Notes under the pieces: generated by a model
What the model saw: the letters and a program-made list of their open reading frames with translations, nothing else
Database searches by the model: none
Told to the model about the DNA's origin: nothing
Source: Eledone cirrhosa
Taxonomy: Eukaryota
Assembly (NCBI GenBank): GCA_964016885.1
Contig: OZ024740.1
Coordinates: forward strand, 430,156,001 to 430,220,000
DNA length: 64,000 bases
Direction: 5' to 3'
Part shown: piece after piece, positions 1 to 64,000 of the stretch
Layout of the letters: each line of letters begins with the position of its first letter
How positions within the stretch are numbered: position 1 is the stretch's first letter
Made by a program: the position numbers and the translations under genes

Positions 1-3000
1 ATGTACAATAACATGTGGAGGATATGAGACAGGAGTTTCTGACAGTAATGTCTACCACCAAAGTTACCTTGGTGTAGGTGGTGCCAGATACATAATAACA
101 TGTGGAGGAGGTGAGACAGGAGTTTCTGACAGAAATGTCTACCACCAAAGTTACATTGGTGTAGGTGGTGCCAGATGTACAATAACATGTGGAGGAGGGG
201 AGACAGGAGTTTCTGACAGTAATGTCTACCACCAAAGTTACCTTGGTGTAGTTGGTGCCAGATACATAATAACATGTGGAGGAGGTGAGACAGGAGTTTC
301 TGACAGTAATGTCTACCACCAAAGTTACCTTGGTGTAGGTGGTGCCAGATACATAATAACATGTGGAGGAGGTGAGACAGGAGTTTCTGACAGTAATGTC
401 TACCACCAAAGTTACCTTGGTGTAGGTGGTGCCAGATGTACAATAACATGTGGAGAAGGTGAGACAGGAGTTTCTGACAGTAATGTCTACCACCAAAGTT
501 ACCTTGGTGTAGGTGGTGCCAGATGTAGAATAACATATGGAGGAGGTGAGACAGGAGTTTCTGACAGTAATATCTACCACCAAAGTTACCTTCATGTAGG
601 TGGTGCCAGATGTACAATAACATGTGGAGGAGGTGAGACAGGAGTTTCTGACAGTAATGTCTACCACCAAAGTTACCTTGGTGTAGGTGGTGCCAGATGT
701 ACAATAACACGTGGAGGAGGTGAGACAGGAGTTTCTGACAGTAATGTCTACCACCAAAGTTACCTTGGTGTAGGTGGTGCCAGATGTACAATAACACGTG
801 GAGGAGGTGAGACAGGAGTTTCTGACAGTAATGTCTTCCACCAAAGTTATCTTGGTGTAGGTGGTGCCAGATACACAATAACATGTGGAGGAGGTGAGAC
901 AGGAGTTTCTGACAGTAATGTCTACCACCAAAGTTACCTTGGTGTAGGTGGTGCCAGATGTAGAATAACATATGGAGGAGGTGAGACAGGAGTTTCTGAC
1001 AGTAATGTCTACCACCAAAGTTACCTTGGTGTAGGTGGTGCCAGATGTACAATAACATGTGGAGGAGGTGAGACAGGATTTTCTGACAGTAATGTCTACC
1101 ACCAAAGTTACCTTGGTGTAGGTGGTGCCAGATGTACAATAACACGTGGAGGAGGTGAGACAGGAGTTTCTGACAGTAATGTCTACCCCCAAAGTTACCT
1201 TGGTGTAGGTGGTGCCAGATGTACAATAACATATGGAGGAGGTGAGACAGGAGTTTCTGACAGTAATGTCTTCCACCAAAGTTACCTTGGTGTAGGTGGT
1301 GCCAGATACACAATAACATGTGGAGGAGGTGAGACAGGAGTGTCTGACTGTAATGTGTACCACCAAAGTTACCTTGGTGTAGGTGGTGCCAGATGTACAA
1401 CATGTGGAGGAGGTGAGACAGGAGTTTCTGACAGTAATGTCTACCACCAAACTTACCTTGGTGTAGGTGGTGCCAGATACATAATAACATATGGAGGAGG
1501 TGAGACAGGAGTTTCTGACAGTAATGTCTACCACCAAAGTTACCCTGGTGTAGGTGGTGCCAGATGTACAATAACACGTGGAGGAGGTGAGACAGGAGTT
1601 TCTGACAGTAATGTCTACCACCAAAGTTACCTTGGTGTAGGTAGTGCCAGATACATAATAACATATGGAGGAGGTGAGACAGGGGTTTCTGACAGTAATG
1701 TCTACCACCAAAGTTACCTTGGTGTAGGTGGTGCCAGATACATAATAACATATGGAGGAGGTGAGACAGGAGTTTCTGACAGTAATGTCTACCACCAAAG
1801 TTACCTTGGTGTAGGTGGTGCCAGATACATAATAACATGTGGAGGAGGTGAGACAGGAGTTTCTGACAGTAATGTCTACCACCAAAGTTACCTTGGTGTA
1901 GGTGGTGCCAGATGTACAACAACATGTGGAGGAGGTGAGACAGGAGTTTCTGACAGTAATGTCTACCACCAAAGTTACCTTGGTGTAGGTAGTGCCAGAT
2001 ACATAATAACATGTGGAGGACGTGAGACAGGAGTTTCTGACTGTAATGTCTACCACCTAAGTTACCTTAGTGTAGGTGGTGCCAGATACACAATAACATG
2101 TGGAGGAGGTGAGACAGGAGTTTCTGACTGTAATGTCTACCACCAAAGTTACCTTGGTGTAGGTGGTGCCAGATACATAATAACATGTGGAGGAGGTGAG
2201 ACAGGAGTTTCTGACAGTAATGTCTTCCAAAGTTACCTTGGTGTAGGTGGTGCCAGATACACAATAACATGTGGAGGATGTGAGACAGGAGTTTCTGACA
2301 GTAATGTCTACCACCAAAATTACCTTGGTGTAGGTGGTGCCTGATGTACAATAACATGTGGAGGATATGAGACAGGAGTTTCTGACAGTAATGTCTACCA
2401 CCAAAGTTACCTTGGTGTAGGTGGTGCCAGATACATAATAACATGTGGAGGAGGTGAGACAGGAGTTTCTGACAGAAATGTCTACCACCAAAGTTACATT
2501 GGTGTAGGTGGTGCCAGATGTACAATAACATGTGGAGGAGGGGAGACAGGAGTTTCTGACAGTAATGTCTACCACCAAAGTTACCTTGGTGTAGTTGGTG
2601 CCAGATACATAATAACATGTGGAGGAGGTGAGACAGGAGTTTCTGACAGTAATGTCTACCACCAAAGTTACCTTGGTGTAGGTGGTGCCAGATGTACAAT
2701 AACATGTGGAGGAGGTGAGACAGGAGTTTCTGACAGTAATGTCTACCACCAAAGTTACCTTGGTGTAGGTGGTGCCAGATACATAATAACATGTGGAGGA
2801 GGTGAGACAGGAGTTTCTGACTGTAATGTCTACCACCTAAGTTACCTTAGTGTAGGTGGTGCCAGATACACAATAACATGTGGAGGAGGTGAGACAGGAG
2901 TTTCTGACTGTAATGTCTACCACCAAAGTTACCTTGGTGTAGGTGGTGCCAGATACATAATAACATGTGGAGGAGGTGAGACAGGAGCTTCTGACAGTAA

Positions 3001-6000
3001 TGTCTTCCAAAGTTACCTTGGTGTAGGTGGTGCCAGATACACAATAACATGTGGAGGATGTGAGACAGGAGTTTCTGACAGTAATGTCTACCACCAAAAT
3101 TACCTTGGTGTAGGTGGTGCCTGATGTACAATAACATGTGGAGGATATGAGACAGGAGTTTCTGACAGTAATGTCTACCACCAAAGTTACCTTGGTGTAG
3201 GTGGTGCCAGATACATAATAACATGTGGAGGAGGTGAGACAGGAGTTTCTGACAGAAATGTCTACCACCAAAGTTACATTGGTGTAGGTGGTGCCAGATG
3301 TACAATAACATGTGGAGGAGGGGAGACAGGAGTTTCTGACAGTAATGTCTACCACCAAAGTTACCTTGGTGTAGTTGGTGCCAGATACATAATAACATGT
3401 GGAGGAGGTGAGACAGGAGTTTCTGACAGTAATGTCTACCACCAAAGTTACCTTGGTGTAGGTGGTGCCAGATGTACAATAACATGTGGAGGAGGTGAGA
3501 CAGGAGTTTCTGACAGTAATGTCTACCACCAAAGTTACCTTGGTGTAGGTGGTGCCAGATGTACAATAACATGTGGAGAAGGTGAGACAGGAGTTTCTGA
3601 CAGTAATGTCTACCACCAAAGTTACCTTGGTGTAGGTGGTGCCAGATGTAGAATAACATATGGAGGAGGTGAGACAGGAGTTTCTGACAGTAATATCTAC
3701 CACCAAAGTTACCTTCATGTAGGTGGTGCCAGATGTACAATAACATGTGGAGGAGGTGAGACAGGAGTTTCTGACAGTAATGTCTACCACCAAAGTTACC
3801 TTGGTGTAGGTGGTGCCAGATGTACAATAACACGTGGAGGAGGTGAGACAGGAGTTTCTGACAGTAATGTCTACCACCAAAGTTACCTTGGTGTAGGTGG
3901 TGCCAGATGTACAATAACACGTGGAGGAGGTGAGACAGGAGTTTCTGACAGTAATGTCTTCCACCAAAGTTATCTTGGTGTAGGTGGTGCCAGATACACA
4001 ATAACATGTGGAGGAGGTGAGACAGGAGTTTCTGACAGTAATGTCTACCACCAAAGTTACCTTGGTGTAGGTGGTGCCAGATGTACAACAACATGTGGAG
4101 GAGGTGAGACAGGAGTTTCTGACAGTAATGTCTACCACCAAAGTTACCTTGGTGTAGGTGGTGCCAGATACATATTAACATATGGAGGAGGTGAGACAGG
4201 AGTTTCTGACAGTAATGTCTACCACCAAAGTTACCCTGGTGTAGGTGGTGCCAGATGTACAATAACACGTGGAGGAGGTGAGACAGGAGTTTCTGACAGT
4301 AATGTCTACCACCAAAGTTACCTTGGTGTAGGTGGTGCCAGATGTACAACAACATGTGGAGGAGGTGAGACAGGAGTTTCTGACAGTAATGTCTACCACC
4401 AAAGTTACCTTGGTGTAGGTGGTGCCAGATACATATTAACATATGGAGGAGGTGAGACAGGAGTTTCTGACAGTAATGTCTACCACCAAAGTTACCCTGG
4501 TGTAGGTGGTGCCAGATGTACAATAACACGTGGAGGAGGTGAGACAGGAGTTTCTGACAGTAATGTCTACCACCAAAGTTACCTTGGTGTAGGTGGTGCC
4601 AGATACATAATAACATGTGGAGGAGGTGAGACAGGAGTTTCTGACAGTAATGTCTACCACCAAAGTTACCTTGCTGTAGGTGGTGCCAGATGTACAATAA
4701 CATATGGAGGAGGTGAGACAGGAGTTTCTGACAGTAATGTCTACCACCAAAGTTACCTTGGTGTAGGTGGTGCCAGATACATAATAACATGTGGAGGAGG
4801 TGAGACAGGAGTTTCTGACTGTAATGTCTACCACCTAAGTTACCTTAGTGTAGGTGGTGCCAGATACACAATAACATGTGGAGGAGGTGAGACAGGAGTT
4901 TCTGACTGTAATGTCTACCACCAAAGTTACCTTGGTGTAGGTGGTGCCAGATACATAATAACATGTGGAGGAGGTGAGACAGGAGTTTCTGACAGTAATG
5001 TCTTCCAAAGTTACCTTGGTGTAGGTGGTGCCAGATACACAATAACATGTGGAGGATGTGAGACAGGAGTTTCTGACAGTAATGTCTACCACCAAAATTA
5101 CCTTGGTGTAGGTGGTGCCTGATGTACAATAACATGTGGAGGATATGAGACAGGAGTTTCTGACAGTAATGTCTACCACCAAAGTTACCTTGGTGTAGGT
5201 GGTGCCAGATACATAATAACATGTGGAGGAGGTGAGACAGGAGTTTCTGACAGAAATGTCTACCACCAAAGTTACATTGGTGTAGGTGGTGCCAGATGTA
5301 CAATAACATGTGGAGGAGGGGAGACAGGAGTTTCTGACAGTAATGTCTACCACCAAAGTTACCTTGGTGTAGTTGGTGCCAGATACATAATAACATGTGG
5401 AGGAGGTGAGACAGGAGTTTCTGACAGTAATGTCTACCACCAAAGTTACCTTGGTGTAGGTGGTGCCAGATGTACAATAACATGTGGAGGAGGTGAGACA
5501 GGAGTTTCTGACAGTAATGTCTACCACCAAAGTTACCTTGGTGTAGGTGGTGCCAGATACATAATAACATGTGGAGGAGGTGAGACAGGAGTTTCTGACT
5601 GTAATGTCTACCACCTAAGTTACCTTAGTGTAGGTGGTGCCAGATACACAATAACATGTGGAGGAGGTGAGACAGGAGTTTCTGACTGTAATGTCTACCA
5701 CCAAAGTTACCTTGGTGTAGGTGGTGCCAGATACATAATAACATGTGGAGGAGGTGAGACAGGAGTTTCTGACAGTAATGTCTTCCAAAGTTACCTTGGT
5801 GTAGGTGGTGCCAGATACACAATAACATGTGGAGGATGTGAGACAGGAGTTTCTGACAGTAATGTCTACCACCAAAATTACCTTGGTGTAGGTGGTGCCT
5901 GATGTACAATAACATGTGGAGGATATGAGACAGGAGTTTCTGACAGTAATGTCTACCACCAAAGTTACCTTGGTGTAGGTGGTGCCAGATACATAATAAC

Positions 6001-9000
6001 ATGTGGAGGAGGTGAGACAGGAGTTTCTGACAGAAATGTCTACCACCAAAGTTACATTGGTGTAGGTGGTGCCAGATGTACAATAACATGTGGAGGAGGG
6101 GAGACAGGAGTTTCTGACAGTAATGTCTACCACCAAAGTTACCTTGGTGTAGTTGGTGCCAGATACATAATAACATGTGGAGGAGGTGAGACAGGAGTTT
6201 CTGACAGTAATGTCTACCACCAAAGTTACCTTGGTGTAGGTGGTGCCAGATGTACAATAACATGTGGAGGAGGTGAGACAGGAGTTTCTGACAGTAATGT
6301 CTACCACCAAAGTTACCTTGGTGTAGGTGGTGCCAGATGTACAATAACATGTGGAGAAGGTGAGACAGGAGTTTCTGACAGTAATGTCTACCACCAAAGT
6401 TACCTTGGTGTAGGTGGTGCCAGATGTAGAATAACATATGGAGGAGGTGAGACAGGAGTTTCTGACAGTAATATCTACCACCAAAGTTACCTTGATGTAG
6501 GTGGTGCCAGATACATATTAACATATGGAGGAGGTGAGACAGGAGTTTCTGACAGTAATGTCTACCACCAAAGTTACCCTGGTGTAGGTGGTGCCAGATG
6601 TACAATAACACGTGGAGGAGGTGAGACAGGAGTTTCTGACAGTAATGTCTACCACCAAAGTTACCTTGGTGTAGGTGGTGCCAGATACACAATAACATGT
6701 GGAGGGGGTGAGACAGGAGTTTCTGACAGTAATGTCTACCACCAAAGTTACCTTGGTGTAGGTGGTGCCAGATGTACAATAACATGTGGAGGAGGTGAGA
6801 CAGGAGTTTCTGACAGTAATGTCTACCACCAAAGTCACCTTGGTGTAGGTGGTGCCAGATACACAATAACATATGGAGGAGGTGAGACAGGAGTCTCTGA
6901 CAGTAATGTCTACCACCAAAGTTACCTTGGTGTAGGTGGTGCCAGATACATAATAACATGTGGAGGAGGTGAGACAGGAGTTTCTGACTGTAATGTCTAC
7001 CACCAAAGTTACCTTGGTGTAGGTGGTGCCAGATACACAATAACATGTGGAGGAGGTGAGACAGGAGTTTCTGACTGTAATGTCTACCACCAAAGTTACC
7101 TTGGTGTAGGTGGTGCCAGATACATAATAACATGTGGAGGAGGTGAGACAGGAGATTCTGACTGTAATATCTACCACCAAACTTACCTTGGTGTAGGTGG
7201 TGCCAGATACATAATAACATGTGGAGGAGGTGAGACAGGAGTTTCTGACAGTAATGTCTTCCAAAGTTACCTTGGTGTAGGTGGTGCCAGATACACAATA
7301 ACATGTGGAGGAGGTGAGACAGGAGTTTCTGACAGTAATGTCTACCACCAAAGTTACCTTGGTGTAGGTGGTGCCAGATACACAATAACATGTGGAGGAG
7401 GTGAGGCAGGAGATTCTGACAGTAATGTCTACCACCAAAGTTACCTTGGTGTAGGTGGTGCCAGATACACAATAACATATGGAGGAGGTGAGACAGGAGT
7501 TTCTGACAGTAATGTCTACCACCAATGTTACCTTGGTGTAGGTGGTGCCAGATACATAATAACATATGGAGGAGGTGAGACAGGAGTTTCTGACAGTAAT
7601 GTCTACCACCAAAGTTACCTTGGTGTAGGTGGTGCCAGATACATAATAACATGTGGAGGAGGTGAGACAGGAGTTTCTGACAGTAATGTCTACCACCAAA
7701 GTTACATTGATGTAGGTGGTGCCAGAAACATAATAACATGTGTAGGAGGTGAGACGGGAGTTTCTGACAGTAATGTCTACCACCAAAGTTACCTTGGTGT
7801 AGGTGGTGCCAGAAACATAATAACATGTGTAGGAGGTGAGACGGGAGTTTCTGACAGTAATGTCTACCACCAAAGTTACCTTGGTGTAGGTGGTGCCAGA
7901 TACATAATAACATGTGGAGGAGGTGAGACAGGAGTTTCTGACAGTAATGTCTACCACCAAAGTTACCTTGGTGTAGGTGGTGCCAGATGTACAATAACAT
8001 GTGGAGAAGGTGAGACAGGAGTTTCTGACAGTAATGTCTACCACCAAAGTTACCTTGGTGTAGGTGGTGCCAGATACACAATAACATGTGGAGGGGGTGA
8101 GACAGGAGTTTCTGACAGTAATGTCTACCACCAAAGTTACCTTGGTGTAGGTGGTGCCAGATGTACAATAACATGTGGAGGAGGTGAGACAGGAGTTTCT
8201 GACAGTAATGTCTACCACCAAAGTCACCTTGGTGTAGGTGGTGCCAGATACACAATAACATATGGAGGAGGTGAGACAGGAGTCTCTGACAGTAATGTCT
8301 ACCACCAAAGTTACCTTGGTGTAGGTGGTGCCAGATACATAATAACATGTGGAGGAGGTGAGACAGGAGTTTCTGACTGTAATGTCTACCACCAAAGTTA
8401 CCTTGGTGTAGGTGGTGCCAGATACACAATAACATGTGGAGGAGGTGAGACAGGAGTTTCTGACTGTAATGTCTACCACCAAAGTTACCTTGGTGTAGGT
8501 GGTGCCAGATACATAATAACATGTGGAGGAGGTGAGACAGGAGATTCTGACTGTAATATCTACCACCAAACTTACCTTGGTGTAGGTGGTGCCAGATACA
8601 TAATAACATGTGGAGGAGGTGAGACAGGAGTTTCTGACAGTAATGTCTTCCAAAGTTACCTTGGTGTAGGTGGTGCCAGATACACAATAACATGTGGAGG
8701 AGGTGAGACAGGAGTTTCTGACAGTAATGTCTACCACCAAAGTTACCTTGGTGTAGGTGGTGCCAGATACACAATAACATGTGGAGGAGGTGAGGCAGGA
8801 GTTTCTGACAGTAATGTCTACCACCAAAGTTACCTTGGTGTAGGTGGTGCCAGATACACAATAACATATGGAGGAGGTGAGACAGGAGTTTCTGACAGTA
8901 ATGTCTACCACCAATGTTACCTTGGTGTAGGTGGTGCCAGATACATAATAACATATGGAGGAGGTGAGACAGGAGTTTCTGACAGTAATGTCTACCACCA

Positions 9001-12000
9001 AAGTTACCTTGGTGTAGGTGGTGCCAGATACATAATAACATGTGGAGGAGGTGAGACAGGAGTTTCTGACAGTAATGTCTACCACCAAAGTTACATTGAT
9101 GTAGGTGGTGCCAGAAACATAATAACATGTGTAGGAGGTGAGACGGGAGTTTCTGACAGTAATGTCTACCACCAAAGTTACCTTGGTGTAGGTGGTGCCA
9201 GAAACATAATAACATGTGTAGGAGGTGAGACGGGAGTTTCTGACAGTAATGTCTACCACCAAAGTTACCTTGGTGTAGGTGGTGCCAGATACATAATAAC
9301 ATGTGGAGGAGGTGAGACAGGAGTTTCTGACAGTAATGTCTACCACCAAAGTTACCTTGGTGTAGGTGGTGCCAGATGTACAATAACATGTGGAGAAGGT
9401 GAGACAGGAGTTTCTGACAGTAATGTCTACCACCAAAGTTACCTTGGTGTAGGTGGTGCCAGATGTAGAATAACATATGGAGGAGGTGAGACAGGAGTTT
9501 CTGACAGTAATGTCTACCACCAAAGTTACCTTGGTGTAGGTGGTGCCAGATACACAATAACATGTGGAGGAGGTGAGACGGGATTTTCTGACAGTAATGT
9601 CTACCACCAAAGTTACCTTGATGTAGGTGGTGCCAGATGTACAATAACATATGGAGGAGGTGAGACAGGATTTTCTGACAGTAATGTCTACCACCAAAGT
9701 TACCTTGGTGTAGGTGGTGCCAGATGTACAATAACACGTGGAAGAGGTGAGACAGGAGTTTCTGACAGTAATGTCTACCCCCAAAGTTACCTTGGTGTAG
9801 GTGGTGCCAGATGTACAATAACATATGGAGGAGGTGAGACAGGAGTTTCTGACAGTAATGTCTTCCACCAAAGTTACCTTGGTGTAGGTGGTGCCAGATA
9901 CACAATAACATGTGGAGGAGGTGAGACAGGAGTTTCTGACTGTAATGTGTACCACCAAAGTTACCTTGGTGTAGGTGGTGCCAGATGTACAACAACATGT
10001 GGAGGAGGTGAGACAGGAGTTTCTGACAGTAATGTCTACCACCAAACTTACCTTGGTGTAGGTGGTGCCAGATACATAATAACATATGGAGGAGGTGAGA
10101 CAGGAGTTTCTGACAGTAATGTCTACCACCAAAGTTACCCTGGTGTAGGTGGTGCCAGATGTACAATAACACGTGGAGGAGGTGAGACAGGAGTTTCTGA
10201 CAGTAATGTCTACCACCAAAGTTACCTTGGTGTAGGTAGTGCCAGATACATAATAACATATGGAGGAGGTGAGACAGGGGTTTCTGACAGTAATGTCTAC
10301 CACCAAAGTTACCTTGGTGTAGGTGGTGCCAGATACATAATAACATATGGAGGAGGTGAGACAGGAGTTTCTGACAGTAATGTCTACCACCAAAGTTACC
10401 TTGGTGTAGGTGGTGCCAGATACATAATAACATGTGGAGGAGGTGAGACATGAGTTTCTGACAGTAATGTCTACCACCAAAGTTACCTTGGTGTAGGTGG
10501 TGCCAGATGTACAACAACATGTGGAAGAGGTGAGACAGGAGTTTCTGACAGTAATGTCTACCACCAAAGTTACCTTGGTGTAGGTGGTTCCAGATACACA
10601 ATAACATGTGGAGGAGGTGAGACAGGAGTTTCTGACAGTAATGTCTACCACCAAAGTTACCTTGGTGTAGGTGGTGCCAGATGTACAATAACATATGGAG
10701 GAGGTGAGACAGGAGTTTCTGATAGTAATGTCTACCACCAAAGTTACCTTGGTGTAGGTGGTGCCAGATACACAATAACATATGGAGGAGGTGAGACAGG
10801 ATTCTCTGACAGTAATGTCTACCACCAAAGTTACCTTGGTGATAGTGGTGCCAGATACATAATAACATGTGGAGGAGGTGAGACAGGAGTTTCTGACTGT
10901 AATGTCTACCACCTAAGTTACCTTAGTGTAGGTGGTGCCAGATACACAATAACATGTGGAGGAGGTGAGACAGGAGTTTCTGACTGTAATGTCTACCACC
11001 AAAGTTACCTTGGTGTAGGTGGTGCCAGATACATAATAACATGTGGAGGAGGTGAGACAGGAGTTTCTGACAGTAATGTCTTCCAAAGTTACCTTGGTGT
11101 AGGTGGTGCCAGATACACAATAACATGTGGAGGATGTGAGACAGGAGTTTCTGACAGTAATGTCTACCACCAAAATTACCTTGGTGTAGGTGGTGCCTGA
11201 TGTACAATAACATGTGGAGGATATGAGACAGGAGTTTCTGACAGTAATGTCTACCACCAAAGTTACCTTGGTGTAGGTGGTGCCAGATACATAATAACAT
11301 GTGGAGGAGGTGAGACAGGAGTTTCTGACAGAAATGTCTACCACCAAAGTTACATTGGTGTAGGTGGTGCCAGATGTACAATAACATGTGGAGGAGGGGA
11401 GACAGGAGTTTCTGACAGTAATGTCTACCACCAAAGTTACCTTGGTGTAGTTGGTGCCAGATACATAATAACATGTGGAGGAGGTGAGACAGGAGTTTCT
11501 GACAGTAATGTCTACCACCAAAGTTACCTTGGTGTAGGTGGTGCCAGATGTACAATAACATGTGGAGGAGGTGAGACAGGAGTTTCTGACAGTAATGTCT
11601 ACCACCAAAGTTACCTTGGTGTAGGTGGTGCCAGATACATAATAACATGTGGAGGAGGTGAGACAGGAGTTTCTGACTGTAATGTCTACCACCTAAGTTA
11701 CCTTAGTGTAGGTGGTGCCAGATACACAATAACATGTGGAGGAGGTGAGACAGGAGTTTCTGACTGTAATGTCTACCACCAAAGTTACCTTGGTGTAGGT
11801 GGTGCCAGATACATAATAACATGTGGAGGAGGTGAGACAGGAGTTTCTGACAGTAATGTCTTCCAAAGTTACCTTGGTGTAGGTGGTGCCAGATACACAA
11901 TAACATGTGGAGGATGTGAGACAGGAGTTTCTGACAGTAATGTCTACCACCAAAATTACCTTGGTGTAGATGGTGCCAGATGTACAATAACATGTGGAGG

Positions 12001-15000
12001 AGGGGAGACAGGAGTTTCTGACAGTAATGTCTACCACCAAAGTTACCTTGGTGTAGGTGGTGCCAGATACATATTAACATATGGAGGAGGTGAGACAGGA
12101 GTTTCTGACAGTAATGTCTACCACCAAAGTTACCCTGGTGTAGGTGGTGCCAGATGTACAATAACACGTGGAGGAGGTGAGACAGGAGTTTCTGACAGTA
12201 ATGTCTACCACCAAAGTTACCTTGGTGTAGGTGGTCCCAGATGTACAATAACATATGGAGGAGGTGAGACAGGAGTTTCTGACAGTAATGTCTACCACCA
12301 AAGTTACCTTGGTGTAGGTGGTGCCAGATACACAATAACATGTGGAGGAGGTGAGACAGGAGTTTCTGACAGTAATGTCTTCCACCAAAGTTATCTTGGT
12401 GTAGGTGGTGCCAGATACATAATAACATGTGGAGGAGGTGAGACAGGAGTTTCTGACAATAATGTCTACCACCAAAGTTACCTTGGTGTAGGTGGTGCCA
12501 GATACATAATAACATGTGGAGGAGGTGAGACAGGAGTTTCTGACAGTAATGTCTACCACCAAAGTTACCTTGGTGTAGGTGGTGCCAGATGTACAATAAC
12601 ATATGGAGGAGGTGAGACAGGAGTTTCTGACAGTAATGTCTACCACCAAAGTTACCTTGGTATAGGTGGTGCCAGATACATAATAACAGATGGAGGAGGT
12701 GAGACAGGAGTTTCTGACAGTAATGTCTACCACCAAAGTTACCTTGGTGTAGGTGGTGCCAGATGTACAACAACATGTGGAGGAGGTGAGACAGGAGTTT
12801 CTGACAGTAATGTCTACCACCAAAGTTACCTTGATGTAGGTGGTGCCAGATGTACAATAACATGTGGAGGAGGTGAGACAGGAGTTTCTGACAGTAATGT
12901 CTACCACCAAAGTTACCTTGGTGTATGTGGTGCCAGATACATAATAACATATGGAGGAGGTGAGACAGAAGTTTCTGACAGTAATGTCTACCACCAAAGT
13001 TACCTTGGTGTAGGTGGTGCCAGATGTACAATAACACGTGGAGGAGGTGAGACAGGAGTTTCTGACTGTAATGTCTACCACCAAAGTTACCTTGGTGTAG
13101 GTGGTGCCAGATACATAATAACATGTGGAGGAGGTGAGACAGGAGTTTCTGACAGTAATGTCTACCACCAAAGTTACCTTGGTGTAGGTGGTGCCAGATA
13201 CACAATAACATGTGGAGGAGGTGAGACAGGAGTTTCTGACAGTAATGTCTACCACCAAAGTTACCTTGGTGTAGGTGGTGCCAGATACACAATAACATGT
13301 GGAGGAGGTGGGGCAGGAGTTTCTGACAGTAATGTCTACCACCAAAGTTACCTTGGTGTAGGTGGTGCCAGATACATAATAACATATGGAGGAGGTGAGA
13401 CAGGAGTTTCTGACAGTAATGTCTACCACCAAAGTTACATTGGTGTAGGTGGTGCCAGATGTACAATAACATGTGGAGGAGGTGAGACAGGAGTTTCTGA
13501 CAGTAATGTCTACCACCAAAGTTACCTTGGTGTAGGTGGTGCCAGATACATAATAACATGTGGAGGAGGTGACACAGGAGTTTCTGACAGTAATGTCTAC
13601 CACCAAAATTACCTTGGTGTAGGTGGTGCCAGATGTACAATAACATGTGGAGGAGGTGAGACAGGAGTTCCTGACAGTAATGTCTACCACCAAAGTTACC
13701 TTGGTGTAGGTGGTGCCAGATACATAATAACATGTGGAGGAGGTGAGACAGGAGTTTCTGACAGAAATGTCTACCACCAAAGTTACCTTGGTGTAGGTGG
13801 TGCCAGATGTACAATAACATGTGGAGGAGGTGAGACAGGAGTTTCTGACAGTAATGTCTACCACCAAAGTTACCTTGGTGTAGTTGGTGCCAGATACATA
13901 ATAACATGTGGAGGAGGTGAGACAGGAGTTTCTGACAGTAATGTCTACCACCAAAGTTACCTTGGTGTAGGTGGTGCCAGATGTACAATAACATGTGGAG
14001 AAGGTGAGACAGGAGTTTCTGACAGTAATGTCTACCACCAAAGTTACCTTGGTGTAGGTGGTGCCAGATGTAGAATAACATATGGAGGAGGTGAGACAGG
14101 AGTTTCTGACAGTAATGTCTACCACCAAAGTTACCTTGATGTAGGTGGTGCCAGATGTACAATAACATGTGGAGGAGGTGAGACAGGAGTTTCTGACAGT
14201 AATGTCTACCACCAAAGTTACCTTGGTGTAGGTGGTGCCAGATGTACAATAACACGTGGAGGAGGTGAGACAGGAGTTTCTGACAGTAATGTCTACCACC
14301 AAAGTTACCTTGGTGTAGGTGGTGCCAGATGTACAACAACATGTGGAGGAGGTGAGACAGGAGTTTCTGACAGTAATGTCTACCACCAAAGTTACCTTGG
14401 TGTAGGTGGTGCCAGATACATAATAACATATGGAGGAGGTGAGACAGGAGTTTCTGACAGTAATGTCTACCACCAAAGTTACCCTGGTGTAGGTGGTGCC
14501 AGATGTACAATAAGACGTGGAGGAGGTGAGACAGGAGTTTCTGACAGTAATGTCTACCACCAAAGTTACCTTGGTGTAGGTGGTCCCAGATGTACAATAA
14601 CATATGGAGGAGGTGAGACAGGAGTTTCTGACAGTAATGTCTACCACCAAAGTTACCTTGGTGTAGGTGGTACCAGAAACACAATAACATGTGGAGGAGG
14701 TGAGACAGGAGTTTCTGACAGTAATGTCTTCCACCAAAGTTATCTTGGTGTAGGTGGTGCCAGATACATAATAACATATGGAGGAGGTGAGACAGGAGTT
14801 TCTGACAATAACGTCTACCACCAAAGTTACCTTGGTGTAGGTGGTGCCAGATACATAATAACATGTGGAGGAGGTGAGACAGGAGTTTCTGACAGTAATG
14901 TCTACCACCAAAGTTACCTTGGTGTAGGTGGTGCCAGATGTACAACAACATGTGGAGGAGGTGAGACAGGAGTTTCTGACAGTAATGTCTACCACCTAAG

Positions 15001-18000
15001 TTACCTTGGTGTAGGTGGTGCCAGATGTACAATAACATATGGAGGAGGTGAGACAGGAGTTTCTGACAGTAATGTCTACCACCAAAGTTACCTTGGTATA
15101 GGTGGTGCCAGATACATAATAACATATGGAGGAGGTGAGACAGGAGTTTCTGACAGTAATGTCTACCACCAAAGTTACCTTGGTGTAGGTGGAGCCAGAT
15201 ACATAATAACATGTGGAGGAGGTGAGACAGGAGTTTCTGACAGTAATATCTACCACCAAAGTTACATTGATGTAGGTGGTGCCAGATACACAATAACATG
15301 TGGAGGAGGTGAGACAGGAGTTTCTGACAGTAATGTCTACCACCAAAGTTACCTTGGTGTAGGTGGTGCCAGATACACAATAACATGCGGAGGAGGTGAG
15401 ACAGGAGTTTCTGACAGTAATGTCTACCACCAAAGTTACCTTGGTGTAGGTGGTGCCAGATACACAATAACATATGGAGGAGGTGAGACAGGAGTCTCTG
15501 ACAGTAATGTCTACCACCAAAGTTACCTTGGTGTAGGTGGTGCCAGATACATAATAACATGTGGAGGAGGTGAGACAGGAGTTTCTGACTGTAATGTCTA
15601 CCACCAAAGTTACCTTGGTGTAGGTGGTGCCAGATACACAATAACATGTGGAGGAGGTGAGACAGGAGTTTCTGACTGTAATGTCTACCACCAAAGTTAC
15701 CTTGGTGTAGGTGGTGCCAGATACATAATAACATGTGGAGGAGGTGAGACAGGAGTTTCTGACTGTAATATCTACCACCAAAGTTACCTTGGTGTAGGTG
15801 GTGCCAGATACATAATAACATGTGGAGGAGGTGAGACAGGAGTTTCTGACAGTAATGTCTTCCAAAGTTACCTTGGTGTAGGTGGTGCCAGATACACAAT
15901 AACATGTGGAGGAGGTGAGACAGGAGTTTCTGACAGTAATGTCTACCACCAAAGTTACCTTGGTGTAGGTGGTGCCAGATACACAATAACATGTGGAGGA
16001 GGTGAGACAGGAGTTTCTGACAGTAATGTCTACCACCAAAGTTACCTTGGTGTAGGTGGTGCCAGATACACAATAACATGTGGAGGAGGTGAGGCAGGAG
16101 TTTCTGACAGTAATATCTACCACCAAAGTTACCTTGGTGTAGGTGGTGCCAGATACACAATAACATGTGGAGGAGGTGGGGCAGGAGTTTCTGACAGTAA
16201 TGTCCACCACCAAAGGTAGCTTGGTGTAGGTGGTGCCAGATACATAATAACATATGGAGGAGGTGAGACAGGAGTTTCTGACAGTAATGTCTACCACCAA
16301 AGTTACCTTGGTGTAGGTGGTGCCAGATACACAATAACATATGGAGGAGGTGAGAGAGGAGTTTCTGACAGTAATGTCTACCACCAAAGTTACCTTGGTG
16401 TATGTGGTGCCAGATACATAATAACATATGGAGGAGGTGAGACAGGAGTTTCTGACAGTAATGTCTACCACCAAAGTTACCTTGGTGTAGGTGGTGCCAG
16501 ATGTACAACATGTGGAGGAGGTGAGACAGGAGTTTCTGACAGTAATGTCTACCACCAAAGTTACCTTGGTGTAGGTGGTGCCAGATACATAATAACATGT
16601 GGAGGAGGTGAGACAGGAGTTTCTGACAGTAATGTCTACCACCAAAGTTACCTTGGTGTAGGTGGTGCCAGATGTAGAATAACATGTGGAGGAGGTGAGA
16701 CAGGAGTTTCTGACAGTAATGTCTACCACCAAAGTTACCTTGGTGTAGGTGGTGCCAGATACATAATAACATATGGAGGAGGTGAGACAGGAGTTTCTGA
16801 CAGTAATGTCTTCCAAAGTTACCTTGGTGTAGGTGGTGCCAGATACACAATAACATGTGGAGGAGGTGAGACAGGAGTTTCTGACAGTAATGTCTACCAC
16901 CACAGTTACCTTGGTGTAGGTGGTGCCAGATACACAATAACATGTGGAGGAGGTGAGACAGGAGTTTCTGACAGTAATGTCTACCACCAAAGTTACCTTG
17001 GTGTAGGTGGTGCCAGATACACAATAACATGTGGAGGAGGTGGGGCAGGAGTTTCTGACAGTAATGTCCACCACCAAAGGTAGCTTGGTGTAGGTGGTGC
17101 CAGATACATAATAACATATGGAGGAGGTGAGACAGGAGTTTCTGACAGTAATGTCTACCACCAAAGTTACCTTGGTGTAGGTGGTGCCAGATACATAATA
17201 ACATATGGAGGAGGTGAGACAGGAGTTTCTGACAGTAATGTCTACCACCAAAGTTACCTTGGTGTAGGTGGTGCCAGATGTACAACATGTGGAGGAGGTG
17301 AGACAGGAGTTTCTGACAGTAATGTCTACCACCAAAGTTACCTTGGTGTAGGTGGTGCCAGATACATAATAACATGTGGAGGAGGTGAGACAGGAGTTTC
17401 TGACAGTAATGTCTACCACCAAAGTTACCTTGGTGTAGGTGGTGCCAGATGTAGAATAACATGTGGAGGAGGTGAGACAGGAGTTTCTGACAGTAATGTC
17501 TACCACCAAAGTTACCTTGGTGTAGGTGGTGCCAGATACATAATAACATATGGAGGAGGTGAGACAGGAGTTTCTGACAGTAATGTCTACCACCAAAGTT
17601 ACCTTGGTGTAGGTGGTGCCAGATACATAATAACATCTGGAGGAGGTGAGACAGGAGTTTCTGACAATAATGTCTACCACCAAAGTTACCTTGGTGTAGG
17701 TGGTGCCAGATGTACAACAACATGTGGAGGAGTTGAGACAGGAGTTTCTGACAGTAATGTCTACCACCAAAGTTACCTTGGTGTAGGTGGTGCCAGATAC
17801 ATAATAACATGTGGAGGAGGTGAGACAGGAGTTTCTGACAGTAATGTCTACCACCAAAGTTACATTGATGTAGGTGGTGCCAGATACACAATAACATGTG
17901 GAGGAGGTGAGACAGGAGTTTCTGACAGTAATGTCTACCACCAAAGTTACCTTGGTGTAGGTGGTGCCAGATACATAATAACATGTGGAGGAGGTGAGAC

Positions 18001-21000
18001 GGGAGTTTCTGACAGTAATGTCTACCACCAAAGTTACCTTGGTGTAGGTGGTGCCAGATACATAATAACATGTGGAGGAGGTGAGACAGGAGTTTCTGAC
18101 AGTAATGTCTACCACCAAAGTTACATTGGTGTAGGTGGTGCCAGATGTACAATAACATGTGGAGGAGGTGAGACAGGAGTTTCTGACAGTAATGTCTACC
18201 ACCAAAGTTACCTTGGTGTAGGTGGTGCCAGATACATAATAACATGTGGAGGAGATGAGACAGGAGTTTCTGACAGTAATGTCTACCACCAAAATTACCT
18301 TGGTGTAGGTGGTGCCAGATGTACAATAACATGTGGAGGAGGTGAGACAGGAGTTTCTGACAGTAATGTCTACCACCAAAGTTACCTTGGTGTAGGTGGT
18401 GCCAGATACATAATAACATGTGGAGGAGGTGAGACAGGAGTTTCTGACAGTAATGTCTACCACCAAAGTTACCTTGGTGTAGGTGGTGCCAGATGTACAA
18501 TAACATGTGGAGGAGGTGAGACAGGAGTTTCTGACAGTAATGTCTACCACCAAAGTTACCTTGGTGTAGTTGGTGCCAGATACATAATAACATGTGGAGG
18601 AGGTGAGACAGGAGTTTCTGACAGTAATGTTTACCACCAAAGTTACCTTGGTGTAGGTGGTGCCAGATGTACAATAACATGTGGAGAAGGTGAGACAGGA
18701 GTTTCTGACAGTAATGTTTACCACCAAAGTTACCTTGGTGTAGGTGGTGCCAGATGTAGAATAACATATGGAGGAGGTGCGACAGGAGTTTCTGACAGTA
18801 ATGTCTACCACCAAAGTTACCCTGATGTAGGTGGTGCCAGATGTACAATAACATGTGGAGGAGGTGAGACAGGAGTTTCTGACAGTAATGTCTACCACCA
18901 AAGTTACCTTGGTGTAGGTGGTGCCAGATGTACAATAACACGTGGAGGAGGTGAGACAGGAGTTTCTGACAGTAATGTCTACCACCAAAGTTACCTTGGT
19001 GTAGGTGGTGCCAGATGTAGAATAACATATGGAGGAGGTGAGACAGGAGTTTCTGACACTAATGTCTTCCACCAAAGTTACCTTGGTGTAGGTGGTGCCA
19101 GATACACAATAACATGTGGAGGAGGTGAGACAGGAGTTTCTGACAGTAATGTCTACCACCAAAGTTACCTTGGTGTAGGTGCTGCCAGATGTACAACAAC
19201 ATGTGGAGGAGGTGAGACAGGAGTTTCTGACAGTAATGTCTACCACCAAAGTTACCTTGGTGTAGTTGGTGCCAGATACATAATAACATGTGGAGGAGGT
19301 GAGACAGGAGTTTCTGACAGTAATGTCTACCACCAAAGTTACATTGATGTAGGTGGTGCCAGATACACAATAACATGTGGAGGAGGTGAGACAGGAGTTT
19401 CTGACAGTAATGTCTACCACCAAAGTTACCTTGGTGTAGGTGGTGCCAGATACACAATAACATGTGGAGGAGGTGAGTCAGGAGTTTCTGACAGTAATGT
19501 CTACCACCAAAGTTACCTTGGTGTAGGTGGTGCCAGATACATAATAACATGTGGAGGAGGTGAGACAGGAGTTTCTGACAGTAATGTCTACCACCAAAGT
19601 TACCTTGGTGTAGGTGGTGCCAGATACATAATAACATGTGGAGGAGGTGAGACAGGAGTTTCTGACAGTAATGTCTACCACCAAAGTTACCTTGGTGTAG
19701 GTGGTGCCAGATACATAATAACATGTGGAGGAGGTGAGACGGGAGTTTCTGACAGTAATGTCTACCACCAAAGTTACCTTGGTGTAGGTGGTGCCAGATA
19801 CATAATAACATGTGGAGGAGGTGAGACAGGAGTTTCTGACAGTAATGTCTACCACCAAAGTTACCTTGGTGTAGGTGGTGCCAGATGTACAATAACATGT
19901 GGAGGAGGTGAGACAGGAGTTTCTGACAGTAATGTCTACCACCAAAGTTACCTTGGTGTAGGTGGTGCCAGATATATAATAACATGTGGAGGAGGTGAGA
20001 CAGGAGTTTCTGACAGTAATGTCTACCACCAAAATTACCTTGGTGTAGGTGGTGCCAGATGTACAAGAACATATGGAGGAGGTGAGACAGGAGTTTCTGA
20101 CAGTAATGTCTACCACCAAAGTTACCTTGGTGTAGGTGGTGCCAGATACACAATAACATGTGGAGGAGGTGAGACAGGAGTTTCTGACAGTAATGTCTAC
20201 CACCAAAGTTACCTTGGTGTAGATGGTGCCAGATGTACAATAACATGTGGAGGAGGTGAGACAGGAGTTTCTGACAGTAATGTCTACCACCAAAGTTACC
20301 TTGGTGTAGGTGGTGCCAGATGTACAATAACATGTGGAGAAGGTGAGACAGGAGTTTCTGACAGTAATGTCTACCACCAAAGTTACCTTGGTGTAGGTGG
20401 TGCAAGATGTACAACAACATGTGGAGGAGGTGAGACAGGAGTTTCTGACAGTAATGTCTACCACCAAAGTTACCTTGGTGTAGGTGGTGCCAGATACATA
20501 ATAACATGTGGAGGAGGTGAGACAGGAGTTTCTGACTGTAATGTCTACCACCAAAGTTACCTTGGTGTAGGTGGTGCCAGATGTACAATAACATATGGAG
20601 GAGGTGAGACAGGAGTTTCTGACAGTAATGTCTACCACCAAAGTTACCTTGGTGTAGGTGGTGCCAGATACATAATAACATATGGAGGAGGTGAGACAGG
20701 AGTTTCTGACAGTAATGTCTACCACCAAACTTACCTTGGTGTAGGTGGTGCCAGATGTACTATAACATATGGAGGAGGTGAGACAGGAGTTTCTGACAGT
20801 AATGTCTACCACCAAAGTTACCTTGGTGTAGGTGGTGCCAGATACATAATAACATGTGGAGGAGGTGAGACAGGAGTCTCTGACAGTAATGTCTACCACC
20901 AAAGTTACCTTGGTGTAAGTGGTGCCAGATACATAATAACATGTGGAGGAGGTGAGACAGGAGTTTCTGACAGTAATGTCTACCACCACAGTTACCTTGC

Positions 21001-24000
21001 TGTAGGTGGTGCCAGATACACAATAACATGTGGAGGAGGTGAGACAGGAGTTTCTGACAGTAATGTCTACCACCAAAGTTACCTTGGTGTAGTTGGTGCC
21101 AGATACATAATAACATGTGGAGGAGGTGAGATAGGAGTTTCTGACAGTAATGTCTACCACCAAAGTTACCTTGGTGTAGGTGGTGCCAGATACATAATAA
21201 CATGTGGAGGAGGTGAGACAGGAGTTTCTGACAGTAATGTCTACCACCAAAGTTACCTTGGTGTAGGTGGTGCCAGATACATAATAACATGTGGAGGAGG
21301 TGAGACAGGAGTTTCTGACAGTAATGTCTACCACCAAAGTTACCTTGGTGTAGGTGGTGCCAGATGTACTATAACATATGGAGGAGGTGAGACAGGAGTT
21401 TCTGACAGTAATGTCTACCACCAAAGTTACCTTGGTATAGGTGGTGCCAGATACATAATAACAGATGGAGGAGGTGAGACAGGAGTTTCTGACAGTAATG
21501 TCTACCACCAAAGTTACCTTGGTGTAGGTGGTGCCAGATGTACAACAACATGTGGAGGAGGTGAGACAGGAGTTTCTGACAGTAATGTCTACCACCAAAG
21601 TTACCTTGATGTAGGTGGTGCCAGATGTACAATAACATGTGGAGGAGGTGAGACAGGAGTTTCAGACAGTAATGTCTACCACCAAAGTTACCTTGGTGTA
21701 TGTGGTGCCAGATACATAATAACATATGGAGGAGGTGAGACAGGAGTTTCTGACAGTAATGTCTACCACCAAAGTTACCTTGGTGTAGGTGGTGCCAGAT
21801 GTACAATAACACGTGGAGGAGGTGAGACAGGAGTTTCTGACTGTAATGTCTACCACCAAAGTTACCTTGGTGTAGGTGGTGCCAGATACATAATAACATG
21901 TTGAGGAGGTGAGACAGGAGTTTCTGACAGTAATGTCTTCCAAAGTTACCTTGGTGTAGGTGGTGCAAGATACACAATAACATGTGGAGGAGGTGAGACA
22001 GGAGTTTCTGACAGTAATGTCTACCACCAAAGTTACCATGGTGTAGGTGGTGCCAGATGTACAATAACATGTGGAGGAGGTGAGACAGGAGTTTCTGACA
22101 GTAATGTCTACCACCAAAGTTACCTTGGTGTAGGTGGTGCCAGATACACAATAACATGTGGAGGGGGTGAGACAGGAGTTTCTGACAGTAATGTCTACCA
22201 CCAAAGTTACCTTGGTGTAGGTGGTGCCAGATACACAATAACATGTGGAGGAGGTGGGGCAGGAGTTTCTGACAGTAATGTCTACCACCAAAGTTACCTT
22301 GCTGTAGGTGGTGCCAGATACATAATAACATATGGAGGAGGTGAGACAGGAGTTTCTGACAGTAATGTCTTCCACCAAAGTTACCTTGATGTAGCTGGTG
22401 GCAGATGTACAATAACATGTGGAGGAGGTGAGACAGGAGTTTCTGACAGTAATGTCTACCACCAAAGTTACCTTGGTGTAGGTGGTGCCAGATACACAAT
22501 AACATGTGGAGGAGGTGAGACAGGAGTTTCTGACAGTAATGTCTACCACCAAAGTTACCTTGGTGTAGGTGGTGCCAGATGTAGAATAACATATGGAGGA
22601 GGTGAGACAGGAGTTTCTGACAGTAATGTCTACCACCAAAGTTACCTTGGTGTAGGTGGTGCCAGATGTAGAATAACATATGGAGGAGGTGAGACAGGAG
22701 TTTCTGACAGTAATGTCTACCACCAAAGATACCTTGGTGTAGGTGGTGCCAGATGTAGAATAACATATGGAGGAGGTGAGACAGGAGTTTCTGACAGTAA
22801 TGTCTTCCACCAAAGTTACCTTGGTGTAGGTGGTGCCAGATGTACAATAACATATGGAGGAGGTGAGACAGGAGTTTCTGACAGTAATGTCTTCCACCAA
22901 AGTTACGTTGGTGTAGGTGGTGCCAGATGTAGAATAACATATGGAGGAGGTGAGACAGGAGTTTCTGACAGTAATGTCTACCACCAAAGTTACCTTGGTG
23001 TAGGTGGTGCCAGATGTACAATAACATATGGAGGAGGTGAGACAGGAGTTTCTGACAGTAATGTCTACCACCAAAGTTACCTTGGTGTAGGTGGTGCCAG
23101 ATGTAGAATAACATGTGGTGGAGGTGAGACAGGAGTTTCTGACAGTAATGTCTACCACCAAAGTTACCTTGGTGTAGGTGGTGCCAGATACACAATAACA
23201 TGTGGAGGAGGTGAGACAGGAGTTTCTGACAGTAATGTCTACCACCAAAGTTACCTTGGTGTAGGTGGTGCCAGATGTACAATAACATGTGGAGGAGGTG
23301 AGACAGGAGTTTCTCACAGTAATGTCTACCACCAAAGTTACCTTGGTGTAGGTGGTGCCAGATACACAATAACATGTGGAGGAGGTGAGACAGGAGTTTC
23401 TGACAGTAATGTCTACCACCAAAGTTACCTTGATGTAGATGGTGCCAGATACACAATAACATGTGGAGGAGGTGAGACAGGAGTTTCTCACAGTAATGTC
23501 TACCACCAAAGTTACCTTGGTGTAGGTGGTGCCAGATACACAATAACATGTGGAGGAGGTGAGACAGGAGTTTCTCACAGTAATGTCTACCACCAAAGTT
23601 ACCTTGGTGTAGGTGGTGCCAGATGTACAATAACACGTGGAGGAGGTGAGACAGGAGTTTCTGACAGTAATGTCTTCCACCAAAGTTATCTTGGTGTAGG
23701 TGGTGCCAGATACACAATAACATGTGGAGGAGGTGAGACAGGAGTTTCTGACAGTAATGTCTTCCACCAAAGTTACCTTGGTGTAGGTGGTGCCAGATGT
23801 ACAATAACACGTGGAGGAGGTGAGACAGGAGTTTCTGACAGTAATGTCTTCCACCAAAGTTACCTTGGTGTAGGTGGTGCCAGATACACAATAACATGTG
23901 GAGGAGGTGAGACAGGAGTTTCTGACAATAATGTCTTCCACCAAAGTTACCTTGGTGTAGGTGGTGCCAGATGTACAATAACACGTGGAGGAGGTGAGAC

Positions 24001-27000
24001 AGGAGTTTCTGACAGTAATGTCTTCCACCAAAGTTACCTTGGTGTAGGTGGTGCCAGATACATAATAACATATGGAGGAGGTGAGACAGGAGTTTCTGAC
24101 AATAATGTCTTCCACCAAAGTTACCTTGGTGTAGGTGGTGCCAGATGTACAATAACACGTGGAGGAGGTGAGACAGGAGTTTCTGACAGTAATGTCTACC
24201 ACCAAATTTACCTTGGTGTAGGTGGTGCCAGATACACAATAACATGCGGAGGAGGTGAGACAGGAGTTTCTGACAGTAATGTCTTCCACCAAAGTTACCT
24301 TGGTGTAGGTGGTGCCAGATACACAATAACATGTGGAGGAGGTGAGACAGGAGTTTCTGACAATAATGTCTTCCACCAAAGTTACCTTGGTGTAGGTGGT
24401 GCCAGATGTACAATAACACGTGGAGGAGGTGAGACAGGAGTTTCTGACAGTAATGTCTTCCACCAAAGTTACCTTGGTGTAGGTGGTGCCAGATACATAA
24501 TAACATATGGAGGAGGTGAGACAGGAGTTTCTGACAATAATGTCTTCCACCAAAGTTACCTTGGTGTAGGTGGTGCCAGATGTACAATAACACGTGGAGG
24601 AGGTGAGACAGGAGTTTCTGACAGTAATGTCTACCACCAAATTTACCTTGGTGTAGGTGGTGCCAGATACACAATAACATGCGGAGGAGGTGAGACAGGA
24701 GTTTCTGACAGTAATGTCTTCCACCAAAGTTACCTTGGTGTAGGTGGTGCCAGATACATAATAACATATGGAGGAGGTGAGACAGGAGTTTCTGACAATA
24801 ATGTCTACCACCAAAGTTACCTTGGTGTAGGTGGTGCCAGATGTACAATAACACGTGGAGGAGGTGAGACAGGAGTTTCTGACAGTAATGTCTACCACCA
24901 AATTTACCTTGGTGTAGGTGGTGCCAGATACACAATAACATGCGGAGGAGGTGAGACAGGAGTTTCTGACAGTAATGTCTACCACCAAAGTTACCTTGGT
25001 GTAGGTGGTGCCAGATACACAATAACATATGGAGGAGGTGAGACAGGAGTCTCTGACATTAATGTCTACCACCAAAGTTACCTTGGTGTAGGTGGTGCCA
25101 GATACATAATAACATGTGGAGGAGGTGAGACAGGAGTTTCTGACTGTAATGTCTACCACCAAAGTTACCTTGGTGTAGGTGGTGCCAGATACACAATAAC
25201 ATGTGGAGGAGGTGAGACAGGAGTTTCTGACAATAATGTCTTCCACCAAAGTTACCTTGGTGTAGGTGGTGCCAGATGTACAATAACACGTGGAGGAGGT
25301 GAGACAGGAGTTTCTGACAGTAATGTCTTCCACCAAAGTTATCTTGGTGTAGGTGGTGCCAGATACACAATAACATGTGGAGGAGGTGAGACAGGAGTTT
25401 CTGACAGTAATGTCTTCCACCAAAGTTACCTTGGTGTAGGTGGTGCCAGATGTACAATAACACGTGGAGGAGGTGAGACAGGAGTTTCTGACAGTAATGT
25501 CTTCCACCAAAGTTACCTTGGTGTAGGTGGTGCCAGATACACAATAACATGTGGAGGAGGTGAGACAGGAGTTTCTGACAATAATGTCTTCCACCAAAGT
25601 TACCTTGGTGTAGGTGGTGCCAGATGTACAATAACACGTGGAGGAGGTGAGACAGGAGTTTCTGACAGTAATGTCTTCCACCAAAGTTACCTTGGTGTAG
25701 GTGGTGCCAGATACATAATAACATATGGAGGAGGTGAGACAGGAGTTTCTGACAATAATGTCTTCCACCAAAGTTACCTTGGTGTAGGTGGTGCCAGATG
25801 TACAATAACACGTGGAGGAGGTGAGACAGGAGTTTCTGACAGTAATGTCTACCACCAAATTTACCTTGGTGTAGGTGGTGCCAGATACACAATAACATGC
25901 GGAGGAGGTGAGACAGGAGTTTCTGACAGTAATGTCTTCCACCAAAGTTACCTTGGTGTAGGTGGTGCCAGATACACAATAACATGTGGAGGAGGTGAGA
26001 CAGGAGTTTCTGACAATAATGTCTTCCACCAAAGTTACCTTGGTGTAGGTGGTGCCAGATGTACAATAACACGTGGAGGAGGTGAGACAGGAGTTTCTGA
26101 CAGTAATGTCTTCCACCAAAGTTACCTTGGTGTAGGTGGTGCCAGATACATAATAACATATGGAGGAGGTGAGACAGGAGTTTCTGACAATAATGTCTTC
26201 CACCAAAGTTACCTTGGTGTAGGTGGTGCCAGATGTACAATAACACGTGGAGGAGGTGAGACAGGAGTTTCTGACAGTAATGTCTACCACCAAATTTACC
26301 TTGGTGTAGGTGGTGCCAGATACACAATAACATGCGGAGGAGGTGAGACAGGAGTTTCTGACAGTAATGTCTTCCACCAAAGTTACCTTGGTGTAGGTGG
26401 TGCCAGATACATAATAACATATGGAGGAGGTGAGACAGGAGTTTCTGACAATAATGTCTACCACCAAAGTTACCTTGGTGTAGGTGGTGCCAGATGTACA
26501 ATAACACGTGGAGGAGGTGAGACAGGAGTTTCTGACAGTAATGTCTACCACCAAATTTACCTTGGTGTAGGTGGTGCCAGATACACAATAACATGCGGAG
26601 GAGGTGAGACAGGAGTTTCTGACAGTAATGTCTACCACCAAAGTTACCTTGGTGTAGGTGGTGCCAGATACACAATAACATATGGAGGAGGTGAGACAGG
26701 AGTCTCTGACATTAATGTCTACCACCAAAGTTACCTTGGTGTAGGTGGTGCCAGATACATAATAACATGTGGAGGAGGTGAGACAGGAGTTTCTGACTGT
26801 AATGTCTACCACCAAAGTTACCTTGGTGTAGGTGGTGCCAGATACACAATAACATGTGGAGAAGGTGAGACAGGAGTTTCTGACTGTAATGTCTACCACC
26901 AAAGTTACCTTAGTGTAGGTGGTGCCAGATACATAATAACATGTGGAGGAGGTGAGACAGGAGTTTCTGACTGTAATATCTACCACCAAAGTTACCTTGG

Positions 27001-30000
27001 TGTAGGTGGTGCCAGATACATAATAACATGTGGAGGAGGTGAAACAGGAGTTTCTTACAGTAATGTCTTCCAAAGTTACCTTGGTGTAGGTGGTGCCAGA
27101 TACACAATAACATGTGGAGGAGGTGAGACAGGAGTTTCTGACAGTAATGTCTACCACCAAAGTTACCTTGGTGTAGGTGGTGCCAGATACACAATAACAT
27201 GTGGAGGAGGTGAGACAGGAGTTTCTGACAGTAATGTCTACCACCAAAGTTACCTTGGTGTAGGTGGTGCCAGATACACAATAACATGTGGAGGAGGTGG
27301 GGCAGGAGTTTCTGACAGTAATGTCTACCACAAAAGTTACCTTGGTGTATGTGGTGCCAGATACATAATAACATATGGAGGAGGTGAGACAGGAGTTTCT
27401 GACAGTAATGTCTACCACCAAAGTTACCTTGGTGTAGGTGGTGCCAGATACACAATAACATATGGAGGAGGTGAGAGAGGAGTTTCTGACAGTAATGTCT
27501 ACCACTAAAGTTACCTTGGTGTATGTGGTGCCAGATACATAATAACATATGGAGGAGGTGAGACAGGAGTTTCTGACAGTAATGTCTACCACCAAAGTTA
27601 CCTTGGTGTAGGTGGTGCCAGATACACAATAACATGTGGAGGAGGTGAGACAGGAGTTTCTGACAGTAATGTCTACCACCAAAGTTACCTTGGTGTAGGT
27701 GGTGCCAGATACATAATAACATGTGGAGGAGGTGAGACAGGAGTTTCTGACAGTAATGTCTACCACCAAAGTTACCTTGGTGTAGGTGGTGCCAGATGTA
27801 GAATAACATGTGGAGGAGGTGAGACAGGAGTTTCTGACAGTAATGTCTACCACCAAAGTTACCTTGGTGAAGGTGGTGCCAGATACACAATAACATATGG
27901 AGGAGGTGAGACAGGAGTTTCTGACAGTAATGTCTACCACCAAAGTTACCTTGGTGAAGGTGGTGCCAGATACACAATAACATATGGAGGAGGTGAGACA
28001 GGAGTTTCTGACAGTAATGTCTACCACCAAAGTTACCTTGATGTAGGTGGTGCCAGATACATAATAACATATGGAGGAGGTGAGACAGGAGTTTTTGACA
28101 GTAATGTCTACCACCAAAGTTACCTTGGTGTAGGTGGTGCCAGATGTACAATAACATGTGGAGGAGGTGAGACAGGAGTTTCTGACAGTAATGTCTACCA
28201 CCAAAGTTACCTTGGTGTAGGTGGTGCCAGATACACAATAACATGTGGTGGAGGTGAGACAGGAGTTTCTGACAGTAATGTCTACAACCAAAGTTACCTT
28301 GGTGTAGGTGGTGCCAGATGTAGAATAACATATGGAGGAGGTGCGACAGGAGTTTCTGACAGTAATGTCTACCACCAAAGTTACCTTGATGTAGGTGGTG
28401 CCAGATGTACAATATCATGTGGAGGAGGTGAGACAGGAGGTTCTGACAGTAATGTCTACCACCAAAGTTACCTTGGTGTAGGTGGTGCCAGATACACAAT
28501 AACATGTGGAGGAGGTGAGACAGGAGTTTCTGACAGTAATGTCTACCACCAAAGTTACCTTAGTGTAGGTGGTGCCAGATACATAATAACATGTGGAGGA
28601 GGTGAGACGGGAGTTTCTGACAGTAATGTCTACCACCAAAGTTACCTTGGTGTAGGTGGTGCCAGATACATAATAACATGTGGAGGAGGTGAGACAGGAG
28701 TTTCTGACAGTAATATCTACCACCAAAGTTACATTGGTGTAGGTGGTGCCAGATGTACAATAACATGTGGAGGAGGTGAGACAGGAGTTTCTGACAGTAA
28801 TGTCTACCACCAAAGTTACCTTGGTGTAGGTGGTGCCAGATATATAATAACATGTGGAGGAGGTGAGACAGGAGTTTCTGACAGTAATATCTACCACCAA
28901 AATTACCTTGGTGTAGGTGGTGCCAGATGTACAAGAACATGTGGAGGAGGTGAGACAGGAGTTTCTGACAGTAATTTCTACCACCAAAGTTACCTTGGTG
29001 TAGGTGGTGCCAGATGTACAATAACATGTGGAGAAGGTGAGACAGGAGTTTCTGACAGTAATGTCTACCACCAAAGTTACCTTGGTGTAGGTGGTGCCAG
29101 ATGTACAATAACACGTGGAGGAGGTGAGACAGGAGTTTCTGACAGTAATGTCTACCACCAAAGTTACCTTGGTGTAGGTGGTGCCAGATGTACAATAACA
29201 TATGGAGGAGGTGAGACAGGAGTTTCTGACAGTAATGTCTTCCACCAAAGTTACCTTAGTGTAGGTGGTGCCAGATACACAATAACATGTGGAGGAGGTG
29301 AGACAGGAGTTTCTGACAGTAGTGTCTACCACCAAAGTTACCTTGGTGTAGGTGGTGCCAGATGTACAACAACATGTGGAGGAGGTGAGACAGGAGTTTC
29401 TGATAGTAATGTCTACCACCAAAGTTACCTTGGTGTAGGTGGTGCCAGATACATAATAACATATGGAGGAGGTGAGACAGGAGTTTCTGACAGTAATGTC
29501 TACCACCAAAGTTACCTTGGTGTAGGTGGTACCAGATGTACAATAACACGTGGAGGAGGTAAGACAGGAGTTTCTGACAGTAATGTCTACCACCAAAGTT
29601 ACCTTGGTGTAGGTGGTGCCAGATACATAATAACATGTGGAGGAGGTGAGACAGGAGTTTCTGACAGTAATGTCTACCACCAAAGTTACCTTGGTGTAAG
29701 TGGTGCCAGATGTACAACATGTGGAGGAGGTGAGACAGGAGTTTCTGACAGTAATGTCTACCACCAAAGTTACCTTGGTGTAGGTGGTGCCAGATGTTCA
29801 ATAACATATGGAGGAGGTGAGACAGGAGTTTCTGACAGTAATGTCTACCACCAAAGTTACCTTGGTGTAGGTGGTGCCAGATGTTCAATAACATATGGAG
29901 GAGGTGAGACAGGAGTTTCTGACAGTAATGTCTACCACCAAAGTTACCTTGGTGTAGGTGGTGCCAGATGTTCAATAACATATGGAGGAGGTGAGACAGG

Positions 30001-31681
30001 AGTTTCTGACAGTAATGTCTACCACCAAAGTTACCTTGGTGTACGTGGTGCCAGATGTTCAATAACATATGGAGGAGGTGAGACAGGAGTTTCTGACAGT
30101 AATGTCTACCACCAAAGTTACCTTGGTGTAGGTGGTGCCAGATGTTCAATAACATATGGAGGAGGTGAGACAGGAGTTTCTGACAGTAATGTCTACCACC
30201 AAAGTTACCTTGGTGTAGGTGGTGCCAGATACATAATAACATATGGAGGAGGTGAGACAGGAGTTTCTGACAGTAATGTCTACCACCAAAGTTACCTTGG
30301 TGTAGGTGGTGCCAGATACACAATAACATGTGGAGGAGGTGAGACACGAGTTTCTGACAGTAATGTCTACCACCAAAGTTACCTTGGTGTAGGTGGTGCC
30401 AGATACACAATAACATGTGGAGGAGGTGAGACAGGAGTTTCTGACAGTAATGTCTACCACCAAAGTTACATTGATGTAGGTGGTGCCAGATGTACAATAA
30501 CATATTGAGGAGGTGAGACAGGAGTTTCTGACAGTAATGTCTACCACCAAAGTTACCTTGGTGTAGGTGGTGCCAGATACACAATAACATGTGGAGGAGG
30601 TGAGACAGGAGTTTCTGACAGTAATGTCTACCACCAAAGTTACCTTGGTGTAGGTGGTGCCAGATACACAATAACATGTGGAGGAGGTGAGACAGGAGTT
30701 TCTGACAGTAATGTCTTCCACCAAAGTTACCTTGGTGTAGGTGGTGCCAGATACATAATAACATGTGGAGGAGGTGAGACAGGAGTTTCTGACAGTAATG
30801 TCTACCACCAAAGTTACCTTGGTGTAGGTGGTGCCAGATACATAATAACATGTGGAGGAGGTGAGACAGGAGTTTCTGACAGTAATGTCTACCACCAAAG
30901 TTACCTTGGTGTAGGTGGTGCCAGATACATAATAACATGTGGAGGAGGTGAGACAGGAGTTTCTGACAGTAATGTCTACCACCAAAGTTACCTTGGTGTA
31001 GGTGGTGCCAGATGTACAACATGTGGAGGAGGTGAGACAGGAGTTTCTGACAGTAATGTCTACCACCAAAGTTACCTTGGTGTAGGTGGTGCCAGATGTA
31101 CAACATGTGGAGGAGGTGAGACAGGAGTTTCTGACAGTAATGTCTACCACCAAAGTTACCTTGGTGTAGGTGGTGCCAGATGTACAACATGTGGAGGAGG
31201 TGAGACAGGAGTTTCTGACAGTAATGTCTACCACCAAAGTTACCTTGGTGTAGGTGGTGCCAGATGTACAACATGTGGAGGAGGTGAGACAGGAGTTTCT
31301 GACAGTAATGTCTACCACCAAAGTTACCTTGGTGTAGGTGGTGCCAGATACACAATAACATGTGGAGGAGGTGAGACAGGAGTTTCTGACAGTAATGTCT
31401 ACCACCAAAGTTACCTTGGTGTAGGTGGTGCCAGATACACAATAACATGTGGAGGAGGTGAGACAGGAGTTTCTGACAGTAATGTCTACCACCAAAGTTA
31501 CCTTGGTGTAGGTGGTGCCAGATGTACAATAACATGTGGAGGAGGTGAGACAGGAGTTTCTGACAGTAATGTCTACCACCAAAGTTACCTTGGTGTAGGT
31601 GGTGCCAGATGTACAACAACATGTGGAGGAGGTGAGACAGGAGTTTCTGACAGTAATGTCTACCAAAGTTACCTTGGTGTA
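1..31681. repeat. 87-bp tandem minisatellite, about 365 units, open at the left window edge
   Basis: Consensus GCCAGAT(GTAC/ACAC/ACAT)AATAACATGTGGAGGAGGTGAGACAGGAGTTTCTGACAGTAATGTCTACCACCAAAGTTACCTTGGTGTAGGTGGT repeats without interruption. Occasional 84-bp units occur. The array ends abruptly at ...CCTTGGTGTA|AAAATAATA. Confidence 0.99.
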
Positions 31682-31769
31682 AAAATAATAAAGTAACATC
31701 ATTTTCAAATGACCCCTTAAATATTCAAATTGTTCCCCTGTGGGTGTGCGCCCATGTTGGGAATCACTG
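31682..31769. mobile_element. Right end of a hAT/Charlie-like MITE abutting the 87-bp array
   Basis: Ends in CCCATGTTGGGAATCACTG (reverse complement CAGTGATTCCCAAC, a Charlie-type TIR). It is followed by CTGTAGAG, one mismatch from the NTCTAGAN Charlie target consensus. The left TIR is not in the window. Confidence 0.5.
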
Positions 31770-31799
31770 CTGTAGAGTAAGCGATCTACTAAACACATT

Positions 31800-32095
31800 G
31801 CATGGTCCTGGAACTCATGAGGTAAGGGCGCCGTATTGACATACGGCATTTCTAGGTCATCTTAAAACCTGGTGGAACCCATCTCTTCTCCAGAACTGAA
31901 TACAGCAGAATTCTTCTATAGAAAGATAAAAAGTGAGAGAATGGAAGTGAGAAAAAGATGTAGAGGAAGGATTCACCCCAGTATTAGACTGGTACTTTTT
32001 ATCAACCTGGAATGGATGAATGGTAAAGTTGATCTTCGCAGGATTTGAACTCGGGGTGTATAAAGCTGGAGATAATACTTCAAAGCATTATATTT
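31800..32095 (-). mobile_element. tRNA-derived SINE, long-tailed variant
   Basis: B-box (GAGTTCAAATCC) on the minus strand and an AAAAGTACCAGT core. Its tail GGAGAAGAGATGGGTTCCACC...GTATGTCAATA...GAGTTCCAGGAC is shared with the copy at 41940-42045. Confidence 0.7.
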
Positions 32096-32099
32096 GACG

Positions 32100-32285
32100 T
32101 GGATTGGCAGAATCGGTAGAGAGTCGGCCGTCATGCTTTGATGCATACAGTTACGGCCCTTTCCATTCTGAGTTCAAATCCTGCCAAGGTTAACTTTGCC
32201 TTTCATCCTTACGGGGTCGATAAAATAAAGTACCAGTAATGCACTGGGATAATTGCTGGCCTTGTGCCAAAAGTAGAAACAATTA
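32100..32285 (+). mobile_element. tRNA-derived SINE
   Basis: TGGCAGAATCGG A-box, GAGTTCAAATCC B-box and core AACTTTGCCTTTCATCCTTACGGGGTCGATAAAATAAAGTACCAGT, which recurs many times in the window. Confidence 0.85.
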
Positions 32286-32529
32286 TATTATAGTATTTAG
32301 TTTGACCTTATCCTAATGGATCTGATTTCACCTTTCCTCCTCTTTCTACAATTATTAAAACGAGTACCAGTAATATACTGGGATCTAAACCTATCTACCT
32401 CAGCACTGAGGGGGAACATTTTATCATAAAATGTGTCTGATAAGAAATAAATGTTATTAATGGGTGTGGTTGTACTACCACAGTAACAAATGTTTAGAAA
32501 ACCAACACAACTCTCACAAGGTATGGACT

Positions 32530-33071
32530 TACTACTACTACCACTACTACCTGCACTACTACTACTGCTGCTACTACTACTACCACTACTACCTCTATTA
32601 CTACTACTACTACTACTACCTCCACTACTACTACTACTACCACTACTACCACCACCACTACTACTACTACCACTACTACCTGCACTACTACTACTACTAC
32701 TACTGCTGCTACTACTACTACCACTACTACATCTATTACTACTACTACTACTACTACTACTACCTCCACTACTACTACCATTACTACCACCACCACTACT
32801 ACTACTACCACTACTACCTGCACTACTACTACTACTACTGCTGCTACTACTAATACCACTACTACATCTATTACTACTACTACTACTACTATTACCTCCA
32901 CTACTACTACTACTACCACTACTACCACCACCACTACTACTACTACCACTACTACCTGCACTACTACTACTACTACTACTGCTGCTACTACTACTATTAC
33001 TACCTACCAATACTACCTCTATTACTACTACTATCTCCACTACTACTACTACTACCACTACTGCCACCACC

Positions 33072-33121
<50 letters not shown>

Positions 33122-33187
33122 CTTCTCCACTACTACTATTACTACTACTACCTGCACTACTACTACTACTGCTGCTACTACTACTAT

Positions 33188-33220
<33 letters not shown>
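32530..33220. repeat. (CTA/CCA)n compound trinucleotide microsatellite
   Basis: Direct reading. It explains the poly-S/V/L/Y/T ORFs. Confidence 0.97.
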
Positions 33221-33539
33221 AGGATTTCTTTAAATGTCGACAGTTTCTTGAAGAAACCAACAACAACAACAACACAAATTCAAAATGGAGTCCAACAGTT
33301 TTTTAGAAGCGAGAAACATTTATTTTGATAACCTCTCCAATAGAGGAGATAGAATAATGAAAACAAATGCTAAAGCCTACGCCCTACAATAACCTATAGT
33401 GATTGGTTGTTTATACAAAGTTATAGAGCATGGTCGCAATTCAAACAATCTTTAGTGTACCTTTCAAAGGAAAATATATCTCGACACACTGTTTTGCTTT
33501 TGTTTCTCATTAAATGAAGATAGGATATAATGTATGATC

Positions 33540-34630
33540 TTTATTGTGTTGTATCAGTTGAAAGAATGGTATTTAACTAATGTATTGGTACGCGATGGGG
33601 CCCACCCACAGCCCCGGCGGACAGAATGGAGAAGGCGTTTCCCCGGTGGACGGCAAGGGAGACGCGCTGGAAAAGCTACTCCAGCTCGCGGGGCTCACAC
33701 CTGCGACTGGCCAGCTCAGCGCCTATGGTGGTGAGTAAGGAGGTAGCCCTGGGGCCGAGGACACCAGAAGTCTCCACTGCCAGGGGAACGACCGCAAACC
33801 TGTCGGAGTGCGACCGGTATTTGAGGAGTTTGGCCCCCTCAGCCCGACGAGCAGCAGAACCTGGGTCAGTCGCAGACTGCACCAGGTTGCGGCTGCAGAA
33901 AGTGTCGGTGCAAGTGGCATTCCAGACGAGGGGTTTGCCACCGCGGAACGCGAAGATGCTCATGCCATCTGGCCTTCTGCCGTCCCCTCGATCCATCCCC
34001 ACCGGCTCGAGCTGGGAAGGGAAGCCTGCAACGTCCAAGCCATGCTTAATGACCTCGTTGAGGGCAGCATGGCTTGGAATGCGGCCGGCACTGTGGTGAC
34101 AGGAAAGCCGAAAGCCGTTGGAGGTCGAAAGAGTCCACGGTGGAACCGCAGCGACATTGGTGTGGCTGGCAGATCCGGAGGCCGAGGCTCAGGGAAACGC
34201 CGATGCGCAGGCTATGGTTGTCTAGCTGCGTGCCAGTGGAGAAGGAGGGCGGGGCATGGAGCCAGGCACCACTGTGGGGTTTGGAGGCCGCACGAAAACA
34301 AGCAAGGGGGTGCTGGTCGAGCTGGCGCGAGAGCCTGTCTGAGGCCAGGCTGCACTGGATGGCATCCCAAGTGCGTTGGGGCCACTTGACGTCAACAGGG
34401 GGAGAAGGAGGAGGGATGTCTACTGGGCTAAGTCCCAGCCGGTCCCACGTCTCACAGGCGGCCTCACGTTCTCTGAACACAGAGGGTTCTGTTGTGTTTT
34501 GAAGAACCCTGCTGACGAGGACGCGGCACGAGGTTGCCGACGAAATATACGCCGGCAAAGCTAGTGAGATCGGGGACCGGAGGCCTAGGCCGCCATACCT
34601 GAGCGGTAAAGTGGCCTGTTGCCACCATAT
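33540..34630 (-). mobile_element. 5'-truncated, frameshifted non-LTR retrotransposon with restriction-like endonuclease (CRE-like)
   Basis: Minus-strand peptides QATLPLRYGGLGLRS, SGAWLHAPPS, CRCG zinc-knuckle start, then after a frameshift DGRRPDGM...VWNATCTDT...AKLLKY...VPLAVETSG. GC-rich. AATAAA on the minus strand near 33540. Confidence 0.8.
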
Positions 34631-34860
34631 GTCAAAGGTAGCTTTATTGCAGGCTCGAAAGTTCAAAGAACTGATTTGTTGCTTGTTTTCCATGGTGTAA
34701 TATAGCAATGGTGTATAAATAACGGACCTATAGTTAAACTAAAGTGTTGTATGGTTTAATATAGAACTGTTGTTGTCTAAATAACGGACCTCTAGTTAAA
34801 CTAAAGTGTTGTAGAGTTTAATATAGAACTATGTAAACAACGGACCTCTAGTTAAACTAA

Positions 34861-35675
34861 ATAATTGTTTCTACTTTAGGCACAAGGCCAGCAATTACCC
34901 AGTGCATTACTGGTACTTTATTTTATCGACCCCGTAAGGGTGAAAGGCAAAGTCAACCTCGGCGGGATTTGAACTCAGATCGTAAAGGGACGTAACTATG
35001 CTGGAAAGCATGGCGTCCGACCCTCTACCGATACTGCCAATCCACCAAATAATGATTTCTGATTTAGACACAAGGCCAATAATTTTGGTGGGGGAGAAAG
35101 TTATTAAATTGACCCCAGTGTATTACTAGTACTTTATTTTATCGATCTTGTAAGGATGAAAGGCAAAGCTACTTTCGGTGGGATTTGAACTCAGAACGTA
35201 AATGGACGTAACTATATGCCGCAAAGCATGTTATCCGACGCTCTGCTAATACTACAAATCCACTGTTCTTAATTGTTTGTGATTTAGGCACAAAATCAAC
35301 CTGCTTTGCGACATATTGTTACGTCCCTTTTACCTTCTGAGTTCAAATCCCGCCGAGGTTAGTTTTAGCTTTCATCCTTACCGGGTCAATAAAATAAAGT
35401 ACCAGTAAGACACTGGGAGTCGATTTAATCGACTTTCTCTTCCCCCAAAATTGTTTGCCTTGTGCCTAAACCAATAACCAATATTAGATAAATGGCATCA
35501 ATACCGTAAATAATTGTTTCTACTTTTGGCACAAGGCCAGCAAATATCCAGTGTATTACTGGTACTTTATTTTATAGACCCCGTAAGGATGAAAGGCAAA
35601 GTTAACCTCGGCGGGATTTGAACTCAGACCATAAAGGGACGTAACTCTATGCTGCAAAGCATGCCGTCTGGCCCT
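34861..35675. mobile_element. Cluster of four tRNA-derived SINE copies (about 34861-35047 -, 35050-35265 -, 35315-35480 +, 35511-35675 -)
   Basis: Each carries the same core and B-box as 32100-32285. Confidence 0.8.
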
Positions 35676-35944
35676 CAAAGAATAACAGTTTATTAGGCAC
35701 TATGGGTTTAAATATAAAGTTACTTTTCTACCTTCGTTTAAACAACTTCACCCCTCTTTAATCACTCATCTTCTATTTGTTAACCCCACCTCCGCCTATC
35801 AGCATTTATATTTTCGCTTTAATAATTCCTTTTTTTTTTTTTTCACTCTTGAAAAATGCTGAGACCTGACAAGCAGCCTGGACACAGAGTCTGTCCTCAC
35901 AATAACATTTTCATCTTCCTTTCTCGCAAAGATATTTCTTACTC

Positions 35945-36238
35945 AAGGAAAAAAGATTGTGCCTGATTGTAGATGTAGCCTGCCCCTTTGACACGAGAGT
36001 GCAAGAAAAGGAGAGGGAGGAAATTAACCGATACCAGGATTTAAAGTGGGAATTAAAAGAGATTTGGGACTGTCATGAGATCAAGGTGGTCCCGATTTTC
36101 ATAGGAGCACTAGGTACTATCTCAAAGAGTTTCAATGATGATTAAAGAACATTAGTCCAACCCCCTTTTTTTGGAACACTTCATGAGGCATGCTTGCTGG
36201 GAACAGCAAGAACCCTCCGATACGTCCTGAATATCTGA
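35945..36238 (+). mobile_element. 3' fragment of an R4/Dong-like non-LTR retrotransposon (RLE domain), degraded
   Basis: CLIVDVACPFD...RYQDLKWEL...VVPIFIGALG followed after a stop/frameshift by ACLLGTARTLRYVL, a typical RLE C-terminus. Confidence 0.75.
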
Positions 36239-36301
36239 GGCTGCAGATCTCTAGTAAACGGATCAGTCAACTTAAATGTAAACAGGTTCATTACTCTGAA
36301 C

Positions 36302-36446
36302 CAGATTTGGGCAACCATTTTCGAGCAATGGGCCGCATAGGATGTGGCACATTATAAGGAGGGCCGCACTACTAAAAAATAAAGACAATTTTGAAATTAG
36401 GCATGTCATTCAGAAAATCTAACGGGTCACAGTTTGTCCATGGCTG
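36302..36446. mobile_element. Old hAT-like MITE, about 145 bp
   Basis: Degenerate TIRs CAGATTTGGGCAAC / GTTTGTCCATGGCTG, internal GGGCCGC motifs, and 8-bp flanks CTCTGAAC / CTTTAAAC (6/8 match). Confidence 0.5.
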
Positions 36447-36629
36447 CTTTAAACAAAGAAGGTAGAATAGAATTTATGTGTTTCCTGGCCTTGCAAACCT
36501 GAGCTAAACTCTTTTAATAGAGTTTAGTCCAACAAATGAATGAGATCTTCTCCAGCTGGTAAAGTATATTTCAGCTGCTTTACGAAACCGAGATACATTG
36601 ATACTGCAGTAAATTGATACTTTATAAAA

Positions 36630-37277
36630 TAGTAATGGTAGTGGTAGTGGTGGTGGTGGTAGTGGTAGTAGTGGTGGTGGTGTTGGTGGTGATGGTGATG
36701 ATGGTGGTGGTATTGGTGGTGGTAGTGGTGATGGTGGTGATGGTGATGGTGATGGTGGTGGTGGTGGTGGTGGTGGTTGTGATGATGGTGGTGGTGTTGG
36801 TGGTGTTGGTGGTGGTGATGATGGTGGTGGTGTTGGTGGTGGTAGTGGTGATGGTGGTGATGGTGATGGTGGTGGTGGTGATGACGGTGGTGGTGTTGTT
36901 GTGATGATGGTGGTGGTGTTGGTGGTGGTAGTGGTGATGGTGGTGATGGTGGTGATGGTGATGGTGGTGGTGGTGGTGGTGGTGGTGGTGGTGATGATGG
37001 TGGTGGTGTCGGTGGTGGTAGCGGTGATGGTGGTGATGGTGATGGTGGTGGTAGCGGTGATGGTGGTGATGGTGATGGTGGTGGTGGTGGTGGTAGTGGT
37101 GGTGGTGGTGTTGGTGGTGGTAGTGGTGAGGGTGGTGGTGGTGAGGGCGTGTGGTAGTGGTGGTGGTGGTGGTGGTGGTAGTGGTGGTGGTGGTGGTGGT
37201 GGTGGTAGTGGTGGTGGTGGTGGTGGTGGAGGTGATGGTGGCGATGTTGGTGGGGGTGGTGATGATGGTGGTGGTGG

Positions 37278-37308
<31 letters not shown>

Positions 37309-37378
37309 AGTGGTGGTGGTGGTGATGGTGGCGATGTTGGTGGTGGTGGTGATGATGGTGGTGGTGGTGGTGTTGTTG

Positions 37379-37410
<32 letters not shown>

Positions 37411-37445
37411 AGTGGTGGTGGTAGTGGTGGTAGTGGTGGTGACGA
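36630..37445. repeat. (GGT/GAT/GTT)n compound microsatellite
   Basis: Direct reading. It explains the poly-H/P/V/G ORFs. Confidence 0.97.
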
Positions 37446-37699
37446 TGGGGAAGATGGGGTGGATTAATGGAGGCAGCTGAGGCTTGGAGGTACGTATGAA
37501 GGAGTGGGGAGGCAGGTCTTATGAAAATAAGTCTCAGTTTACTCTTTGATAAACTAGGCCAGCCTCCGTTGATGTTTAGTATAACAAAATTGATAAGGGG
37601 CAGATACCGCAAAACGGTAGTTATATAAACCGCACTTTGATAAGATAGAAGTATATGTGTGTGTGTGCGTAGGTGTGTATACATACATATATATATACA

Positions 37700-37793
<94 letters not shown>

Positions 37794-38055
37794 CACATAT
37801 ATATATATAGATATAGATATAGATATATAGATATATAGATATATATATGTGTGTGTTTGTGTGTATATATATATATATATATATGTGTGTGTATATATAT
37901 ATATATATAAGAAGTTGACGGACCCAGCATATGTATCAATGATAGGACCGGGTGCATCTGAGCGTACTCAATAGGTAATGTAAAATACACTCCCAGAATA
38001 TATACACAGTTATTCGCTTCAATACAACACACGTAAGCGGGTAACTACAGTAGTT

Positions 38056-38166
38056 TCTGAACTCGAGTTTCTGCCACACTTTATGCAGCAGTAGGGTGCA
38101 CTTCACCCGCTATCCACATATATTATGTAATAATGCACAATCGGCGCATGTGGCTTCATCAGCGGG
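38056..38166 (-). ncRNA. Candidate minimal hammerhead ribozyme with long stem II insert and weak stem I
   Basis: Minus strand reads CCCG-CTGATGA-A-GCCACAT...(about 68 nt)...GTGTGGC-A-GAAA-CTCGAG-TT-CAGA. The core boxes are intact and loop III is palindromic, but stem I has only 2 of 4 pairs. Confidence 0.45.
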
Positions 38167-38703
38167 TTTCGCCTAATCAATAACCAATCGATCGACAGAA
38201 TTCAGCTCCAGTCCATACCGGCTATGACTGCATGTGACGGCCAACACAGTAAAGTGATTAGCAACTGGGATCTGATACAATGGTGTCCCCCGATCGGCCA
38301 CCGATTTATAAATTTACGTGATAGCAGGAGATTAGAAATCAAATATTTCCGCTCACGTCATAAGCCCTCAGCCAACGTGTCTCAAACACAAATTAATAAG
38401 ATAGTGAAAAATTGGTTATTAGAAAAATCAGTCTCACATCGCTGTATAATAGAATGGTATCATTCGGCTCTAGTCTTCAAGTCCCATGGCGAGAAAATCG
38501 CGATAGTAACAGTGGTAGTACCTTTATCCGGACATTAAACACCAACATCCATTACGCAGCGATATAGAGTAGCGCGTTGGTTAGCGACCAGCCACGTACG
38601 TAAACCAGTCTATTTCACAACTTATACGATTCAATAAGTGAGTGAGAAATTAGAGCGTATATCAAAACAAGACAAAATATGAAAAATTGTTTATATATAT
38701 ATA

Positions 38704-38742
<39 letters not shown>

Positions 38743-38971
38743 TGGTAGCTAAGATGCTTCCATAGGCGGTATGCCGGTTGAGCACTCTATGCTCTTACAG
38801 AGCAGAGTATGATGTGAGAGAATATGCTCCGAAATCATTAGACGTTTCCATCGAACCTGCGGGTCCAGAATCAGACAGATCCACACAATGATCGCGTCTC
38901 GAGCTGTCCGCCGGCGAAACAATTGTAACACACAATAAATTGAGTTCAAATGCATCACTGATTTTTCGTTT

Positions 38972-39077
<106 letters not shown>

Positions 39078-39286
39078 TTGTTTTGCGAGGTTTTTGATAT
39101 GAAATCGTGTGTCGAAACAAATATTGTTATACTTGGGGAGGGTCATATTGTTGTAATAATATTGCCAGAAATAAATTAACTGTGGAGATATAAAAGACAC
39201 AGAAGCGAAAACCAACCAAACAGTGAGTGTGTTCTGTTATTATTTCTGGCAATATTATTACAAGTATAACAATATATATATATATA

Positions 39287-39495
39287 ACGAAGGAAGTGTG
39301 GTAAGGAACCAGGTGGACCACAACGCACCAGAGTACTCGATACTTTGGGTAGTAGAGTGGGTAATAGGAAACGGGTCAGGACCCCGACGGCAGAGCTCAG
39401 CCGTTTCGACGGCTATTTCTGGACTAAAATTTTAGTCCAGAAATAGCCGTCTAAACGGCTTGAGCTCTGCCGTCGGGGTCTTGAACCTTTTCCTA
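39287..39495. mobile_element. Short (TA)n-flanked element ending in a loopless 131-bp palindrome (39365-39495)
   Basis: Centre CTGGACTAAAA|TTTTAGTCCAG. Same family as 57046-57273. Confidence 0.8.
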
Positions 39496-39496
39496 A

Positions 39497-39562
<66 letters not shown>

Positions 39563-39907
39563 TGCTTTATTCTTTGGGTTAAAAGACAAATAATTATGTA
39601 ATGTAGAATCTACATTACATGTGTTTAATAAATCTACAAACGAATAGTTCAACTCGTAAACCTCCCCAATACAACTTTTAAGGGTATTGTTTGTAAAGGA
39701 GAATTATATTTGAATTAACAAAAGTTATGATATTTAGTTCAGTAAGTCAGAGTTCTGCGTAGTTTTAGGAAATCAGTAAAGTTTAGAAGTGAATATGTAA
39801 ACGAACGGTACTTATTCTTTTGGCCAAAGACTTCTGACATGTTGAACTAAACACTATAATTTAAGTAGTGGGATTGATTATTCCTCCATGTCTCTTTCTC
39901 ACTTCGA

Positions 39908-39999
<92 letters not shown>

Positions 40000-40160
40000 A
40001 TAATAAGATCCCGTTAAGGGTGAAAGCACCGATTCTTTGCTTAAACTTTAATCTGCTATTTTAATAAATATATATATATATATATATATAGTTAGGGAAG
40101 CAGAAAATTGCTTATTGTTCGTGGTTAAGAAAGCCAGTTTCATGGACGGTTTCAACGTAC

Positions 40161-40188
40161 GGTTAGGGGTTAGGGTTAGGGTTAGGGG
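40161..40188 (+). repeat. Short interstitial telomeric repeat, about 4 x TTAGGG
   Basis: GGTTAGGGGTTAGGGTTAGGGTTAGGGG. Confidence 0.85.
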
Positions 40189-40573
40189 TAACTCCACAAG
40201 TTTGTAAGAATTCCGTTCAATCTTGGAGTATAAAGTATAAAAGAGAAAACACAGGTAAGCATTAAGAGAAGGATTTTATCCAGGTATTTACGACCGTTTC
40301 ATTGGTAAGTGCAAGCTTATATTGCTATACTGCAAATAGCAGCCACTCAATTATAATTGTTGTTCACGTCCAAATTTTCAAAATAGTGAGTAAGTTACTC
40401 TTGAAATAGTTCTTAATATACAGAGAAAAACATTTTTGGGGGAATTGTATTTACTAGTATAAAGAGAGAGGAAGAGGAATTAGAAGGTGAGGGGACAGAC
40501 GGAATAGTATAGAGAGAGAGAGGAAGGGGGAGAAGAGTTATCCATTAATCCATTAATCTTTATTTACGTTATA

Positions 40574-40764
40574 GGGCGGTGGATTGGCCGTATCGGTAGA
40601 GGGTCGGACACCATGCTTTGCAACAAAGAGTTACGTCCCTTTATGGTCTGAGTTCAAATCCCGCCGAGGTTAACTTTGCCTTTCATCCTTACGGGGTTGA
40701 TAAAATAAAGTACCAGTAATACACTGGGTAATTGCTGGCCTTGTGTCAAAAGTAGAAACAATTA
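40574..40764 (+). mobile_element. tRNA-derived SINE
   Basis: Full head and core as at 32100. Confidence 0.85.
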
Positions 40765-41075
40765 ATCTTTATTTACGCCAAGAGCAGCTTATGATGAGTA
40801 TTTTAAAACGAAATAGGTTCTTAGCTGGAATAAGCTTTCATATCCATATTAAGTTCCTCAGCCAAATCTGAAACTAAGCCAACTTGTGAAACTAAAGCCG
40901 CCACATATTTTGAACAGATAAAAAGTTGAGAAGAAAATAACTGCTGACAGTGTTTATTGCAAATATAAAACTTGATACGGAGCGTTTAGACATGTCTACC
41001 TGAATAACATTAAACCATAGTTTGTTTAATTAGTTAAAACAAGTCGTGTATTAAATAAACATCGGATCACAAATA

Positions 41076-41598
41076 CAGTGGAACCTCGGTTCACGAATGC
41101 CTCTCATCATGAACAAATCGCTTCCCGAACAATTTTTTCAGAACATAAAACGTCTCGGTTGACGAACGGTATCTCGAGTAACGAACACGCAAGCCGGCAA
41201 CAACGGTTGGCGACAAGCTGGGAGTATTGGCGGGAAATCGTCACTTGTTGTGTAGTTAGTTACTATGGTGATATCTATCTGTCTTCCACACACTCTCTCT
41301 CTCTTTCTCTCTCGCTCTCTCTCTCTCGCTCTCTCCTTCTCTCTCTCCTTCTCTCTCGCTCTCTCTCTCGCTCTCTATCTCTCTTTCTCTATCTCTCGCT
41401 CTCTCTCTCGCTCTCTATCTCTCTTTCTCTATCTCTCGCTCTCTCTCTCGCTCTCTCTCCTTCTCTCTCTCCTTCTCTCTCTCCTTCTCTCTCGCTCTCT
41501 CTCTCGCTCTCTATCTCTCTTTCTCTATCTCTCGCTCTCTCTCTCGCTCTCTCTCCTTCTCTCTCTCTCCTTCTCTCTCTCTTTCTCTCTCGTTCTCG

Positions 41599-41668
<70 letters not shown>

Positions 41669-41796
41669 CTCGCTCTTGCTCTCTCTCACTTTCTCTCTCA
41701 ACATTTCGTATGGAAAAAATAGTTTCGGCTTACAAACATTTTGGGTGACGAACGGTCTTCAGCAACGAATTAAGTTCGTGAATCGAGGTTCCAGCG
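41076..41796. mobile_element. Tigger/pogo-like MITE with internal (CT)n expansion
   Basis: TIRs CAGTGGAACCTCGGTTCACGAA / TTCGTGAATCGAGGTTCCAGCG with TA on both sides. The CT-rich tract spans about 41290-41700. Confidence 0.85.
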
Positions 41797-41829
41797 TATT
41801 GGAATATTTTGTGATGAGAGATATATTTT

Positions 41830-42418
41830 AGTTAGGTCAACTTTCATCCATTCAAGGTCGATAAAAAAGTACCAGTTTACTACTGGGGTCTATTCTTCCT
41901 CTATATCTCTTTCTCATTTCCTTTCTCTATCCTTCACTGGAAGAAATATGTTGTAGTCAGATCTGGAGAGGAGATGGGTTCCACCTGGTTTATCGTCGTA
42001 TGTCAATATGGTGACTCAGGGACGCCCTCGGGAGTTACAGGACAGAGAGAAAGACCCAGGGACTCCCTCTGGAGTTACAGGACAGAGTCAATATGGTGAC
42101 ACGGGGACTCCCTCTGGAGTTACAGGACAATCAATATGGTGACTCAGGGACTCCCTCTGGAGTTACAGGACAGTCAATATGGTGACTCAGGGGCTCCCTC
42201 TGGTGTTACAGGACAGAGTCAATATGGTGTTCCAGGGACGCCCTCGGGAGTTACAGGATAGAGTCAATATGCTGACTCAGGGACTCCCTCGGGAGTTACG
42301 GGACAGAGAGAGAATCTCAGGGACTCCCTCGGGAGTTATGGGACAGAGAGAGAGAGTCTCAGGGACTCCCTCAGGACAGAGAGAGAAAAAGACCCAGGGA
42401 CTCCCTCATGAGTTACGG

Positions 42419-42493
<75 letters not shown>

Positions 42494-42516
42494 TCTCAGG
42501 GACTCCCTCAGAAGTT
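41830..42516 (+). repeat. SINE whose tail expands into a 35-45-bp minisatellite (42002-42516)
   Basis: Unit GTCAATATGGTGACTCAGGGACTCCCTCTGGAGTTACAGGACAGA, about 11-12 degenerate copies. Confidence 0.8.
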
Positions 42517-42554
42517 ACATCACTACTCTAGAAATAGTAACAGTGGGTTCTAAG

Positions 42555-42704
42555 ACATGTCCAGCTAACCTCAGTCTCCTCTGAGCTACTCTCGAGACGA
42601 CTTTTGGGAGGCTCCCGTACAGCTCTGAGTTCTTCATCCTCAGTGTATACTGATTAATGTTCAGAGCCATCCTCAGCATTCTCGTGTAGCACCCATCCAC
42701 CATA
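42555..42704 (-). mobile_element. RTE-type LINE fragment, same family as 47339-48166
   Basis: MVDGCYTRMLRMALNINQY...RRLRLAGH. Confidence 0.8.
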
Positions 42705-43077
42705 TATAAATACACGTGAGGTAAAAGATAATTCACATTTTTTATCCCCATCTTCTGAAAACTTCATAGAGAAAAAAATATGTTTTTCTTGGAGTAAACT
42801 GATTAAACACGGAGATAGTTGCTGAGATGTTGAAACCTTGTGATGTGTATTTTTACAAGGAAAAGATGTTCTAGAAAGAAGCTAGAGGAACATAAAGCTG
42901 TAGATTAAGTTATGAAAGGACAGAAGGAACATTAGAATAACTAATAAGGAAAAGAGTGGAATTAAAATAAAGGAGATACTGTTTGTCTCGCAGAACTCCA
43001 ACTGTTGTCTTGAAATTTTCTCTAATATTGTTATTTAGAAGAACTGTACTGTTTCAGTTTTCGTGCAGCGCTTGGCT

Positions 43078-43738
43078 GGGGTTAACTTTGCCTTTCGAGG
43101 GTGATTTAAAAAAAAGTACCAGCCAAATACTGGGGTTAATTCTTCATCTATATCTCTCTTTCTCACTTCCTCTCCTTCACTTTCTATCATTCTCTGGAAG
43201 AAATCTACTATGTTCAGACCTGAAGAGGATTGAGCTCCACCAGAGTTAAAATGACCATTAAATGCTGTATATCACTACGGCTGGCCAACAATTCCATCAG
43301 GAGTTGTGGGATCATACCATATTGTGCTTGGTTTACTTGGATGAGGTTTATGTTGAGGTTGTAATCCATCATCTGTCACAAACTCTCAATCTATACACAG
43401 TCAGGGGCTTTATAGAAGTCAATAATAATTGTTTCTACTTTTGGCACAAGGCCAGCAATTACCCAGTGTATTACTGGTACTTTATTTTATCGACCCCGTA
43501 AGGATGAAAGGCAAAGTTAACCTCGGCGGCTAGCGATACTGCCAATTCAATAGAGTTCAGATTTGTATTGTAAATTATGCTTGGTTTGTGGTCTTATGTT
43601 AAATTCTCGTCATGCCAAAAATAATTGTTTCTACTTTTTGCACAAAGCAAGCAATTATCACAGTGTATTACTGGTACTTTATTGTATAGACCCCATAAGG
43701 ATGAAAGGCAAAGTTAACCTCGGCGGGATTTGAACTCA
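43078..43738. mobile_element. Three SINE copies or fragments (about 43078-43315 +, 43426-43548 -, 43621-43738 -)
   Basis: Shared SINE core sequence. Confidence 0.7.
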
Positions 43739-43984
43739 AATAATAACGTTTATTTACAAGAGAAGAATTATCTCCCCTATACTCATATTATTTCATTAAT
43801 CCGTCAACCAGAGTTATGTCCCCTTCATGAAGTATCACGAAGGAATGTTTTTTTAACGATGGAGGCTTTCTCCTTAGAGATGCAGCTCTCCTATATATTT
43901 ACATAAACATAAATACACATATATATGTACTAGTATATATACACATATATATGTACTAGTATATATACACATATATATGTACTA

Positions 43985-44037
<53 letters not shown>

Positions 44038-44228
44038 GGTTTGAGGTTCACCACTGTATAGAGCTGGTCTATTCCGTATGGTCAATCGTAATGCAATAAT
44101 ATAGAGAGTACTCAACGTAAAGCAGTTCAACCGTCTTTGTTTTTGTAGTTGGTGGTTCTATTACGGAGTTAAATATTATAATGAAATGACAGGAGGCTGG
44201 ATTTGTGTAAATCCTTGAAAGGTTTATT

Positions 44229-44286
44229 ATACTATGATCATTTCAATGACCGGGTTCCGTATGAATCCGGTGATATCATCAGGTAT
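44229..44286 (-). ncRNA. Minimal type I hammerhead ribozyme, intact core
   Basis: ATAC-CTGATGA-T-[ATCACCGGATTC atacg GAACCCGGTCAT]-T-GAAA-TGATCA-TA-GTAT: 4-bp stem I, hairpin stem II, palindromic loop III, AUA cleavage triplet, then AATAAA. Confidence 0.7.
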
Positions 44287-45472
44287 TCGAAATATAATAC
44301 GTGAATGTAATAGGTAAAATCCATGGGGCTGAAAATCGGGACCCGAGGGCGACCGCTATTCTGTTCCTTCAACCTCAGCCGGTCGCCCTGGAGTGACGTG
44401 GCTAAATTTTATAGTATGCTACTACCGGTCAGATGAACGAAAACAGAAAGAGATGGGAGCATAGGTTAACGTCGATCCCATGACACAAGGTAAAAGAAAG
44501 AAAGAAAGGAAGGAGAAGAAGGGGGAAGAAAGAAGAAGAGAAGTCAGGGTTAATGTCAGCTAAAAGAGGAAGGTAACTACTACTGGTCAGATATAGGCAA
44601 GCAAGAGGGGGAAGGAAGATAAGTCTGCGGGAGGAGGAGAGGGGAGAAGGAAGGGAAGAGAGAAGTAGAAAAGTAAGGGTTGATGGCTACAAGAAGGAAG
44701 ATAGAAAGGAAGAGGAAGAAAGGTCGATATTAATGTCAGACCACAGTCAAGCCAGGAGTGGCGCGAGAAAATTTTCACAGGGACCCGCATCTTAGCGGAG
44801 ATGAATATATTGGGAGTCAGTGTTTTACAGTGTTTAGACTTCTAGGATGAAGTTAAAAAAATTTAATAATCAATATTTTTAACTTCATCCTAATCAATTT
44901 TTTTAACTTCATCCTAGAAGTCTAAACACTGTAAAACACTGACTCCCAATATATTCATCTCCGCTAAGATGCGGGTCCCTGTGAAAATTTTCTCGCGCCA
45001 CTCCTGGCTTGACTGTGGTCTGACATTAATATCGACCTTTCTTCCTCTTCCTTTCTATCTTCCTTCTTGTAGCCATCAACCCTTACTTTTCTACTTCTCT
45101 CTTCCCTTCCTTCTCCCCTCTCCTCCTCCCGCAGACTTATCTTCCTTCCCCCTCTTGCTTGCCTATATCTGACCAGTAGTAGTTACCTTCCTCTTTTAGC
45201 TGACATTAACCCTGACTTCTCTTCTTCTTTCTTCCCCCTTCTTCTCCTTCCTTTCTTTCTTTCTTTTACCTTGTGTCATGGGATCGACGTTAACCTATGC
45301 TCCCATCTCTTTCTGTTTTCGTTCATCTGACCGGTAGTAGCATACTATAAAATTTAGCCACGTCACTCCAGGGCGACCGGTTGAGGTTGAAGGAACAGAA
45401 TAGCGGTCGCCCTCGGGTCCCGATTTTCAGCCCCATGGATTTTACCTATTACATTCACGTATTATATTTCGA

Positions 45473-45530
45473 ATACCTTATGATATCACCGGATTCATAC
45501 GGAACCCGGTCATTGAAATGATCATAGTAT
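45473..45530 (+). ncRNA. Mirror hammerhead copy with G5-to-U core mutation (CTTATGA), predicted inactive
   Basis: Identical to 44229-44286 except for T at 45479. Confidence 0.65.
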
Positions 45531-45600
45531 AATAAACCTTTCAAGGATTTACACAAATCCAGCCTCCTGTCATTTCATTATTATATATATATATATCTAT

Positions 45601-45741
45601 CTAAGGCGGGTAAAATTCCCGAGATCCATGGACGAGTTCTCTCCAGCGGTCTCTGTCCCTCATTATCGCTGCCATATCCTGCATCTCCAACAGACCAGTG
45701 TCTGTCCTTAGGGCATCAACATATGTTAACCTTGGTCTTCT
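45601..45741 (-). mobile_element. 3' end of an RTE-type LINE, same family as 47813-48166
   Basis: Reverse complement matches 48025-48166 (GRPRLTYVDAL...REFYPP*). Confidence 0.8.
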
Positions 45742-46444
45742 CTCTATATCAGCCTGTAGGTGAGAGAGGAGAAGAATGAGAAGAGGAAGGAAGCACCCGC
45801 TCTTTGTGCTCCTGAAGATGAGGGTTGCACATTTTTTCGGGGGTGTGTGCGACCCATGTCAACGCCCCTCCCTATTGAGGACATCGATTGTTAAATTTAA
45901 TTTGTTATATGTTTTTTACACGTCTTTTTAAATGTATGTAAACTCCCCCCTTTGTATTTGTCCCAATCTTTGATGCCCTGGTGGCAAATAAATAGAAATA
46001 TATATCTAAATTGGTAAACTATCTCGTGTAAATCTCAGAAAACCATCCAGCCAGCTGGTCATCTGAATATTAAAACATTAGATTACTTTGATTAACAATG
46101 GGGAAAAGAGACATGGAGATGTTTGGAGTTTTCATTGTTACTTTGCCTAAAATAAGACCCACTCTGTATAGCATAACGCCGAATAACAAGGGGGACAACT
46201 CCAAAATTTGAACATTGATTTCTTAGGCACAAAACATCAAGTTTGATAGGTGGATGGTAAGGTCCCGTAACTCCTGTTGGAGTCGTAGAAACGCCGTATT
46301 GATAGACAACGTTTCTTGGATATTTTAAGCCAGGCGGGCGTATCATCCTCCGGGGAAAGTTGACCTCGGCGAGATTTGAGTAGAAAGCCGGGTCAAATAC
46401 CACAAAATATTCTATCCGAAGACCGTTTCTGGTAGAGCTTGTAG

Positions 46445-47295
46445 CAGAGGGAAGAGAGTAAGTTATGTATATTGAGAGAGGGGGAAGAGAGTTGTTACAT
46501 ATTTTGAGAGAGGAGGGAAGAATAAATTACATATATTAAGAGAGGGAAAAGAGGATAAGTTGGGTATATTGAGAGAGGGGGAAGAGAGTACGTTATATAT
46601 ATTGAGAGAGGAAGAAGAGAGTAAGTTATATATGTTAAGAGAGAGGGATGAGAATAAGTTATATATGTTATGAGAGAGGGAAGAGAGTAAGTTATAGATG
46701 TTAAGAGAGGGGGAGAGAGTAAGTTATATATGTTAAGAGGGAGGGAAGAGAAGAGAGAGGGAAGAGAGTAAGTTATAGATGTTAAGAGAGAGGGAAGAGA
46801 GTAAGTTATAGATGTTAAGAGAGGGGAGAGAGAGTAAGTTATATATGTTAAGAGGGAGGGAAGAGAAGAGAGAGGGAAGAGAGTAAGTTATAGATGTTAA
46901 GAGAGAGGGAAGAGAGTAAGTTATATATGTTAAGAGAGGTAGAAGGGAATATGTATATGATGAAGGAGGGGGAGAGAGTAAATTAGATATATTGAGAGGG
47001 GGGAATAGAATGAGTTAGGTATATTGAGAGAGGGGGAACAGAGAGATTTATGAACATTAAGAGAGGAGGAAGGGAGCAAGTTATACATATAAAGAGAGGG
47101 GGAAGAGAATAAGTTATACGTATTGAGAGAGAAGGAAGAGAGTAAGTTATATATATTGAGAGAGGAGGAGGAGAGTAAGTTATGTTTAGTGAGAGAGGGG
47201 TAGGAGAGTAAATTACATATATCACTAAACCTAATTTACTCTCTTCCCCCTCTCTCACTATATATGTAACTTACTCTCTTTCACCTCTCTCACAC
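46445..47295. repeat. Purine-rich 33-35-bp minisatellite whose last two units are inverted
   Basis: Unit approximately GAGAGAGGGAAGAGAGTAAGTTATATATGTTAA. Orientation flips near 47222. Confidence 0.85.
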
Positions 47296-47338
47296 ATGTA
47301 TGTGTGTGTGTGTGGATATGTATATATATATATACAGA

Positions 47339-48166
47339 GCCATCCACCATCTGAGTGAGTTTCTTGGTCAGTGTGCAAGTCTCAGACCCGTACAGCAACA
47401 CAGACTCCACTACAGCAATGAAGAGGCGGATTTTCAGGTCTTTGCGAAGGTCCGTCTTCCACACCTATCTCAAGCTGTAGCACGCCGCCCAGGCTTTGCT
47501 CTTCCTCTCAACCACATCATCTTCCGTATTCCCATTCTTTGCTCCCAAATACAGGAAGTCCTCAACCAATTCTAGCGGCTTCCCGCCTACATTAGTGATC
47601 CCCTCTGACTTCTCAACATTCTCTACCAGATATTTTGTTTTAGTCTCATTAATTCTCTGCCCCACACTCATCGACACAGTCTCAACCTCCTGCATCAAAT
47701 CTTCTGCCTCCTTCACTGTATTTGTCACCAAAACTATGTCGTCGGCAAATTCAGCATCCGATATCTTTTTCGCCTTAACTCTCCTGCTCTGAGCCGGTGC
47801 TACAGTAAAGCCAGATGGTGCTACACGAGAATGCTGAGGATGGCTCTGAACATTAATCAGTATACACTGAGGATGAACAACTCAAAGCTGTATGGGAGCC
47901 TCCCAAAAGTCAGCTCAAAAGTGACACAGAGGAGACTGAGGTTAGCTGGACACGCTCACCGACATCCAGAGTTGACATTGCACTCAGTGCTCCTGTGGGA
48001 GCCCCTACATGGACACACTGGAAGAGGAAGACCAAGGTTAACGTATGTTGATGCCCTAAAGACAGACACTGGTCTGTTGGAGACACAGGACACGGCAGCG
48101 ATAATGAGGGACAGAGACCGCTGGAGAGAACTCGTCCATGGATCTCGAGAATTTTACCCGCCCTAG
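47339..48166. mobile_element. RTE-type LINE with 5' inversion (RT part 47339-47812 on -, 3' part 47813-48166 on +)
   Basis: The minus part encodes FADD...DFLYLG...VLLYGSET...TQMVDG. The plus part continues CYTRMLRMALN...RRLRLAGH...GRGRP. Candidate TSD ATATATATACA at 47326-47336 and 48170-48180. Confidence 0.85.
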
Positions 48167-48487
48167 AAAATATATATACAACCTTCCAGTTTCGCCTGTG
48201 GGAATATATAAAAACAAATCTGCATAACATAAAAGATGTGAGAAAATATTTGTAAAATTTAGTAAATTGACTTTATTATTTTTCAATAAATGGACATAAC
48301 AGTTTTTTTTGTTTTGTTTTTTTTTCCCAGTAGGCAATTCATGTTTTTATATCGATATCGATTTTCTAGTCTATTTAAACATTCCTAAGTTAAATGCTGT
48401 GAGGAACTATTTTTTATGTTCACCGGTAAGGGCAATAACTCTTGTGTTATTTACATTATTAAGTTCTCGAGCTAAAAACAAGTTAGG

Positions 48488-49801
48488 ATGATTACAACAG
48501 TTGACGAAGATATAGTCACGAAACGTAAAAGATATATTACTGACTTAGATGAATATTTAAAAGGATGTGAAGATGATTTAGGTAAACTTTTTGAAAGGCT
48601 CGAATGGACGCCGCAGCATTTTTTTGAAGACGAATCGGAGAAAGTGCCCTGTTCATATAGCGTTAACCACAAACTGCCGAATAATTCACTAGAAAAACAC
48701 GAACAAAGCTGTAAGTGGTTACAACTTGGATATAAATCTTCAGAACTTGCTAGTGTTCCTGAATCATCAAGTTTCTTTTACGAGAAATCCAATGTTATGA
48801 ATATTAAACTAGACAAGAATAATATCCAGTCAATTCTAAAGGAGTTTCACCGAAACAACGGTACGATGTTTGTGAATTATGAAAGAGAAGTAGCCCAGAC
48901 ACTTGAAATACGACAGAGAGATTATTCTGTAGATGAGCGACGAGCAATATACGATTATGTTGTTCGGGTGGCTAAAGAATTCCAGCGGATGCAGGCTTTA
49001 CCTGAAGATACTCTTTTGACTACAGACTTCGAAACTCTTATCAAGAAAGCTGCCAAAGGAAAAGAACTCAATGAACCTGCTTCTGAAACAGAAAAATGGG
49101 CTGCCATGCGGGACTATAAACGGAGGAGGCAATCATACCGAGCTAAAAATGTCCACATTACAAAGAAGACATATACAGAGATCATACGAGAGGTTATTCA
49201 TAACCAGGTGGAATTGTTGCAGACTTTATTGAAAGATTCTTCCGAAATGGAATCTACTGAAACTCAATCGTCAAACAGAACCGATAGACATTCTCATTCG
49301 AGGAGTAGGCGAGAAGGTGATCGTAGTAGAGATAGGGATCGATCTACAAGAAAATCGAAACCGGACAACAAAAGAAGTAGTAGCTACGAAAAACATGAAA
49401 CAAAACACAGAGATGGTGAAAAGAGTTCTAGAGGAAGTTCTGACTCTAAATACAGAGACAAAAATACTTCTGATACGAGAAAAGAGTCGAGGAAAAGTGA
49501 GAAAGAACATTCTGATGTGAGCTCCACGCCAAAGGATGGACCCCAGAAAGAATCCATGTCTTCAGTAAAAGACGTACAAAAAGCAATAGAAGACGCTAGT
49601 TACTCTTACGAAGAAAGTAGAGAGTTTTCTACAGAAGTGAGCGGTGATAATGTTTTAAGTGAAAGTCGAAGTTTAAAGAGACTCCATAGTGGAGAGGATG
49701 ATGCCGACGATACTGAGGATGTTGGCGGAAGGAAACAGAAACACAAAAAATCAAAAAAACACAAAAAACATAAACATAAATCTGAAAAACATGATAAATA
49801 A
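48488..49801 (+). CDS. SNRNP48: U11/U12 small nuclear ribonucleoprotein 48 kDa protein, single-exon CDS, 437 aa
   Basis: CHHC zinc finger (CSYSVNH...LEKHEQSC), the signature RDYKRRRQSYRAKNVHITKKTYTEIIREVI, and an R/S/D/K-rich tail ending in KHKK repeats. The ORF is uninterrupted. Confidence 0.93.
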   Translation: MITTVDEDIVTKRKRYITDLDEYLKGCEDDLGKLFERLEWTPQHFFEDESEKVPCSYSVNHKLPNNSLEKHEQSCKWLQLGYKSSELASVPESSSFFYEKSNVMNIKLDKNNIQSILKEFHRNNGTMFVNYEREVAQTLEIRQRDYSVDERRAIYDYVVRVAKEFQRMQALPEDTLLTTDFETLIKKAAKGKELNEPASETEKWAAMRDYKRRRQSYRAKNVHITKKTYTEIIREVIHNQVELLQTLLKDSSEMESTETQSSNRTDRHSHSRSRREGDRSRDRDRSTRKSKPDNKRSSSYEKHETKHRDGEKSSRGSSDSKYRDKNTSDTRKESRKSEKEHSDVSSTPKDGPQKESMSSVKDVQKAIEDASYSYEESREFSTEVSGDNVLSESRSLKRLHSGEDDADDTEDVGGRKQKHKKSKKHKKHKHKSEKHDK

Positions 49802-50013
49802 CTTAAGTTTGTGAAATACTTTTACTGTCCTGTGGGGCGGCCAGCGCGTGGGACACCATTTACTAATAATAGTGAGAGACGGGGGCAGTGAGAGTTTGGT
49901 TCCTTTGTGTTCAGACCTGGTGTATATGTACATGTTTCACAGACTCAGCTCTTCTACCAATATTCACGCTGTCTTCTAATTAACCAACCAACAGGAATTG
50001 TTACCTTTCTTAA

Positions 50014-50207
50014 CCCTTTAGTATTTATATTACTCCACATATACTATTTGTATTTTCAGGATAAAGGCTTTATCTCACATAATATCAAATCTATGATATT
50101 TTGAGAACAATAACTTAACATTAATATGAGGGGCCAGTTACAGCTGGTTTGAATAGAAAGAAGTGAGAGAATTCTGGCCAGATACGGCCGGTTTAAATGC
50201 TAAAGGG
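50014..50207. mobile_element. piggyBac-like MITE
   Basis: TTAA-CCCTTTAGTATTTA ... TAAATGCTAAAGGG-TTAA. Confidence 0.8.
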
Positions 50208-50520
50208 TTAAAGGAATTCTTTGAGTTGTGTAAGTTTAGTCAAAGGTATTTGAATATAATGAGAGTACTTAAGTTGTATAAGTGTTTAAAGTGTTCATGG
50301 TATTCACTCCAGCTCCCTATGCTCTGAGTTCAAATCACGCCAAGATTAATTTTGGCCATTCATCCCTTCAATGTCTATGAATAAAGTACCAGTCAAGAAC
50401 TAAGATCTCTTCTTTCTGTCTTTTTCTGTTTCTTTGGAAGAAATCGGTCGTGATCTGACAAGGTTTAAAATGTCGAAGACATGCTGTATATCACTACACT
50501 GCCACTACAATTCCATCAGA

Positions 50521-51056
50521 CACACATATATATGTATACACATATATATATGTGTATACACATATATACATGTATACATATATATATGCATACACACATA
50601 TATGTATACACACATATATATGCATACACACATATATATATGTATACACACATATATATATGTATACACATATATATATGAATACATATATATATGTATA
50701 CACACATATGTATACACATATATATGTATACACACATATATATGCATACACATATATGTATACACATATATATATATACTCATATATATGTATACTCACA
50801 TATATATGTATACACATATATATATGCATACACATATATATGTATACACATATATATGTATACACATATATATGTATACACATATATATATGTATACACA
50901 TATATATATATATGTATACTCACATATATGTATACACACATATATGTATACTCACATATATATGTATACACACATATATGTAAATACACATATATATGTA
51001 TACACATTATATATATATGTATACACATATATATGCATACACACATATATGTATAT
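50521..51056. repeat. (TA/CA/TG)n compound microsatellite
   Basis: Direct reading. Other dinucleotide tracts lie at about 37680-37909, 38707-38740, 38978-39073, 39504-39559, 39911-39996, 43990-44034, 53085-53180 and 58150-58206. Confidence 0.95.
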
Positions 51057-51439
51057 GGAGGCACATGGCTTAGTGGTTAGAGCATTGGCCTAGCAATCAA
51101 AAGGTTGTGAGTTCAATTCTCAGACCGAGTGATGTGTTGTTTCCTTGAGCAAGACACTTTATTTCACATTACTCCAGTTTACTCAGCTGTAGAAATGAGA
51201 TGATAGGACTGGGGTCCCTATCATTCCACTGCAAAGTGGTCGTGGAGGTGCCACGGAAAAAAAAGTACCCAGCCCACACTGTAAAGTGGTCGTGTAGGCG
51301 CCACAGAAAAAAAGCACCCGGCACTCACTGTAAATGAGGTTGGTGTTAGGAAGGGCATCCAGCTGTAGAAATCAAGCCAGAATCAGTTCCCGCCCCATCC
51401 TTGAAAGCAGGGAAAAGCGGACGTAAAATGATGATGATG
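51057..51439 (+). mobile_element. tRNA-headed SINE with RTE-LINE-like 3' tail
   Basis: A-box TGGCTTAGTGG, B-box GAGTTCAATTCTC, tail GGTTGGTGTTAGGAAGGGCATCCAGC...GGACGTAAAATGATGATG. Confidence 0.85.
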
Positions 51440-51532
51440 TATACACATATAATATATATATGTATACACACATATATATATATGTATACACACATATATA
51501 TATATGTATACACATATATATATATATGTATA

Positions 51533-53080
51533 CATCATCATCATCATCGTTTAACGTCCATCTTCCACGCTTGCATGGGTTTGGACGGGAGTTTTCCCAC
51601 TTGAGGCAAGATTGGTTGTCCTGCTCGTATAGGACTGTCTGGCGGGTTATCTACGGCTGGATACCCTTCCTAACACCAACCATGTTTACAGTGTGGACTG
51701 GGAGGTTTTTACCGTGTTACCTACACGGCCACATTACAGTGTGGACTGTGTTTTTTTGTCGTGACACCTACACGACCTCATTTGTTTCGGACTGGATGTT
51801 GTGGTACCAACATAACTTCACATTTAAGGGGGTGGGGGTAGTGGGACGGTGGTGTATTTTGTCAGCGGTGCCTACTGACCGTAGGTTTCGCTTTGTACTT
51901 AGGCAAGGCGGGTCTTCTGTATAATTGTGTAGCGCCAAAGATCTCGGTCCAGTGACATTGTCTTGGAGAGGTGTAAGTGTGTGAGGTCGGAATTTATCAA
52001 GTCGTCCCAGGTTTTTCTGGGTCTGCCTACTCCGTGGCTACCGTCTATTTTTATCGCCCTGCACTTTTTTATACAGCTGTTGTCTTTCATGCGCATCACG
52101 TGACCGTACCAACGTAGTCTTCTCTCGAGTAAGTTGCGCTATTACTTTTTCTGTGACCTTCATGACCTGGTTGATTAATTTAATGCCTCTATAGTTACCC
52201 CTATCTAGGGCATCTCCTTTACCCTTGTAGCAGTTAATGATGATGCTGCTATGCCAGTCCTTCGGAACGGCCCCATTCTGTATGACTTGGTTTACTATCC
52301 GGGTGACCATAGTGTGTCCCACTGTTCCAGATGCTTTCAGCATTTCAGCAACTATTTCTGAAGGCCCAGCCACCTTACCCGTCTTCATATCTTTGATTGC
52401 CTTACTTATTATACTACTAGCACTGCTGGTCCCTCTATTGGATCGATGTGGGGGAGACTGTCTTTCTCCCATTTATTCTCATTTAGTAGCCTTTCGTAGT
52501 GACACTTCCAAGCTACCTTCTTATCAGCAATGGCAAGTACACCATCATCATTAAGGACACACTTCCCCCCGACAATATCACATTGCCTAGCAATCCTGAA
52601 CACCTCATGTTTTTGGTCCTCGCGTTGTAGAACATGCTTGAACTTTCTTTCCTCTGCTTCCCTTCTTGCGAAGTACACTTGTCTCCTAGCTTCCCTCCTG
52701 GCCACTTGATAGTCTTCTCTACTTCCCCCATCCCGCCATACTTTCCAAGCCTGCTTTTTGGCCTTAATCGACTCCTCCACCTTACTGTTCCACCACCATG
52801 TTACTCTCCTCCTGCCTATAGGCCTGCTCCAGCCACAGACTTCGTCTGCCGCCATCAGTGGGTTTGCTTTCAGGAATTCCCACTGTTCCTCTATATTGTA
52901 CAACTCTAATTGCTCTTCCTTACTGTCAAAAGCATCAAGTAATATGCTTTGAAATTTATTACTGGCTGTGGGGTCCTTTAGCTTCCATATTTTTCTCCTG
53001 AGGATAGTCCTCCTCTGTTGTCGAGTATGTCTCATCCTGACTATGAGGTCGCTGACTATGAGTCTATGCTGGGAGGTGCA
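51533..53080 (-). mobile_element. RTE LINE pieces: endonuclease-RT linker and RT start (52132-53080) joined directly to a 3' end (51533-52131)
   Basis: QHRLIV...WKLKD...TWWWN...MKTGKVAGPSEIVAEML...GNYRGIKL...EKVIAQL, then RRLRWYGHVMR and a 3' UTR ending in (GAT)n. Confidence 0.9.
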
Positions 53081-53773
53081 TACAAATATATATATGTATA
53101 TACACACACATATATATGCATACATATATATATATATGTTTACACACATATATATATGTATAAACATTATATATATATAATAAAGAAGAGAAATGGTTTT
53201 AAATGTAATCCTCTGTTCATTATAGAATCCTGTTATACATACTCCTAACTATAGAAACATGAAAAACACCACAACTTTGCACCTGTCGGAAGAGAACACA
53301 TCAAAGGGTTATTATGTAATCACAATGTCTTCAAAACATGTCTAACAGTATTATATAACAGGATGTACATTTAACACTGTCTCCTTTATAATATTGACAC
53401 TCCAGTTGATACCTTACTGATAATACTTTAAGGAACACAAGCCGTAGAGTGCTTTACATCTGTTTATGCCCAAAGTCAGTGGATTGATCAAACAACTTTC
53501 TTCACTTAAATAATATATATAGGTCGGGAAAAATTCCAAAGATTATATATATATACACAAACATACATATATAATAATTTAGATGAATTTATAACACAAC
53601 CATATAAAGGCAAAGAATAATTCAAAGCTCAAATGTGATTTTCCACAGCAAGATAGTTAAAAGTTTAATCCAACCACAGTAGTTTTATGATATCAGTATA
53701 TATATATATGAAAATAACCAATATTTAATGACATTAAATTATTTAATTGATTGACAAACGTTTCAATCAATAT

Positions 53774-55491
53774 AACTAATCAGAAGAGAATTGATCTAGA
53801 TGAAATGCAGTTCGGGTTTGTGTCAGGTAAAAGTACCACAGACGCTCTTTTCATTGTACGACAACTACAGAAGTACCTAGCTAAAAGTAAACCCCTATAC
53901 TTAGCTTTTGTTGACTTGGAGAAAGCCTTTGACAGAGTCCTCCGTTCCATTATCTGGTGGGCTTTTAGAAAACTAGGTGTTGATGAATGGTTTGTGAGAG
54001 CTATACAAGCCATGTATAAAGAAATAGTCAGCAAGGTTAGAATTAACAACGAATATAGTGAAGAGTTTAGCGTAAAAGTTGGTGTTCATCAGGGCTCCGT
54101 TCTTAGCTCTCTACTATTTATTATTGCCCTTCAGGCTATAACAGAGGAGTTCAAGACCGGCTGCCCATGGGAACTCCTATACGCAGATGATCTAACACTC
54201 ATGGCTGAATTAGAGAAGAAATTCCAAACATGGAAGCATGGCCTAGAATCAAAAGGCCTTAAAGTTAACTTGTCTAAGACTAAAGTTCTAGTTTGTAGGA
54301 AGGAAAATAGGGCACCGGTCCCATCTGGGAAATGGCCATGCTCAGTGTGTAGGAAAGGAGTAGGCAGAAACTCCATTTTATGTCCCAAATGCAAAGTATG
54401 GGTGCATAAAAGATGTAGTGGGATCACAGGTAAGCTAACTAAGAATATAGATTTTATATGTGGCCGGTTCTCTGGTACAATAAGTAGCAGCAAGTGCCCA
54501 CAGAATACTAGCTCATTCCATTGCACAGATGGTTCTATAGAAATTGTGGACACCTTCCGTTACCTGGGTTACAAAATCAGCAGTGGGGGAGGGTGCTCTG
54601 AAAGTACAGTAGCTAGAGTCAGAACTGGATGGAAAAAGTTCAGAGAGCTTATACCACTATTGGCCGCTAAAGGGTTCTCTCTAAATATGAAAGGCAGGCT
54701 GTATGATACCTGCATACGAATAGCAATGTTACATGGCAGTGACACATGTGCATTGTGTGCAGAAGATATACGCAGACTGGAGAGGAACAAAGCTTGCATG
54801 CTCCACTGGATGTGTAATAGTAATATACGTGAACGGCAAAGCATAAACGAACTAAGGGAGAAATTAGGAATAAGAGGGATCATATGTTGTTTACTCAAGA
54901 GAAGACTACGTTGGTACGGTTACGTGATGCGCATGAAAGACGACAGCTGTATAAAAAAGTACAGGGCGATAAAAATAGACGGTAGCCACGGAGTAGGTAG
55001 ACCCAGAAAAACCTGGGACGACTTGATAAATTCTGACCTCACACACTTACACCTCTCCAAGTCAATGTCACTGGACCGAGATCTTTGGCGCTACACAGTT
55101 ATACAGAAGACCCGCCTTACCTAAGTAAAAAGTGAAACCTACAGTCAGTAGGCACCTCTAACAAAATACACCCCTGTCCCACTACCCCCACCCCCTTTAA
55201 TGTGAAGTTATGTTGGTACGACAACATCCAGTCCGAAACAAATGAGGTCGTGTAGGGAACACAACAAAAAAACACACAGTCCAGGCTGTAATGTGGCCGT
55301 GTAGGTAACACGGTAAAAACCTCCCAGTCCACACTGTAAATGTGGTTGGTGTTAGGAAGGGTATCCAGCCGTAGATAACCCGCCAGACAGTCCTATACGA
55401 GCATGACAACCAATCTTGCCTCAAGTGGGAAAACTCCCGTCCAAACCCTTGCAAGCGTGGACGATGGACGTTAAACGATGATGATGATGAT
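53774..55491 (+). mobile_element. RTE LINE, 5'-truncated: RT domain, Cys/His finger, C-terminus and 3' UTR
   Basis: MQFGF, FVDLEKAFDRV, GVHQGSVLS, LLYADDL, CSVC...CPKC...HKRC, RRLRWYG, GRPRKTW, tail CGTTAAACGATGATGATGATGA. The ORF start lies in flanking DNA, so this is not an intact gene. Confidence 0.93.
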
Positions 55492-55785
55492 TAATACCTG
55501 CTGTAGTGATCTCTTCAAAATCTATTAAACAACAAAATGTTTGTAAATCAATTAAATAATTTAATGTAATTTAATCCTGGTTATTTTTATTCATTATATA
55601 TACACTCACACACCCACATTATATATATATAGAGAGAGAGAGAATCTGTGGTGCTGAGACCGGGGAGACCACTAATCATGGGAGTACCCAATGCATGGGG
55701 AGATGCAGAATGAGTATAGAGATCGGTAAAATCCAGATCATGGTACCAAGCCTAAACTGCTTGGTACCATGGTTGGCATTTTACA

Positions 55786-55823
<38 letters not shown>

Positions 55824-55858
55824 AGAAGAAATTAAAAGATGGTTAAAAAAGTTCCATG

Positions 55859-55929
55859 TATTTTATTATGCACATTTCAAAAACAATTATCATCCTGGGA
55901 CGATATTTGCGTTCTCATCAGATAAAATA
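55859..55929 (-). ncRNA. Minimal type I hammerhead ribozyme
   Basis: TATTTTAT-CTGATGA-[36-nt hairpin]-GAAA-TGTGCA-TA-ATAAAATA. Confidence 0.75.
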
Positions 55930-56391
55930 GGGAGACATGATATGAAGCTTAAAAAAACACTTGTGAGCAAGGTAGTGTCTAAACAATATATGATAATTAA
56001 ATTTAAAAGGATACAGGAGATTGGAAAAAAGGGAAGGAAGGGGAAAAAAAGGAAGGAAGAGGAAGAAAGGAAAAAAGAAGGAAAGATAACGGTGGAAGAG
56101 AATAAGGAGGAGGAAGGAGAGAGAAAGAGAGAGATAAACATTTAAACTGAAAAACGCTGTCTCCACTGAGAAATAACTGAAAAAACGGTTGTAAATTTAT
56201 AAATAAATTAAAAAATTAATAAATTGATGAGGTTAATGAATGATGATGTTTATGATTACAGAAATAGAAATTAAGTATACTATTTATTTAGGGTTTATAT
56301 AGTGAAGGAGATATTAAGATGTGATTAGACATATGTTGTTTAGACACTACCTTGCTCACAAGTGTTTTTTAAGCTTCATATCATGTCTCCC

Positions 56392-56462
56392 TATTTTATC
56401 TGATGAGAACGCAAATATCGTCCTAGGATGATAATTGTTTTTGAAATGCGCATAATAAAATA
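56392..56462 (+). ncRNA. Minimal type I hammerhead ribozyme
   Basis: 8-bp stem I TATTTTAT/ATAAAATA, CTGATGA (56400-56406), stem II with about 14 pairs, GAAA (56443-56446), palindromic TGCGCA, predicted cleavage after A56454. Confidence 0.82.
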
Positions 56463-56637
56463 CATGGAACTTTTTTAACCATCTTTTAATTTCTTCTTAT
56501 ATATACTCCAGTCCAATAAACTGTTGAGTGCTACTTATCCGATATTTGCATTGCTTTATTGTTCTACAATAAAACTCACCTCCTACATATATATATATAT
56601 ATAATGGAGGCATATATATATAATATATATATATAAT

Positions 56638-57035
56638 GGAGGCACATGGCTTAGAGGTTAGAGCATTGGCCTTGCAATCGAAAGGTTGTGAGTTCAATTC
56701 TCAGACCGGGTGATGTGTTGTTTCCTTGAGCAAGACACTTTATTTCACATTGCTCCAGTTTACTCAGCTGTAGAAATGAGATGATAGGGACTGGGATTCC
56801 TATCATTCCACTGTAAAGTGGTCGTGGAGGTGCCACAGCAAAAAAGCACCCAGCACTCACTGTAAAGTGGTCGTGTAGGCGCCACAGAAAAAAAGCACCC
56901 ACCACTCACTGTAAATGAGGTTGGTGTTAGGAAGGGCATCCAGCTGTAGAAATCAAGCCAGAATCAGTTCCCGTTCCACCCTTGCAAGCAGGGAAAAGCG
57001 GACGTAAAATGATGATGATGATGATGATGATGATG
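56638..57035 (+). mobile_element. tRNA-headed SINE with RTE-like tail, near-identical to 51057-51439
   Basis: Collinear match along its full length. Confidence 0.85.
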
Positions 57036-57045
57036 TATATATATA

Positions 57046-57273
57046 ACAAAGGAATTGTGGTAAGGTACCAGATGGACCATAACGCATCAGAGTACTCAAT
57101 ACTTAGGGTAGTAGAGTGGGAAATAGGAAAAAGTATGACCCCGACGGCAGAGCTCAAGTCGTTTCGACGGCTATTTCTGGTTAGGTTTGTCTTTCCTGAG
57201 TAAACTACCAAATCTGCTACTGTTCGAGTCGAAACGGCTTGAGCTCTGCCGTCGAGCTCATACTTTTTCCTAT
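57046..57273. mobile_element. Short (TA)n-flanked fold-back element with 46-bp arms (57123-57168 / 57228-57273)
   Basis: Homologous to 39287-39495 but with a different turn-around point. Confidence 0.8.
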
Positions 57274-57306
<33 letters not shown>

Positions 57307-57660
57307 CGATATTAAATAAATGGAAACTATATTTATAAAAGCATATTTATTTCATTATATATATTTCAGGGATATCATATTAAAAATATGGTATGCCTTC
57401 TTCAGACAAAATACAATATAAACAGTCTTATAAATAGATAGATTTGACATACCTTTCAACTTCAACTTCCATTTAAAAAGTTGATTTGGTAGTGAAAAAT
57501 GTTAGGGACAGTTATAAAAAGAAAGAAAAAAAAAGCGAAGAAAAAGAAGAAATGCATGCAACTAAATAGAGAGAGATAGATATAGAGAGATAGATAGAGA
57601 GAAGAAATTCAAGTAAAGAAACAGAGAGAGATATATAGAGAGAGGAAAAAACACAGAGGG

Positions 57661-57706
<46 letters not shown>

Positions 57707-58146
57707 AAAAATAGAGAGAGATAGATATAGATAGAGATAGAGAGAAAGAAAAATGGGCACCAGTTGAATGACGTATCAATGATATAGTTATTTATTTATT
57801 TATTTATTTATTTAGTTCTAGTATTAAGGTAGAGAGAGATATAGGTGGTTAGGAGAGAAAACAGCCGTTACATAGAGAGAAAAGAAAAATATCCAGACAT
57901 AAACGAGGCAGATTTAAAACATTATGTTTCATCAATGTAAAAATATCAATTCGTATGAATTAGGTATTATAATGTAAATATCAGTATTCATGAATGAGAC
58001 ACGTATCAATAATGTGTGAAAAATAATGATCATATGTCTAGTTTAAAATTCCTAGGTTTATATCAGAGTTGAGGTAAAAACTGAGATAAAAAAAAAAAAA
58101 AACTGAGATAAAAAACTGAGATAAAAAAACTGAGATAAAAACTGAG

Positions 58147-58210
<64 letters not shown>

Positions 58211-58684
58211 CGTAAGTAGGTCCCGAGTTGAATCAGTGGTAACCACAGTAAATAAGGTACTCAGTACATGTATAGAGTGAAGACAATAGTTTATATAGAA
58301 AAGAAACTCCTATATATATATATCTATATCTATAGATATAGATATATAACTTCCTTACACACTCTTTAAGCCAAGCAGAGAACAGTTTCCTAAAATGTTG
58401 AATATCCTGTATCTGTTAATCTAGGGAAGAGGTTTCCAAGGAGAACAACCAGTAGTCCAGTTGTTTTAAAATTTAACAAGCTTTGTTTTTCATATTATGA
58501 CTTGGAAAAAAAAAATTTGTTTTTTATAATTTTCTTCTAGTTAGGCATGAATACAATAAAATTTAGAACTTAAATACAATTTATATGATGACTAATGAAA
58601 ACACTAATAATTGATTGACAAAATGTGAGAAGGAAGAGACAAACGCTCCCTCCATTGCAGGCTACAATAGGGATCCTGGAGTTG

Positions 58685-61600
58685 CCCTCTAAATATTGTT
58701 TAGAGGATAACACTAACCCTAAACTTCTAGATATTGTTTAGAGGGTAACACTAAACCTAACCCTCTAAATATTGTTTAGAGGATAACACTAACCCTAACC
58801 TCCTAGATATTGTTTAGAGGGTAACACTAACCCTAACTTTCTAGATATTGTTTAGAGGGGAAAACTAACCCTAACCCTCTAAATATTGTTTAGAGGGTAA
58901 CACTAACCCGAACCCTCTAAATATGGTTTAGAGGGTAACACTAACCGTAAACCTCTAAATATTGTTTAGAGAGTAACACTAACCCTAACCCTCTAAATAT
59001 TGTTTAGAGGGTAACACTAACCCGAACCCTCTAAATATTGTTTAGAGGGTAACACTAACCCTAACACTCTAAATATTGTTTAGAGGGTAACACTAACCCT
59101 AACACTCTAAATATTGTTTAGAGGGTAACACTAACCCTAACACTCTAAATATTGTTTAGAGGGTAACACTAACCCTAACACTCTAAATATTGTTTAGAGA
59201 GTAACACTAACCCTAACCCGCTAAATATTGTTTAGAGGGTAACACTAACCCTAACCTTCTAAATATTGTTTAGAGGATAACACTAACCCTAACACTCTAA
59301 ATATTGTTTAGAGGGTAACACTAACCCTAACCTTCTAAATATTGTTTAGAGGATAACACTAACCCTAACACTCTAAATATTGTTTAGAGGGTAACACTAA
59401 CCCTAACCCTCTAAATATTGTTTAGAGGATAACACTAACCCTAACACTCTAAATATTGTTTAGAGGGTAACACTAACCCTAACACTCTAAATATTGTTTA
59501 GAGGGTAACACTAACCCTAACCTTCTAAATATTGTTTAGAGGATAACACTAACCCTAACACTCTAAATATTGTTTAGAGGGTAACACTAACCCTAACCTT
59601 CTAAATATTGTTTAGAGGATAACACTAACCCTAACACTCTAAATATTGTTTAGAGGGTAACACTAACCCTAACACTCTAAATATTGTTTAGAGGATAACA
59701 CTAACCCTAACACTCTAAATATTGTTTAGAGGGTAACACTAACCCTAACCCTCTAAATGTTGTTTAGAGGGTAACACTAACCCTAACCCTCTAAATATTG
59801 TTTAGAGAGTAACACTAACCCTAACCTTCTAAGTATTGTTTAGAGAGTAACACTAACCCTAACCATCTAAATGTTGTTTAGAGGGTAACACTAATCCTAA
59901 CCCTCTAAATATTGTTTAGAGGGTAACACTAATCCTAACACTCTAAATATTGTTTAGAGTGTAACACTAACCCTAACCCTCTAAATGTTGTTTAGAGGGT
60001 AACACTAACACTAACCCTAACACTCTAAATATTGTTTAGAGGGTAACACTAACCCTAACCTCTAAATATTGTTTAGAGGGCAACACTAACCCTAACCTTC
60101 TAAATATTGTTTAGAGTGTAACACTAAGCCTAACCCTCTAAATATTGTTTAGAGGGTAACACTAACCCTAACCCTCTAAATATTGTTTAGAGGATAATAC
60201 TAACACTAACCCTCTAAATATTGTTCAGAGGGTAACACTAACCCTAACCCTCTAAATATGGTTTAGAGGGTAACATTAACCCTAACCCTCTAAATGTTGT
60301 TTAGAGAATAACACTAACCCTAAACTTCTAAATGTTGTTCAGAGGGTAACACTAACCCTAACCCTCTAAATGTTGTTTAGAGGATAACACTAACCCTAAC
60401 CTTCTAAATGTTGTTTAGAGGGTAACACTAACCCTAACCTTCAAAATATTGTTTAGAGGGTAACACTAAGCCTAAACCTCTAAATGTTGTTTAGAGGGTA
60501 ACACTAACCCTAACCCTCTAAATGTTGTTTAGAGGGTAACACTAACCCTAACCCTCTAAATATTGTTTAGAGGGTAACACTAACCCTAACCTTCTAAGTA
60601 TTGTTTGGAGAGTAACACTAACCCTAACCCACTAAATGTTGTTTAGAGGGTAACACTAACCCTAACACACTAAATGTTGTTTAGAGGGTAACACTAACCC
60701 TAACACTCTAAATATTGTTTAGAGGGTAACACTAACCCTAACCTCTAAATATTGTTTAGAGGGCAACACTAACCCTAACCTTCTAAATATTGTTTAGAGG
60801 GTAACACTAACCCTAATCCTCTAAATATTGTTTAGAGGATAATACTAACATTAACCCTCTAAATATTGTTCAGAGGGTAACACTAACCCTAACCCTCTAA
60901 ATAATGTTTAGAGGGTAACACTAACCCTAACCCTCTAAATATTGTTTAGAGGGTAACACTAACCCTAACCCTCTAAATATGGTTTAGAGGGTAACACTAA
61001 CCCTAACCCTCTAAATGTTGTTTAGAGAATAACACTAACCCTAACCTTCTAAATGTTGTTCAGAGGGTAACACTAACCCTAACCCTCTAAATGTTGTTTA
61101 GAGGATAACACTAACCCTAACCTTCTAAATGTTGTTTAGAGGGTAACACTAACCCTAACCTTCAAAATATTGTTTAGAGGGTAACACTAAGCCTAAACCT
61201 CTAAATGTTGTTTAGAGGGTAACACTAACCCTAAACTTCTAAATATTGTTTAGAGGGTAACACTAAGCCTAAACCTCTAAATGTTGTTTAGAGGGTAACA
61301 CTAACCCTAACCCTCTAAATATTGTTTAGAGGGTAACACTAACCCTAACCTTCAAAATATTGTTTAGAGGGTAACACTAAGCCTAAACCTCTAAATGTTG
61401 TTTAGAGGGTAACACTAACCCTAACCCTCTAAATATTGTTTAGAGGGTAACACTAACCCTAACCCTCTAAATATTGTTTAGGGGGTAACACTAACCCTAA
61501 CCTTCTAAATGTTGGTTAGAGGATAACACTAACGCTAACACTCTAAATATTGTTTTTTAGGGTAACACTAACCCTAATCTTCTAAATATTGTTTAGAGGA

Positions 61601-64000
61601 TAACACTAACCCTAACCTTCTAAATATTGTTTAGAGGGTAACACTAACCCTAACCCTCTAAATATTGTTTAGAGGGTAACACTAACCCTAACCCTCTAAA
61701 TATGGTTTAGAGGGTAACACTAACCCTAACCTTCTAAATATTGTTTAGAGGGTAACACTAACCCTAACCTTCTAAATATTGTTTAGAGGGTAACACTAAC
61801 CCTAACCCTCTAAATGTTGTTTAGAGGATAACACTAACCCTAACCTTCTAAATATTGTTTAGAGTGTAACACTAACCCTAACCCTCTAAATATTGTTTAG
61901 AGGGTAACTCTAACCCTAACCTTCTAAATATTGTTTAGAGTGTAACACTAACCCTAACCCTCTAAATATTGTTTAGAAGATAATACTAACACTAACCCTT
62001 TAAATATTGTTCAGAGGGTAACACTAACCCTAACACTCTCAATGTTGTTTAGAGGGTAACACTCATCCTAACCCTCTAAATATTGTTTAGAGTATAACAC
62101 TAACACTAACCTACTAAATGTTGTTCAGAGGATAACACTAACCCTAACACTCTAAATATTGTTTTTTAGGGTAACACTAACCCTAACATTCTAAATATTG
62201 TTTAGAGGGTGACACTAACCCTAACCTTCTGAATATTGTTTAGAGGGTAACACTAACCCTAACCCACTAAATGTTGTTTAGAGGGTAACACTAATCCTAA
62301 CACTCTAAATATTGTTTAGAGGGTAACACTAACCCTAACACTCTAAATATTGTTTAGAGGGTAACACTAACCCTAACCTCTAAATATTGTTTAGAGGGCA
62401 ACACTAACCCTAACCTTCTAAATATTGTTTAGAGGGTAACACTAACCCTAACCCTCTAAATATTGTTTAGAGGATAATACTAACATTAACCCTCTAAATA
62501 TTGTTCAGAGGGTAACACTAACCCTAACCCTCTAAATAATGTTCAGAGGGTAACACTAACCCTAACCCTCTAAATATTGTTTAGAGGGTAACACTAACCC
62601 TAACCCTCTAAATATGGTTTAGAGGGTAACACTAACCCTAACCCTCTGAATGTTGTTTAGAGAATAACACTAACCCTAACCTTCTAAATGTTGTTCAGAG
62701 GGTAACACTAACCCTAACCCTCTAAATGTTGTTTAGAGGATAACACTAACCCTAACCTTCTAAATGTTGTTTAGAGGGTAACACTAACCCTAACCTTCAA
62801 AATATTGTTTAGAGGGTAACACTAAGCCTAAACCTCTAAATGTTGTTTAGAGGGTAACACTAACCCTAATCCTCTAAATGTTGTTTAGAGGGTAACACTA
62901 ACCCTAACCCTCTAAATATTGTTTAGAGGGTAACACTAACCCTATCCTTCTAAATGTTGTTTAGAGGATAACACTAACGCTAACACTCTAAATATTGTTT
63001 TTTAGGGTAACACTAACCCTAACCTTCTAAATATTGTTTAGAGGGTAACACTAACCCTAACCCTCTAAATATTGTTTAGAGGGTAACACTAACCCTAACC
63101 CTCTAAATATGGTTTAGAGGGTAACACTAACCCTAACCTTCTAAATATTGTTTAGAGGGTAACACTAACCCTAACCTTCTAAATATTGTTTAGAGGGTAA
63201 CACTAACCCTCACCCTCTAAATGTTGTTTAGAGGATAACACTAACCCTAACCTTCTAAATATTGTTTAGAGTGTAACACTAACCCTAACCCTCTAAATAT
63301 TGTTTAGAGGGTAACTCTAACCCTAACCTTCTAAATATTGTTTAGAGTGTAACACTAACCCTAACCCTCTAAATATTGTTTAGAAGATAATACTAACACT
63401 AACCCTCTAAATATTGTTCAGAGGGTAACACTAACCCTAACACTCTCAATGTTGTTTAGAGGGTAACACTCATCCTAACCCTCTAAATATTGTTTAGAGT
63501 ATAACACTAACACTAACCTACTAAATGTTGTTCAGAGGATAACACTAACCCTAACACTCTAAATATTGTTTTTTAGGGTAACACTAACCCTAACATTCTA
63601 AATATTGTTTAGAGGGTGACACTAACCCTAACCTTCTGAATATTGTTTAGAGGGTAACACTAAGCCTAAACCTCTAAATGTTGTTCAGAGGGTAACACTA
63701 ACCCCAACCCTCTAAATATTGTTTAGAGGGTAACACTAACCCTAAACTTCTAAATATTGTTTAGAGGGTAACACTAACCCTAACCTTCTAAATATTGTTT
63801 AGAGGGTAACACTAATCCTAACCCTCTAAATGTTGTTTAGAGGATAACACTAACCCTAACCTTCTAAATGTTGTTCAGAGGGTAACACTAACCCTAATCC
63901 TCTAAATGTTGTTTAGAGGGTAACACTAACCCTAAACCTCTAAATATTGTTTAGAGGATAATACTAACACTAACCCTCTAAATATTGTTCAGAGGGTAAC
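58685..64000. repeat. 38-bp telomere-like hairpin satellite, about 140 units, open at the right window edge
   Basis: Unit TAACAC TAACCC TAACCC TCTAAA TATTG TTTAGAGGG. Confidence 0.98.

Follow-up and report, generated by a model that had tools for sequence, protein, structure and literature searches.

Endonuclease-bearing Penelope-like retroelements (PLEs) have been described as inserting with an inverted, 5′-truncated copy, a tail at one end and a bias for (TA)n targets (PMC8557442; PMC3846280). The purified anole PLE (Frangieh 2024, PMC11167929), a predicted dimer, cleaves AT-rich DNA on both strands and extends each of them; it begins reverse transcription at two positions within the RNA, between which lies the tail. 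Its hammerhead depends on the protein, hammerhead cleavage is dispensable for insertion in vitro and no RNA ends were detected at the hammerhead site in the anole reads. Minimal hammerheads occur in PLE repeats with many families per genome and low activity as dimers, and opposite-strand pairs 100–700 bp apart were ascribed to truncated PLEs (Cervera and de la Pena 2014, PMC4209133); dimer cleavage via the palindromic loop is summarized in a review (PMC6765202). Animal retrozymes consist of units repeated head to tail in tandem, each carrying a motif (Cervera and de la Pena 2020, PMC7229834), and have been argued to be non-autonomous PLE derivatives (Li 2026, bioRxiv 10.64898/2026.07.22.740005). 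Finally, octopus genomes are rich in PLEs: in O. vulgaris, 31 families were recently active (PMC13282606). The abundance of PLEs in octopuses is also described in PMC8967140.

We analysed a 64,000-nucleotide stretch of DNA from the octopod Eledone cirrhosa (the window), in which a first-pass annotation had noticed hammerhead-bearing, ORF-less fold-backs around 56 kb. We propose that this 56-kb unit and its neighbours are quite probably head-to-head stubs left in (TA)n by endonuclease-bearing PLEs. As such, they likely represent a known insertion pattern and not a new self-copying element.

Fold-back stubs and their surroundings

The 56-kb unit, element A, is framed by (TA)n and comprises, in this order, a long arm, its shorter inverted counterpart and, on that side only, a tail of 83 nt:

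55802..55823, no strand: (TA)n target run, left flank of A (from the sequence layout)
55821..56329, minus: long arm, tail-less and non-coding; upstream of the motif its minus strand is rich in pyrimidines; the orientation of 55990–56329 is partly inferred
55859..55929, minus: type I hammerhead of the long arm, core 55921–55867, loop III UGUGCA
56329..56336, no strand: head-to-head joint with self-complementary ACATATGT; in other listed copies, 4 of 34 arm ends fall at 56331–56334
56330..56503, plus: short arm (from the arm comparison)
56392..56462, plus: type I hammerhead of the short arm, core 56400–56454, loop III UGCGCA, predicted cut 56454/56455
56504..56586, plus: one-sided tail of 83 nt (from the family sequence), with TTGAGTGC, a variant of the tail motif discussed below, at 56524
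56587..56603, no strand: (TA)n target run, right flank of A (from the sequence layout)

The two arms are 97.7% identical over 177 nt, TA included, and read-derived pieces covering 55884–56085 pass from the arm into the spacer. This is the published layout of truncated PLE insertions; we read the fold-back as an insertion scar. Both arms have in common bases that are rare in the family, such as the A at 56434 (mirrored at 55887), where 726 of 737 RAD reads have T, and therefore derive from one template or source.

Several further units lie in the window:

39287..39495, no strand: stub C1, a tail and 65-nt head-to-head arms; hammerhead core not found
44035..44169, minus: one-sided tail of B, 135 nt, with the tail motif at 44114
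44170..45589, no strand: 699-nt arms of B, head to head and 99% complementary, with (TA)n on both outer flanks
44233..44282, minus: hammerhead of B with intact core, loop III UGAUCA and a 4-bp helix I adjoining the core
45477..45526, plus: mirror motif of B, with the broken core CUUAUGA
55643..55790, no strand: stub F, a tail-like part and short inverted arms (55739–55751 with 55759–55771) between GA/TC runs; recognized by eye, under the BLAST cut-off
57046..57273, no strand: stub C2, of the C1 family (88% over 150 nt) with another inversion point; hammerhead core not found
57307..58149, minus: D, a single non-coding arm between (TA)n runs
57356..57405, minus: hammerhead of D, core CUGAAGA, loop III UAUAUA, 8-bp helix I; not named in the first-pass annotation

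(TA)n lies on both flanks of A, B, C2 and D, and A, B, C1 and C2 have a one-sided tail; the joint of B holds a 24-bp duplication (44867–44916). The layout, the one-sided tail and the (TA)n flanks fit the link to PLEs drawn in the first-pass annotation. Its description of the 44-kb and 56-kb pairs as outward-facing, ending in (TA)n and lying near AATAAA (at +4 and −1, respectively, from the first base past the cut) is confirmed. Its observation that the window has no Penelope RT also holds: 261 frames reach 45 aa, 164 of them are complex, and the longest 150 of these yielded no GIY-YIG or PLE-type domain; the two RVT_1 matches both lie outside the stub elements.

As in Penelope/Poseidon, Neptune and Nematis units (Arkhipova 2013, PMC3846280; Craig 2021, PMC8557442; Frangieh 2024, PMC11167929), we find a head-to-head inverted, 5′-truncated copy, an optional one-sided tail, a palindrome at the joint, an AT-rich or (TA)n target and a hammerhead near the 3′ end; unlike these units, the window copies have neither an ORF nor a direct pseudo-LTR. 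Several observations count against their reading as PLE stubs: (i) the tails measure 83–135 nt as against 30–40 nt in published endonuclease-bearing PLEs; (ii) the non-coding part upstream of the motif extends over 409–744 nt, whereas the UTR of the anole element measures 126 nt, and the 409, 586 and 744 nt upstream of the cores contain no recognizable coding sequence; (iii) no PLE RT or GIY-YIG domain is tied to the A, B and D families, either in the window or through 129 database loci (see below); (iv) no inverted partner of D was found in the window; (v) a target-site duplication is not readable in the (TA)n flanks. Having no ORF for RT plus GIY-YIG, the stubs are not classed here as autonomous PLEs; their PLE origin is putative.

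The stubs occupy a repeat-rich middle part of the window, between an 87-bp satellite that extends to 31.7 kb and a 38-bp satellite that begins at 58.7 kb. The former (1–31681; ~360 copies, some of 84 bp, 95–98% alike) contains long open frames that would give 29-aa repeats rich in Cys, Thr or Gly, and the latter (58685–64000; 140 copies) has in each copy a short hairpin and the telomere-like word TAACCCTAA; a short TTAGGG run is also present at about 40160–40190. The region may be subtelomeric. With stub elements on both sides, an intronless 441-codon frame (48476–49801) encodes a U11/U12 snRNP 48-kDa (SNRNP48-like) protein, whose residues 1–260 are 80% identical to Argonauta hians and about 40% to bivalves, as would suit an octopod host. 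At 51500–55500 lie two LINE pieces in opposite orientation with a 607-nt 3′ end in common (94.6%), one of them encoding RVT_1 with a PHD-like finger; we take the RVT_1-bearing LINE pieces of the window to be RTE-type. The 3′ part of a tRNA-headed SINE, present in two copies (51008–51439 and 56588–57020; 92% alike) that end in (ATG)n, resembles the 3′ end of these LINE pieces. Further, two copies of a second family of short repeats (~10 copies in 32–50 kb) stand imperfectly head to head at 35048–35485, and a 33-bp purine-rich minisatellite (46446–47292) ends in an inverted repeat (47124–47292) beside TG/TA repeats; this end may be another fold-back stub.

The hammerhead motifs

On the plus strand of element A, the core at 56400–56454 reads CUGAUGA, a helix II region, GAAA, UGCGCA and UA. 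Its helix II region spans 36 nt and forms 14 pairs with two 1x1 mismatches, while an 8-bp helix I pairs 56392–56399 with 56455–56462, placing the predicted cut at 56454/56455. The mirror motif (core 55867–55921, minus strand) differs from the plus copy at two bases, and its loop III, UGUGCA, is a wobble palindrome with a self-duplex energy of −6.0 kcal/mol as against −10.5 for UGCGCA. With their cores, 8-bp helix I, long helix II and palindromic loop III, both motifs (56392–56462 and 55859–55929) are confirmed as hammerhead motifs. Across the window the CUGANGA, GAAA and UH core is intact at 56400, 55921, 44282 and 57405 and broken at 45477, giving four intact cores and a broken one from three insertions. 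The palindromic loops could pair between copies in all four intact motifs (−10.5, −6.0, −7.2 and −3.2 kcal/mol). The minimal dimer-type design ascribed to them earlier fits the evidence. Lunse et al. reportedly described dimer cleavage.

The numbers of pairs in helix I and helix II are 8 and 14 in A, 8 and 12 in D, and 4 (adjoining the core) and 10 in B. Our strict descriptor required the core, a palindromic hexamer, a helix I of at least 4 bp and a helix II of at least 2 bp, and B fails it through a U-U as the first helix II pair. It gave three matches in 31.7–58.6 kb, from two independent insertions, as against none in any of 60 block shuffles. Further, a helix I of at least 4 bp was present in none of 129 pattern-only matches from public contigs (94 metagenome and 35 viral-contig loci), to which a BLAST search with A, B, C and D yielded no relatives. 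Given these two null results, in the shuffles and in the database pattern matches, the motif is beyond chance. An earlier pattern search had remained at chance level, with five matches in the window and at least five in 15 of 100 shuffles; it missed the motifs because helix II exceeds 30 nt. A hammerhead search of the kind advocated in the first-pass annotation, run here within the window, was positive with the strict descriptor (three sites) and negative with Rfam, where nothing reached the gathering score, only hairpin microRNA look-alikes appeared below it, and the hammerhead was absent from the best 150 of 191 E-value rows. The folding energy of the monomers was no better than that of shuffles for the four A and B motifs (z of −0.7 to −1.7).

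The pair G10.1-C11.1 is missing in all three families, which have G-U, U-U and A-U instead, and a register without an extra base after A9 fits the A, B and D motifs best. Both features are typical, though not part of the published descriptor, and we have filed these as a putative variant hammerhead motif on the grounds of sequence. Like the minimal type I hammerheads of PMC4209133, they have a full core, a larger-than-usual helix II, palindromic positions 15.2–16.2 and loop 3, opposite-strand pairs and several divergent families per genome; unlike them, they form a helix II of 13–14 pairs with two mismatches and a helix I of 8 bp (in A and D), are devoid of G10.1-C11.1 and of the extra base after A9, and reside in an octopod host. 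No report of PLE hammerheads in octopods was found in a search covering few subscription papers; the supplements of PMC4209133 and PMC8557442 may list cephalopod motifs.

Despite their divergence in sequence, the three families retain helix I, the palindromic loop III and a helix II whose fourth pair is a C-pyrimidine mismatch; two-sided pair changes occur between the families only. The distance from the motif to the tail-less end is likewise conserved (49, 63 and 49 nt), and AATAAA lies at −1 (56 kb) or +4 (44 kb and 57 kb) relative to the first base after the cut. The recurring design with different hexamers claimed earlier stands for TGCGCA and TGATCA; it fails for CTCGAG, which has no core, and one of the 44-kb cores is broken (CUUAUGA). 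The above tally includes the added motif at 57356–57405.

Two other candidates were rejected: (i) the CTCGAG site at 38062 (minus strand), the only one of eight CTCGAG sites to lie behind GAAA, because its best core has two mismatches; (ii) a one-mismatch core seen by eye in stub C2, which has no helix II. Separately, an insert between TA runs (37910–38690) contains the tail motif and, at the place expected for a hammerhead, GAAA and a palindrome without the CUGANGA core; its part 38020–38140 forms a stable multi-stem fold (z of −2.5). It is perhaps a decayed or different RNA motif.

Variable joints and the origin of the stubs

Family A is high-copy. The evidence from reads comes from four of seven runs and at most three samples, X1 and X2 being the same sample and possibly the source of the assembly. 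Altogether 4090, 3575 and 229 contigs and 5524 RAD reads aligned to 789 bases; contig sums and RAD loci give no copy number, and a few loci dominate the RAD depth. The tail is covered as deeply as the hammerhead motif. The copies have two alternative 3′ ends, near 56487–56491 or at 56588, both leading into TA repeats, with loose ends behind 56487 in 46 and 31 contigs and 189 reads and behind 56588 in 1223 reads. We counted at least 17 different head-to-head joints (14 among the 15 best of 21, and three more), in which 25 of the 34 ends are distinct. Both arms contain a whole hammerhead in three of these 17 listed joints, one arm in five and neither in nine; one go-back joint (55981–55912) among those listed covers no whole motif. 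As inversion points vary among the copies, the fold-back is a product of insertion and not a fixed element; C1 and C2 repeat this variability within the window. Hence, the claim of defined non-autonomous fold-back elements is not sustained, whereas mobilization in trans, by a protein encoded elsewhere, fits the evidence.

The variants in the reads bear on the fold. Among the 40 variants listed of 167, none affects the core, helix I or the hexamer; the T at 56434 closes a helix II mismatch, and a G-to-A change at 56420 (561 of 602 reads) turns a G-U pair into A-U. Helix II changes among these 40 are one-sided only and mostly transitions, which we count against the reading as PLE stubs. In the loose-end subfamily, too, the core is kept and helix II is altered on only one side per position, mostly by transitions, which offers a faint hint in favour of the fold.

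Observed directly are the layout, the position of the motif (49–63 nt from the end without a tail), the existence of two alternative 3′ ends and the variability of the joints. Briefly, we advance the following mechanism, by analogy with the anole PLE (PMC11167929). A protein combining RT and GIY-YIG, predicted to be dimeric, would cut both strands of AT-rich DNA, and reverse transcription would start at two internal sites of the RNA, the interval between which would become the tail. In A, one cDNA would have started near 56503, yielding the tail-less arm, and the other near 56586, yielding the tailed one; both would have stopped early and annealed through a self-complementary patch (ACATATGT). 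The hammerhead would then be a passenger of the pseudo-LTR, cleaving as a dimer in head-to-tail source transcripts or together with the element protein, and not within the inverted stub. As source RNA, a long untranslated end belonging to a coding PLE is on balance the more likely option. The combination of hammerhead and (TA)n would point to a Neptune-type rather than a Naiad clade. Naiads resemble the stubs in their inverted insertions, tails and (TA)n bias, as does the Chlamys element MRC1 in being non-coding and mobilized in trans (PMC8557442); unlike the stubs, whose arms are 98–99% alike, the Naiads described there have no canonical hammerheads and in cephalopods are reported only as old remnants. 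Stubs C and F, in which no hammerhead core was found, could belong to either group.

The nearest alternative concerns the source: dedicated non-coding PLE derivatives of 0.7–0.9 kb or more, copied in trans, with the stubs as their truncated insertions. We regard this as a minority possibility, though the best placed of the alternatives. The 409–744 nt upstream of the cores, 68–72% pyrimidine in all three families, are without coding trace, the two arms of B have nearly coincident starts, as a genuine RNA 5′ end would give, and precedents exist in MRC1 of Chlamys (PMC8557442) and the animal retrozymes (bioRxiv 10.64898/2026.07.22.740005). However, coding PLEs might have long UTRs, family A has no common 5′ end among the 17 joints listed, and its summed depth drops from 1e5–1e6 at the 3′ end to 1e2–1e4 upstream, as expected from 5′ truncation, with a contribution from subfamily divergence.

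A second alternative concerns the inversion, which might arise by self-priming, with fold-back at a palindrome on the antisense template, instead of from two cDNAs. Such a process has been proposed for rotifer PLEs (PMC3846280), and it would account for the near-equal arms of B, C1 and F and for the palindromes at joints (ACATATGT in A, a perfect centre in C1 and a CATATG-containing insert in the 55929–56392 joint). Yet two identical cDNA ends would likewise anneal only via a palindrome, and the anole PLE protein, with its two start sites, extends each strand of the target (PMC11167929). Moreover, the tailed short arm of A could not form by fold-back of a sense cDNA, though antisense self-priming could give it; as the long arm of A is tail-less, two cDNAs appear preferable to a tail-primed sense-cDNA fold-back. 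Self-priming is thus unlikely in our view, if worth retaining.

That the fold-back itself replicates, as a retrozyme-like RNA excised by two outward hammerheads and circularized, we consider very improbable, even though two motifs flank both the 56-kb and the 44-kb units and AATAAA lies beside each cut site. The motifs lie on opposite strands, so that one RNA carries only one of them and those of A cannot dimerize in cis. The read-through RNA of A is predicted to form one long hairpin (−318 kcal/mol, z of −23) in which the whole motif is paired; with the strand arrangement, this burial of the ribozyme leads to the prediction that the A stub does not cleave itself out. Further, the joints vary, 9 of the 17 listed have no whole motif, and no head-to-tail hammerhead array was found in 31–64 kb. 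The stubs thus resemble animal retrozymes in being non-coding, in having a type I hammerhead and in their likely derivation from and mobilization by PLEs, and differ from them in their head-to-head arrangement with variable joints. Least probable of all are MITE-like DNA transposons or LINE-mobilized SINEs with an incidental hammerhead match, for, inverted repeats, TA flanks and nearby LINE RT fragments notwithstanding, the repeats lie inside the unit as head-to-head arms, with a tail on one side, and are not the terminal repeats of a fixed element, and the motif is beyond chance, with its position and fold kept in three families.

As a separate observation, A (55821–56503) and B (44170–45589) would, if read through, form near-perfect RNA duplexes of 175 and 699 bp. 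A-to-I RNA editing is a feature of cephalopods, and these duplexes are candidate substrates for it or for small RNA production.

Arm starts, the tail motif and their bearing on PLE biology

Returning to the stubs as PLE insertion scars, two leads emerge. First, among the joints listed, 16 of 34 arm ends fall in 56455–56476, the 22 nt after the predicted cut, as against one in 56443–56454 (binomial 0.006, computed post hoc on the best-supported joints only, with ends that are not independent). The longer arm starts 0–7 nt after the cut in 6 of 17 listed joints. Many of the joints may hide further letters, and short stubs are favoured in any case; stalling at helix I or AT-rich microhomology would give the same pattern. 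The depth ratio across the cut is 0.96 and 0.97 in contigs, i.e., without a step, and 1.19 in RAD reads. Because the summed depth shows no step, it is disfavoured that most copies start at the cut. Arm starts at a hammerhead cut site were not reported in the literature searched, which covered few subscription papers.

The second lead is a word near the tail end:

37970, 39339, 44114, 55691, 56524, 57098 and 58263: YGAGTAC-type tail motif, 40–73 nt inside the microsatellite boundary, in stubs unrelated in sequence

In 31.7–58.6 kb, five of six YGAGTAC words point at a TA run 46–73 nt away, a zone that makes up 7% of positions; the motif was chosen after it had been sighted, and two of its matches belong to one family. 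A relaxed form adds elements A and F. The tail motif is possibly a shared RNA signal for the PLE protein. Taken together, the two leads raise the speculative prospect, which we rate as doubtful, of several high-copy, non-coding, PLE-dependent families in octopods that use a hammerhead-cleaved germ-line RNA as template, as the arm starts might indicate, and a GAGTAC-type tail signal.

In broader terms, the stubs add octopod examples to a pattern described between 2013 and 2024, and they caution that a hammerhead fold-back without an ORF, in an animal genome rich in repeats, is usually the scar of a PLE. What the hammerhead does in endonuclease-bearing PLEs is described as unclear (PMC8557442), and the arm-start pile-up, if genome-wide, would raise the importance of these stubs. 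With thousands of copies, the joining of two cDNAs could be told apart from self-priming and the tail signal could be delimited; if the proposal of hammerhead-cleaved templates is true, the in vivo role of PLE hammerheads would become testable from a genome assembly alone.
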